A stretch of DNA of 64,000 nt, from assembly GCA_963766735.1 (NCBI GenBank), contig CAVYBU010000004.1, forward strand, positions 128,001 through 192,000. Reading direction: 5' to 3'. Under the pieces are notes generated by a model that saw nothing but the letters and a program-made list of their open reading frames with translations, did not search any database and was not told where the DNA came from. This document shows, one piece after another, positions 1-64,000 of this stretch (positions are counted from its first letter, which is position 1; each line of letters opens with the position of its first letter). Origin of the DNA: an uncultured Chloroflexia bacterium. Its GTDB lineage: Bacteria > Chloroflexota > Limnocylindria > Limnocylindrales > CSP1-4. The translations under genes were made by a program, and so were the position numbers.

Positions 1-775
1 CCGAACGGGCGGCCGGCCGGGATCGGACCTCGTCCAGGAATGCCAGGGAGCGGGCATCCCGCTCCAGCGCGATCCGCATGAAATCGCGCATCGCGCCCTC
101 AACCTCGCGTTCGATCGCACCGGTCAGGCGAAGCGCGGCGATGGCCTCGATGTCCAGGCGCTGGTACGCCTTCAGGAGCTTCAGCGCGTCAAGGCTCAGG
201 CTGGCGCGATCTGCCGGCGGGCCGGGGCAGCGGTCGCACAGGACGCCGCCGAGGGGCGGGACCCAGCGGAACGAGCCGGTGGCCTCGAGCATCCGGTCGC
301 ACTCGACGCAGCGATCCACCTCGGGGCGCTGGCCCAGCTCGTCGGCGAGGTGCATCTCGTACCAGCGCGCAACGCGCCCCGGGGCCATGCCGGCATCCAG
401 CAGCTCATAGGCACGGCGCAGGAGCGCGTACAGGGGCTCCGCCTCGTGACGCTCCTCGAGACTCCGATCCGCCAGCTCCGCGATGTACCAGGCGGTGGCG
501 GCGCTCTCCAGTGAGTCCCGGAGGTTCAGCCAGGCGTGCCCGACACGGACCTCGGTCACCACGTCGAACGTGCGGCCGCGGGCAAGCCCCACGTTGAGCT
601 CCGCGAACGGCTCCAGCGAGCCGCCGAGCCGAGAGGTCGGCCGGCGGACGCCCTTGGCGATGATCCGGATCTTGCCGTGCTCCGGGGTGATCATCGTCAG
701 GACGCGATCCGCCTCGCCCAGGTCGAATCTGGACAGGACGATGCCATCGGTGACATAGCGGCGCGGGGCGGGCAC
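1..775 (-). CDS. recO: DNA repair protein RecO (3' end runs off the window)
   Basis: Translated by hand because it is not in the ORF track. GTG at 775 gives MPAPRRYVTDGIVLSRFDLGEADRVLTMITPEHGKIRIIAKGVRRPTSRLGGSLEPF, the RecO N-terminal OB fold. No stop codon was seen in the stretches read, including the end at base 1. Confidence 0.93.
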   Translation of the reverse strand, partial: MPAPRRYVTDGIVLSRFDLGEADRVLTMITPEHGKIRIIAKGVRRPTSRLGGSLEPFAELNVGLARGRTFDVVTEVRVGHAWLNLRDSLESAATAWYIAELADRSLEERHEAEPLYALLRRAYELLDAGMAPGRVARWYEMHLADELGQRPEVDRCVECDRMLEATGSFRWVPPLGGVLCDRCPGPPADRASLSLDALKLLKAYQRLDIEAIAALRLTGAIEREVEGAMRDFMRIALERDARSLAFLDEVRSRPAARS

Positions 776-945
776 GATCCGACGGTAGCACTCGCGACGG
801 GCGGCGTCAGGGTGCGCGCGGGCCGACGGCAGCACTCGCGGCGGGGGCTGGGGGCCAGTGCGATCCGGGGCCGGCGGGGGCGGACGGTCAGGATTCGGGC
901 GGCGCGATGATCAGCGGCGCGACGTGCCCCGCCATGCCCTGCCGG

Positions 946-1680
946 TCACCCCGTGCCGGGGAGCGGCGCCTCCCTCGCCAGGCGAACAGCCTCTGCGGCC
1001 CCGCCTCGGAAAGCATCACCGTGCCCGGGCAGCACCAGCGAAGCCTCGACGGACTCCAGCCTCGAGAGCGACGCCAGCGCCTGCTCTGCATCCGCCGAGA
1101 ACGGCGCCACCTGCGGTCCGCTCCGGCCTGTCGGGACGGCATAGGTGCACATCGCATCTCCAACGAAGAGCGTGTCGTGACCCGGGAAGTGGAGCGCCGC
1201 GCTGCCGGATGTGTGCCCCGGGACGTGGATGACGCGCGGTGCCCCCGGTACGTCCAGCGTGGCGCCGTCGCCATACGAGGCCACCTCGCCCAGGTGCGGG
1301 ACGCGCATCAGCCCATGCCGCAACGCCCACCACCCGAAGCGCAGCATCGGCCCGATCTTCATCGCGCCGCCGCCCGCCGAGGGGTTCGGCACCTCGCCGC
1401 GCGCGAGGGCGGCATCCACCTCGTGCACCCACACCGGCCAGCCCCGCTCGCGGCGCGCGCGCTCGGCGAACCCCACGTGATCGCTGTGGCCGTGGGTCAG
1501 GACGATGGCGCGCACGTCATCGAGGGTCCGGCCCATCGTCGCCAGCTCCGGCACAAGGTGCCTCCAGAGCCCGGGCGCGCCGGCATCGATGATGGTGACC
1601 TCGCCCGATTCCTCCAGGAGGTATGCGTTGACGATGCTGTCCCCGCCAACGCGGCGGATCCGGGGGGCGATCTCTGCCAT
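946..1680 (-). CDS. Metallo-beta-lactamase-fold hydrolase (glyoxalase II-like)
   Basis: THGHSDH (HxHxDH), PGHT, GDA and PGHG motifs. ATG at 1680 lies 6 nt after a TATCCT -10 box. Confidence 0.9.
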   Translation of the reverse strand: MAEIAPRIRRVGGDSIVNAYLLEESGEVTIIDAGAPGLWRHLVPELATMGRTLDDVRAIVLTHGHSDHVGFAERARRERGWPVWVHEVDAALARGEVPNPSAGGGAMKIGPMLRFGWWALRHGLMRVPHLGEVASYGDGATLDVPGAPRVIHVPGHTSGSAALHFPGHDTLFVGDAMCTYAVPTGRSGPQVAPFSADAEQALASLSRLESVEASLVLPGHGDAFRGGAAEAVRLAREAPLPGTG

Positions 1681-1784
1681 TCGTGGAGGATATCGGACCG
1701 GGTTCGCCCTCCCACGTCCCTCCTCCGCCAACAGGCTACTCTCGGCGAACACGTTTGGCCCGGAAGCGGCTACACTCACCAACC

Positions 1785-2807
1785 ATGACCGTGTCGAACG
1801 ACATCGACCTCGCCCTGCTCCTCGCCGACACCGAGACGGAGATCCTCCGCGTCGTCGGCAACCGGGACGCCTCCACCGTCGGCGTGTACGAGATGATCCG
1901 GTACCACCTCGGGCTGGACGGATCGACGGGCCCGCGCGGCAAGCGGATGCGCCCCCTGCTGGGGCTCCTGGCGTACGCGTCCATCGCGGGCGACCACGCC
2001 GCCGCCCTGCCGGGCGCCGCGGCCGTGGAGCTGGGCCACAACTTCAGCCTCGTCCATGACGACATCGAGGACGGCGACGTCGAGCGGCGCCACCGAGCCA
2101 CGCTCTGGGCGATCCACGGCGTGCCCCAGGCGATCAACACGGGCGACCTGATCTTCAGCCTGAGTCGTGTCGCGCTCCACCGCCTCACGGATCTTGGCTT
2201 CAGCGACGCGAAGGTCCTCCGGCTCATGCGCCTCTACGACGAGACGTGCGTGATGCTGTGCGAGGGCCAGTACATCGACATCGCGACGTCGGGATCCGAC
2301 CAGCCGATGACGGTCGGGCTCTACTTCGACATGATCGGCCGCAAGACCGCGGCTCTCATCTCCGCCTCCATCGAGGCCGGGGCACTGCTCGCCACGGACG
2401 ACGAGGCGATCATCACCGGCTACCGCCGGTTCGGGTGGTCGCTGGGCCTGGCGTTCCAGCTCAACGACGACCTGCTGGGCATCTGGGGACAGGAGCAGAA
2501 CACGGGCAAGGTGCCCACGGACGTGGCGCGCCACAAGAAGACGCTGCCGGTGCTGTACGCATTCGAGAACGCTGCACCCGCCGAGCGAGACCGCCTGGCC
2601 ACCCTGTACGCGATCGCCGACCCGACCGGCGCGCAGATCGAGGAGATCGTCACGATCCTGGAGCAGTCCGGCGCCCGGGACTTCACCCGCGCGGAGGCAC
2701 ATCGCCACCGCGACGCGTGCCTGGCCGAGCTCGATGGGCTGGACGTGATCGGCGATGCGGCGCGCGAGCGCCTGCGCGGGATCATCCACACGGTGATCAG
2801 CGCCTAG
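1785..2807 (+). CDS. Polyprenyl (GGPP/FPP-type) diphosphate synthase
   Basis: GKRMRP, first Asp-rich motif HDDIEDGD..RR, GQ, KT and FQLNDDLLG. This is the only plus-strand gene in the window. Confidence 0.93.
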   Translation: MTVSNDIDLALLLADTETEILRVVGNRDASTVGVYEMIRYHLGLDGSTGPRGKRMRPLLGLLAYASIAGDHAAALPGAAAVELGHNFSLVHDDIEDGDVERRHRATLWAIHGVPQAINTGDLIFSLSRVALHRLTDLGFSDAKVLRLMRLYDETCVMLCEGQYIDIATSGSDQPMTVGLYFDMIGRKTAALISASIEAGALLATDDEAIITGYRRFGWSLGLAFQLNDDLLGIWGQEQNTGKVPTDVARHKKTLPVLYAFENAAPAERDRLATLYAIADPTGAQIEEIVTILEQSGARDFTRAEAHRHRDACLAELDGLDVIGDAARERLRGIIHTVISA

Positions 2808-2808
2808 A

Positions 2809-3645
2809 TCAGGCCTCGTCCCTGGGCGACGCCTCCGAGTTCGGCGATGCGGCGGGCGACGCCTCCGCGGGTGACAGCTCCGAGGGAGAGGGCGCCGAGA
2901 GCGCCAGCCGATCGACCGGCGTCACCAGGATCCCCATCTGGCTGCGGAGCTCGCCCAGCCGCACGTCCGTCTCGGCCTGTCGCTGGGCCTCCTCGATCTC
3001 GAGCATCTGCATGTCGACGTTGGCGCCACTGATCTCCGTCATGGCCTGGGCGGCGGCCAGCCGCCGGTCGATCTTGTCGCTCACCTCTTCGAGCGTCGGG
3101 GAGTCACTCTCCACCGATGCCGTGAGCTGGCGCATCGCCGCGTTCATCTGCTCCTGCATCTCCGCCTGATCGAGCCTGCTCAGCAGCGATTCCCGCACCG
3201 CGAGCCTCTTCTGCAACGCCATCGAGCTGGTTCTCACGGCCTGCTTCGCGCGATCGGAGGCGGCGGTGGCATCCAGCAGGGACCGCTTGAGCGACTCGAT
3301 TTCGCGTTCCAGGGCGATCTGGCGGGCGACGAACGACTCGGCAGCCTGGGTGAGGCTCGCGACCTTCGAGGCGTCGCCGGCCCTTTCGGCCTGATCGGCC
3401 AGCAGGACCGCCTGTCGAGCCGATGCCGTCACGCGCCCGTACTCCTCGATCGACCTGTCCAGTCGGGCCTGGAGCTGGACCTGGTTCGCGACCACGTTGG
3501 CCGCCTGCTCTGTGAGCAGGCGGTGTTGTTCGCGCGCCTCTCCGATCGCCTGCTCCAGCTGCACTTTCGGGTCAGCGATCTCCTCCAGCTGCATGCCCAG
3601 CTTGGTCCCCAGATACCGCCACCATCGACGGATCGCCTTCAGCAT
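2809..3645 (-). CDS. pspA: PspA/IM30 (bacterial ESCRT-III) family protein, actinobacterial type
   Basis: N-terminal amphipathic helix MLKAIRRWWRYLG, then ADPKVQLEQAI..A...H..L..QAA.V.ANQ.QL, coiled coils and PTLEEV.DKI.RR. From memory this closely resembles mycobacterial Rv2744c. Confidence 0.9.
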   Translation of the reverse strand: MLKAIRRWWRYLGTKLGMQLEEIADPKVQLEQAIGEAREQHRLLTEQAANVVANQVQLQARLDRSIEEYGRVTASARQAVLLADQAERAGDASKVASLTQAAESFVARQIALEREIESLKRSLLDATAASDRAKQAVRTSSMALQKRLAVRESLLSRLDQAEMQEQMNAAMRQLTASVESDSPTLEEVSDKIDRRLAAAQAMTEISGANVDMQMLEIEEAQRQAETDVRLGELRSQMGILVTPVDRLALSAPSPSELSPAEASPAASPNSEASPRDEA

Positions 3646-3682
3646 CGAGCCTGTCCTCTCTGTCGATTGCCACTCTCCGTGG

Positions 3683-5221
3683 TCACGGCCGGATCCTCCG
3701 GTGGCCGGATCCCGTGTTGGTCGGGCTGTGGCCCAGCAGCCGTTGCATGCCGTCGCGAGCTCCGCGGATCGCGACGCGGATGCCGTCGGCGGCACCGGAC
3801 AACGCGATGCGAAGCCGCTGCCGCGCGTCCGACAGCGAGCGGCGGAGCGACCGAGCAGCGCCCGAGATCGCCGCTGACAGAGCCCTCGCCGCGGCCGCCA
3901 GCACCCTCGCCGCGGCCACGACTGGCGGCCGGATTGCTGACAGCGCCGAGCCTACGATCCGCCGGGCGGCACGGCCCGTGACCACGAACGCAACGATGAT
4001 GACGAGCAGCATCGTTCGCACTGCCCGGAGGGCCGGTGCGATGAGCCCGTCCATGACGAGACGTGATGTCCTCGCGATGAACCCGACAGCCCTGGAGACG
4101 GCCGCAGCCAGGGCGGAGGCTACGCGGCGGGTCGTAGCGGCCATAGCGCGGAAGGCGGCCACGAGCCCCTGGGTCGCGAGGCGGAACGGCGGCCCGAGGA
4201 CGAGCGCGATCGCCCGGGCCGTCGACCTGAGGGCATGCGCCGTGGCAAACACCATCGCCCGGATCAAGACGCCCGCGAAATGGAAGGTCATGCGCAGGGC
4301 CAGAACCCCGGCCAGGAACGCGACCAAGGCACGCGCGAGGAGCCGTCCGACAGTTCGGCCGGACACCCTTGCCACCGGGCGAAGCGCGACGAGCAGGCGA
4401 ATCAGGCTCCTTCCAGCCAGGCGGAAACCGACGGCCAGGCCATGACCAACAGCGCGGAGGACGTCCGCGAACCCGTGGGCAGCGACCCGCAGGACGGCGG
4501 CGATACGGCGTCCGAGCTCGGCGAGGACGTGGCCGGCGGCGCGGAGGACGTCCGCGAACGCGTGGGCAGCGACCCGCAGGACGGCGGCGATGCGGCGTCC
4601 GAGCTCGGCGAGGACGTGGCCGGCGGCGCGGACTGGCCGGGCAAGCTGGTGAGCGATCGCCTTGAGCACGACCACCAGGCGGCGGCCGAGCTCGGCGAGG
4701 ACATGGCCGGCGGCGCGGAGGACGTCTGCGGTCGCGTGGCCGGCGGCGCGCAGCACGGCGGCGACCCGCCTGCCGAATTCGGCAAGAACGTGGCCCAGCG
4801 CGCGGATAGGCCGGGCAACCTGGTGAGCGATGGCCTTGAGCACGACAACGAGGCGGCGGCCGAGCTCGGCGAGGACATGGCCGGCGGCGCGCAGCACGTC
4901 GGCCGCGGCGTGGCCGACGGCGCGCAGGACCGCGGCGACCCTCCGCCCGAGCTTGGCGAGCACGTTCCCGACCGCACGCAGGACGTCCTCAGCCGCGCGG
5001 CCAACCGCGAGGGCACCGGCCGCCACGCGTCGTATCGCGACCTCGGCAACCTTGACCAAGGTCTCCATGGTCCAGGCAACGCCATGCAGCGTTGCCCGGA
5101 CGATCCAGCGAGCCGAGAGGTAGCCGGCGACGAAGGGCATCATCAGCCAGACCAGAGGGCCGCTTGTCGCACGCGGCACCACCACCGGGGATCGCTCCCC
5201 CGCTCCTTCCTCAGGCAACAT
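3683..5221 (-). CDS. 512-aa Ala/Val/Arg-rich amphipathic helical-repeat membrane protein of unknown function
   Basis: ATG at 5221 overlaps the upstream gene's end by 11 nt. Third codon positions are GC-rich on the minus strand. Contains seven 29-aa repeats and 2-3 hydrophobic segments. Confidence 0.8.
   Translation of the reverse strand: MLPEEGAGERSPVVVPRATSGPLVWLMMPFVAGYLSARWIVRATLHGVAWTMETLVKVAEVAIRRVAAGALAVGRAAEDVLRAVGNVLAKLGRRVAAVLRAVGHAAADVLRAAGHVLAELGRRLVVVLKAIAHQVARPIRALGHVLAEFGRRVAAVLRAAGHATADVLRAAGHVLAELGRRLVVVLKAIAHQLARPVRAAGHVLAELGRRIAAVLRVAAHAFADVLRAAGHVLAELGRRIAAVLRVAAHGFADVLRAVGHGLAVGFRLAGRSLIRLLVALRPVARVSGRTVGRLLARALVAFLAGVLALRMTFHFAGVLIRAMVFATAHALRSTARAIALVLGPPFRLATQGLVAAFRAMAATTRRVASALAAAVSRAVGFIARTSRLVMDGLIAPALRAVRTMLLVIIVAFVVTGRAARRIVGSALSAIRPPVVAAARVLAAAARALSAAISGAARSLRRSLSDARQRLRIALSGAADGIRVAIRGARDGMQRLLGHSPTNTGSGHRRIRP
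4424..5032 (-). repeat. Seven in-frame 87-bp tandem repeats (29 aa; consensus RRVAAVLRAxGHAxADVLRAAGHVLAELG)
   Basis: 87-bp period visible directly (aggacgtggccggcggcgcg at 4524 and 4611). Units 2-3 and 4-5 form a higher-order 174-bp duplication. Confidence 0.92.
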
Positions 5222-6032
5222 CTTCCGGGTTCCCGCTTCGCAGGCGCGTCCGGAGCCGCTCGAGCTCGTCCACCGCGCCGACGCCCGTCCCCGCCTCGAG
5301 CTCCTCGCGTGCTCTCGCCACGGCTGCCGCACGTTCGCGAGCACCCTCGGTGACGTCGGTGTCATCGCGCATCCTCGCGCGCTGCCACGCACGGCTCCCC
5401 CGGACGATCTGGGCGGTGAGATCACGGATCGCCCGTGTCCGGCGCTCGACGTACTCGCGCTCCTCGTCGCTGAGCGGCGGCCTCCCATCGAGCAGCGAGG
5501 CGACCTCGAGCAGCGCGGCGTGCCCCGCCTCGAGGGCCGCGGAGCTCACGGGCACGCCCGGAAGGCTGGCCGCGTGCTGGAGCGAGTCGTATGACCCCAC
5601 GAGCGCCCCGACGGTCGCGTCCGAGGCATCGAGCGCATGGCCGGCTCGAAGCACGCGACGCCTGCGCCGCACGATCCGGCGCTCGCGTGCCGCCCGGACG
5701 ATGCTGCGGGCCGGGAGCGCGACACCCAGCACGATCGCGACGATGCCGATGATGAACCAGGGGCCGGCACCTCCGGTCAGCCATGACCACAGCACCAGGG
5801 CGATGCCTCCGCCCACGAGGACGACATCGAACAGCCCGGGGCCCTCATCGGTACTCGGTCCGAATACCTCGTCGATGATCACGTCGAGGTCGTCGCCCCT
5901 GGCGGCGCCGACGTCATCGAGGACACGGAGGGGACCGGGCGTCCTGGGGACCACGACGATCTGCCGTTCGGGTGAACCGTTCGCCGACCGATCCTCGTCC
6001 TCGCCAGACTGCCGCGCGTCGTGGCCCGTCAT
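5211..6032 (-). CDS. Hypothetical protein with two adjacent TM helices and a helical cytoplasmic domain (possible PspM-like anchor)
   Basis: Hydrophobic hairpin VVLVGGGIALVLWSWL / WFIIGIVAIVLGVAL followed by an Arg-rich stretch. SD-like GAGGGTGG upstream. First gene of the pspA locus. Confidence 0.75.
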   Translation of the reverse strand: MTGHDARQSGEDEDRSANGSPERQIVVVPRTPGPLRVLDDVGAARGDDLDVIIDEVFGPSTDEGPGLFDVVLVGGGIALVLWSWLTGGAGPWFIIGIVAIVLGVALPARSIVRAARERRIVRRRRRVLRAGHALDASDATVGALVGSYDSLQHAASLPGVPVSSAALEAGHAALLEVASLLDGRPPLSDEEREYVERRTRAIRDLTAQIVRGSRAWQRARMRDDTDVTEGARERAAAVARAREELEAGTGVGAVDELERLRTRLRSGNPEDVA

Positions 6033-6224
6033 CTGTCACCACCCTCAGCCGCTGGACGGCCGAAGCCGGACGCTTTCAAGCGCATGCTGAGCCCACAGGC
6101 GGGCACGTGACGAGGGCCCACGGACACCCGGTACGCATCTCCCAACGTCCGTCCCCGCCGCCCGTCCGTCCCGACCCGGCTGTGGGTCACTCCCCGTGTG
6201 GGATCGTCCCCGTGACACCAACGC

Positions 6225-6318
6225 GTGTCATCACCGGGGTGCTCACGCTCGGCTCGGGGGTCGAACCCCGGGTTCGGGACGCGAGTCACGCTCGTCCATC
6301 GCCCCGGTGACACATGGC
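6225..6318 (+). repeat. Conserved intergenic palindromic element, copy 1 (possible ncRNA or REP/MITE-like unit)
   Basis: 94 nt with 82/94 identities to 15057-15150 and no gaps. Ends are self-complementary (gtgtcatcaccggggtg / cgccccggtgacac). Confidence 0.85.
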
Positions 6319-6543
6319 GGGGTTGCGGGGGAGCGACGCGGAGTCGCGGGGTTGCGGTCGCGCGGGCGCGATGCGGCACGGGGAATGGGATGTGCGTCCG
6401 GACACCCGGTCGCCCGGGACCGCCGTCGATCGCTGGTCGGTGCATGACCGAATGACGCTCGTGCGCGGATTTCGTGACAGCGAATGCCGGAGGACCCCTG
6501 GGCCGCACCCCAGGGCCGGAATGTCGCTAGCGCCGGAGAGCCT

Positions 6544-7884
6544 CTACGACTCGTCCCCGCCGGCGACCGATTGATCGTCTGGGGCGTGCTCCAGCACGAC
6601 CATCACCTTGCCCACCCGCCGGCCGTCGGTCGTCTCCACCGTCATCCGAAGGCGTCCCAGCCGGATCTCGTCGCCCGGGCTGGGCACCCCGCCGATGCGG
6701 TGGTACACGAAGCCCCCGACCGTGTCGTACTCGTCCTCATCCTCGAGCGTGACCTTCATGTCCCAGAGGTCAAGCAGGTCGTCGATGGACGCGCGTCCGT
6801 CCACCCGGACGCGGTCCTCATCGAGCTGCTCGATGAGCGGCTCCTCTTCGTCGTACTCGTCCTGGATCTCACCCACGATCTCCTCCAGGAGATCCTCGAT
6901 GGTCACCAGGCCGGCGGTCCCGCCGTACTCGTCGAGCACGATCGCGAGGTGGACCTTTCGGCGCTGGAACTCGTGGAGCAGGTCGTCGATGGACATCGAC
7001 TCCGGCACAAAGACCGGGGTGCGCAACATCGTCCGCACGCTCGATCGGGCGGCCGCATCGGACTTGAGGAACGGGAGCAGGTCCTTGGCGTAGAGGATGC
7101 CCACGACCTCGTCCAGCGACTTGTCGTAGACGGGCACCCGCGAGTGCCCCTCCTCGATGATCGTGTCGATGGCGTCGTCGAAGGTGGCCGACGCGGGCAG
7201 CCCCACGATGGCGATCCGAGGGACCATGACCTCGTGTACGCGCCGGCTGCCGAGCTCGATGACCGCGTTGATCATCTGCTCCTCTTCGGCCTCCAGGATC
7301 CCCTGCTCGCCGCCGCGCTCCACGATGAGGCGCAGCTCGTCGGCCGTGATCTGGGCCTCCGAGGTGACCTCGGCACCGAACAGGCGTGTGATGGCGCGGG
7401 TGGCGGCCGTCAGGAACGCCACCAGGGGGCGGAGCGCCCGGCCGAGGATATCGACCGGTCCGGCGAGCCGCAGCGCGAAGATCTCCGGATGCGCGAGGGC
7501 GAGCGTCTTGGGCACGAGCTCGCCGAAGACGATTGTGAACAGCGACAGCAGGATCGTGACCAGGAGCAGCGAGAAGACGGCCGCGGGGCCCGAGTCCACG
7601 CCGACGCCGACCAGGACGTCGGACAACGCCACCGCCAGGCTGACGCCCGCGAAGGCCGAGGCGAGGAACCCGATGAACGTGATCGCGAGCTGGATGACCG
7701 CCAGGAAGCGACCGGGATCGTTGGTGAGACGGCGGACGCGCTTCGCCCCGCGGCGACCCTCGTCGACCAGCTGGTCTACCCGGCTCCGGCGCAGGGAGAC
7801 CAGCGCGATCTCGGCCGCCACGAACACCGCGTTGAGCATGACGAGCAGGACGATGAACCCGATCTCGAGCAGGGGGTTGCCCAT
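6544..7884 (-). CDS. HlyC/CorC (hemolysin/CNNM) family transporter with DUF21, CBS pair and CorC domains
   Basis: NAVFVAAEIAL, GELVPKTLA, VMVPR, HSRVPV, DEYGGTAGLVTIEDLLEEIVGEIQDEYD. Confidence 0.93.
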   Translation of the reverse strand: MGNPLLEIGFIVLLVMLNAVFVAAEIALVSLRRSRVDQLVDEGRRGAKRVRRLTNDPGRFLAVIQLAITFIGFLASAFAGVSLAVALSDVLVGVGVDSGPAAVFSLLLVTILLSLFTIVFGELVPKTLALAHPEIFALRLAGPVDILGRALRPLVAFLTAATRAITRLFGAEVTSEAQITADELRLIVERGGEQGILEAEEEQMINAVIELGSRRVHEVMVPRIAIVGLPASATFDDAIDTIIEEGHSRVPVYDKSLDEVVGILYAKDLLPFLKSDAAARSSVRTMLRTPVFVPESMSIDDLLHEFQRRKVHLAIVLDEYGGTAGLVTIEDLLEEIVGEIQDEYDEEEPLIEQLDEDRVRVDGRASIDDLLDLWDMKVTLEDEDEYDTVGGFVYHRIGGVPSPGDEIRLGRLRMTVETTDGRRVGKVMVVLEHAPDDQSVAGGDES

Positions 7885-9317
7885 CAGGCGGACGGCTCGT
7901 CGGGGGGCGGCTCGTCAGCGGAAGGAGGCTCGAGGGGCGCGATGCGCCTGATCTCGCGGATCCGCGCCGGCACGCCCACGGCCATCTTGCCGGCCGGCAC
8001 GTCCTTCGTCACGACGGCCCCGGCGCCGGTCTTCGAATCGTCGCCCAGCGTCACCGGTGCGCGCAGCATCGTGTCCACGCCCAGGAACACCCTCTCTCCG
8101 ATCGTCGTCCGGTGCTTGGCCACGCCGTCGTAGTTGGCGGTGATCGTGCCCGCACCCACGTTCGTGTCGGCGCCCACGTCCGCATCGCCCAGGTAGCTGG
8201 CGTGATGCTGGCGGACGTGCTCGCCCAGGCGGCTGTTCTTGATCTCGGCGAAATTGCCGATCTCCGAGCGCGCTCCCACGTGCGCACCGGGTCGCAGGTG
8301 GGAGAAGGGGCCGATCGTGACGTCGTCCTCCACGGTGGATCGTTCGATGACGCTGGCCCAGATTGTGCACCGCTCCCCGATGACGGAATCGAGGATCTGC
8401 GTTCCGCTCGCGATGCGGGTCCCGGCGCCAATCGTGGTCCGGCCGCGCAGGATCACGTTCGGGTCCAGGGCGACGTCCTCGGCGAGAACCACCGCGTGAT
8501 CCAGGTACACAGTCGAGGGATCGGCCATCGTGACGCCGGCCCGCATCCAGCGGTCGTTCATCTCGACGCGCATGTCCCACTCGGCGCGGGCAAGCTGGGC
8601 ACGATCGTTGATCCCGGTCAGGCGCCCGTCGTCGTCAACGTCCAGCGCCGCCACGATCCGTCCGTCCTCGCGTGCGAACGCCACGAGGTGCGTGAGGTAC
8701 AACTCGCCGGTTGCAGGCGAAGGACGCAGATCGCCGATCCGGCGGCGCAGCCAGGACGCGTCGATGGCATAGAGGCCGGCGTTGATCTCGCCGATCTGGA
8801 GTTCCTCCTCGGAGGCGTCCTTCTCCTCGACGATCCGCTCCACGGTGCCGGCCTCGTTCCTCACGACCCGCCCCAGGCCCGAGGGATCGATGGCGGCGAC
8901 GGAGACCAGGGCTATGGCCGCGTGATCCATGGACCGGGCCTCGAGCAGCGCCGTCAGCAGATCCGCGTCAACCAGCGGCACGTCGCCCGACAGGACCAGC
9001 ACCTCCTCGACGTCGTCGGCGAGGGCCGCCAGGGCCGCTCGCAGGGCGTCGCCCGTTCCGCGGGGCACGTCCTGGATGGCGGTATCCGCCGTCTCCGCAA
9101 CCGCGTCGCGGACCTGCTCGGTCGCGGGTGAGTAGACCACCAGCGGCCTGGCGTCGGTGGCTGCGACCGCCGCGTCCAGGACGTACTCGATCATCGGCCG
9201 ACCGCAGAGCCGGTGGAGGACCTTGGGCACGGTCGACTTCATCCGCGTGCCGAGTCCTGCGGCGAGCACAACCGCAATCGTGCGCCGCACGGGTGCACGG
9301 GAAGTCGATGGGGTCAC
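7884..9317 (-). CDS. glmU: Bifunctional UDP-GlcNAc pyrophosphorylase / glucosamine-1-P acetyltransferase
   Basis: LAAGLGTRMKS..PKVLH, GTGDA, SGDVP, hexapeptide repeats, SYLGDA and GAGTITANYDG. The start is uncertain (GTG 9317 or GTG 9290). Confidence 0.95.
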   Translation of the reverse strand: MTPSTSRAPVRRTIAVVLAAGLGTRMKSTVPKVLHRLCGRPMIEYVLDAAVAATDARPLVVYSPATEQVRDAVAETADTAIQDVPRGTGDALRAALAALADDVEEVLVLSGDVPLVDADLLTALLEARSMDHAAIALVSVAAIDPSGLGRVVRNEAGTVERIVEEKDASEEELQIGEINAGLYAIDASWLRRRIGDLRPSPATGELYLTHLVAFAREDGRIVAALDVDDDGRLTGINDRAQLARAEWDMRVEMNDRWMRAGVTMADPSTVYLDHAVVLAEDVALDPNVILRGRTTIGAGTRIASGTQILDSVIGERCTIWASVIERSTVEDDVTIGPFSHLRPGAHVGARSEIGNFAEIKNSRLGEHVRQHHASYLGDADVGADTNVGAGTITANYDGVAKHRTTIGERVFLGVDTMLRAPVTLGDDSKTGAGAVVTKDVPAGKMAVGVPARIREIRRIAPLEPPSADEPPPDEPSA

Positions 9318-9414
9318 AGGGTGGGGCGCCGAGCGGATCGCGTCCGGGCCGCCGCATGGGCTGCGGCGCCGGCGCCCGGGAAGGAGTCGGTGGTCGTCAT
9401 CTGAGGCGTGGCCG

Positions 9415-9443
9415 ATTTTGCGGTTGGTCGGCGGGGGTGTCAA
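9415..9443 (-). promoter_or_regulatory. Sigma70-type promoter upstream of glmU
   Basis: TTGACA (9443-9438), 17-nt spacer, CAAAAT (9420-9415). Confidence 0.6.
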
Positions 9444-9488
9444 ACGAAGGCTTGCGCCGGCAGCGCCTTCCGCCTGCCGCTGCCATCG

Positions 9489-9875
9489 TCATCGGTTCCC
9501 GCGCAGCGCGATCGCCTCGATCTCCACCAGGCCACCCTTGGGCAGCCCGGCGACCGCCACCGTGGAGCGAGCGGGAGGCGGATCCGGCATGAACCGGCCG
9601 TAGACGGCATTGACGGCGGCGAAGTCACCCATGTCCGCGAGGAAGACCGTGGTCTTCACGACGTCCTCCATGGACAGGCCCGCTTCGCCCAGGACCGCCG
9701 TGAGGTTCTTCATGGAGCGCTCGGCCTGTGCCTCCACCCCATCCGCCAGATTGCCCGTGGCGGGGTCAAGGCCGAGCTGGCCGCTGCAGAAGACGAGGCA
9801 GTCCATGGCGATGGCCTGGCTGTACGGGCCGATCGCATCCGGCGCGCCGGTCGTCGCGATGGCGTCTCGAATCAT
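9489..9875 (-). CDS. ridA: RidA/YjgF reactive-intermediate deaminase
   Basis: APDAIGPYSQA, SGQL, VVKTTVFL, PPARSTV.V..LPKG..VEIE. Confidence 0.93.
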   Translation of the reverse strand: MIRDAIATTGAPDAIGPYSQAIAMDCLVFCSGQLGLDPATGNLADGVEAQAERSMKNLTAVLGEAGLSMEDVVKTTVFLADMGDFAAVNAVYGRFMPDPPPARSTVAVAGLPKGGLVEIEAIALRGNR

Positions 9876-10939
9876 GGCTGTCTCCCTGGGTTCGTCGGTT
9901 CGATTGTCCTGGTGAGAATCCGGGCTGCCGCGACGAACGGTTCGCGCGGGCCGGGACCGGTGAGCGTGCCTTCGGCGATGGCAACCCGGACCTGGTCCGC
10001 GGCGTCGGCCGCCTCAGCATACGAAGCATAGAGCGCCCAGTGCGTGGGCCCGGAGCCCGACAGGCCGATGGGCCGACGGAGAAGCCTGAGGAGCGCCCGC
10101 TTGAAGGGGACAAGGGCCGGTGCGACGGTGATCGCCGCGGGAGCGAGGTCGTTCGCAGACGCCAGCACCGATGCACGCGCCATGAGGTCGGCAGCCCTCA
10201 TTCCCCTGCGCAGCTCCTCCGCCAGGTGGGCCGATGCGAGTCGCGCCGCGCCGCCGGCCACCCGTGCGCCCGCATCCCAGGCCCGGAACACCGCGGGCGT
10301 GGCAAGCTCGATGGCGGGCGTGACCAGCAGCAGCGCCGGGGCGGCGCGATCGGGCGAGGCGGCTCGATCGGGCGAGGCGGCTCGATCTGGGGCGGCGCGG
10401 AGCCAGCCGATCGGCGTCAGGCGCTCGCCGCGGCCTTCGGCCAGGGCCGGACCGCCGACCAGGAAGAACGGGACGTCCGATCCCAGCTCCTCGGCAAGCT
10501 GCAGACGAGTGGCCGCGTCCAGTTGAGCGCCCCACGCCTCGAGGGCGGCATCGACTGCGGCGGCCGCGTCCGATGACCCTCCGGCCAACCCTGCGGCGAC
10601 GGGGATCCGCTTCTCGAGGCGCGCGGCGAGGGCGGGCGGAGCCTCTGCGCGGCCCCATTCCGGGCGAACGTGGCGGCGCGCGGCGGCGATCGCCCGGAGA
10701 ACCATGTTGTCAACGGAGGGGCCCGGGTCGAAGCCTTCGACGTGGATCGAGTCCTCTCGTCCCGACGGCAGGACCGAGACCGACAGGCGATCTGCGAGGT
10801 CCAGCGGGACCATCACGCTGTGGAGGTCGTGGAAGCCGTCCGGACGGATCCCGAGGACGGCAAGCGTCACGTTGAGCTTCGCGGGCGCGAGCCGCACGAC
10901 GGGTGCGAGGCGGCGGTCCGGGTCCTGCGGGGCGGTCAC
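9872..10939 (-). CDS. ispE: 4-(CDP)-2-C-methyl-D-erythritol kinase
   Basis: APAKLNVTL, DGFH, KRIPVAAGLAGGSSDAAA, LGSDVPFF and LSGSGPT. The GTG start lies inside a 26-bp tandem duplication. Contains an internal 18-bp x3 insert (PDRAAS). Confidence 0.93.
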   Translation of the reverse strand: MTAPQDPDRRLAPVVRLAPAKLNVTLAVLGIRPDGFHDLHSVMVPLDLADRLSVSVLPSGREDSIHVEGFDPGPSVDNMVLRAIAAARRHVRPEWGRAEAPPALAARLEKRIPVAAGLAGGSSDAAAAVDAALEAWGAQLDAATRLQLAEELGSDVPFFLVGGPALAEGRGERLTPIGWLRAAPDRAASPDRAASPDRAAPALLLVTPAIELATPAVFRAWDAGARVAGGAARLASAHLAEELRRGMRAADLMARASVLASANDLAPAAITVAPALVPFKRALLRLLRRPIGLSGSGPTHWALYASYAEAADAADQVRVAIAEGTLTGPGPREPFVAAARILTRTIEPTNPGRQP

Positions 10940-10973
10940 GGGGCCGGGTCCTGCGGGGCGGTCACGGGGCCGG
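10918..10973. repeat. 26-bp tandem duplication spanning the ispE start codon
   Basis: ccgggtcctgcggggcggtcacgggg at 10918 and 10944. Confidence 0.9.
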
Positions 10974-11063
10974 ACGCGGGCACGACGTGCCGCGCGCATG
11001 AGACGTGCGGAGCGTACGGGGCGCGAGAGACGCGCGAGACGTGCGCGGCGGGCGGGCCGCTCA

Positions 11064-11966
11064 TCAGGCTTCCGGGATGGGGCCGATGGCTTCCGCCAGG
11101 GCCAACCACTCCCCCACCGCCAGCGTCTGCGGACGCCGGTCGCCCGCGATCCCGCACCCCGCGAGGGCGGCGTCGACGCGCTCCGCGTCGATCGGCAGCT
11201 GCCGCGACAGGACGTTGTGGAGCATCTTGCGCCGCTCCCGGAACCCGGCCTGGACGACGCGCCAGAGGTGGTCCTCGGCCTTGGGGTCAAGCCGGTCGTC
11301 CAGGGCATAGGGCTCAAGGACCAGCACCGCGGACTCCACCTTCGGAGCGGGTTCGAACGCGTCCCTCGGCACCCGGAACGCCACCCGGGCCCGGGCGTGG
11401 TACTGGACGAAGACGGAGAGATACGACATGCCGCCCGGCGCCGAGGCGATCCTCTCCCCCACCTCGCGCTGGACCATCAGCACGAGGCGCTCGGCGCGGG
11501 GGGCGCTGCCGAGGAGCCGGTGCAGGATGGGGCTGGTGATGTGGTACGGCAGGTTGGCCACCACGTCGTACGGGGGCGGGACGAGATTGACGAGGTCCTG
11601 GTCCAGGGCATCGTCCTCGACGAGGTGGAAGACACCGGACTCGGCCTCGGCCGCGAACCGCTCCCGCAGCACGGCGGCGAGCCCTCGGTCCAGCTCCACG
11701 GCCGTCACGTCCGCGCCGGCCGCAAGCAGCCCGCCGGTGAGGAACCCGAGGCCGGGCCCGATCTCCAGCACGGCGCGATCCGGGCCTGGGTCCGCCTCGT
11801 GAAGGATCGCTTCCAGCACGTCCACGTCCGCCAGGAAGTTCTGCGAGAGGTTGTGGCGGGCACGGAGTCCGGCCTGCCTCAGGGCACGCTGCACGAACTG
11901 CGGATCGAGGCGCAGGTCGCTGGCCCGGCGCGCGCCACCGGGCTCGCCGCGACGTTCGCCGTTCAT
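11064..11966 (-). CDS. rsmA: 16S rRNA m6,2A dimethyltransferase KsgA
   Basis: LSQNFL, VLEIGPGLG, VANLPYHIT, MVQREV, F.PAPKVES, F..RRKML.N. Confidence 0.95.
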   Translation of the reverse strand: MNGERRGEPGGARRASDLRLDPQFVQRALRQAGLRARHNLSQNFLADVDVLEAILHEADPGPDRAVLEIGPGLGFLTGGLLAAGADVTAVELDRGLAAVLRERFAAEAESGVFHLVEDDALDQDLVNLVPPPYDVVANLPYHITSPILHRLLGSAPRAERLVLMVQREVGERIASAPGGMSYLSVFVQYHARARVAFRVPRDAFEPAPKVESAVLVLEPYALDDRLDPKAEDHLWRVVQAGFRERRKMLHNVLSRQLPIDAERVDAALAGCGIAGDRRPQTLAVGEWLALAEAIGPIPEA

Positions 11967-13027
11967 CGAGCGAGCGGCAGTGAGGGCCGCGCGTCAAGGT
12001 CCAGGCCAGACCGGACACCGGCGGCGAACCGCCGGGCGCCGGCGGCGCCGATCATCGCGCCGTTGTCCGTGCACAGGCCCGGCCGCGGGATCACCATCGC
12101 GATGCCGCGGGCGTGCGCCTCGGCGCTGATCCGCGTCCGGAGCGCGGTGTTGGACGCCACCCCGCCCCCCAGCACGATCCCGCGGGCCCCGACCTCCTCC
12201 GCCGCACGGATCGTCTTGGCCGTCAGCACGTCGGTCACGGAATCCTGGAAGCCCCAGGCAAGCTCGGCCACGATCGCGCCTGGCAGCGTGCCCTCCCGTT
12301 CGTCGACCGGCAAGCCGGCGTCGGCCCGGGCCACTCCGATGATCCGCCGGGCGGCCGTCTTGAGGCCCGAGAAGCTGACGTCGTACGAGTCGCCGAGCCA
12401 GGCGCGCGGGAAGACCCGGTTCTTCGCCACCGCAGCCTCGGCCGCCCGCGAGATCGCCGGTCCGCCGGGATAGCCCAGGCCCAGGAGTCGCCCGACCTTG
12501 TCGAACGCCTCGCCGGCGGCGTCGTCGATCGTGCCGCCCAGATACCGGTAGTCGAGGTGGTCCCGCATCTCGACGAGGAACGTGTGCCCGCCCGAGACGA
12601 CCAGGGCGACCAGGGGGAACGGCGGCGCCTCCCGCTCCGCCTCGCCCGGATCCAGGAGCCAGCCGGCGTAGACATGGCCTTCGAGGTGATTGACCCCGAC
12701 CAGCGGTTTGCCATGGGCCCAGGCGAGCGCCTTGGCGAAGTTGATGCCAACCAGCAGCGAGCCCGCGAGACCCGGACCGTAGGTCACCGCCACCGCGTCC
12801 ACGTCGTTCATCGTGACGCCACCGGTCGCAAGGGCCTCGTCCAGGACCGGGACGATCCATCGGAGGTGGGCCCGCGCCGCGACCTCCGGCACGATGCCAC
12901 CGGTCGGGGCGTGGAGCGCGACCTGGCTCGCCACGACGTTGGAGTGGATGCGGCGGCCGTCCTCGACCAGGGCGATGCCGGTCTCGTCGCAGCTGGACTC
13001 CACCGCCAGGATCAGCGGACCAGTCAC
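11963..13027 (-). CDS. tsaD: t6A synthesis protein TsaD
   Basis: ILAVESSCDET, GGIVPEVAARAH, NHLEGH, VSGGHT, DDAAGEAFDK, CTDNGAMI. Confidence 0.96.
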   Translation of the reverse strand: MTGPLILAVESSCDETGIALVEDGRRIHSNVVASQVALHAPTGGIVPEVAARAHLRWIVPVLDEALATGGVTMNDVDAVAVTYGPGLAGSLLVGINFAKALAWAHGKPLVGVNHLEGHVYAGWLLDPGEAEREAPPFPLVALVVSGGHTFLVEMRDHLDYRYLGGTIDDAAGEAFDKVGRLLGLGYPGGPAISRAAEAAVAKNRVFPRAWLGDSYDVSFSGLKTAARRIIGVARADAGLPVDEREGTLPGAIVAELAWGFQDSVTDVLTAKTIRAAEEVGARGIVLGGGVASNTALRTRISAEAHARGIAMVIPRPGLCTDNGAMIGAAGARRFAAGVRSGLDLDARPSLPLAR

Positions 13028-13641
13028 GAGGTGGCTCGCAGCCGGCCTTGGGCGGCGGGTGCTGCCGCCGGCTTCGCCCCATCCAGCCTCGTGTCCGGGT
13101 TCGCGTCGGGCTCGGCGTCCGGCGGCGGGGCGGCATCGACCTCGGCGCGGAGGCGGGCCAGCCGTTCGAGCATCGCCGGGGTGGACAGCGGCTCCGTGGT
13201 CATGATCAACGCGTCTTCCTGGTTGTCGCTGTAGTAGCGCGGACGGATGCCAACGGGCCGGAAGCCGTACTTCTCGTACAGTCGGCGCGCCGGCAGGTTC
13301 GACAGCCGGACCTCGAGGGTCGCCTCTCGGGCGTGTCGGTCCACGGCGAGGTCCAGCAGGGCGATCAGCATCCGCTCACCGATCCGGCGACGACGGTAGG
13401 CCGGGTGGATGGCGAACGTCGTGACGTGGGCCTCGTCGACCATCAGCCAGATCCCGCCGTAGCCAACGACCCGTTCACCGATGAGCGACACGACGTAGTG
13501 CGCGAGGCGGTTCGCCTCCAGCTCCTGGCGATACGCCTGCGGAGGCCATGGGGTGGTGAACGAGGCTCGCTCGATCAGCTGCACGGACGGCAGATCCGCC
13601 TCGGTCATCGGCCGGATGCGCAGGACGGGCGTGCCGATCAC
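13024..13641 (-). CDS. rimI: Ribosomal-protein-alanine N-acetyltransferase
   Basis: F.TPW, EAHVTT.A.HP.YRR..IG, TLEVR.SN..A..LYEKYGF...G.R..YY.DN.EDALIM. Confidence 0.92.
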   Translation of the reverse strand: MIGTPVLRIRPMTEADLPSVQLIERASFTTPWPPQAYRQELEANRLAHYVVSLIGERVVGYGGIWLMVDEAHVTTFAIHPAYRRRRIGERMLIALLDLAVDRHAREATLEVRLSNLPARRLYEKYGFRPVGIRPRYYSDNQEDALIMTTEPLSTPAMLERLARLRAEVDAAPPPDAEPDANPDTRLDGAKPAAAPAAQGRLRATS

Positions 13642-14342
13642 GCCGACCCCTCCCCGCCGGTCATCTCCACGGCGCTCTCGGGGAGGACGGCGCGCACGCC
13701 CCGCGGCAACGTCACGTATTCCGGCACGAGATCGGCCAGGGAATCCGGATCACCCGCGGCGAACCGGGCAGCACCCGCGGCGAGCAACGCCGCCGCCAGC
13801 CCTTCGTGGGATCGCAGACCGAGCTCCGTGGCCTCCTCTGGTGCACGGCCATCCAGGTCCACGGCCACCAGGCGCTCGCCGGGACCGAGGTTGGGGTCGG
13901 TCCCGCCGGGCAGGATCACCGGGGGGGCGCCGGGCCGGCTCAGCACGCGATCGTTTGGACCAGCGGGCTGCAGCAGCGCGAGGGCGCCCGGCTCGAGCAC
14001 GATGCCGGCGATGGCCGCGGCGGCCGCCAGGAGCGCAGACCCGGTCGGCATCCCTACGATGGGCAGCCTGAGCGCGTGCGCCAGGCCTTTCGCGGTGGCG
14101 ATCCCGACCCGCAAACCCGTGAACGCGCCGGGCCCCGTGCCCACCACGACCCCACCGAGCGCCGCAGGCGCCTGATCGAGGTCCGTGAGCAGGGACTCGA
14201 TCCGGGCCAGGAGCTCCTCTCCGTGTCGGTAGCCGGCCACCCACCCGCGCTGCGTGACCAAGGTGCCGTCCGGCTCGCCCAGCGCGATCACCGCACGGGT
14301 GGTGGCCGTGTCGATCACGAGGAGCCGCCCTGTCGCGGTCAC
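13638..14342 (-). CDS. tsaB: t6A synthesis protein TsaB
   Basis: LLVIDTAT, H.E.LL and GTGPGAFTGLRVG. Its GTG overlaps the tsaE stop codon. Confidence 0.92.
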   Translation of the reverse strand: MTATGRLLVIDTATTRAVIALGEPDGTLVTQRGWVAGYRHGEELLARIESLLTDLDQAPAALGGVVVGTGPGAFTGLRVGIATAKGLAHALRLPIVGMPTGSALLAAAAAIAGIVLEPGALALLQPAGPNDRVLSRPGAPPVILPGGTDPNLGPGERLVAVDLDGRAPEEATELGLRSHEGLAAALLAAGAARFAAGDPDSLADLVPEYVTLPRGVRAVLPESAVEMTGGEGSA

Positions 14343-14815
14343 GCGGCAGCCACCAGGTACCGGCCGTACGACGGGTCTTCGGAACGCAACGTGATGCGGC
14401 GAGGCTCGTCGCCGGTGCCGTCGATCAGAACGTCCAGGCGCGCGACAGGCAGCGCGGGACCCAGACGCTCCGCCCACTCCACCAGGACGACACCCTCGGC
14501 CTGACGCTCGTCCAGGAGGCCACCCGCCAGGGCATCGGCCGCATCAGCAAGGCGGTACAGATCCAGGTGGAACAGCGGGAGCCGACCCTCGTACTCGGTC
14601 ATCAGGACGAAGGTCGGGGAGTTGACGATATCGGTGATCCCCAGCCCCACCGCGAACCCCTTGGCGAACTGCGTCTTGCCCGCACCGAGGTCCCCGATGA
14701 GGCAGAGCAGGTCCCCGGGGCGCGCGACGGCAGCCAGCCGTTCCGCCAGGGCCCGGGTGGCTGCAGGGTCGGTGGTGGTGGTGGTGGCGCACTCGGCATG
14801 CAAGGACGTGGACAT
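14339..14815 (-). CDS. tsaE: t6A synthesis ATPase TsaE
   Basis: GDLGAGKT, VNSPTF, HLDLYRL and VEW. ATG at 14815 lies 7 nt after TACCCT. Confidence 0.94.
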   Translation of the reverse strand: MSTSLHAECATTTTTDPAATRALAERLAAVARPGDLLCLIGDLGAGKTQFAKGFAVGLGITDIVNSPTFVLMTEYEGRLPLFHLDLYRLADAADALAGGLLDERQAEGVVLVEWAERLGPALPVARLDVLIDGTGDEPRRITLRSEDPSYGRYLVAAA

Positions 14816-15056
14816 CGAGCCGAGGGTAGCCGAACCCGGCGCCCGGCGCGGCTGCACGACGACGAGGTGGTCTGGCTGCGTGGCTGCGCGTCTGTGTGGC
14901 GGCACGGCCGCGTGGCCCCGACACTGCCGACCTCCGACATCGCCGACCTTCCCGGCCTCCGGGAACGGCGGGCCTCCGAGCACAGCGCCCCGCCCGCTAC
15001 CCCGCCCTGCGACTCTCCCGGCCCGCGCCCAAGCCCCGTGCCTGCGACTCCGATAT

Positions 15057-15150
15057 GTGTCATCGCCGGGGTGCTCACGCTCGGCTCGACGGTCGAACCC
15101 CGCGTTCAGGACGCGAGTCGCGCCTGGCCGGCGCCCCGGTGGCACATGGC
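15057..15150 (+). repeat. Conserved intergenic palindromic element, copy 2
   Basis: 87% identical to 6225-6318. The hairpin extends outward (cctgcgactc 15041-15050 / gagtcgcggg 15152-15161). Confidence 0.85.
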
Positions 15151-15199
15151 TGAGTCGCGGGACGCGGGCGGGGCGGGACGCGGTGTCCCGATCCCGGCG

Positions 15200-16225
15200 T
15201 CAGCGATAGCGCTCGAGGTCCCCGAGCGGCACCGCGACCGGATCCCCACCGTGGATCTCCACGAACGCGGCCTCGAGATGAACTCCCGCCGCGAACCGAC
15301 GCAGCCCGGCCGGGCCCAGGACCCGACCCTCGGCGCCGGCGTTGGGCCCGCTGCGGATCCGGACCCACGTCGGGTCGATCTCGACCGGCGCCGGGTCCTC
15401 GCCCTCGAGCACGAGGGCCGGAGGGTCAGTCAGCAGGGCCACCTCCCGCCCGGCGAACCGCCCCAGCAGGGCGATGATCGGACCCGGGATCGGGCGCCGG
15501 ATGGCGCCCTCCAGCGCCAGCACGCCGAAGGGCGGCGTCGGATGGAGCGCGGCACGCTGACGCCGCTCGGACGCCTGGAAGTCGCGCATCTCCTTGCCGG
15601 GCAGGGCCGCCACGACGATGCCGCGGACACCCATCGCCCGGGCCCGGGTCAGGGCCTCCGCATCGATACGTGATCCGACCACCAGGATGCTCCCAGCGCG
15701 TCCGACATCGATCCCGCCGGGCCGGAGGTCGCCAAACGGATCGGTCGCGAGCTCCAGGCGCCCGCGCGCAGCGGACCCGGCCGCGAACGCGCCCCGCAGG
15801 GCCCGTCCGTCAGGGCGCAGACGGATCTCGGCCCCGGGCCGGACCTCCATCACGACGCCCGCCACGGGCGACGGCACCGTCACTCTGTGGTCGCCGGCAA
15901 CCAGGCGCCACCGATCGGCCCGATCGGGGACCGGAGCGAGCAGCTCCCCCTCTATCTCCCGGTCCCTGCGGCGGCGGCCCGGGGGCAGGGTCCACCGGCT
16001 GCCCGGCAACGGTTGCTCGGCCTCGGACGCCTTGACCTCCACCACCTCGATCCGGCGATCGCGGAGGTGCTCCAGCAGGGGATCCCCGGCCAGCACCGCG
16101 CTCCCCGGCTCCACGAGCGGCCGGTCGCCGGGTGGGAGCGGGAACCGAGCCTCCAGGGAGTCCTCCAGGATGCGCCGCACCGGGATCTCGTCAAGCCAGC
16201 TCCACGCCGTGCGCGACTCGATCAC
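15200..16225 (-). CDS. Hypothetical protein with barrel-sandwich-hybrid-like motifs and a C-terminal KOW-like motif; partner of the GlmL-like gene
   Basis: Its GTG overlaps the upstream stop. Motifs VEPGSAVLAGDPL, SPVAGVV and VRIRSGPNAGAEGRV. Confidence 0.75.
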   Translation of the reverse strand: MIESRTAWSWLDEIPVRRILEDSLEARFPLPPGDRPLVEPGSAVLAGDPLLEHLRDRRIEVVEVKASEAEQPLPGSRWTLPPGRRRRDREIEGELLAPVPDRADRWRLVAGDHRVTVPSPVAGVVMEVRPGAEIRLRPDGRALRGAFAAGSAARGRLELATDPFGDLRPGGIDVGRAGSILVVGSRIDAEALTRARAMGVRGIVVAALPGKEMRDFQASERRQRAALHPTPPFGVLALEGAIRRPIPGPIIALLGRFAGREVALLTDPPALVLEGEDPAPVEIDPTWVRIRSGPNAGAEGRVLGPAGLRRFAAGVHLEAAFVEIHGGDPVAVPLGDLERYR

Positions 16226-17829
16226 GTCCCGATCTCCGGCCACAGGGCTGCCTGCCACGACGCGAGGAGCTCGCGCCGCGGTTCGAGGCGCCGGGGCAGG
16301 ACGAGCGGAACATCCCGCAGGTCCACGAGGACGCCGCCGAGGCCGCCGGCGACCTCCATCGCAACGTGGCGCGTCCTGAGGCCGAGGCGGATCGCGTCCC
16401 GAAGCTCGATCTCCACGACCGCGCGCTCACCCGGTGGCAGATCCACCAGCTCCAGGCCCCCGGGCGCCAGGTCCAGCTCCGCGGGCCCATCCGCACCGCG
16501 GACCACCAGCTTCCCAGCGGACCGTCCGGGCCGGAGCCCGGCCGGCATCACGACGGTGCCGAGGGGAACCAGGAGGTCGTCCCGCAGGTCTGCCATGACC
16601 TCCCGGCGCTCGTCGGCGTCCGCGATGGTTCCCAGCGGCGCCAGCAGTCGAGCGTGGTCCAGCCCGAGCGCACGCACTCCCGCCCGCCTCAGGACGTCCG
16701 CCAGGGCCAGCGCCACGGCCGGCCCCGGAGCCACGGCCCACGCGCCGCCAGCAGCCACCACAAGGTCCGGCGGCGGGAGCGACTCGAACGTCGGGGTCGC
16801 GATGACCAGCCGCGCCAGCGCGGCCCTCGCGGCCGCCATCCGCAACAGGGCGCCGTCGCCGGCCGCGTCGCCCCAGGACGCCAGTGCCAACTCCCGCAGC
16901 CGGTCACGGACCCGCAGCCGGTCGAGCGGCACGGTCAGCCAGCTCATCACCGCGTCGAGATGCTCATCCGAGAAGGAGCGCGGCAGGAGCGCCGCGTCCG
17001 GGACGATCGCGACACGCGGGACCGCCGTTTCGCCGGGCGTCCAGCCGGCCGCAACCCGCGTCCCACCCGCCCGGCCGATCTCCACCACCTCGACCCGCCG
17101 CGCGAGCACGTCCGCGAGGGTCCCGGTTGCGACCGCGAGGGCACGCCGCCCATCGTGATCGCCGCCACGGAGGTCGTCGAGCAGGGCGCGGAGCGGCTCC
17201 CCGCCCCCGACGGCCGGCGACGGCGCCAGCACCGTGGGGCCGGGACGTCCCGGTCGGAACAGGGCCTCGGTCCGACCGCCGGGCTCGGCCAGGCCACCGG
17301 CCAGGACGGCGACCAGGTCAGGGCGTCGCTCGGTGGCGGCGGCCACGAGGTGCCCGAGATCCGCGATGAGCGAGCGCTCGTCTGCTCCCGGCGGATCGGA
17401 GGCGCCTGCCAGCACGGCCCCCACGCGAGCATCCGCCAGGGCCGTCGCGATGGTCAGGATCTCCGCTCCGTTGAGGACGAGCGGCCGAACCCGCCAGCCT
17501 GCCGCCGCGGCAGCGGCGGCAAGGGGAGCGACGACCCGCTCGGTCGCGGCGATCACCGCGAGCTCTGGGGCGGCAGAGGTGGCGCACGTCAATCTCGGCG
17601 TGCCGGCCGCGCTGCCCGCGACGTCGAGCGCGAGGGCGGTGGCGAGCCCGGGGTCGGCAGTCGCGAGGCGGCGGCGCAGGCGCTCCAGCAGCGCCTCCTC
17701 GGGGACACCGGCCGGGCCCGCAGTGCTGCCGAGCAGTCGCCAGCGGCCGTCCACGCGTCCCACCAGGGACACGGCAACGGTGGCCGTCCCGCGGTCGACG
17801 GCGGCGATGGCGGGCTGATCGCTGCTCAC
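16222..17829 (-). CDS. Glutamate mutase L (GlmL/MutL)-like ASKHA-fold protein, divergent
   Basis: Phosphate-1-like AAVDRGTATV, phosphate-2-like VVEIGRAGGT, LAGASD, and the C-terminal GGLGGVLVDLRD.PL seen in Chloroflexi GlmL-like proteins (family recalled from memory). Confidence 0.65.
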   Translation of the reverse strand: MSSDQPAIAAVDRGTATVAVSLVGRVDGRWRLLGSTAGPAGVPEEALLERLRRRLATADPGLATALALDVAGSAAGTPRLTCATSAAPELAVIAATERVVAPLAAAAAAAGWRVRPLVLNGAEILTIATALADARVGAVLAGASDPPGADERSLIADLGHLVAAATERRPDLVAVLAGGLAEPGGRTEALFRPGRPGPTVLAPSPAVGGGEPLRALLDDLRGGDHDGRRALAVATGTLADVLARRVEVVEIGRAGGTRVAAGWTPGETAVPRVAIVPDAALLPRSFSDEHLDAVMSWLTVPLDRLRVRDRLRELALASWGDAAGDGALLRMAAARAALARLVIATPTFESLPPPDLVVAAGGAWAVAPGPAVALALADVLRRAGVRALGLDHARLLAPLGTIADADERREVMADLRDDLLVPLGTVVMPAGLRPGRSAGKLVVRGADGPAELDLAPGGLELVDLPPGERAVVEIELRDAIRLGLRTRHVAMEVAGGLGGVLVDLRDVPLVLPRRLEPRRELLASWQAALWPEIGT

Positions 17830-17861
17830 TCGCCCGATGCTATCAGCGGAAGGCGATGGGC

Positions 17862-18152
17862 TCAGGCGTCCCAGGTGTCCGACTCGTTCAGCTCCTCGAG
17901 GCGATCTATGAGGGCCTCGATGCCGATCTCGTCGCGCAGGAGCTCGCTGGCGGATGGGGTCTCGCCGCCGAAGAGCTCACCCAGGACCGGATCGAAGAAC
18001 AGCATCGCGGGCGCCCCGAGGGGCCGGTAGGGACGGCTTGCCTCGAGGAAATGGACGGCCGGGCCGGTCAGGCCACGCATCCGGATCTCGCGCGCCACCG
18101 ACTCGACCAGGGCCTCGCGCTGCTCGTCGAGGGGCTCCGCGAGGAAGCTCAC
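17862..18152 (-). CDS. Small hypothetical protein (96 aa)
   Basis: Its GTG overlaps the macro gene stop. Sequence pattern EQREALVESVAREI...GL..PA..FLEA.RP...LG...M.FFDP. Confidence 0.7.
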   Translation of the reverse strand: MSFLAEPLDEQREALVESVAREIRMRGLTGPAVHFLEASRPYRPLGAPAMLFFDPVLGELFGGETPSASELLRDEIGIEALIDRLEELNESDTWDA

Positions 18153-18709
18153 GCGAGATCCTCGCGCCCGAGGACCGGTGTGAGCATGGACCGCGTTGGG
18201 GCCGGCTCGCCCGCGGACAGCGCACGGGCGAAGGCCTTGTACGCCGCGGCACCCCGGAGTGCGAAGACCACGTGCTCGATGGATGACGGTGTCGCGAGCT
18301 CGTCGCGCACGGCCTCGACCGCGATCGCGGTCGCCTCGTCCAGCGGAAAGCCGCCGACGCCGGTGCCAAGGGCCGGGAACGCGATGCTGGCGATCCCGAG
18401 CTCGCGGGCACGGGCCATGGAGCTGCGGACGGCGCGGTCGATGGCGGGACCGCTGCTGCGACGATCGCGCTCCATCGAGACGGCGTGGATCACGACGCGG
18501 GCTGCCAGTCGGCCGGCCGGGGTGACGACGGCGTCGCCGAGGTTGGCCGGCGCCTGGCGCAGGGCCGCGAACTCGATGGCCTCGCCCCCCGCACGCTTCA
18601 GCTCGCCTGCGACCCCGTTGGACATCCACAGGGACGTGGACGCCGGGCTCACGATGGCATCGACTTCGAGGTCGCAGATATCGCCGTTCCAGAGCTCGAT
18701 GCGTGCCAC
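18149..18709 (-). CDS. Macro domain (ADP-ribose-binding) protein with altered catalytic loops
   Basis: GDI..L.VDAIV, G.AVVT.AG.L.A..VIHAV and SIAFPALGTGVGGFP. SD-like GGGAGGGAG upstream. Confidence 0.88.
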   Translation of the reverse strand: MARIELWNGDICDLEVDAIVSPASTSLWMSNGVAGELKRAGGEAIEFAALRQAPANLGDAVVTPAGRLAARVVIHAVSMERDRRSSGPAIDRAVRSSMARARELGIASIAFPALGTGVGGFPLDEATAIAVEAVRDELATPSSIEHVVFALRGAAAYKAFARALSAGEPAPTRSMLTPVLGREDLA

Positions 18710-19977
18710 TCGGATCTCCCTCCCGCGAGCGTCTGAACCTCGACGGGCAAACCGGCGGCATGGTACACCCGGGGCAACCGTCGGGACATCCCGGTCAGGA
18801 TCTCATAGCTGATCGTCCCACCTGTCGCGGCAAGCTGGATGGCCGTGATGCGCTCCGCCCCCTGCTCTCCCAGCAGCACGAACTCGTCATCCTCGTCCAC
18901 TGGCGCGCCAGGCACGTCGGTGACGTCCACGGTGATGCCGTCCATCGCCACGCGCCCGACCAGCGGTACGCGCACGCCGCGGACCAGCGCCTCCGAGCGG
19001 TCCGAGAGGAAGCGTCGCCAGCCGTCCGCATAGCCGACCGGGAGGGTCGCGATCCGCGATGGACGGGCCGTCACGAAGGTCGGCCCGTACGAGACGCCGT
19101 GGCCGGCCGGCAGCTCCACGACACGGACCGGCCTCGCCTTGAGTGCCATCACCGGCCGCAGGCGCCCCGCCGGCACGGCAGTCGTCCCCGGGAGGACGAG
19201 CGAGTCGGGAACAAGCCCGTAGATGGAGAGGCCAGTGCGGACCGCGTCCCAGCGCGCCACGTCATCCCCGAGGACACCGCCGCTTGCCGCCAGGTGTCGG
19301 CGGACGGCGCGCGGATCGCCGCCGAAGCGAACATCGCCCGCGAGCATTCCGATCGCGGCGCCAAACCGCTCGTCCTGGGCGAGCGCACTGGACGGGACGT
19401 CCGTGGCTGCCAGGTGGGACCAGGCGCCGCCCAGGCACACGCCCGGGGCCGCCGCCACGGAGCGGATCGCAGCCACCGCCTCGCTCCGCAGAACGCCGCC
19501 GCGCCCGAGTCCCGTCTCTATCTCCACGTGGATTTCGAGCGGCGGCATGGTGGTGTCCTCGGCCGCAGCCTGCGCGGCCGCGGCGAGGATGCGCCCCAGA
19601 AGCAGCCCGGCCCCAACGCTGACGGCGATCCGTGCCCTCGCGGCCGCCGCCGCGTGCTCCGGCGGCACCGGGTAGATGACGAGCAGCGGCAATGTGATCC
19701 CAGCCTCACGCAGCTCGTATGCCTCGTCCAGCGTGGCCAGGCACAGACCATCCGCGCCCGCCTCCTCGAGCGCCCGGGCAACCGGGACGGCCCCGTGACC
19801 GTACGCATCGGCCTTGACAACCGGTTCGACGCGCACGCCCGGACCGACGATCTCGCGCAGCGCCGCGATGTTGCCCCGGAGGGCGTCGAGGTCGATCTCG
19901 AGCCAGGCACTCCTCGGGAGCGGAGCGAGACCCGCTTCCCGCAGGCGTGCCTCGATCGACCGGCCGGGCGGGTTCAT
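18649..19977 (-). CDS. alr: Alanine racemase
   Basis: AWLEIDLDAL, VVKADAYGHG (PLP lysine), ETGLGRGG, GVSYG, PVGYADG, GRVAMD, GTISYE. Confidence 0.95.
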   Translation of the reverse strand: MNPPGRSIEARLREAGLAPLPRSAWLEIDLDALRGNIAALREIVGPGVRVEPVVKADAYGHGAVPVARALEEAGADGLCLATLDEAYELREAGITLPLLVIYPVPPEHAAAAARARIAVSVGAGLLLGRILAAAAQAAAEDTTMPPLEIHVEIETGLGRGGVLRSEAVAAIRSVAAAPGVCLGGAWSHLAATDVPSSALAQDERFGAAIGMLAGDVRFGGDPRAVRRHLAASGGVLGDDVARWDAVRTGLSIYGLVPDSLVLPGTTAVPAGRLRPVMALKARPVRVVELPAGHGVSYGPTFVTARPSRIATLPVGYADGWRRFLSDRSEALVRGVRVPLVGRVAMDGITVDVTDVPGAPVDEDDEFVLLGEQGAERITAIQLAATGGTISYEILTGMSRRLPRVYHAAGLPVEVQTLAGGRSEWHASSSGTAISATSKSMPS

Positions 19978-21104
19978 CGCATCTCGGCCCCTCGCCCGGC
20001 GTCCCCGGCGTCCCCAGCGTCTCCGGCGGCGGCCTCCTCCGTGGTGGCGGCTCCTCCCGTGGCGGCCGTGTCGCGTGCTCCGAACCCCAGCCGGCGCCCC
20101 GCGCGCTGCCGTTCCGCGATCCGGGCCAGGCGGCGGCGACCCAGCGGCAACGCATCGGTGAGATCCGATGCCAGCAGGCCCGCGTCGCCGATGCGCTCCC
20201 GGACCGCGTCGCCGGCGAGGCCGTGGAGGTATACGCCGAGGCGAGCCGCATCGTAGGGGGCGAGGCCCTGGGCAAGGAGAGCACCGATCGCACCCGCCAG
20301 GACGTCACCGGTGCCACCGGATGCCATCGCCGGGTTCTCGAACGGCGCCACCGACACGGAGCCGTCGGGGCCGGCGATCACGGTGTTCGCACCCTTGAGG
20401 ACAACCACCTGGCCCCACTCGGCGGCGGCCGCCGTCGCAGATCGAACACGCGCCCCGTCATCCGCGCTGAGGTTGCCGTCGGCACCCGGATCGTGCTCGC
20501 TGCCCGCTCGCAGGCGGGCGAACTCGCCCGCGTGCGGCGTCAGGACGCAGGGGCGAGTGACCAGCGTCCACCACTCTCCCACCGCGGCGAGGGTCCGCAG
20601 GGCCTCCGCATCGAGCACGGCCGGAGCGCCGGCCGGCTCCTCGCGGACGGTGAGGATGAGGCGCAGCAGGTCCGCGGTCGCCAGCGCCGGCCGCAGGCCC
20701 GGACCGATGACCAGCGCGTCGTGCTCGTGGTCCAGGACCTTGGCGAGGGCAGGCTCCGGGTCGACCTCCTCGACATCATCCTCGGGCAGCGCCATCGTGG
20801 TCGCTTCGATCACCTTCGCGGCGAACAGGGGCTGGAGCGATTCCGGTACGGCCAGGGTCACGAGGCCGGCGCCCGCGCGGCCCGCCGCGCGGCAGACCAG
20901 CAGGGCCGCGCCCGCATAGTCCAAGGACCCGGCGATCACCAGAAGCTTGCCGAATGTGCCCTTGTGGCCGCGCCTCGGGCGTTCGGGCAGCAGGAGCGCC
21001 ATCGACACGTCGTCCAGCCACACCGTGCCCGGGGGCAGGTTCGATCCGCCCGGGACGTCGTCCCCCGCCCGTTGCCCGAACCCGAGCCGTCGCCCGTCAG
21101 CCAT
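19974..21104 (-). CDS. nnrD: ADP-dependent NAD(P)H-hydrate dehydratase (stand-alone, no epimerase domain)
   Basis: HKGTFG.LLVIAGS..Y.GA, GAGLV, GPGL, LTPHAGEFARL, LKGANT, GGTGDVLAG. Confidence 0.92.
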   Translation of the reverse strand: MADGRRLGFGQRAGDDVPGGSNLPPGTVWLDDVSMALLLPERPRRGHKGTFGKLLVIAGSLDYAGAALLVCRAAGRAGAGLVTLAVPESLQPLFAAKVIEATTMALPEDDVEEVDPEPALAKVLDHEHDALVIGPGLRPALATADLLRLILTVREEPAGAPAVLDAEALRTLAAVGEWWTLVTRPCVLTPHAGEFARLRAGSEHDPGADGNLSADDGARVRSATAAAAEWGQVVVLKGANTVIAGPDGSVSVAPFENPAMASGGTGDVLAGAIGALLAQGLAPYDAARLGVYLHGLAGDAVRERIGDAGLLASDLTDALPLGRRRLARIAERQRAGRRLGFGARDTAATGGAATTEEAAAGDAGDAGDAGRGAEMR

Positions 21105-21675
21105 CCCCGCCCTCCAGCCCGTCCGCCTCTGCGGAGAGGGCCCGGGTGCGCTCGTGGATGGCCCGCATCCGCTCCAGGCGGCCAAGGAGCTGCCGTTCCC
21201 GCTCGTCGAGCCGCTCCTCGATGTCGAGCGGGAACACGTAGCGCCCGCCGGCGGTCCGCACGCCGAACGCCACGGCCACGGCGTAGTCCGACTCGTGGGT
21301 GATCGAGATCGCGATGCGACCCATCCCCAGCTGCTCCGCCCGCTCCGCCGCGCGACCGTGGAGCCGCACGGACGGCTGCCCGGTGGGCATCCGCTCCACC
21401 TCGATGTCCTTCCAGCCGATCCCGCGAACGCCAAGCCCCAGCACCTTGGACACGGCCTCCTTGGCGGCCCATCGCCCGGCGAACGTCTCGGGACGGTTGC
21501 GCACGTAGCGTCGCTCGCGTTCCGTGAGGACGCGCCGCGAGAAGCGCTCGCCGAAGCGCTCGATCGACGCCCGGATCCGCTCGACCTTGATGATGTCGAT
21601 ACCGAGCTCGGTCGTACCCTCGGGCACGACGCCCGTTGGCAGGCGCGGATCTCCGTCTGTGCCGCTGGGCGTCAT
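21097..21675 (-). CDS. acpS: Holo-ACP synthase
   Basis: GIDII, AGRWAAKEA.SK.LG, ISITHE. Confidence 0.93.
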   Translation of the reverse strand: MTPSGTDGDPRLPTGVVPEGTTELGIDIIKVERIRASIERFGERFSRRVLTERERRYVRNRPETFAGRWAAKEAVSKVLGLGVRGIGWKDIEVERMPTGQPSVRLHGRAAERAEQLGMGRIAISITHESDYAVAVAFGVRTAGGRYVFPLDIEERLDERERQLLGRLERMRAIHERTRALSAEADGLEGGDG

Positions 21676-21677
21676 CC

Positions 21678-23507
<1,830 letters not shown>

Positions 23508-23558
23508 GCCGCCTGGGTTCTCCCTGGAGGATCCGCCGCGGCGCGCCCAGCGGCCGGG

Positions 23559-24893
23559 CTAGTGTAGACGCTCCCCCGCGAGAGCCGTGATCGCGTCCGC
23601 GATCACGGCAACGGCGTCGGCATCGGGCCCTTCGACCATCACCCGCAGCACGGGTTCGGTGCCCGAGGGACGCACGAGGATCCGGCCGTAGGGTGCAAGC
23701 CTCGCCTCCGCGTCGGCGATTGCCCGCCCGAGGACCTCATCCGCCTCCCACTGGTCGCGATGGCGCACGCGGATCGCGCGCTGCTGCTGGGGCATGAGGG
23801 GGATGGCACGGGCCAGCTGATCGAGGCCGACCCCGGCCGCAGTCATGACCCGCAGCAGCTCGAGCGCGGTGGCGATCCCGTCGCCGGTGGTCCCGTGCTC
23901 GCGCACGATCACGTGGCCGCTCTTCTCGCCGCCCAGGCCCGCGCCCGACACGAGCATCGCGGCAAGGATGTGCTTGTCGCCCACGGGCGTCCTCACCAGT
24001 CGGCCGCCGGCCGCCTCGACCGCCTGCTGCAACCCGCCGTTCGACAGGACCGAGACCACCAGGCTGCCATGATCGAGGGCGCCGCGGGCGAGCCGCTCGA
24101 GCGCCAGGATCCCAAGGACCTGGTCACCGTCCACCAGTCGGCCGGCACGGTCCACGGCCACGCACCGGTCCGCGTCTCCGTCGAGGGCGAAACCGACGTC
24201 GGCGCCGTGCGCCAGCACTGCCGCCATGAGCGACTCGGGGTGGGTGGCACCGCAGTCGCGGTTGATGTTGTCCCCGTCGGGCGCATCGTGGATCACGGTC
24301 ACTCGGGCACCGCTCGCGCGCAGGATCGCCGGGCCCACGCCCCAGGCGGCCCCGTTCGCCGTATCGAGGACAACGTGGAGTCCGGTTCCAGGCACGGCCT
24401 GTGCCTGGGCGGTCCGATGTGCAACGTACCGCTCGATCAGGTCGCGGGCATCCACCGCCCGACCGATTGCGGAGGGGACCACGCCGGGCAGCTCGTCGGC
24501 ACGGAGGACCAGACCCTCCAGCTCCTCCTCGAGATCGTCGCCCAGCTTGAGCCCGGCCGGGTCCAGCACCTTGAGCCCGTTGTCCTCGGCCGGGTTGTGC
24601 GACGCGGAGACCATGATTCCCGCAGCGAACTGGCTCATCTCCGCGAAGTGGGCGAGGGCGGGCGTCGGCACCACCCCGACGCCGTGGACGTCCACGCCCA
24701 TGCTGGTCGCGCCTGCCGTGATCGCCGCCACGAACATGTCGCCCGAGCGGCGCGTGTCCTGGCCTACGACCAACGAACCGCCGGCGCCGACGACGCGGTG
24801 GGCGGTGGCACGGCCGAGCGCGAAGGCGAGCGAGGGCAGGAGGTCAACGTTGGCGGCGCCGCGGATGCCGTCCGTGCCGAAGAGGCGGGTCAT
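23559..24893 (-). CDS. glmM: Phosphoglucosamine mutase
   Basis: LFGTDGIRG, SASHNP, DGDADR, GGEKSGH, RPSGTEP. Confidence 0.96.
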   Translation of the reverse strand: MTRLFGTDGIRGAANVDLLPSLAFALGRATAHRVVGAGGSLVVGQDTRRSGDMFVAAITAGATSMGVDVHGVGVVPTPALAHFAEMSQFAAGIMVSASHNPAEDNGLKVLDPAGLKLGDDLEEELEGLVLRADELPGVVPSAIGRAVDARDLIERYVAHRTAQAQAVPGTGLHVVLDTANGAAWGVGPAILRASGARVTVIHDAPDGDNINRDCGATHPESLMAAVLAHGADVGFALDGDADRCVAVDRAGRLVDGDQVLGILALERLARGALDHGSLVVSVLSNGGLQQAVEAAGGRLVRTPVGDKHILAAMLVSGAGLGGEKSGHVIVREHGTTGDGIATALELLRVMTAAGVGLDQLARAIPLMPQQQRAIRVRHRDQWEADEVLGRAIADAEARLAPYGRILVRPSGTEPVLRVMVEGPDADAVAVIADAITALAGERLH

Positions 24894-24930
24894 GGGGCTC
24901 CTCGAGGATGTTCCTGGGGACGCGAAGGCG

Positions 24931-26211
24931 TCAGGGGGCGACAGATGGTGACGATGGACCGGGGGTCGGCACAGCGAATGGTGCGGACGTCTGTGGATAG
25001 CCGATCGTGACGGTGACGGTCGCCGGGTCGATCGCCGCAACGGTGACCCCGGTTGGGAGTGACGGGACCACGGGCACCGGGTGGACCCCGGGCTTGAGAC
25101 CGGCGACGTTGAGGCCCACCACGAGGGGTGCCGCAGCAAGGAGGTCGAGATCGGCGGTGGACCCGAAGAGTGTCAGGAGGACGGTCCGTGTGGACAGGTC
25201 GTAGAGAAGCCCCGGATCACGGCCGTCGAGCCGGATGCCGGCCGCGAAGGTCCGGGTTCCGGTCACCGGCTCTATGTGGACCACCACCCTGACGGTGGTG
25301 ACACCGAGCGGCACCACCCCCGCCGGCAGCGCGAGGGCCGCGGGCTCGGTCACGTCCCGGGTCGCCCCGAAGACGGCGACAGGTGCCGTGTCCACCTGCG
25401 TCAGCTGCGTCAGCTGGTCCGCGTCGCCCTCGACCGAGACCACCAGCGGGGTCACCTCGACGCTTGCGATGCGGAAGCCTGGCGCCGGCACTCCGGTGAC
25501 GATCGGGTTGACGGGCAGCGTGCGGGACGACCTGTCGGTGAACAGCGGCACGGTGACATGGACCGTGCGCGGCTCGACATCCACCCCCCTGACCACCTCG
25601 CCGGCGGAATCGACCGGCTCCACCTCGACGTCCCGGTCGAAGTCGAGCCCACTGGGGTCGAGGGCGACGTTGACGCGGGCGGCCACCACCTGGGTCGCGG
25701 CCATCGACGGCCCGGTCACGGTGACGGTCTTGGGCAGGAACACGGTGTCGCCCAGTTCGATGCCGACCGGGACCGTGCCGCGGGCCACGCGCACGGGCAC
25801 GGCCAGACTGATCGTCTCGTCGAGCACCACCTGTATTGTCCGCGGTTCCACCTCGAGGATCGTGATCCGGGGGTCGTTCGGCACGACGTCGACCCGGACG
25901 TTCACCGGGTGACCGGTCGGATCGACTCCGGCCAGGTCCACCGTCGCCTCGAAGTCCTGGGCTGATGCCCTGCCGACCTCGATCGGAGCCAGGTACCGGA
26001 TCTGCTCCACCGACCCAAGCTGGTTGGTGACCACCGTGCCGGTCGGCTGGTTGACCGCCGTGACCTGGATCGCGCCCGAGTACACGCTGCTGTCCTGGCT
26101 CGCGATCAGGCCGGCATAGAGCAGGGTTGCCAGGGCTATCGCCGCCAGCTTGAGGGGCCAGTTGTGGATCACGAACCGCGCGAGGCGCCGGGCGGAGCTG
26201 CGGGCGCTCAC
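24931..26211 (-). CDS. cdaR: CdaR/YbbR-domain regulator of diadenylate cyclase
   Basis: N-terminal NW.LKL.A..LA..LY TM helix and repeated P..V.V.G YbbR units. Lies between cdaA and glmM. Confidence 0.88.
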   Translation of the reverse strand: MSARSSARRLARFVIHNWPLKLAAIALATLLYAGLIASQDSSVYSGAIQVTAVNQPTGTVVTNQLGSVEQIRYLAPIEVGRASAQDFEATVDLAGVDPTGHPVNVRVDVVPNDPRITILEVEPRTIQVVLDETISLAVPVRVARGTVPVGIELGDTVFLPKTVTVTGPSMAATQVVAARVNVALDPSGLDFDRDVEVEPVDSAGEVVRGVDVEPRTVHVTVPLFTDRSSRTLPVNPIVTGVPAPGFRIASVEVTPLVVSVEGDADQLTQLTQVDTAPVAVFGATRDVTEPAALALPAGVVPLGVTTVRVVVHIEPVTGTRTFAAGIRLDGRDPGLLYDLSTRTVLLTLFGSTADLDLLAAAPLVVGLNVAGLKPGVHPVPVVPSLPTGVTVAAIDPATVTVTIGYPQTSAPFAVPTPGPSSPSVAP

Positions 26212-27209
26212 TGCGATGCCGCCGCTGCGGCCTCGGAGCCGTCATCGTCAGGGTCCACCCCGCCCACGGGAGCGCCGGACGCCCCGGGAGCTGGAGGGTC
26301 GGCCACCAGCCGCGCGGGTTCGGCACCCGGAGCAGCATCGGGGCGAACGGTGCGATGTCCGCTCGAATGCGCTGGTCTGGGCGCCTTGTCGCTCTCGGCG
26401 TTCGGACCGGACCGACGAAGGCCGCCAGGCGGGGCCGAGGACTCGAGAAGCGCCGCGAGGGCGCTGGCGAGTTGGGCCTCCGTCGGAACCCGCACGATCC
26501 GTGCCCGCTCGACGACGCTCATCTGGCCGTTCTCTTCGGACACGACGACGGCCACGGCGTCGGTGTCCTCCGTGATCCCCAGGGCGGCACGGTGACGGGT
26601 CCCGAACCGTTGCGAGAGCTCCATGTCCGTCAGCGGGAGCAGCGCCCCGGCGGCCAGGATCGAGTCGTTGCGGACGATGACCGCACCGTCGTGCAGCACG
26701 GTCCGGGGAGCGAAGATCGTGAGCAGCAGCTCACTCGAGAGGTCGGCGTGGAGCATGATGCCCGTCTCGGCGATCTCCTCCAGGCCGGTCTCGCGCTCCA
26801 GCACGATGAGGGCGCCGTGCCTCTCCCGTGACAGCGCGGCAGCAGCCGTGGCCACCTCGCCCGCGACGTGCTCGATCCGGCGCTCGGCGGAAGGTGCGAA
26901 CCGCCAGCCGAAGTTGCCCACGCGCCCGATGCGCTCCAGGCCCCGCCGCAGCTCTGGCTGGAAGACGACGACCAGAGCGAACAGGCCGACGACCGCGCCC
27001 GCCTGGAGGAGCTGCGTGAACAGGCGAAGCTCGAGGAACTGGGCGAGGGCATAGGCGCCGAGCAGGATGGTGACGCCGATGACAAGGGTGACGGCACGCG
27101 TGCCCCGGATCAGGCTGAACACCCAGTAGATGAACAGCGCCGTGATCGTGATGTCGAGGACAGTCGTCAGCGTGACCTGCCGGCTGAGCGACTCGACGAA
27201 CGGGACCAT
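26208..27209 (-). CDS. cdaA: Diadenylate cyclase CdaA (c-di-AMP synthase)
   Basis: Three TM helices, FQPELRR, LHDGAV (DGA motif) and GTRHRAA (RHR motif). Confidence 0.94.
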   Translation of the reverse strand: MVPFVESLSRQVTLTTVLDITITALFIYWVFSLIRGTRAVTLVIGVTILLGAYALAQFLELRLFTQLLQAGAVVGLFALVVVFQPELRRGLERIGRVGNFGWRFAPSAERRIEHVAGEVATAAAALSRERHGALIVLERETGLEEIAETGIMLHADLSSELLLTIFAPRTVLHDGAVIVRNDSILAAGALLPLTDMELSQRFGTRHRAALGITEDTDAVAVVVSEENGQMSVVERARIVRVPTEAQLASALAALLESSAPPGGLRRSGPNAESDKAPRPAHSSGHRTVRPDAAPGAEPARLVADPPAPGASGAPVGGVDPDDDGSEAAAAASQ

Positions 27210-27279
27210 CTTCGGGCGAGTGTAGCACCGGGTTCCCGAGCCCTTCCGACCGTCGAAGCGCAGGCCCGAGCGGGGATGG

Positions 27280-28254
27280 TCAGTCCCGGTCGGCCATCGC
27301 TGCCGCAACCCGCTCCATGGCGTCCGCGCCGCCATCGAGGCCCACCAGCACCGCGACGAGGTCCAGCTTCTGCGTCGCCAGGGCGCTCCAGCCCCGTTCG
27401 TCGTACAGCTCGGCGAGCGCGAGGTGGAGGCCCGTGTCACCCGGGTCCAGGGACAGGCCGAGGTAGCAGGCGTCCAGCGCCCCGTCGACCTGGCCATCGC
27501 GCCGGTAGGCGGCAGCGAGGTCGAGCAGCCGCTCGAGGGCTGGCCCGCCGTCCTCCGCGTCGAGCGCGTCCTCGGCCAGGAGAGCGAGCGCTGCCGCGTC
27601 GACGCCGGGGTCAAGCTCTCGGTCCAGGGCACGCCGGTAGGTGACGGGCGTCGGGGGCTCCGGCGCCGATGGCCCGGCCCCGTCGTCCACAGGCAACCCA
27701 GGCTCCGCGGTGGGGGCGCCGGCATCTGGATCGGGCGCCACCGGCATCACCGCCTGGCCCTCGAGGACCAGGAGCGCCTGCTCCAGCGCGATCCGGCCAG
27801 GCTCGCCGGGCTCGGACGCACGCAGGCGATCGATCAGCCGCTCCAGCGTCCGCCGTCGGTCACGGCCCTCGGCCAGCTCCAGGCCCCGGCGCGCCGCGTC
27901 CACCGCATCGGCCAGCCTGTCCGCGGCCACTCGGGCCTCGGCCAGGGTGTCGTAGGCGTCGGCGGCCTCGGGTCGCCGGCCAAGGTCGGCCAGCGCCTGG
28001 GCGCGCCCGAGCAGGGCGACATCGTCACCCGCGGACAGGCGCAGGGCCGCGGCGAACTGGTTGAGGGCATCGGCCGGGCGATTGCGTCGCAGCAGCGCCG
28101 TCCCAGCGCTCGTGTGCGGGGTCGACCGCTCTGGGGCGATCGAGGCCGCATCGGCGTAGGCCGCCATGGCTTCCTCCAGGCGGCCCTGCAGCGAGGCCAC
28201 GTGACCGCGCCTCAGCGCATCCTTGTAGCGCTCGTAGAGAGCGTCCTCGCTCAC
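27280..28254 (-). CDS. Tetratricopeptide-repeat protein
   Basis: Repeated A...Y..A..I.P and G...EA...Y helical motifs. GGAGG SD upstream of the GTG. Confidence 0.82.
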   Translation of the reverse strand: MSEDALYERYKDALRRGHVASLQGRLEEAMAAYADAASIAPERSTPHTSAGTALLRRNRPADALNQFAAALRLSAGDDVALLGRAQALADLGRRPEAADAYDTLAEARVAADRLADAVDAARRGLELAEGRDRRRTLERLIDRLRASEPGEPGRIALEQALLVLEGQAVMPVAPDPDAGAPTAEPGLPVDDGAGPSAPEPPTPVTYRRALDRELDPGVDAAALALLAEDALDAEDGGPALERLLDLAAAYRRDGQVDGALDACYLGLSLDPGDTGLHLALAELYDERGWSALATQKLDLVAVLVGLDGGADAMERVAAAMADRD

Positions 28255-28492
28255 CTCGGTCTCGCCTCCGCCGCCCTCTGCCCGACTGCCGACAGACCGG
28301 CGGCGCCGGCCAGGTCGCGTCCGTGAGGCGAGGGGGTGCTCATCGCATCACTCTACCGGGCCGGCGGATCCCCGAACGGCACAGATGGTGGGCCGAGGTC
28401 AGGACGCCTGCCAGGATGCGAGCCAGCACCCTTGGATGCGCGTGACCGAACGCCACAGCAGCCAACGCGGCGGCAGGCCGCCGGGTGCTCCG

Positions 28493-28891
28493 CTAGCGCT
28501 TCGTGTACTGGGGGGCCTTGCGGGCGCGCTTCAGGCCGTACTTCTTGCGCTCCTTCATCCGCGGGTCGCGGGTGAGGAGGCCCGCCTGGCGCAGCGCGAG
28601 CCGGAACGAGTCGGGGTCGGACTGCAGCAGCGCGCGGGCGATGCCGTGGCGGATCGCGCCGGACTGGCCGGTGACACCGCCGCCCTCGACCTTGATCAGC
28701 GTGTTGTAGCGGCCTTCGGTCCCGGTCACCTGGAACGGGCGGAAGAGCTCTGCCTCACCCAGGATCCCTCCGAAGTGCTCCTCGGGGGTCCGCCCGTTGA
28801 TGACCATCTGGCCCTCACCGGGGATGAGACGGACACGGGCAACCGCCGTCTTGCGGCGGCCGGTGCCCCAGTAGAACGCAGGCGTCGACAT
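28493..28891 (-). CDS. rpsI: 30S protein S9
   Basis: [12 protein letters not shown] ... [19 protein letters not shown]. Confidence 0.97.
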
Positions 28892-28904
28892 CAGGGCTCC
28901 TCGA

Positions 28905-29336
28905 TCAGGCGAGCGGCTCGGGCTTCTGGGCCTGGTGCGGATGATCGTTCCCCGCATAGACCTTGAGCTTCCGAAGCATCTGGGTTCCCAGGCGGTTGTG
29001 CGGCAGCATCCCCTTCACTGTCCGGCGGATGACCTCCTCCGGACGGCGGTTGAGAAGGTGACCCAGGGTCTCCTCCTTGAACCCGCCGGGGTAGCCGCTA
29101 TGGCGGGCGTAGACCTTGGTTTCCAGCTTGTTGCTGGTCACGGTGATCCGCGACGCGTTGAGCACGATGACGTGGTCACCCGTGTCCAGGTGGGCGGCGT
29201 AGGTGGGCTTGTTCTTGCCCTCGAGGACGCGCGCGATCCGCGTCGCGAGGCGGCCGAGCGTCTCGTCCGTCGCGTCGACGACGTACCAGCGTCGCTCGAT
29301 CTCGCTCTCTCGAGGCGTATAGGTCTTCGCGCTCAT
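28905..29336 (-). CDS. rplM: 50S protein L13
   Basis: WYVVDA, LGRLA, HSGYPGG, GMLP. Confidence 0.97.
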
Positions 29337-30091
29337 TCCTCGTCTTCCTTGTCTTCCACCGGCCGTCGTCCGAGGACGACGCGCCGGAGGCAGAGTCCCT
29401 TGGCCGGGGCGGCTGCTCCCTTGAGTGCCGGCTCCCGTGCGACAAGCGCCGCCCGGAGGCCCTGTTCATCCATCTTGCCCTGGCCCACCTCCAGGAGGCA
29501 GGCCACCATCCTTCGAACCTGCCCCCGCAGGAAGGCGTTCGCCCTGACGTCGATCGTCACGAGGCATCCCACCTTCCGGATCCGAACCGCGTAGACGGTC
29601 CGGACCGGAGACCGGTCCGCTCTGCCAAGGGCCGAGAAGTCGTGCCGGCCGATGAAGGCAGACCCGGCGCTCGCCATGGCGTCGATGTTCAGCGGGACCC
29701 GCAGCCAGAGCGCCGTGCGCTCGTGCAGCGGGCTGCGTGGCCCGTTCCAGACGGTGTAGCGATATTCCCGATATCGCGCCGCGTAGCGAGGGCGGAAGCC
29801 CTCCGGGACCCGTCGGATGTCACGGATCGCGACATCTCTCGGCAACCGGGCGTTGACCGCCCGCTGGAGCTCCGGGCCGGAGAGCCTGCCCCGGTAGGTG
29901 AAGGCAATCACCTGGTCCGTGGCATGGACTCCGGTATCGGTGCGTCCTGCCCCGTCGACCACCACCCGCTCGCCTTCGGAAAGGCCGGCAAGGGCGGTCT
30001 CGAGTTCTCCCTGGACCGAGCGGGCATTCTGCTGAAGCTGGAAACCCGCGAAGTCCGTCCCATCGTATTCACACCGGGCGCTGTAACGCAC
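29333..30091 (-). CDS. truA: tRNA pseudouridine(38-40) synthase
   Basis: [31 protein letters not shown]. Confidence 0.95.
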
Positions 30092-30126
30092 GGCGCGCCC
30101 TCTCGGGCGCTCGACCGACGAGCCCG

Positions 30127-30480
30127 TCAGATCAGCTCGATCTGCACGATCTCGGCGGCATCGCCCTTCCGCTGGCCGATATGCACCAGGCGGGTGAACC
30201 CGGACTGGCGATCGGCGTACTTGGGGGCGATCACGTCGAACAGCTTGGTCACGACGAGCGGCTCGTTCGGAAGCTCCGAGACGACCGTCCGCCTGGCCGC
30301 GAGGTCACCGCGCTTGGCGAGCGTGATCATCCGCTCGACGTAGCCACGGATCTCCTTGGCCTTGGCCTCGGTGGTCTGCACCCGCTCGTAGCGGAGAACC
30401 GAGACCGTCAGGTTCTTGTAGAGGGCGAGGCGCGGTCCGCGCTTGCGCGAGAGCTTGCGCCCGTCGATTCGATGGGCCAT
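30127..30480 (-). CDS. rplQ: 50S protein L17
   Basis: GRKLSR, TTEAKAKE, R.GD.A. Confidence 0.96.
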   Translation of the reverse strand: MAHRIDGRKLSRKRGPRLALYKNLTVSVLRYERVQTTEAKAKEIRGYVERMITLAKRGDLAARRTVVSELPNEPLVVTKLFDVIAPKYADRQSGFTRLVHIGQRKGDAAEIVQIELI

Positions 30481-30483
30481 GGC

Positions 30484-31503
30484 TCAGGCCTCCTCGTCGC
30501 CGTCGAACGGCGCGTCAGCGTCGTCGTCGCCGTCGGGCGCGCCGTCGGGTTCCGTCTCCGAGAGGTCGGACTCGGCCTCGGGGAGGATGAAGCCGCGCAT
30601 GCGAAGGCGCTCCTTCATCTCGTCCAGCGACTTCTTGCCGAAGTTGCGCATCCGGAGGAGGTCGTCGTCCTTGAGCTGGAGCAGCTGGCCGACCTTGACG
30701 ATGTTGTTGCGCTTCAGCGAGTTGTAGGCCCGCATCGGCAGGTCCAGCTCCTCGATCGGCATGTCAAGCATGTTCGGGGGAAGCTGCGGGGCGCCCGTTG
30801 CGACCCGGTCCGGTACGACCACCTGGACACCGACAGTCACGAACGGCTGGAACTGGTGCACGAGGATGTCCGCCGAGCGCGAGAGCGCCTCCTCGGGGGT
30901 GATCGTGCCGTCGGTCTCGATCTCCAGGGTGAGCTTGTCGTAGTTGGTCATCTGGCCAACCCGCGTGCTCTCGACCCAGTAGTTGACCTTCCGGACCGGC
31001 GTGAAGATCGCGTCGACCGCGATGACGCCGATCGGCAAGGCCTCGGACCGCTCGGCTGCGAGATAGCCGACGCCGCGCTCGACGGTCAGGTCCATCTCGA
31101 TCGTCACGTCGTCCGAGTCGATCGTCATGAGGACGAGCTCGGGGTTGACGATCTCGACGTCGGCTGATTCTGCGACGTCGGCCGCGATGACGGGTCCCGC
31201 GCCGCTCTTGATGAGGCGGAGCTGGACCGGGTGGGCGGCGAAGCTCTTGATGCGGAGCTTCTTGACGTTCAGGACGATCTGGGTGACGTCTTCCTTGACG
31301 CCGGGGATCGTCGAGAACTCCTGGTAGACGTCGCGGACCTGGATGGACGTCACGGCCGCGCCCTCGAGGGACGACAGCAGCACGCGCCGGAGCGCGTTGC
31401 CGAGGGTGACGCCGTAGCCGGCCTGGAGCGGGCCTGCCTCGTACTTCGCGTACGTGCCGGCTTCCGCTACGGGCTCGATCTGCGGGGACTCGAGTTCGAT
31501 CAT
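30484..31503 (-). CDS. rpoA: RNA polymerase alpha subunit
   Basis: GYG.TLGNALRRVLLSS, DAIFTPV, RNFGKKSL. Confidence 0.97.
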   Translation of the reverse strand: MIELESPQIEPVAEAGTYAKYEAGPLQAGYGVTLGNALRRVLLSSLEGAAVTSIQVRDVYQEFSTIPGVKEDVTQIVLNVKKLRIKSFAAHPVQLRLIKSGAGPVIAADVAESADVEIVNPELVLMTIDSDDVTIEMDLTVERGVGYLAAERSEALPIGVIAVDAIFTPVRKVNYWVESTRVGQMTNYDKLTLEIETDGTITPEEALSRSADILVHQFQPFVTVGVQVVVPDRVATGAPQLPPNMLDMPIEELDLPMRAYNSLKRNNIVKVGQLLQLKDDDLLRMRNFGKKSLDEMKERLRMRGFILPEAESDLSETEPDGAPDGDDDADAPFDGDEEA

Positions 31504-31512
31504 GGAGGGCGG

Positions 31513-32139
31513 CTACCTCGAGTAGTACTCGACCACGAGCTGCTCGTTGAAGTCGAGCGGCATCTGGTCGCGACGGGGCATGGCCAGCACGGTCCCGGCG
31601 AGGTTTGCCGCGTCGAGGCTCAGCCAGTCCGGTGCCTGATGGTTGCGGAGGGTCTCCTTGGCGACCTTGAACAGCTCTCGCTCGCGGTGCGACGTGCGCA
31701 CCTCGACCTTGTCGCCGATCTTGAGGCGGTAGGAGGCGATGTCCGTCGGGACACCGTTTACAGCAAAGTGGCCGTGGTTCACCATCTGCCGCGCGGCGGG
31801 CCGCGAGGGGGCGAACCCGAGCCGGAAGACGACGTTGTCCATGCGCTGCTCAAGCGAGCGCAGGAGGGCTTCGCCGGTCACGCCGTGTTGGCGGGTGGCC
31901 TCGACGAAGTAGTTGCGGAACTGCTTCTCGAGGACGCCGTAGACGCGTCGCACCTTCTGCTTCTCACGAAGCTGGAGGCCGTAGTCGCCAACCTTGCGGC
32001 GGCGGACGCCGTGCTGGCCCGGCGGCGTGGGACGCCGCTCGAAGGAGCACTTCTTGGTATAGCAGCGACTGCCCTTGAGGAAGAGCTTCAGCCCTTCGCG
32101 GCGGCAGAGCCGGCAGACGGGATCGGTGTAACGGGCCAT
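31513..32139 (-). CDS. rpsD: 30S protein S4 (Zn-binding type)
   Basis: MARY...CRLCRREG, PGQHG, QL.EKQK, VEYYSR. Confidence 0.97.
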   Translation of the reverse strand: MARYTDPVCRLCRREGLKLFLKGSRCYTKKCSFERRPTPPGQHGVRRRKVGDYGLQLREKQKVRRVYGVLEKQFRNYFVEATRQHGVTGEALLRSLEQRMDNVVFRLGFAPSRPAARQMVNHGHFAVNGVPTDIASYRLKIGDKVEVRTSHRERELFKVAKETLRNHQAPDWLSLDAANLAGTVLAMPRRDQMPLDFNEQLVVEYYSR

Positions 32140-32152
32140 GTTCTCTCGGTAC

Positions 32153-32548
32153 TCAGACGCGGCGCCGCTTGGGCGGGCGGCATCCGTTGTGAGGAATGGG
32201 CGTGACGTCGGTGATCGCGCTCACCTCGAGGCCGGCTGCCTGGAGCGACCGGATGGCCTGCTCTCGGCCAGCGCCGGGTCCCTTGACGTAGACCTCGACC
32301 TGGCGCATGCCGTGCTCCATCGCGCGTCGCGCGGCACCGTCCGCGGCGAGCGCGGCGGCATACGGCGTGCTCTTCCGGGAGCCCTTGAACCCGGCGATGC
32401 CAGCAGAACCCCACGCGATGACGTTCCCGGTCAGGTCCGTGATCGTCACGATCGTGTTGTTGAAGCTCGCCAGAATGTGGACGTGTCCCTGCGGAACGTT
32501 CTTCCGCTCCCGGCGCCGCTGCTTGACGGCGCGCTTTCGATCGGCCAT
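32153..32548 (-). CDS. rpsK: 30S protein S11
   Basis: [32 protein letters not shown]. Confidence 0.97.
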
Positions 32549-32565
32549 GCCTTAGCGGTTCCTCG

Positions 32566-32940
32566 TCACTTCATCTTCTTCCGGGCGCCGACCGTCTTCT
32601 TGGGTCCCCGGCGCTGGCGGGCGTTGGTCTTGGTGCGCTGTCCGCGCACCGGGAGGTTGCGACGGTGTCGGAGGCCCCGGTATGACCCGATCTCGATGAG
32701 GCGCTTGATGTTCAGCGCCACCTCGCGACGGAGGTCGCCCTCAACCTTGTACGTGCGGTCGATGACCTCTCGGAGCCGGTTCACCTGGTCTTCCGTCAGG
32801 TCCCGCACGCGTGTGTCCGGGTTGACGCTCGTCTGCTTCAGGATCTTCTGGCTGGATGACAGCCCGACCCCGTAGACATAGGTAAGGGCAATCTCCACGC
32901 GCTTCTCGCGCGGGATGTCGATGCCCGCAATTCGTGCCAT
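32566..32940 (-). CDS. rpsM: 30S protein S13
   Basis: [29 protein letters not shown]. Confidence 0.97.
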
Positions 32941-32944
32941 AGGG

Positions 32945-33058
32945 TCAGCCCTGCCGCTGCTTGTGCTTGGGATTCGCGCAGATCACCATCACGGTGCCGT
33001 GGCGCCGGATGACCTTGCAGTTGTCACACCGCGTCTTGACGGACGCTCTGACCTTCAC
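32945..33058 (-). CDS. rpmJ: 50S protein L36 (37 aa)
   Basis: Manual translation: [37 protein letters not shown]. Confidence 0.96.
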
Positions 33059-33070
33059 CGGGTTCCTCGA

Positions 33071-33289
33071 TTACTTCAGGCGGTAGGTAATTCGACCCCG
33101 AGTGAGGTCGTAGGGAGAAAGCTCGACGCGGACCCGATCTCCGGGCAGGATCCGGATGAAGTTCATCCGAAGCTTCCCGCTGATGTGTGCGAGAACGCGA
33201 TGGCCGTTCTCAAGCTCCACCGCGAACATCGTATTCGGCAGCGGCTCGATCACGGTTCCTTCGACTTCTATCGCGTCCTTCTTGGCCAA
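33071..33289 (-). CDS. infA: Translation initiation factor IF-1
   Basis: TTG start; [29 protein letters not shown]. Confidence 0.97.
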
Positions 33290-33317
33290 CCTTGCTCCCT
33301 GGTCCTTCTCAGCACGA

Positions 33318-33361
33318 GTGTCGGCCCGGCATGGGCCGACACACGAACGCTGAGGATATCA
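33318..33361 (-). promoter_or_regulatory. Putative internal promoter (extended -10) and 5'-UTR hairpin upstream of infA
   Basis: TGaTATCCT (33361-33353) followed by the hairpin gtgtcggccc-N5-gggccgacac. Confidence 0.45.
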
Positions 33362-33389
33362 AAGATGCCCCGATCCGACAACACATCTC

Positions 33390-34190
33390 TCACCCCACAA
33401 CAGTCGTGAGGATCCGGGGGCCGTCGGTGGTGATCGCGATGGTGTGCTCGAAGTGGGCCGCCAGCGACCGATCGGCCGTCACGACGGTCCAGCGGTCAGC
33501 GAGCGTGCGGGTCGCTTCGTCACCGATGACGAGCATCGGCTCGATGGCCAGGCAGTGGCCGGGCAACAGCTTCATGCCGGCGTCACGGGTCCGGAAGTTG
33601 AGGATGTGGGGCGGCTCGTGCATCGAGGCGCCGATGCCGTGCCCACCGTAGCCGCGCACGATCCCGTACCCGCCGGCAACGGCCACGTCCTCCACAGCGG
33701 CGGAGATGTCGCCGATCCGGTTGCCCGGGTCGGCCGCAGCGATGCCGGCCATCAGCGACAGGCGCGTCGTCTGGACCAGCTTGACCGCCTCGGGCGTCCC
33801 GGCGGCCTCACCACCGCAGATGAACGTGCGTGCCCCGTCGCCGTGCCAGCCGTCGAAGATGACTCCGACGTCGACCGACACGATCTGGCCGGAACGGATC
33901 TCTCGGTCGCCCGGGATGCCGTGGACGATCTCGTGGTCGATGGAGATGCAGGTTGACGCTGGATACGCGAGCGGGTTGCCGGGGTCATAGCTGCCGTTGG
34001 TCGCCATGTACCCCACGAAGGACGGGATCCCACCCGCGGCGCGGATATGGGCGCCGGCGAGACGATCGAGCTCCGCGGTGGAGACCCCCGGCCTGAGGGA
34101 CTCCTCCACGAGCGCCAGGACCTCCGCGACGATCCGGCCGGCCGATCGCATCTTCGCGATCTGGTCCATCGACTTGGTGGTGATCTGCAT
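33390..34190 (-). CDS. map: Methionine aminopeptidase type I
   Basis: CIS...IVHGIP, D.G...DG..GD, GHGIG..MHE.P, IEPM, AHFEHT. Confidence 0.96.
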   Translation of the reverse strand: MQITTKSMDQIAKMRSAGRIVAEVLALVEESLRPGVSTAELDRLAGAHIRAAGGIPSFVGYMATNGSYDPGNPLAYPASTCISIDHEIVHGIPGDREIRSGQIVSVDVGVIFDGWHGDGARTFICGGEAAGTPEAVKLVQTTRLSLMAGIAAADPGNRIGDISAAVEDVAVAGGYGIVRGYGGHGIGASMHEPPHILNFRTRDAGMKLLPGHCLAIEPMLVIGDEATRTLADRWTVVTADRSLAAHFEHTIAITTDGPRILTTVVG

Positions 34191-34882
34191 CAGCCGGCCA
34201 GGGGCTCCCCGGGCGTCCCGGCGGCACGAATGCCCGCCTCGTCCAGCGTGGCGTTGATGGCCTCGGCGACCTCGCTGATCCCCTGGAGGCCGTCTACGGT
34301 GCGCAGGACACCGGACGCCCGGTAGTGATCGATCACCTCGGCAAGCGCGTCCAGCTGCAGGTCCATGCGGGCACGGATGGTGTCCGGCTGGTCGTCGGCG
34401 CGCTGGTACAGCTCCGAGCCGTCGAGGTCACAGGCACCCGCGACGCGTGGCGGGCTGGAGACGTCATGGTGCGGGTGTCCAGCCGCCCTGCAGACCCACC
34501 GGCCCGACATGCGTCGGACCAGCTCGTCGCGCGGGACGTTCACGAGGACGGCGGCGCCGACGCGGGCGTCGCGCTGGGCGAGCTCGCGGTCCAGCGCCGA
34601 TGCCTGGACCCCGGTGCGCGGGAACCCGTCGAGGATGACCCCCGCGGTCGCGTCCGGCTTGCCCAGCCGGTCCAGCAGGAGCCGGACCGTGATCTCGTCG
34701 GGAACGAGCTGGCCGGCGTCCATGTGGCGGCGCGCTTCCTGGCCCACGGCCGTTCCGTCGCGCACGGCTGCTCGAAACAGGTCTCCGGTGGCCACGACCG
34801 GAATGCCGAGGCGGGTTGCGAGCAACGGAGCCTGGGTTCCCTTCCCGGCGCCGGGGGCGCCGAGGAGGACAACCACGTTCAT
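34190..34882 (-). CDS. adk: Adenylate kinase
   Basis: GAPGAGKGTQ, LDGFPRT, LYQR.DD. Confidence 0.96.
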   Translation of the reverse strand: MNVVVLLGAPGAGKGTQAPLLATRLGIPVVATGDLFRAAVRDGTAVGQEARRHMDAGQLVPDEITVRLLLDRLGKPDATAGVILDGFPRTGVQASALDRELAQRDARVGAAVLVNVPRDELVRRMSGRWVCRAAGHPHHDVSSPPRVAGACDLDGSELYQRADDQPDTIRARMDLQLDALAEVIDHYRASGVLRTVDGLQGISEVAEAINATLDEAGIRAAGTPGEPLAG

Positions 34883-36156
34883 TTGATGAAGCCCTCGTAT
34901 TGGCGGATGAGCAGCTGGGCCTCGAGCTGCTTCATCGTCTCGACGACGACCGAGACCACGATCAGGACGCCCGTGCCACCCAGCGCCATGCCGGCGAACT
35001 GCGGCAGGACCAGGCCGATGAAGGGGGGCAGGGCGGCGACGGTGCCGAGGAACAGGGCGCCGGCAACCGTGATCCGCGTGACCACCCTGGCCAGGTAGTC
35101 CTGCGTGGGACGGCCCGGGCGGATGCCGGGGATGAAGCCGCCATTCTTGCGCAGCTGCTCTGCCGTCTCATCCGGCTTGAACGTGAACGCGGTGTAGAAG
35201 TACGTGAAGCCGACGGTCAGCAGGAAGTAGAGGGCTACGTAGAGCCAGGATCCCTGGCTGAGCCAGCTCACCACTCCGGTCGCGATGTCCCCGATCAGGC
35301 CGGGCGAGCTCGTGAAGTAGCTCGCGATCTGGCTCGGGAACAGAAGGATGCTAACCGCGAAGATGATCGGGATCACGCCGGCCTGGTTGACCCGGAGCGG
35401 CAGGAATGTCTGCCCGCCCTGGTACATGCGCCGGCCCCGCACGCGCGAGGCGTACTGGATTGGGATGCGGCGCTGGCCTTCCTGGATGTAGATGATCACC
35501 GCAACCGCCAGGATCGCGAGGATGCCGAACAGGACGAGCCGGGCGAGATCGGGGTTGTCGAGGAAGCCGGTGAGGGCCGCGGGTACGCGACTCACGATGC
35601 CCGCGAAGATGATGAAGCTGATGCCGTTGCCGATGCCCTTTTCGGTAATCAGCTCGCCCAGCCACATCAGGACGACGGAACCCGCGGTGAGGGTGACGAT
35701 CTGGGTGATGGTCTCCCAGCTGCCGAGGTCGAACGGCGTCGCCAGGACGCGGTTCGCGTTGAGCAGCGCCAGGAAGCCGTAGGACTGCAGGAGTGCCAGC
35801 GGCACCGCCAGGTACCGGGTGTACTGGTTGATCTTGGTGCGCCCGTATTCGCCCTCGCGCTGGAGGTTCTGCAGCGACGGGACCACGCCCGTCATCAGCT
35901 GCATGATGATCGAGGCGTTGATGTACGGGTTGACGCCCAGCGCCACGACCGAGAAGTTCGACAGGCCACCGCCCGAGAACAGGTCGAGCAGCCCGAAGAT
36001 CGGGCTGTCCTGCAGGAACACCCGGAGCTGCTCCCGGTCCACGCCCGGAACCGGCACGTGCGCCAGCAACCGGAAGACAAGCAGGATGAACGCGACGTAC
36101 AGGATCCGGCGCCGGAGGTCCGGCGCCCGGAACGCGTTGAGCAGGGCCTCGAACAC
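34879..36156 (-). CDS. secY: Preprotein translocase SecY
   Basis: ALGV.PYINASII.QL, GIGNGIS.IIFAGI, GVIPIIFA, IPGIRPG. Confidence 0.97.
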   Translation of the reverse strand: MFEALLNAFRAPDLRRRILYVAFILLVFRLLAHVPVPGVDREQLRVFLQDSPIFGLLDLFSGGGLSNFSVVALGVNPYINASIIMQLMTGVVPSLQNLQREGEYGRTKINQYTRYLAVPLALLQSYGFLALLNANRVLATPFDLGSWETITQIVTLTAGSVVLMWLGELITEKGIGNGISFIIFAGIVSRVPAALTGFLDNPDLARLVLFGILAILAVAVIIYIQEGQRRIPIQYASRVRGRRMYQGGQTFLPLRVNQAGVIPIIFAVSILLFPSQIASYFTSSPGLIGDIATGVVSWLSQGSWLYVALYFLLTVGFTYFYTAFTFKPDETAEQLRKNGGFIPGIRPGRPTQDYLARVVTRITVAGALFLGTVAALPPFIGLVLPQFAGMALGGTGVLIVVSVVVETMKQLEAQLLIRQYEGFIK

Positions 36157-36162
36157 GGGTGC

Positions 36163-36702
36163 CTAGCCGTTGCCGGTAGCGTCGGCCGCCGGCTCGATCC
36201 CGAGGGCGGCAAGAGGCGAGCTCGGGATCTCGATCACCTGGGCCGTGCCACCGGCCGCCTCGATCTTCTCGCGGGCGCTCTTCGTGAAGGCATCTGCCAG
36301 CACGAACAGCTTCGCGTCGACCTCACCGTGGCCGAGGACCTTGAGCGGGAGGCGATCACGACGCACCAGGCCGGCAGCCTTCAGGGTGTCGGGGTTGACC
36401 GTGACCGGCGCGCCCTTCTCCTGGTGCAGCTTGCCCGAGACGATCGCGGCGCTGATCGCGCCGACGTTGACCACCTCGTACTCGATGTCGTTGATGTTGC
36501 GGAAGCCGCGCAGCTTCGGGATCCGGATGTGAAGGGGCGTCTGGCCACCCTCGAACCACGCCGGGATCGAAGCACCGGCGCGCGACTTCTGGCCCTTGGT
36601 TCCTCGACCCGCGGTCTTGCCCTTGCCTGCGGCGATGCCGCGTCCAACGCGGGTCCGCTTCTTGGTCGAGCCCTCTGCGGGGTGGAGGTCGTGGATCTTC
36701 AT
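36163..36702 (-). CDS. rplO: 50S protein L15
   Basis: RVGRG...GKGKTAGRG.KGQ.SR, FEGGQTPL, KIEAAGG. Confidence 0.96.
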   Translation of the reverse strand: MKIHDLHPAEGSTKKRTRVGRGIAAGKGKTAGRGTKGQKSRAGASIPAWFEGGQTPLHIRIPKLRGFRNINDIEYEVVNVGAISAAIVSGKLHQEKGAPVTVNPDTLKAAGLVRRDRLPLKVLGHGEVDAKLFVLADAFTKSAREKIEAAGGTAQVIEIPSSPLAALGIEPAADATGNG

Positions 36703-36920
36703 CAGTTGGTCTCCGGGGTCGTCGCGTCCGCGCCCTCGGGGAGCTCCTCGAAGGTGACCAGGAACCGGACCTGGCGGACCATGCCCCGGACGGCGGGGTT
36801 GTCCGGCAGGATCGACGTGCTGCCGATGCCGTGCAGGCCCAGGGCGCGGATCGTCGCCCGGTTCCGGGCGATGTGGCTGATCGTGCTCTTGGTCTGGGTG
36901 ACGCGGAGCCTAGCGGCCAT
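36702..36920 (-). CDS. rpmD: 50S protein L30
   Basis: LRVTQ.KS.I, T..ALGL, PAVRGM. Confidence 0.94.
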
Positions 36921-37449
36921 CGGCCACCTCCTGCGCGGCAGCCGGCTGGCCGGGCACGACGAGGCGGATCTTCACGCCACGCTGGCGGGCAACCTCCTCG
37001 ACAGACCTGAGGCTGGTGAGCGCGTTGATCGTCGCCCTGGTCACGTTCACGGGGTTGGTGGACCCGTGGATCTTGGACAGGATGTCGCGGATACCCGCCG
37101 CTTCGACGACGGCGCGGACGGCGCCGCCGGCGATCACGCCGGTTCCCTTGGAGGCCGGCTTGAGCATCACGCGCGCGGCGGCGTACTCCTCGCGGACCTC
37201 GTGCGGGATCGTGGTCCCGACCATCGGGACGCGCACGACGTTCTTCTTCGCGTCCTCGACACCCTTGCGGATGGACTCGGGCACGTCGCCGGCCTTGCCG
37301 ATGCCGACGCCGACGTGGCCGTTGCCGTCACCCACGACGATGACCGCCGAGAACGAGAAGCGCCGGCCGCCCTTGTGAACCTTGGCGACGCGGTTGATCT
37401 GGACGACGCGCTCCTCGAGCGCGAGCTTGTTGGGGTCGATACGGGCCAC
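36910..37449 (-). CDS. rpsE: 30S protein S5
   Basis: GTG at 37449; [24 protein letters not shown]. Confidence 0.96.
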
Positions 37450-37460
37450 AGGGTGTCCTC

Positions 37461-37824
37461 TCAGAAGTCGAGGCCGGCTTCGCGAGCCGCCTCGGCGAGC
37501 GAGCGAACCCGCCCGTGGTAGTGGAACCCCGCCCGGTCGAAGACCACCTTTTCCACGCCGACCGCCTTCGCGCGCTCCGCCACGAGCTGGCCGACGCGCT
37601 TGGCATCGGCCGTCTTCGTGCCCTCGGCGCCACGGAGGCCGTGAGTCGAGCGAGGACGCCGCGGCCAGGGTCTGGCCGCTGGTGTCGTCGATGACCTGGG
37701 CGTAGATGTGGTTCAGGCTGCGGAACACCGCGAGGCGCGGCCGCGAGGCCGTCCCCGCGAGGCGGAGGCGGATGCGCTCGTGGCGCTTGGTGCGCGACGC
37801 GGAGCGGGTCGTGAGCTTGGTCAT
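37461..37824 (-). CDS. rplR: 50S protein L18, interrupted by an apparent +1 frameshift near 37641
   Basis: The N-terminal half ([18 protein letters not shown]...TLAAAS) and C-terminal half ([10 protein letters not shown]....[24 protein letters not shown]) are in different frames. The span is 364 nt, which is 3n+1. Confidence 0.9.
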
Positions 37825-37826
37825 GG

Positions 37827-38378
37827 CTACTTCTTCCCGCCGATCTTGCCGGCCTTGCCCGCCTTGCGGCGGACCTTCTCGCCGGCATACCGGACGCCCT
37901 TGCCCTTGTAGGGCTCGGGCTTGCGGGTGGCGCGGACCTTCGCCGCGTACTGGCCGACGAGCTCCTTGTCGATCCCCACGACCGCGAGGCGGACGGGGGT
38001 CTCCAGCTCGAAGCTGATACCGGCAGGCGGATCGATCTCGACCGGATGGCTGTAGCCGAGCGCGAGGACGAGCTTGTCGCCCACCTTCTGCGCGCGGTAG
38101 CCCACGCCGACGATCTCGAGGCCCTTGCGGTACCCGGTGGTGACCCCGACGACCATGTTGTTGACGAGCGTGCGCGTCAGGCCGTGGAGCGACTTGTCGA
38201 GCTTGTTCTCCGTGGGCCGGGTGACGACGAGGGTCTCGCCCTCGCGGTCGACCGCGATCCGCGGCGGCAATGCGCGGGTCAGGGTCCCCTTGGGGCCCGT
38301 GACCGTGATGATGCGCCCGTCGAACGTGATGTCCACGCCGGCGGGAACAGGGATGGGGAGGCGGCCAATGCGGGACAT
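37827..38378 (-). CDS. rplF: 50S protein L6
   Basis: [21 protein letters not shown]. Confidence 0.97.
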
Positions 38379-38382
38379 CGCG

Positions 38383-38781
38383 CTACCAGACGTAGGCGAG
38401 GATCTCGCCACCGAGCGCCGCCTGCTTGGCCTGGGCGCCCGTCATGATCCCCTTGCTCGTGCTGACGATCACGATGCCCAGACCGCCCAGGACCCGCGGG
38501 ATGTCCGTCTTCTGCGCGTACACGCGCAGGCCCGGCTTGCTGATCCGCTTGAGGCCCGAGACGACCGGCACCTTGCCGTCGACATACTTGAGTTGGATGC
38601 GCAGGAGCTGCGCCACGCCGTCGCGCTCCTCGTGGACGTCGGCGATGAAGCCTTCCTCCATGAGGATCCGCGCAATCTCGCGCTTGGTGCGCGAGGCCGG
38701 CACGACGACCTCCGTGTGGCGAGCTCGCGAGGCGTTGCGAACACGCGTGAGCATGTCCGCGATCGGGTCGGAGATGTTCAT
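38383..38781 (-). CDS. rpsH: 30S protein S8
   Basis: [26 protein letters not shown]. Confidence 0.97.
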
Positions 38782-38785
38782 CTCT

Positions 38786-38971
38786 CTACCAGCTCGACTT
38801 CGTGACGCCGGGCAGCTCGCCGACGAGCGCGCGCTCTCGGAAGCAGATCCGGCAGAGAGCGAAACGGCGCATGTACGCTCGCGGTCGGCCGCAGACATAG
38901 CAGCGGTGATACCCCTGCACCGGGTGCTTCGGATCCCGCTTCGCCTTCGCGATCATGGACTTCTTGGCCAT
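38786..38971 (-). CDS. rpsN: 30S protein S14 (61-aa Zn type)
   Basis: RCYVCGRPR...[10 protein letters not shown]...G..PGV.KSSW. Confidence 0.96.
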
Positions 38972-38990
38972 CTGGACTCCTCCCCGCGCC

Positions 38991-39533
38991 CTAGCCGGCG
39001 AAGGGCATGCCGAGGAGTTCGAGCAACAGCTTCGACTCCTCGTCGGTCTTCGCCGTCGTCACGATGCTGATCTCCAGCCCGCGGAGACGGTCCACCTTGT
39101 CATAGTCGATCTCCGGGAAGGCGAGTTGCTCCCGGAGGCCGAGCGAGTAGTTGCCTCGCCCGTCGAAGGACTTGCTGGGCACGCCCCGAAAGTCACGGAT
39201 GCGCGGAAGCGCAAGCCGCGTGAGGCGCTCCAGGAAGTCCCACATCCGCTCGCCGCGGAGGGTGACCTTCACGCCGATCGGGTTGCCGGTACGAATGCGG
39301 AACTGGGCGATCGACCTCTTGGCGCGGGTGACGATCGGCTTCTGGCCCGTGATGAGCTGCAGGTCGCCGACCGCGGCATCCACTGCCTTGGCGTTCGTGA
39401 GGGCCTCGCCCAGGCCGATGTTGATGACGATCTTGTCCATGCCCGGCACCTGCATCGGGTTGACGTAGCCGAACTGCTTCTGCAGCGCGGGAATCACCTC
39501 CGACGTGTACCGCTCCTTGAGCTGACCGCTCAC
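38991..39533 (-). CDS. rplE: 50S protein L5
   Basis: [26 protein letters not shown]. Confidence 0.97.
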
Positions 39534-39970
39534 GCTTTCACCTCCAGCGGCTCGCCGCAGTGGTGGCAGGTGCGCACCCGGGTGCCGTTGTCGAGCGTCC
39601 GGTGACCGACTCGCGTCGGGCGGTCGCAGTGGCTGCAGACGACCATGACCCGGCTGACCGGGAGCGGCATCGCGCGCTCCAGGATGCCGCCGGGATCGAC
39701 GGTCGGCGCGGAGCCCGGCCCACCGGAGGACCGCTGGCGCGGCTTCGTGTGCTTGCGGGCGATGTTCAGCCCGTCGACGACCACCAGCACGCCACCCTTG
39801 AGCGATGTGCGGCGGTACCCCGAGCGGACCGGGGACGGCGACGGGTCGCGGCGGATCACCCGGTCGACCTTGCCACGCTTGCCGGCATCCTTGCCGGCCA
39901 GCACGACGACGGTGTCGCCCTTGCGGATCTCCGGGACCTTCGTCCGGTGCTGGATAGACCGGTCGGGCAT
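39530..39970 (-). CDS. rplX: 50S protein L24 (with insertions and CxxC...CxxC)
   Basis: KGD.V.V.AGKD.GK.G.V KOW motif, GGI. Confidence 0.94.
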
Positions 39971-40338
39971 TACAGCACCTCCGGTGCGAGGGAGACGATC
40001 TTCATGTAGTTCCGGTCACGCAACTCACGGGCGACGGGGCCGAAGATGCGGGTCCCGCGGGGATTGCCCTGGTTGTTGATGAGCACGGCCGCGTTCTCGT
40101 CGAAGCGGATGTAGCTCCCGTCGGGGCGGCCGATCTCCTTCGACGTCCGGACGATGACCGCCCGCACGACATCGCCCTTCTTGACGGGCGCATTCGGGAT
40201 CGCGGTCTTGACGCTCGCGACGATCACGTCGCCGATGCCGGCTACGGTCTTGCGCGAGCGACCCATGATCCGGATGCACTCGATCGTGCGGGCTCCGGTG
40301 TTGTCGGCGACGCGGAGGCGCGTCGAGGCCTGGATCAC
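39970..40338 (-). CDS. rplN: 50S protein L14
   Basis: [34 protein letters not shown]. Confidence 0.97.
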
Positions 40339-40721
40339 GCCTGGACCTCCTCACCCTCGGCGCGTCGGCCGGGGTGCGCGGCAGCGTGGATCGCCTCGGT
40401 CGTCTCGGCCTCCTCAGCCGGGATGATCTCGCCTGCACGCTCCTCGCCTGCGCGGGAGAGGACGGACACGAGGCGCCAGCGCTTGGTCGCGGAGAGGGGG
40501 CGCGACTCCTCGATGGCGACCGTGTCGCCGATCTTCGCCTCGTTGTGCTCGTCGTGGGCCGCGAACTTGGTCGAGGCCTTCATGACGCGCTTGTACAGGC
40601 GGTGACGCGTCAGGCGCCCGACGGACACGACGATCGTCTTGTCCATCTTGTCGCTGACGACGCGGCCGACCTTGGTCTTGCGCTGTCCCTTCACGGGGGT
40701 AGTGGCTCCTGCGGTGGGCAT
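40335..40721 (-). CDS. rpsQ: 30S protein S17 (C-terminal acidic extension)
   Basis: [28 protein letters not shown]. Confidence 0.96.
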
Positions 40722-40731
40722 CCCGACGCTC

Positions 40732-40938
40732 CTACTCCGCCGAGCGCGGCGCGGTTGCCCGCTCGCGCTTGACGGTGAGGATCCGGGCGATCGTCTGTCG
40801 CGTCGCCGGGATCTGGCTGTAATCCTTCAACTGACGGGTCGAGAGGGCGAAGCGGGCCTGCCAGAGGTCCTGCTTGGCATCCTTGAGCCGGTCATCCAGT
40901 TCGCTGTCCGTGAGCTTCCGGACCTCACCGATCTCCAT
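40732..40938 (-). CDS. rpmC: 50S protein L29
   Basis: Expected position in the S10 operon; R..IARILTV..ER. Confidence 0.93.
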
Positions 40939-41362
40939 CGGTGACCTCCTTCGCGGTTTCGCGGACCACGACGCGGGTCGCGACCGGGAGCTTGTGGGAG
41001 GCGAGGCGCATGGCCTCGACGGCCGCCGCGTGCTCGACTCCCGCCATCTCGAACAGGATCCTTCCGGGGCGCACGACCGCGACCCAGTGGTCCGGGGCGC
41101 CCTTGCCCGAGCCCATGCGGGTCTCGGCCGGCTTCTTGGTCGCGGGCTTGTCCGGGAAGACGCGGATCCAGATCTTTCCCCCGCGCTTGACCGAGCGGGT
41201 CATCGCGCGTCGGGCGGCCTCGATCTGCCGGGCCGTGATCCAGGCCGGCTCGAGCGTGGCCAGGCCGTACTCGCCGAAGGCGACGGTGTGCCCGCCCTTC
41301 GCCATTCCGGACATCCGGCCGCGCATCACCTTGCGGTGCTTGACGCGTCGCGGCATCAGCAT
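40925..41362 (-). CDS. rplP: 50S protein L16
   Basis: [24 protein letters not shown]. Confidence 0.97.
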
Positions 41363-41366
41363 GGCG

Positions 41367-42053
41367 TCACACCCCCTGCGCGGCGCCGGCCGCGACAGCG
41401 GGAGCGGCAGCCTCGCGGCGCTTGCGCTCCACGGGGATCTCGCCCTTGTAGATCCAGACCTTGACGCCGATCCGACCGTAGGTCGTGTGAGCGTGGACCT
41501 GGCCATAGCTGATGTCGGCACGCAGGGTGCCCAGCGGGATGCGACCCTCGCGGTCCCACTCGCGGCGACCCATCTCAGAGCCCCCGAGGCGTCCGGCCAG
41601 CGCGATCTTGCATCCCTTGGCCCCAGCCTTCATCGACCGCTGGATGGACTGCTTCATCGCCTTCTTGTAGGCGACACGGCGGCTCAGCTGCTGGGCGATG
41701 TTGAGGGCGACGAGGTACGCGTCGAGCTCAGGCTGGCGGATCTCCTTGATCTCCAGCTTGACCTTGCGCTTCGCCAGCTCGCCGATCTCCTTGCGGAGGA
41801 TCTCGACGTTCTGGCCACCGCGGCCGATCACGATGCCCGGCTTGGCGGTGTGGATCGAAACGGTGACGTGGTTGATGCCACGCTCGATCTCGACCCCGCT
41901 CACGCTGGCGTTCGCCAGCCGCCGATCAAGCAGCTGCCGGATCGAGATGTCCTCCTTGAGGAGGGTTGTGTACTCCTTGTCGGCGTACCACTTGGCGGTC
42001 CACGTTCGGGTGTAGCCCAGGCGGTAGCCGTACGGATGGACTTTGTGTCCCAT
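41367..42053 (-). CDS. rpsC: 30S protein S3
   Basis: [32 protein letters not shown]. Confidence 0.97.
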
Positions 42054-42055
42054 GC

Positions 42056-42394
42056 CTAGGCCTCCCGGTCGGCCACGACGACCGTGATGTGCGTCATGGG
42101 CTTGTGGATCGGGAAGGCCCGACCCTGGGCCCGCGGGCGCCATCGCTTGATCGTCGGGCCCTCGTTGGCGACCGCATCGGCGACGACAAGCTCGTCGGCC
42201 GACCGGTTCAGGTTGTTCTCGGCGTTTGCCGTCGCGCTTTTCAGCACGCGCGCGACGTCGCGTGCGGCCGCCTGCGGCATGAACCGCAGGAGCGCGGCGG
42301 CCTCCTCGACCGGCTTGCCCTTGATCGCCTCGGTGATGAGGCGGGCCTTCCGGGTGGAGCCCCTCAGGTACTTGGCTGTGGCAGAGACACGCAC
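42056..42394 (-). CDS. rplV: 50S protein L22
   Basis: S.RKARL, SA.ANAENN, PRAQGRA..I.K...HIT. Confidence 0.96.
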   Translation of the reverse strand: MRVSATAKYLRGSTRKARLITEAIKGKPVEEAAALLRFMPQAAARDVARVLKSATANAENNLNRSADELVVADAVANEGPTIKRWRPRAQGRAFPIHKPMTHITVVVADREA

Positions 42395-42407
42395 GTCGTT
42401 GGCCCCT

Positions 42408-42692
42408 CTACCGCAGTCCGCCGGACCGGTCGGCGTTCTTGCCGTGCCCGCGATACGTGCGGGTGGGGGCAAACTCGCCGAGACGGTGGCCGACCATGTT
42501 CTCAGTGACGTACACCGGCACGTGCTTCTTGCCGTTGTAGACGGCAATCGTGTGGCCGATGAAGTCGGGGAAGATGACGGACGCGCGCGACCAGGTCTTG
42601 AGGACCTTGCGCTCGCTCCTCTTGTTCATGTCCTGCACCCGGGCGAGAAGCCGGGGCTGGACGAACGGTCCCTTCTTGACCGATCGCGACAT
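42408..42692 (-). CDS. rpsS: 30S protein S19
   Basis: [25 protein letters not shown]. Confidence 0.97.
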
Positions 42693-42706
42693 GCTCTAGC
42701 TCCTCT

Positions 42707-43537
42707 CTATGACTTGCGATGACGGCTGCGGACGATGAGGCGGCTCGTCGCCTTGCCTCGCCGTGTCCGGTAGCCCATCGCCGGCTTGCCCCACGGGGTC
42801 TTCGGAGGCATGCCCGTCGGGCTCTTGCCCTCGCCACCACCGTGGGGGTGGTCGCGCGGGGTCATCGCCACTCCCCGGACTTCCGGACGCTGGCCCATGT
42901 GACGGGCGCGCCCGGCCTTGCCGAGGCTCTGGTTCTCGTGATCGACGTTCGAGACCTGCCCGATCGTCGCCATGCAGCGCATCGGGACCCGGCGCACCTC
43001 GCCCGAGGGGAGGCGGACCTGCGCCAGGTCGCCCTCCTTGGCCAGGAGCTGGGCGGACGTGCCGGCGGACCGGACGATCTGGCCACCCTTGCCCGGGGTC
43101 AGCTCGATGTTGTGGATCGTGGTGCCGAGCGGGATGTTCGCGATCGGCAGCGCATTCCCCACCCGGGCCTCGGCCTCGGGACCGGAGACGATGACGTCCC
43201 CGACCTTCAGGCCGTTCGGGAGGAGCATGTAGCGCTTCTCACCGTCCCGGTAGTGGAGCAGGCCGATGCGGGCGGACCTGTTCGGGTCGTACTCGATCGT
43301 CGCGAGACGGGCCGGCACGCCGGACTTGTCGCGCTTGAAGTCGATCCGCCGGTAATGGGTCTTCTCGCCGCCGCCGCGATGGCGGACGGTGAGCCGGCCC
43401 ATGTTGTTCCGCCCCGAGCCGCGCTTCATCGGCTCCAGGAGCGGCTTGTGGGGCTGGTCGGTTGTGATCTCGTCGAAGGTCGAGCGAGTCATCCACCGAC
43501 GGCCCGGGGACGTTGCCTTGTAGCTTCGCAGCGGCAT
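42707..43537 (-). CDS. rplB: 50S protein L2
   Basis: [21 protein letters not shown]. Confidence 0.97.
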
Positions 43538-43539
43538 CC

Positions 43540-43854
43540 CTACACCCCCTCGAAGAATTCGATCTTCTGGCCGGGGGCCAGGGTCACGATTGCCTTCCGC
43601 CAGGCGGAGGTGTGACCGGTGATCCGGCCGCGCTTCGTGCCCCGCCGCTTCTCCTTCGCCTTCGAGGTCAGCACGTTGACGGCGACCACGGTCACCTTCT
43701 CCTTGCTGTAGAGCTCCTCGACGGCGGCCTTGATCTGGATCTTGTTGGCCTTGTCGTGCACGGCGAACGTGTACTTGCCCCGCCCGGACTCGTCGATGGA
43801 CTTCTCCGAGATCACGGGACGGAGGATGATGTCGGCGGCGGTCAGGGCGCTCAC
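43540..43854 (-). CDS. rplW: 50S protein L23
   Basis: P.ISEK, ANK.QIK.AVE, KAIVTL. Confidence 0.96.
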
Positions 43855-44489
43855 GCGTACACCTCGTCCATTCGGGCCAGCGACGGCTGCTCGATCAGGA
43901 TGGCGTCGGCGTTGAGCAGGTCGACGACGTTGAGCGAGTCGGCCAGGATGATCGACACCGACGGCAGGTTGGCGGCGGAGCGCAGCAGCATCTCGTCCTT
44001 CGCCGGGGCCACCACCAGCACGCGCCGCTCGTGGCCGTCCCCGGCGCCGAGCGCCTGCAGGATGCCGACGAACGCCTTCGTCCGGGGCTCGGAGTCCATG
44101 CCAAACGTGTCGACCACGCGGATCGCGTCGTCGCCCAGCTTGGCGGTCAGCGCCGAGCGAAGCGCCAGGCGGCGCATCTTCTTCGGCAGCTTCTGATCAT
44201 AGGAACGCGGATGCGGGCCGAACACGACGCCGCCGCCCCGGAAATGCGGGGCCGAGCGGGTGCCCTGGCGGGCGCGGCCGGTGCCCTTCTGGCGGTACGG
44301 CTTCTTGCCGCCACCGCGGATCTCGCCGCGGGTCTTCGTGTCATGGGTGCCGAGATGGCGCCCGGCCAGCTGGGCGACGACCGCCTGGTGGAGCACGGCC
44401 TCGTTGACGGGCGCTGCGAACAGCACCTCGCTGAGGTCGACGTTCCCGACAGAGGCGCCCGAGCGGTCGTAGAGGATTGTCTGAGGCAT
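43851..44489 (-). CDS. rplD: 50S protein L4
   Basis: [28 protein letters not shown]. Confidence 0.97.
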
Positions 44490-44491
44490 CG

Positions 44492-45103
44492 TCACGCCTT
44501 CCGGACGAAGGTGAGCGCGCCGGGCGCCCCGGGGACGGTTCCCTTCACGAGGATCAGGTTCCGCTCCGAGTCCACGCGGACGACGCGCAGCTTCTTGATC
44601 GTGACCCGCTCGCTGCCCATGTGGCCACCCATCTTGAGGCCCTTGTAGACGCGACCGGGCGTGGTGCCGGGGCCGATGGAGCCCGGCTTGCGGTAGTTGT
44701 CCGAACCGTGGGTCTTGGGACCGCGCGAGAAGTTGTGACGCTTCACGGTGCCCGCGAAGCCCTGGCCCTTCGAGATGCCGGTGACGTCGACGAGGTCGCC
44801 CTCGGCGAACACCTCGGCGACCGTCAGCTGCTGGCCCACGCTGTAGCCGTCCGCGTCATCCAGCCGGAACTCGCGGATCGTCTTGACCCGCGGCAGGTCC
44901 TTGAGCTGGCCGGCGAGCGGCTTCGTCAGCTTGCGGCGCTCGCCGGCACCAAGCTGGACAGCCGTGTAGCCGTCCCGCTCGGCGGTGCGAAGCCGCGTCA
45001 CGGTGTTCGGGGTGACCTGTACCACCGAAACGGCGACCATTGTCCCGTCCGGCTGGAAGACCTGTGTCATGCCGACCTTGCGGCCGATCAGCCCAATGCT
45101 CAT
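44492..45103 (-). CDS. rplC: 50S protein L3
   Basis: K.GMTQ.F, DGY.AVQ, SKG.GF.G..KR, PGRV.KG. Confidence 0.97.
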   Translation of the reverse strand: MSIGLIGRKVGMTQVFQPDGTMVAVSVVQVTPNTVTRLRTAERDGYTAVQLGAGERRKLTKPLAGQLKDLPRVKTIREFRLDDADGYSVGQQLTVAEVFAEGDLVDVTGISKGQGFAGTVKRHNFSRGPKTHGSDNYRKPGSIGPGTTPGRVYKGLKMGGHMGSERVTIKKLRVVRVDSERNLILVKGTVPGAPGALTFVRKA

Positions 45104-45112
45104 CGGTCCGCC

Positions 45113-45421
45113 CTACATCTTGATTTCGATGTCGACGCCCGCCGCAAGCGAGAGTCGCATCAGGGCGTCGACCGTCTTCGACGAGGGATCCAGGATGTCG
45201 ATGAGCCGCTTGTGCGTGCGGATCTCGAACTGCTCCCGGGAGTCCTTGTCGATGAACGGTGACCGCAGGACGGTGAACTTCTCGATCCGGGTCGGCAGCG
45301 GGACCGGTCCGACGACGTCCGCGCCTGTGCGCTGCGCCGTCTCGACGATCTGGGCTGCCGACTGGTCGAGCAGCCGGTGGTCGTAGGCCTTGAGGCGGAT
45401 TCGGATCCGCTGCTTCGCCAT
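45113..45421 (-). CDS. rpsJ: 30S protein S10
   Basis: [31 protein letters not shown]. Confidence 0.97.
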
Positions 45422-45431
45422 ATCTGTCTCG

Positions 45432-46628
45432 CTACGCGATGATGCTGGTGATCGCGCCGGCGCCGACGGTACGACCGCCCTCGCGGATCGCGAACCGCTG
45501 GCCGACTTCGAGCGCGATCGGGGTGATCAGCTCGACGGTCATGTCGACGTTGTCGCCGGGCATGATCATCTCGGCCCCGTCGGGAAGGCCGATGGCACCC
45601 GTGACGTCCGTGGTGCGCAGGTAGAACTGCGGCCGGTACCCGTTGTAGAACGGGGTATGGCGGCCGCCCTCCTCCTTGGTCAGGACGTAGACGCGGGCGA
45701 TGAAGTTGGTGTGCGGCTTGACCGACCCGGGCTTGGCCAGGACCTGGCCGCGCTCGATGTCGTCGCGCTCGATACCGCGCAGGAGCAGGCCGACGTTGTC
45801 GCCCGCCTCGCCCTGGTCGAGCAGCTTCTTGAACATCTCGACGCCGGTGACGACCACCTTGCGGGTGGCGTTGATGCCGACGATCTCGACCTCCTCGCCC
45901 ACCTTGATGATGCCGCGCTCGATGCGGCCGGTGGCGACGGTGCCGCGGCCCTTGATGCCGAACACGTCCTCGCAGGGCATCAGGAACGGCTTGTCGATGG
46001 CGCGCTCGGGGTTGGGGATGTAGGAGTCGACCGCGTCCATCAGCTCCTGGATCGGAGCGTAGGCCGGGTCGTCGACGTTGTCGCCGGCCTCGAGGGCCTG
46101 GAGCGCGGAGCCCCGGATGACGGGGATGTCGTCGCCCGGGAAGTTGTACTTGCTCAACAGCTCGCGGACCTCGAGCTCGACGAGGTCGAGCAGCTCGGGG
46201 TCGTCGACCATGTCGCACTTGTTGAGGAACACGATGACGTAGGGCACCTCCACCTGGCGGGCCAGGAGGATGTGCTCGCGGGTCTGGGGCATCGGGCCGT
46301 CGGTGGCGGCGACCACGAGGATCGCGCCGTCCATCTGGGCGGCACCGGTGATCATGTTCTTGATGTAGTCGGCGTGCCCGGGGCAGTCGACGTGCGCGTA
46401 GTGGCGGTTCTCCGTCTGGTACTCGACGTGGGCGATCGCGATCGTGATGCCGCGCTCGCGCTCCTCGGGGGCGTTGTCGATCGAGTCGAACGCACGGAAC
46501 TCCGCGCCGCCCTTGAGCGCCAGGTACTTGGTGATGGCGGCCGTGAGCGTCGTCTTGCCATGGTCGATGTGGCCGATCGTGCCGACGTTGACGTGCGGCT
46601 TGGTGCGCTCGAACTTCTTCTTGGCCAT
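45432..46628 (-). CDS. tuf: Elongation factor Tu (str-operon copy)
   Basis: [36 protein letters not shown]. Confidence 0.98.
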
Positions 46629-46683
46629 ATCCGGCTTGACTCCCTGCTCCTTGCTCGCGCGTACGCGGGCAGATATCCCGTGG

Positions 46684-48759
46684 TTAGACCTTCGATTTGG
46701 CGACGAGCTCGGCCGCGAGGTTCGAGGGAACCTCGGCGTAGTGGCTGAGCTCCATGGAGTAACTCGCGCGGCCCTGGGTCATCGACCGCAGGTCCGTGGC
46801 ATACCCGAACATCTCGGACAGCGGGACCGCACTGCGGACGACCTGGGTCGACCCGCGGGGATCCATGCCCTCGACATGTCCGCGCCTGCTGTTGAGGTCG
46901 CCGATGACGTCGCCCATGAACTCCTCGGGCATCGTCACTTCGACCCGCATCATCGGCTCCAGCACGACGGGGCTGGCCTTGCCGACTGCATCCTTGATCG
47001 CCATCGAACCGGCGATCTTGAACGCCATCTCCGACGAGTCGACATCGTGGTACGACCCGTCGAACAGCGTCACCTTGATATCGACCATCGGCACGTTCGC
47101 GTAGATACCCAATTCGAGCGTCTCGCGAATGCCCATGTCGATCGGCTTGATGTACTCGCGCGGGATGGTGGCGCCGACGATCTTGTCCACGAACTCGTAG
47201 CCACCGCCCTTGGGCAGGGGCTCGATCCGGATGACCGCGTGGCCGTACTGGCCCTTGCCGCCGGTCTGGCGGACGAAGCGGCCATTGCCCTGCGCCGGCT
47301 TGCGGATCGTCTCGCGGTAGGCGACCTGCGGCTTGCCGACGTTCGCGGCCACCCTGAACTCGCGCACCATCCGGTCAACGAGAACATCGAGGTGCAGCTC
47401 GCCCATGCCGGCGATCAGCGTCTGGCCCGACTCCTCGTCCGTCTTGACACGGAAGGTCGGGTCCTCCTCGGCCAGGCGCTGGAGCGCGATGCCCAGCTTG
47501 TCCTGGTCGGCCTTGGTCTTGGGTTCGATCGCGACCTCGATGACGGGCTCGGGGAACGTCATCGACTCCAGGATCACCGGGTGCTCGAGCTCCGTGAGCG
47601 TGTCGCCGGTGTAGGTGTCCTTGAGGCCGACGGCCGCAGCGATGTCGCCCGCGTACACGATGTCGATCTCTTCGCGGTGGTTGGCGTGCATCTGGAGGAT
47701 GCGGCCGATCCGCTCCTTCTTGCCCTTCGTGGCGTTGAGCACGTAGGACCCGGACTTGAGGGTCCCGGAGTAGACCCGGAAGAACGCCAGCTTGCCGACG
47801 AAGGGATCCGCGGCGATCTTGAACGCGAGGGCGCTGAAGGGCTCGGTGTCGTCCGGTGCCTTGAGGATCTCGATGTCGGTGCCGGGCTTGAGGCCGATCA
47901 CCGGCGGCACGTCGAGCGGCGAGGGGAGATAGTCCACCACCGCGTCGAGCATCGGCTGGACGCCCTTGTTCTTGAGCGCCGAACCGCACAGGATCGGGAC
48001 CCAGGTGTACTGGAGGGTCGCGAGCCGGATCGCGTGCTTGATCTCGTCCTCGGTGACCTCCTCGCCCTCGAGGTACTTGTGGGCGAGGCGATCATCGACC
48101 AGCGCAACCGACTCGAGGAGGTTCTCGCGCCACGTCGCGGCCTCGTCGGCCATCTCCGCAGGGATCTCGATCGTGTCGAAGCTGTTGCCGAGGTCGTCCC
48201 GCCAGATCAGCGCCTTCATGCGGACGAGGTCCACGAGGCCGACGAACGTGTCCTCGATGCCGATCGGGATCTGGATCGGCACGGGCGTGACGCCAAGGCG
48301 GTCGCGGATCATGTCCACGTCGCGCCAGAAGTTGGCACCCGTCCGGTCGAGCTTGTTGATGAAACAGATCCGGGGAACGCCATAGCGGTCCGCCTGGCGC
48401 CACACCGTCTCGGACTGCGGCTCGACACCGGCAACGCCGTCGAACACGACCACCGCTCCGTCGAGCACGCGCAGGCTCCGCTCGACTTCCATCGTAAAGT
48501 CCACGTGCCCGGGCGTATCGATGATGTTGATACGGTGATCGTTCCACGCGCAGGTGGTGGCCGCGGCAGTGATCGTGATGCCGCGCTCCTGCTCCTGGGG
48601 CATCCAGTCCATGGTGGCCGCGCCCTCATGAACCTCACCGATCTTGTAGATCTTCTTCGTGTAGAAGAGGATCCGCTCGGTCACGGTGGTTTTGCCCGCG
48701 TCGATATGCGCGATGATTCCGATGTTCCGCGTTCGCAGAAGCGGAACGGTTCGTGCCAC
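46684..48759 (-). CDS. fusA: Elongation factor G
   Basis: [38 protein letters not shown]. Confidence 0.98.
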
Positions 48760-48786
48760 GGTTGGTTCAGCTCCTCTCGGCCGGGA

Positions 48787-49251
48787 CTACCACTTGAAGT
48801 GGCTGAAGGCCTTGTTGGCCTCCGCCATCTTGTGGGTGTCCTCGCGCCGCTTCACCGCTGCCCCGAGGCCGTTCATGGCGTCGACGAATTCCGCGGCGAG
48901 CTTCTCGCTCATGCTCTTGCCGCTGCGCTTGCGGGCGGCCTGGACAAGCCAGCGCACGCCGAGCGACAGCCGGCGGTCTCCCCGGATCTCGACCGGGACC
49001 TGGTAGGTGGCGCCACCGACGCGGCGGGGCTTGACCTCGATGATCGGGGTTGCGTTGCGCAATGCGGCCTCGAGCACCTCGAGCCCCGGGCGCTTGGCCT
49101 GGAACTCGGCGCGCGCAAGCGCCTGGCGCAGGATCCGGTCAGACAGGGTCCGCTTCCCGTCACGCATCAGCTTCGCGCGGAAGCGATCCGAGACGCGAGT
49201 CGACTCGACCTGGTACTTCGTCTTGCGGGCGATCGACTGACGGCGCGGCAT
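48787..49251 (-). CDS. rpsG: 30S protein S7
   Basis: RRVGGATYQVP and HKMAEANKAF.H. The N-terminus is divergent. Confidence 0.96.
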   Translation of the reverse strand: MPRRQSIARKTKYQVESTRVSDRFRAKLMRDGKRTLSDRILRQALARAEFQAKRPGLEVLEAALRNATPIIEVKPRRVGGATYQVPVEIRGDRRLSLGVRWLVQAARKRSGKSMSEKLAAEFVDAMNGLGAAVKRREDTHKMAEANKAFSHFKW

Positions 49252-49252
49252 C

Positions 49253-49684
49253 CTAGCCCTTCTTCCCGGGCACGATGGCCGCCTTGGCGCCGTACTTGCT
49301 GCGGCTCTGCTTGCGATCCTTGACGCCCGCGGCATCGAGGGTCCCTCGGATGATGTGGTACTTGACCGACGGAAGATCCTTGACCCGGCCGCCGCGCACC
49401 AGGACCACGGAGTGCTCCTGGAGGTTGTGGCCGATGCCCGGGATGTAGGCCGTGACCTCCATCTGGTTGGTGAGCCGCACGCGCGCGATCTTCCGAAGGG
49501 CCGAGTTCGGCTTCTTCGGAGTCATCGTCCTGACCTGCAGGCACACTCCCCGCTTCTGGGGGGCGCCGGGAATCGGCACCTGGCGCTGTCGCAGGCTGTT
49601 CCAGTTCTTGCGCAGCGCGGGAGCCTTGACCTTCTCGATCTTCGGCTTCCGCCCGTGGCGCACGAGCTGGCTGATGGTCGGCAC
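49253..49684 (-). CDS. rpsL: 30S protein S12
   Basis: [25 protein letters not shown]. Confidence 0.97.
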
Positions 49685-49837
49685 GGAGACGCGGCTCCTT
49701 TCACTGAAAGTGCTACAGGTGGTGGTCGGTCCGGCGGGTCCACCCGCGCCGGGCGTCCGGCTGGGGACCGCTCGGATCTCTTCGAGGCCTGATCCGACGC
49801 ACGTGGCGAACGGGGCCCCTCGAGGCCACGAACGCGG

Positions 49838-49867
49838 AGTTTAGCAAGGCGTCCGTTCGAGTGTCAA
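49838..49867 (-). promoter_or_regulatory. Sigma70-type promoter of the str operon
   Basis: TTGACA (49867-49862), 18-nt spacer, (TGc)TAAACT (49843-49838). Confidence 0.65.
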
Positions 49868-49928
49868 ACAACCCCCGCGTCCGCGGAGTCCAGGGGTCCC
49901 TGGAGATGGTCGGAATGCGCGGTGGAGC

Positions 49929-54461
<4,533 letters not shown>

Positions 54462-54571
54462 CGGTCTCCTCCGCGCCGCCGCGGCCCTGGCAGCGCGATC
54501 TTCCGGTTCATGCGAGGGGGGACCGGGTCGGCCGGACGCCGATCCCCCTCCGGGCGTGGGTTACGTGGTTG

Positions 54572-58075
<3,504 letters not shown>

Positions 58076-58135
58076 GAAGGACGGCTCCTTGACGGAGTGG
58101 GAAGAGGAGGGAACGGCCGCGCTCACAGAAGGAGT

Positions 58136-58163
58136 AGGATACCGCGTTCAGGTCGAGTGTCAA
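58136..58163 (-). promoter_or_regulatory. Sigma70-type promoter of rpoBC
   Basis: TTGACA (58163-58158), 16-nt spacer, TATCCT (58141-58136). Confidence 0.6.
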
Positions 58164-58176
58164 CCACGGGGCATTA

Positions 58177-58213
58177 CGGACCGGGCGGCGGCGCGAAGGC
58201 CGCCGCCCGTCCG
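58177..58213 (-). terminator. GC-rich hairpin downstream of rplL (no U-tract)
   Basis: cgggcggcggc-gcgaag-gccgccgcccg inverted repeat. Confidence 0.35.
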
Positions 58214-58253
58214 GGCGGCCGGGCGAAGGCCGGCAGAGCCGGCCCGCAACCGT

Positions 58254-58643
58254 CTACTTGATCTCGACCTTGGCGCCCACGTCCTCGAGGGCTGCCTTGA
58301 TCTTCTCGGCCTCATCCTTGGTGACGGCCTCCTTGACGGCCTTCGGGAAGGCGTCGACGAGGTCCTTCGCCTCCTTGAGGCCGAGTCCGGTGAGCTCGCG
58401 GACGACCTTGATGACCGGGATCTTGTTGGGGCCGATCTCGGTCAGGGTGGCGGTGAACTCGGTCTGCTCCTCAGCCTCGGCAACAGGGGCCGCGGCAGCG
58501 GCCGGAGCGGCGCCGGCGAAGGCGACCGGTGCGGCGGCAGTGACGCCAAAGCGGTCCTCGAATGCCTTCTTGAAGTCGGACAGCTCGAGGACGGTCATCT
58601 GCTCGAATGCCTCGAGCAGCTGGTCGATGGTCAGCTTGGCCAT
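58254..58643 (-). CDS. rplL: 50S protein L7/L12
   Basis: [36 protein letters not shown]. Confidence 0.97.
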
Positions 58644-58704
58644 GGGGTTCGTGTCTCCTGGTGGTACAGCGCCCCTCGGGGCGCGGGTTGGTCTCGAGGG
58701 AAGG

Positions 58705-59232
58705 TCAGGCCGCGGCGTCGCCGCGCTTGTCAATCAGCGCCTGGAACAGGCCGGCAACGTCGCGCCCGGGGGCGTCGAACAGGCCGGCAACCGTGGCCAG
58801 AGGAGCCGTTATCGCGCCCACGGCCTCGGCGAGAAGAACCTCGCGGGAAGGCAGGGTCGCGAGCCGAGCCACGCCCTGGGCATCGATCGCCGTCGCCCCC
58901 AGCACCGCGCCCGTGATCTTCACGATGCGGTATGGCTTGACGGCATCCAGGACCGCCCTGGCGGTGGCCGCCTCGTCGGTGCCGAAGGCAATCGCCGTCG
59001 GACCCACGAGGAGCGGTGAGAGCGCGGCGGCAGAGGCGTTCTCCTGGGCCGCGATCCGCATCAGGCGGTTCTTGATGACCCGGTAGCTCACGTTCTGCTT
59101 GCGCAGGGCGCGCCGGATCTCGCTGATCTCCTTCACCTTGAGGCCGCGGTATTCCGAGACGATCAGAGTGCGGCTGGCGTCCAGCTGGGCGCGCAGGTCC
59201 TCGACCGTCTCTCGCTTGGCCTCGGTCGGCAT
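58705..59232 (-). CDS. rplJ: 50S protein L10
   Basis: YRGL.V, V.KNRL, GPTA.AF and LA.LPSRE.L. AAGGAGG SD upstream. Confidence 0.96.
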
Positions 59233-59239
59233 CGAGCCT

Positions 59240-59505
59240 CCTTGCTCCAGCGCGCAACCGGCGCGCGGCGGTGGGTGCGCCCCGGCAGCGCCGGGATGAA
59301 CCCCTGCGACGGGCCACGTGCAGGGGGCGCGACCCACCTGGGAGGTGGGGCGATTGCCACTGCCTCGGCGTGCTCGCCGTCGTCCCCGTCCACCACCCCA
59401 CGGGATGGCCGGCCGGTCCGGTCCGGCGGATCAAGCCCTGGGCGTCTGGTCGTCCTTGCGGTCGGGTCCAGGCGTCCTGCGGGCGCAGGCTGTCTGCGGC
59501 TTGTC
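59240..59505 (-). promoter_or_regulatory. Probable L10 leader (autogenous control element), enlarged
   Basis: CCGCAGACAG (59499-59490) and GCCGAGG (59369-59363) resemble the two strands of the L10-leader kink-turn. They sit in a 334-nt rplA-rplJ spacer. Confidence 0.5.
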
Positions 59506-59566
59506 CGTCTGTCTTGATACGGCGCGCGTCTCTCGACCGCGTCGTGCGTGATGGTTGGGCTGGACT

Positions 59567-60274
59567 TTACTCGTTCGCCGCGGCGAGGACGTCGGGGATG
59601 TCCACGCGCAGCCCGGGGCCCATCGTGGTGGCGATGGTCAGGGTGCGCAGGTACTGGCCCTTGGCGCCGGTCGGCTTGGCCCGGTTGACGGCATCCACGA
59701 GGCTGGCCAGGTTCTGGACCAGCTGCTCCTCGGTGAAGCTCGCCTTGCCGATGGGGACGTGGATGATCGCGCCCTTGTCGACCTTGAACTCGACGCGACC
59801 GCCCTTGACCTCCGAGACCGCGCGCTCGAGATCGAAGGTGATCGTGCCCGACTTCGGGTTCGGCATCAGGCCCCGGCGGCCGAGGATCCGGCCCAGGCGC
59901 CCGACCATGCCCATGACGTCCGGCGCGGCGAGCGCAACGTCAAACTCGAGCCAGCCGGCTTCGATCTTCTTCACCAGGTCCTCGGCGCCAACCTCGTCCG
60001 CCCCGGCGCGAAGCGCCTCCTGCGCCTTCTCGCCCTGGGCGAACACGGCGACGCGAACGACCTTGCCCGTGCCGTGCGGCAGGACCACGGTGCCGCGAAC
60101 CATCTGGTCGGCATGCCGCGGATCGACGCCGAGGCGGAGATGAGCCTCGACCGACGCATCGAACTTGACGTTGGACGTCTGCTTCGCGATCTCGACCGCC
60201 TCCGCCACCGGGTAGACCCGGGTTCGGTCGACGAGCTTCGCGGCATCCTGGTAGCGCTTGCCGTGTTCGGCCAT
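59567..60274 (-). CDS. rplA: 50S protein L1
   Basis: KFD.SVE, LPHGTGK, GLMPNPK.GT, TMGPG. Confidence 0.97.
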
Positions 60275-60356
60275 TGTCGGTGCTCCTTCGGTCCCGTGGA
60301 CCTGCCCCTGGTGGATGGCGCGCCGGGCGGGGTCTCTCCCGCGCGCTCCGCCGGCT

Positions 60357-60782
60357 CTAGCCGACGACCTCGATGCCCATGCTGCGGGCGGTTCCCTCGA
60401 TGACCTTCATGCCGGCCTCGATGTCATTGACGTTGAGGTCGACCATCTTGATCTCGGCGATCTGGCGAACCTGGTCCCGGGTCACGCGACCGACGACCGT
60501 GCGCTTCGGTGTCGCCGAGCCACTCTCGATGCCGGCGGCCTTGCGGAGCAGGTCCGGGGCCGGGGGCGTCTTGAGGACGAACGTGAACGAGCGATCCTCG
60601 AAGATCGTGATCTGGGCCGGGATGATCTGGCCCGCCTTGTCGGCAGTGCGCTCGTTGTAGGACTTCGTGAACTCGACGATGTTGATGCCGTGGGGGCCCA
60701 GCGCCGTGCCGACGGGCGGCGCGGGTGTTGCCTTGCCGGCCGGCAACTGCAGCGTCAGGACGATTCGGATCTTCTTGGCCAC
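60357..60782 (-). CDS. rplK: 50S protein L11
   Basis: AGKA.PAPPVG.ALG, KTPP, GTARSMG. Confidence 0.97.
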
Positions 60783-60803
60783 GTGTGCTCGCTCCCTGCC
60801 TCG

Positions 60804-61376
60804 TTACAGCTTCTCGACCTGGAGGAAGTCGAGCTCGACCGGCGTCTCCCGACCGAAGATGCTCACGAGGACCTTCAGCTTGTTGCGCTCCGGGTTGACC
60901 TCGTCCACGGTCCCGATGAACTCCGCGAACGGCCCGTCCGTGACACGCACGCTCTGGCCCTTCGTGAACGCGACCCGGAACTTCGGCGTCTCCACGCCCA
61001 TGTGCCGGAGAATCTGCTTGACCTCGGTCTCGTCCAGCGGGATCGGCTCGCTGCGCATCCCGGGGATGTTGCCGCTGCCGACGAAGCTGGTGACCCCCGG
61101 CGTGTTGCGGACGACGAACCAGGACTCGGGGTCCAGGATCATCTCCACGAGCACGTAGCCCGGGTACACCTTCTTCTGGACCGTGTGCCGCTGGCCCTGG
61201 CGAATCTCGATCTCGTCCTCCATCGGGACGAGCACCTGGAAGATCTTGTCCTCCATGCCCATCGACTCGATGCGGTGCTCGAGGTTCGCCTTGACCTTGT
61301 TCTCGTAGCCTGAGTACGTGTGGATCACGTACCAGCGCTGCTCGGGTGCCTTCACGGCCGTTGTCTGCTCCGTCAT
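60804..61376 (-). CDS. nusG: Transcription factor NusG
   Basis: [40 protein letters not shown]. Confidence 0.97.
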
Positions 61377-61564
61377 GCCAGGGCACCCGCAACAAGACGG
61401 ATGACGGTCTCGAAGAAGGCGTCAGCCACGGTGATGTAGACCCCGACCACGAACGAGATGACGAACACGAGGATCGTCAGGTTTCGCACCTGGAGACGGT
61501 TGGGCCACGAGACCTTCTTGAGCTCGGACCACGATTCCTTGATGAATTGCCGTAATCGCTTCAC
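61373..61564 (-). CDS. secE: Preprotein translocase SecE
   Basis: ELKKV.WP plus a single TM helix; lies between tRNA-Trp and nusG. Confidence 0.94.
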
Positions 61565-61591
61565 GGATGCCTTTTCAGCGGACTGGTTGGT

Positions 61592-61667
61592 TGGCAGGGG
61601 CGATAGGACTCGAACCTACAACAACCGGTTTTGGAGACCGGTGCTCTGCCAATTGAGCTACGCCCCT
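61592..61667 (-). tRNA. tRNA-Trp (CCA)
   Basis: 76-nt cloverleaf AGGGGCG...CTCCAAA...GTTCGAGTCC...CGCCCCTGCCA. Confidence 0.96.
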
Positions 61668-61682
61668 GCGGGACCGGACCTT

Positions 61683-61847
61683 CTACTTGGCTTCCCGGTG
61701 CAGCGTGTGGCGCCGCTCCCGGGGACAGTACTTCTGCAACTCGATCCGGCTGGGATCGTTCTTCTTGTTCTTGCGCGTCGTGTAGTTGCGGGTCTTGCAC
61801 TCGCTGCAAGCCAGCTGGATGACCGGACGCGCGTCAACTCTCGCCAT
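61683..61847 (-). CDS. rpmG: 50S protein L33
   Basis: Manual translation: [54 protein letters not shown]. Confidence 0.95.
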
Positions 61848-61857
61848 GAAACTCTCG

Positions 61858-63054
61858 CTACGCGATGATGCTGGTGATCGCGCCGGCGCCGACGGTACGA
61901 CCGCCCTCGCGGATCGCGAACCGCTGGCCGACTTCGAGCGCGATCGGGGTGATCAGCTCGACGGTCATGTCGACGTTGTCGCCGGGCATGATCATCTCGG
62001 CCCCGTCGGGAAGGCCGATGGCACCCGTGACGTCCGTGGTGCGCAGGTAGAACTGCGGCCGGTACCCGTTGTAGAACGGGGTATGGCGGCCGCCCTCCTC
62101 CTTGGTCAGGACGTAGACGCGGGCGATGAAGTTGGTGTGCGGCTTGACCGACCCGGGCTTGGCCAGGACCTGGCCGCGCTCGATGTCGTCGCGCTCGATA
62201 CCGCGCAGGAGCAGGCCGACGTTGTCGCCCGCCTCGCCCTGGTCGAGCAGCTTCTTGAACATCTCGACGCCGGTGACGACCACCTTGCGGGTGGCGTTGA
62301 TGCCGACGATCTCGACCTCCTCGCCCACCTTGATGATGCCGCGCTCGATGCGGCCGGTGGCGACGGTGCCGCGGCCCTTGATGCCGAACACGTCCTCGCA
62401 GGGCATCAGGAACGGCTTGTCGATGGCGCGCTCGGGGTTGGGGATGTAGGAGTCGACCGCGTCCATCAGCTCCTGGATCGGAGCGTAGGCCGGGTCGTCG
62501 ACGTTGTCGCCGGCCTCGAGGGCCTGGAGCGCGGAGCCCCGGATGACGGGGATGTCGTCGCCCGGGAAGTTGTACTTGCTCAACAGCTCGCGGACCTCGA
62601 GCTCGACGAGGTCGAGCAGCTCGGGGTCGTCGACCATGTCGCACTTGTTGAGGAACACGATGACGTAGGGCACCTCCACCTGGCGGGCCAGGAGGATGTG
62701 CTCGCGGGTCTGGGGCATCGGGCCGTCGGTGGCGGCGACCACGAGGATCGCGCCGTCCATCTGGGCGGCACCGGTGATCATGTTCTTGATGTAGTCGGCG
62801 TGCCCGGGGCAGTCGACGTGCGCGTAGTGGCGGTTCTCCGTCTGGTACTCGACGTGGGCGATCGCGATCGTGATGCCGCGCTCGCGCTCCTCGGGGGCGT
62901 TGTCGATCGAGTCGAACGCACGGAACTCCGCGCCGCCCTTGAGCGCCAGGTACTTGGTGATGGCGGCCGTGAGCGTCGTCTTGCCATGGTCGATGTGGCC
63001 GATCGTGCCGACGTTGACGTGCGGCTTGGTGCGCTCGAACTTCTTCTTGGCCAC
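61858..63054 (-). CDS. tuf: Elongation factor Tu (tRNA-operon copy)
   Basis: Same protein as 45432-46628; GTG start at 63054. Confidence 0.98.
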
Positions 63055-63122
63055 AGGACCTTTCTCACTCCACTGCTGGGGCGGTACTGGCCGCCGGCTT
63101 CTGCCCGGGATTACGCAAGAGA

Positions 63123-63198
63123 TGGAGCCCAGAACGGGACTCGAACCCGTGACCTCATCCTTACCAAGGATGTGCTCTGCCAGCTGAGCTATCTGGGC
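63123..63198 (-). tRNA. tRNA-Thr (GGT)
   Basis: GCCCAGA...CTTGGTAAG...GGTTCGAGTCCC...TCTGGGCTCCA. Confidence 0.96.
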
Positions 63199-63254
63199 CC
63201 GCGGGAGCGGCGCCGCTACGTTCCGGTCCGCTCCGTTGACGCCTTCGTGCCTGG

Positions 63255-63330
63255 TGGAGCCGACGACGGGACTCGAACCCGGAACCTGCGGTTTACAAAA
63301 CCGCTGCTCTACCAATTGAGCTACGTCGGC
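63255..63330 (-). tRNA. tRNA-Thr (TGT)
   Basis: GCCGACG...TTTGTAA...GGTTCGAGTCCC...CGTCGGCTCCA; C49-U65 mismatch in the T-stem. Confidence 0.94.
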
Positions 63331-63374
63331 ACGCGCGCAGCGTCAAACAAGAGTAGGACTCCGCGAGCCGGGGA

Positions 63375-63403
63375 ATGATACGGCCCGTCGGCGGATGCGT
63401 CAA
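63375..63403 (-). promoter_or_regulatory. Sigma70-type promoter of the tRNA-tuf operon
   Basis: TTGACG (63403-63398), 17-nt spacer, TATCAT (63380-63375). Confidence 0.65.
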
Positions 63404-64000
63404 ACCTCCGGGGACCCGCCGGAGCCGTCGGCGACTGGATCCGCCGGGGCTGCCGCGGGCTCGACGGCAGGACCGCCGGGCAGCAGCACGTCTTCCGCCG
63501 CCGCATCGTCTGCCGCCGCGGTTTCGGCCGCCACATCTTCCGCCGCCGCATCGTCCGCCGCGGTCTCGGCCGCCACATCTGCCGCCGCATCGTCCGCCGC
63601 GGTCTCGGCCGGCGCGGACAGTTCGGGCTGGGCGGCCGGCATCTCGGGGTCCAGCGCGGCATCGAAGGGCTCGTCCGTCCGTGGCTGAGCCTCCGCCAGG
63701 CGCCGCTGGGCCGCAGCCTCGTAGAGCAGGATCGACCCGGCGACCGCCGCGTTGAGCGACTCCACGTGCCCGTGCATCGGAATCCGCACCAGGAGGTCGC
63801 AGCGGCGGCGCACCACCGGACCCAGGCCGCGGCCCTCGCTACCGACGACGATCGCCACCGGGCCGCGGAGGTCGGCCTCGCGCGCGGTGAGCGGCGCGTC
63901 GCCGTCCGCCCCCACGATCCTCAGGCCGCGCGCGTGGAGGTCCGCGAGGGCACCCGGGAGATCATCGACTGGCGCCAGGCGCAGGTGCTCGACGGCTCCG
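63400..64000 (-). CDS. rlmB: TrmH/SpoU-family methyltransferase, probably 23S rRNA Gm2251 RlmB (5' end off the window), with an acidic repeat tail
   Basis: VGSEG.GL, CD..V.IPM.G.VESLNA.VA SPOUT motifs. Confidence 0.88.
   Translation of the reverse strand, partial: GAVEHLRLAPVDDLPGALADLHARGLRIVGADGDAPLTAREADLRGPVAIVVGSEGRGLGPVVRRRCDLLVRIPMHGHVESLNAAVAGSILLYEAAAQRRLAEAQPRTDEPFDAALDPEMPAAQPELSAPAETAADDAAADVAAETAADDAAAEDVAAETAAADDAAAEDVLLPGGPAVEPAAAPADPVADGSGGSPEV

Follow-up and report, generated by a model that had tools for sequence, protein, structure and literature searches.

The three genes and their surroundings

The window analysed here, a stretch of 64,000 nt from a Chloroflexia genome, carries three co-directional and tightly packed genes on its reverse strand. 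The features are as follows.

5211..6032, reverse strand: TM2, a 2-TM protein of 273 aa (from the ORF list)
3683-5221, reverse strand: REP, a 512-aa Ala/Arg/Val/Leu repeat protein (from the ORF list, ATG at 5221)
4452..4988, reverse strand: tandem DNA repeat array within REP, periods 87 and 174 nt
2809-3645, reverse strand: pspA, encoding a PspA/IM30 paralogue of 278 aa (ATG at 3645)
6033..6543, reverse strand: region upstream of TM2, 511 nt, presumed promoter region

The starts used for REP and pspA lie inside the longest-start frames (3683..5488, 601 aa, and 2809..3795, 328 aa) and are backed by homologues: the REP relatives P0002 and P0003 open with MLPE..., and the consensus of 47 PspA relatives opens with MLKAIRRWWRYLG. 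TM2 and REP overlap by 11 nt (5211-5221), and a gap of 37 nt (3646-3682) separates REP from pspA. Upstream, on the same strand and 511 nt from TM2, lies a gene with CNNM, CBS and CorC_HlyC domains, and downstream a convergent polyprenyl synthase gene; RecO, an MBL-fold protein, a GlmU-like protein, RidA and a GHMP kinase are encoded further away. No Psp, Lia or ClgR regulator was found among the neighbouring genes scanned. The first-pass annotation had described the packing, both flanks and the lack of such regulators in the same terms, and its coordinates, overlap and gap hold.

About 300 nt of the upstream region (roughly 6127-6427) are absent from the closest relative, L023, according to both alignment and pairwise BLAST. 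The promoter scan gave 0 sigma-70-like sites in 6033-6543, and the sole terminator-like site of the scan is inside REP. Rfam at E ≤ 1 returned just two implausible eukaryotic families, and none for the upstream region. Among the sequencing data sets listed as carrying the sequence, all 20 are DNA metagenome contigs and none is of RNA.

The reading of REP as a protein-coding gene was weighed against the opposite strand, where the frame 4235..5353 is fully open and, in the repeat part, has a distribution of GC by codon position as gene-like as that of the sense frame. These properties are what favours taking the 512-aa frame for no gene, either a chance open frame in DNA of 70% GC or the complement of a real antisense gene. 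However, REP differs from its L023 counterpart at 61, 42 and 124 sites in codon positions 1, 2 and 3, and the changed codons comprise 95 synonymous and 90 non-synonymous cases in the sense frame versus 30 and 155 in the antisense frame. Because the substitutions concentrate on sense third codon positions, the antisense frame was rejected and REP accepted as a real gene; moreover, the protein is conserved in two phyla and has a specific motif at its N-terminus, and the non-gene reading is scarcely credible.

REP is dominated by five residues (A 116, R 72, V 67, L 66 and G 44 of 512) and has a net charge of +56. It begins with a conserved short hydrophobic helix (PLVWLMMPFVAGY), in which no 19-residue window reaches a Kyte-Doolittle value of 1.6 and which is therefore too weakly hydrophobic for a transmembrane helix. 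Amphipathic repeats of 29/58 residues take up about 240 residues in the middle part, and the protein is completed by two extra hydrophobic segments (about 291-320 and 397-415) and a C-terminus rich in Arg. At the DNA level the array (period 174, 2.6 copies, 84% matches) has periods that correspond to 29 and 58 residues; the copy number varies among relatives, and the gaps in the alignment of the window with P0001 and P0002 fall there. The hydrophobic moment is 0.44-0.67 over residues 45-286, and the basic residues recur with a peak at period 3.6 (power 27.7, versus 1.7-13.5 at the other periods tried). Each 29-residue unit holds five or six Arg, and an RP motif returns at intervals of 29 or 58 residues. 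Arg makes up nearly all columns that are conserved between phyla, and in the repeats of the Chloroflexota forms His recurs at regular places. The AlphaFold2 model consists entirely of long helices, at low confidence (pLDDT 59.4). With about 240 residues of repeat helix carrying a continuous Arg stripe, REP is unusual even when taken by itself.

TM2 has two hydrophobic helices, with Kyte-Doolittle peaks that start at residues 67 and 94 and AlphaFold2 helices at 67-86 and 91-105 (mean pLDDT 80.8, with blocks of 94-99 across residues 131-220). An N-terminal strand and acidic helix, with the conserved motifs VVVPR.PGPL and DDLDxLIDE, precede the membrane hairpin, which is followed by an Arg-rich juxtamembrane helix (11 Arg within about 25 residues) and a helical C-domain. 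In the model, strand 25-29 lies alongside strand 131-135, which places both ends of the protein on one side of the membrane; the N-terminal strand and the C-domain would then both be cytoplasmic. Homologues of TM2 are numerous (80 found; 345 clusters at 50% identity, E ≤ 0.001), and no Pfam (E ≤ 0.1) or NCBIfam family covers it. Foldseek found no match to the PDB at E ≤ 0.001, and a wide VIA-align comparison reached a best Z of 7.7 with generic helical bundles and identified no solved fold. Searches of the ESM Atlas gave just unnamed actinobacterial clusters, plus a weak Rv2743c lead for TM2 that is taken up below.

Distribution of the pair and of the third gene

A REP gene directly follows TM2 in 19 of 20 genome loci when its N-terminus is recognised by the regular expression (I/V)LA.PL.PFVA.W, and L035 was added by eye; the loci with the pair come from Chloroflexota and Acidimicrobiia. 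The same holds for 9 of 14 metagenome loci by the expression, plus L079 and L084 by eye. The REP homologues used were P0001-P0006, and the REP alignments are without L024 (interrupted REP frame) and, after alignment A4, without L039 (out-of-frame ORF). In many loci the end of TM2 overlaps or adjoins the start of REP: the overlap is 11 nt in both the window and L023, and L025, L032, L033, L039 and L041 have candidate REP starts no more than a few codons from the stop of TM2, an arrangement that would fit coupled translation. One metagenomic protein, P0004 (795 aa), is an in-frame TM2-REP fusion, which as a single sequence could be an assembly error; it is the sole clean fusion counted because P0003, P0005, P0006 and P0186 show frame-shifted stretches.

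The gene pspA comes third in the window and in 5 of the 20 genome loci (L023, L024, L025, L028 and L030), always in the same order and only in one set of Chloroflexota lineages. REP and PspA are spaced by about 0 to 40 nt there, and the flanks are of two kinds, CorC/polyprenyl synthase and M50 peptidase/NusA. TM2 identity goes down to 43% in L028, which together with the different flanks indicates that the order of the triad was kept while its surroundings changed. An adjacent pspA is found in none of the 13 Actinomycetota genome loci with the pair, several of which are incomplete, and in none of the 14 metagenome loci, only 5 of which extend at least 2.5 kb downstream. In G624 (Chloroflexia, 95% complete), TM2 and REP occur with no pspA in the 12-kb locus and no triad-type PspA genome-wide at E ≤ 1e-30. 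Because the pair occurs without adjacent pspA in Actinomycetota and in G624, pspA is optional as a third gene: it is the TM2-REP pair that is conserved as a unit, not the triad, and the pair may be an optional partner set for PspA, not a fixed system. The first-pass annotation had proposed a candidate three-gene membrane-remodelling system; the genes, their packing, their recurrence in that order in five Chloroflexota loci and the lack of a known partner family stand, while the triad is not the conserved unit and the perilipin/apolipoprotein idea for REP is not supported (see below).

Within the genus, REP and the triad type of PspA are each absent from all 24 congeners, one of which has just a 52-residue TM2 remnant. 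All three genes are present and adjacent in G401 and G577, and within the genus sample they are present or absent together, a pattern that is weak evidence because adjacent genes are gained or lost together regardless of function. The module is rare, being present in 5 of 401 genomes sampled in the class; in the class of G041, TM2 occurs in at least 1 of 301 genomes, a lower bound because no more than about 8 candidates per genome were scored in the first-look filter. In four congeners (G005, G006, G010 and G014) the CorC and synthase genes abut, with match ends 15-91 nt apart, from which it follows that the triad sits in a variable accessory slot; G012 has a TM2 remnant and other cargo at the same site.

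Such a slot is in line with the view that TM2-REP is an autonomous membrane module, for example structural or scaffolding, unrelated to PspA, and that pspA merely landed alongside it. All 13 Actinomycetota loci and G624 have the pair by itself, next to unrelated housekeeping genes (those of a GyrB-like ATPase, an M23 peptidase, an N-acetyltransferase, a peroxiredoxin, topoisomerase IB and PadR), and no other gene cluster is common to more than 4 of the 20 loci. Against it, the TM2-REP-PspA order with its spacing of at most 40 nt has been retained in two contexts, down to the TM2 identity of L028, and 5 of 5 Acidimicrobiia genomes with the pair that were tested have, at another site, a gene for a PspA of the same subfamily (42-52% identity). 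No partner gene lies next to this Acidimicrobiia pspA in 4 of 4 loci inspected, which leaves room for a partnership in trans. We consider an autonomous module possible but doubtful.

The PspA paralogue and known Psp partners

The pspA product matches PF04012 (E 2.6e-20, 73.4 bits versus a cut-off of 33.9), its residues 7-235 spanning profile positions 5-216 of 220, and has a net charge of -9. The genome encodes one other PspA (C2:121020-121703), only 21% identical to that of the triad; congeners have only that other type, with 20-27% identity to the triad PspA. The PspA tree unites the triad and actinobacterial types in a single clade (100/100), to which the genus-wide Chloroflexia PspA does not belong. 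Loci L004, L005, L006 and L020 were left out of the tree, their tblastn segment being shorter than 150 residues or missing. No donor of a transfer can be named, given an outgroup branch as long as about 10 changes per site and Chloroflexota sequences arranged as a grade. Complex prediction for TM2 (alignment A3) with PspA residues 1-245 (alignment A8) scored 0.01 against a mark of 0.32 and, as a score without controls, counts neither for nor against contact.

PspA, Vipp1 and ESCRT-III are universal membrane-repair polymers whose targeting differs between lineages, and to our knowledge PspA targeting is poorly known outside Proteobacteria, Firmicutes and mycobacteria. The literature describes the PspA family as commonly partnered with small, lineage-specific membrane proteins such as PspBC, LiaI and PspM (PMC11237479; bioRxiv 10.64898/2026.09.09.750162). 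E. coli PspBC and Bacillus LiaI/LiaF are thought to recruit or regulate PspA/LiaH at the membrane (PMC11237479), and PspM is reported to interact with PspA, one species of which it keeps at the membrane (bioRxiv 10.64898/2026.09.09.750162). Like these proteins of E. coli and Bacillus, TM2 is a small integral membrane protein encoded with a PspA-family protein. Unlike in those systems, PspF and LiaRS are lacking among the neighbours scanned, and PspB, PspC, LiaI-LiaF-TM and Toastrack gave no Pfam match at E ≤ 1 in 20 TM2 and 12 REP members. Neither TM2 nor REP of the window matches a Pfam, NCBIfam or PADLOC family, which bears out the earlier statement that the repeat protein is of no known Psp partner family. 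We found no description of the partner pair in the literature searched, including part of the survey PMC11237479, whose supplementary tables and web app could list it.

A further likeness is to mycobacterial clgR-pspA-pspM(-pspN) (Rv2745c-Rv2742c), where PspA is likewise encoded beside a lineage-specific 2-TM protein with a helical cytoplasmic domain, and the triad PspA groups with actinobacterial PspAs. The triad might accordingly be read as a very diverged form of this operon, in which TM2 and PspM (Rv2743c family) would be distant homologues. Beyond the support of 100/100 in the PspA tree, a comparison by eye of the TM2 model with PspM sequences suggests a shared layout of cytoplasmic N-segment, 2-TM hairpin and a cytoplasmic C-domain of helices, about 150 residues long, and an Rv2743c-family cluster was ranked 19 (score 0.82) in the protein-language-model search, which is a lead only. 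However, PF25587, a profile that recovers 8 true members above cut-off among 301 genomes of Actinomycetota, did not hit the TM2 gene even at E ≤ 10 in whole-genome searches of the carriers G000, G041, G042 and G043, and hhalign of 75 TM2 sequences (A3) against 8 PspM sequences (A6) returned a probability of 4.4% over 40 columns of the membrane hairpin only. The partners precede pspA in the triad, no ClgR-like gene is nearby, and in place of the DUF3046 protein (PspN), a domain that Pfam at E ≤ 1 found in none of 12 REP sequences, the second partner is the 512-aa Arg-striped repeat protein. The TM2-REP pair is also, unlike the mycobacterial genes, widespread without adjacent pspA. TM2 shows no detectable homology to PspM, and a diverged form of the mycobacterial operon is very improbable.

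A possible cationic platform for PspA

The helix of REP invites comparison with apolipoproteins, perilipins and alpha-synuclein, in which a long amphipathic helix is likewise built from short Pro-punctuated repeats. With 29 residues making 8 turns, the hydrophobic face runs straight along the helix, as would suit a position on a lipid surface. In contrast to those proteins, REP is bacterial, is paired with a dedicated membrane anchor, and has a polar face almost purely of Arg and His with few acidic residues. The suggestion in the first-pass annotation that REP is perilipin- or apolipoprotein-like has the helix periodicity as its one point of support: the Apolipoprotein A1/A4/E model (PF01442) matched 3 of 12 REP members at E ≤ 1, with a best E of 0.061 and 12.4 bits versus a cut-off of 90.

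Our preferred reading, to which we give a probability of roughly 45%, is that TM2 and REP provide an anchor and a cationic amphipathic coat that work with the dedicated PspA paralogue. The two proteins would form a module on the cytoplasmic face of the membrane. TM2 would be the integral anchor with both termini cytoplasmic, and REP, made in fixed ratio to it by means of the overlapping or abutting reading frames, would be held at the membrane by its short, conserved, Pro-containing N-terminal hydrophobic helix and would line the inner leaflet with amphipathic helices that are long and straight. The stripe of Arg (and, in Chloroflexota, His) on one side of these helices would bind anionic lipid head groups, and the other face, of about 220 degrees, is composed of Ala, Val, Leu and Gly. 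In one set of Chloroflexota lineages the paralogue would be co-expressed with the module, and this acidic PspA, an ESCRT-III-type polymer, may be recruited to or organised on the cationic platform and may there stabilise the stressed membrane. If this is correct, which is close to an even chance, the locus encodes a lineage-specific Psp partner set with two undescribed proteins.

The wide hydrophobic faces and narrow Arg stripe of REP could also belong to a membrane-perturbing or pore-forming protein, holin- or channel-like, that TM2 controls and whose damage PspA repairs or contains. The Pro-punctuated 29-residue segments are about as long as a tilted membrane span, the Chloroflexota forms of REP have the two extra hydrophobic segments, and PspA is known to respond to membrane leakage. 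Five or six Arg per unit are unfavourable in a bilayer, however, and the context is one of housekeeping neighbours without sign of phage or defence: PADLOC gave weak rows alone for REP and PspA (E 0.005-0.05) and none for TM2, and 597 pattern matches in viral contigs yielded no confirmed TM2 relative. The sole PHROG match, of REP to a tape-measure family (E 4.1e-8, spread over residues 52-482; none for TM2 or PspA), is read as shared composition. A pore-forming role is, in our judgement, quite improbable.

Charge could alternatively serve the binding of a soluble polyanion, polyphosphate or nucleic acid, by a REP tethered to the membrane via TM2. The net charge of +56, the nearly pure Arg of the conserved columns and the regular His of the Chloroflexota repeats would suit such a ligand, and the TM2 hairpin weakly resembles the DUF202/YidH-like hairpin (PF02656), which 10 of 20 TM2 members match at E ≤ 1 (best 1.6e-4). 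The membrane part of the polyphosphate-polymerase subunits of yeast likewise falls under DUF202. The match of the window TM2 itself (residues 71-119) is weak, at 13.4 bits versus a cut-off of 23.4, no nucleic-acid-binding or CHAD-type family was found for REP at E ≤ 1, and the strict amphipathicity with a hydrophobic face of about 220 degrees points to a lipid or protein surface, not to a soluble ligand. We regard polyanion binding as very improbable.

Beyond the preferred reading of an anchor and coat for PspA, it is tempting to speculate that TM2-REP is a bacterial membrane-coat system not recognised before, in which TM2 nucleates a polymeric coat of Arg-striped helices on the cytoplasmic leaflet. 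This coat would serve as a landing platform for an ESCRT-III-type PspA that some Chloroflexota encode in cis and Acidimicrobiia in trans. This stronger version is unlikely; if true, it would amount to a protein-based marking of the membrane for ESCRT-III action. The cluster in any case offers two family-less candidate PspA partners, and the occurrence of the pair with and without pspA provides a natural comparison (PspA in cis, in trans or lacking) for the question of whether coats of this kind bring in ESCRT-III polymers. Aquihabitans sp. G128 (L029), which carries the pair, has a complete genome and may be in culture, in which case genetics would be possible.

The TM2-REP pair and its association with pspA

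All three triad genes are encoded on the minus strand:

5211-6032, minus strand: TM2, two-TM protein of 273 aa (ORF call)
3683-5221, minus strand: REP, Ala/Arg/Val/Leu repeat protein of 512 aa, start ATG at 5221
2809-3645, minus strand: PspA, 278 aa, start ATG at 3645

The TM2 and REP reading frames share 11 nt and a gap of 37 nt separates REP from PspA; these values, the coordinates and the flanking CorC and polyprenyl synthase genes had been given in the first-pass annotation, and all are correct by the ORF calls and the family scan. The REP start is backed by its relatives, which start MLPE..., and the PspA start by the consensus of 47 PspA relatives, which starts MLKAIRRWW, and a purine-rich stretch lies a few bases 5' of both.

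Scanning a single genome for each species gave at least 20 TM2 loci, 7 in Chloroflexota and 13 in Actinomycetota (mostly Acidimicrobiia, including Aquihabitans sp. G128). In 19 of the 20 listed loci a regular expression for the N-terminal motif finds a REP-type ORF directly after TM2; in the twentieth, L035, this ORF was recognised by eye. At 14 metagenome loci the regular expression placed REP after TM2 in 9, to which L079 and L084 were added by eye; this check left out L078 and L080, and L088 is too short to judge. The neighbours scanned at TM2 loci are unrelated housekeeping genes, and no other gene cluster near TM2 is common to more than 4 of the 20 listed loci.

REP homologues do co-occur with pspA, which among the loci listed follows REP only in the window, in its closest relative L023, and in L024, L025, L028 and L030; two more Chloroflexota loci stop within REP. 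The triad proposed earlier is conserved in part: its order recurs in 5 other loci, but no adjacent pspA was seen in the 13 Actinomycetota loci, several of which are cut short, or in the Chloroflexia carrier G624, which has no triad-type PspA genome-wide at E <= 1e-30 and none in its 12-kb locus. L028 has other flanks (M50 peptidase upstream, NusA downstream) and a TM2 of only 43% identity, so that the three-gene order was retained while the surroundings changed. REP is adjacent to TM2 in all four other Chloroflexia genomes with TM2, and pspA in 3/4. Each of the five Acidimicrobiia genomes tested with TM2-REP has a related PspA elsewhere, about 1.6 Mb off in one of them (G041); at the 4 Acidimicrobiia PspA loci inspected, the neighbours read by eye are a large multi-pass membrane protein on one side and other housekeeping genes on the other, and they include no partner gene for this PspA.

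Our preferred reading, to which we give a probability of about 0.45, is that TM2 and REP would act as a pair, an anchor and a putative coat on the cytoplasmic face, together with a dedicated PspA in some Chloroflexota and perhaps, elsewhere, with a PspA encoded in trans. The main alternative, that the pair is autonomous and its link to pspA incidental, agrees with the loci where pspA is not adjacent, and less well with the order kept at L028 and the separate PspA genes of the Acidimicrobiia carriers; we regard it as somewhat less likely. The first-pass interpretation, a candidate novel PspA membrane-remodelling system, is supported as to the genes, their order and the lack of a known partner family, but not in so far as the pair also exists without adjacent pspA.

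REP as a gene and as a repeat helix

The GC content of the DNA is about 70%, and the exact antisense frame (4235..5353, plus strand) is open, with GC by codon position in the repeat part at least as gene-like as that of the sense frame. The window was therefore compared with L023, where REP shows 61, 42 and 124 differences at sense codon positions 1, 2 and 3. The changed codons are 95 synonymous and 90 non-synonymous in the sense frame, vs 30 and 155 in the antisense frame. The protein, including its specific N-terminal motif, is conserved across two phyla. These comparisons show that the minus-strand REP ORF is a real gene.

REP is the most unusual element of the triad. Of its 512 residues 365 (71%) are Ala, Arg, Val, Leu or Gly, and its net charge is +56. 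Residues about 45-290 consist of units of 29 and 58 residues (repeat periods of 87 and 174 nt in the DNA), of the type xxVL(R/K)AxxHxxAxxxRAxGHVLAExGRRx, the pattern being broken by an RP pair in alternate 29-residue units; repeat number varies among close relatives. The basic residues have a period of 3.6, the hydrophobic moment of the repeats is 0.44-0.67 throughout, and on a helical wheel read by eye the polar residues of the unit cover about 140 degrees, the remainder being Ala/Val/Leu/Gly. Since 29 residues correspond to eight turns, the polar stripe runs straight along the helix. Nearly all columns conserved across phyla are Arg, and the AlphaFold2 model has long helices only, at low confidence (pLDDT 59.4). 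The likeness to apolipoproteins suggested in the annotation holds only for the Pro-punctuated amphipathic repeat helix, and not for the family, as the Apolipoprotein model gives 12.4 bits vs a cut-off of 90.

The N-terminal hydrophobic helix is PLVWLMMPFVAGY in REP and ILAVPLVPFVAAWE in the Acidimicrobiia version. It is short, carries a conserved Pro and is less hydrophobic than is usually required of a membrane-spanning helix; in some relatives (L035, L040) a long Pro-rich segment precedes it, and in P0004, a single 795-aa metagenome protein that reads as an in-frame TM2-REP fusion, it comes after the TM2 cytoplasmic domain. These features argue for a monotopic anchor or docking helix, with repeats that would remain cytoplasmic. 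The Pro-rich stretch ahead of the motif measures about 150 residues in L040 and more than 300 in L035 (about 8700-9900). At L040 8717-8721 the TM2 and REP frames are in-frame with each other, with one stop codon between.

TM2 and the known Psp partners

TM2 has no Pfam or NCBIfam family, both of which were scanned. At E <= 0.001 its own family comprises 345 clusters (50% identity), 177 of them at <= 1e-30. The AlphaFold2 model (mean pLDDT 80.8, 75 homologues in the alignment) has a strand at 25-29 (conserved VVVPR) beside a strand at 131-135, an acidic helix at 41-57 (conserved DDLDxLIDE), a membrane hairpin whose two helices are 67-86 and 91-105, and an Arg-rich helix that leads into a helical domain modelled with confidence (pLDDT 94-99 in blocks over 131-220), which includes a long helix at 189-249. 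From the pairing of the strands and from 11 Arg that directly follow the second membrane helix, both termini are predicted to be cytoplasmic. Comparison of the model with solved folds gave nothing beyond generic helical bundles.

The annotation held that REP is like no familiar Psp partner. This agrees with a survey (PMC11237479, supplements aside) covering PspBC, LiaI/LiaF/Toastrack, PspM/PspN, PspAA/PspAB, Band-7/flotillin, CesT/Tir, TPM and others, none of which resembles the TM2-REP pair. The nearest analogue of TM2 is mycobacterial PspM, described in bioRxiv 10.64898/2026.09.09.750162 as a protein of two TM helices and a helical domain in the cytoplasm, which interacts with PspA and holds one PspA species at the membrane; the text of the survey (PMC11237479) states that neither PspM nor PspN was detected beyond the Actinobacteria. 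The PF25587 model gives no match to TM2, yet detects true members elsewhere, and profile-profile comparison gives a probability of 4.4%, so that TM2 is PspM-like in layout and not a detectable member. On the preferred reading the triad would be a variant among lineage-specific PspA partner sets.

The CorC/synthase site and the PspA paralogue

Upstream of TM2, on the same strand and 511 nt distant, lies a CNNM/CBS/CorC_HlyC gene. The convergent polyprenyl synthase downstream (1683-2807, plus strand), whose stop is 1 base from that of PspA, has as best NCBIfam match the family-2 encapsulin cargo polyprenyl transferase (251.7 bits, under the cut-off of 450). RecO, an MBL-fold protein, a GlmU-like protein, RidA and a GHMP kinase are more distant; as the annotation had also noted, no Psp-type regulator is among the neighbours listed in the window. 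About 300 nt between CorC and TM2 (6127-6427) are absent in L023, and a 105-nt piece of this segment (6225-6329) has an 86% copy at 15057-15161, and contig 30 of the genome carries more partial ones; the segment appears to be a small dispersed repeat.

The module is rare, being present in 5/401 genomes sampled in the class, all from one family, and neither REP nor the triad-type PspA occurs in any of 24 congeners. DNA metagenomes that contain the sequence come from aquatic and sediment habitats. A distance of 15-91 nt separates the ends of the CorC and polyprenyl synthase matches in four congeners (G005, G006, G010 and G014). In another, G012, the gap is 2.3 kb; at its start are the region upstream of TM2 and TM2 codons 1-50, and unrelated genes follow. 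The empty slots and the remnant argue that the triad comes and goes here as one unit. The G012 slot (L089, G012:C359:38200-43000, positions 1462-3640) holds, among its unrelated ORFs, one whose start resembles a lipoprotein signal and another, of 243 aa, with a GDSGS motif, S1 serine protease-like as read by eye.

The triad PspA has an ordinary PspA/IM30 domain (PF04012, E 2.6e-20) and a net charge of -9. It is the second paralogue in the genome, the other (contig 2) being 21% identical; the 17 congeners with any PspA match have the other type only, at 20-27% identity to the triad PspA. Outside triad loci its closest relatives are from Acidimicrobiia and other Actinomycetota, with 42-52% identity in five Acidimicrobiia genomes and 57-61% to proteins so named in their source records. 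In the PspA tree the triad and actinobacterial types form one clade (100/100), and the genus-wide Chloroflexia PspA falls outside it; the branch that carries the root is very long, so that the tree gives no direction of transfer.

Three minor observations concern related proteins and genomes. The database protein P0254 (444 aa) has two tandem PspA domains with 54% identity to the window PspA. The match to the genome's other, genus-wide PspA (G000:C2:121020-121703, L020) contains one in-frame TGA, within an open frame of 1099 aa. Sixteen genomes of the same order as the window's genome (G025-G040) have only 1.0-1.4 Mb at 84-93% completeness, vs 2.3-4.6 Mb in the window's genus.
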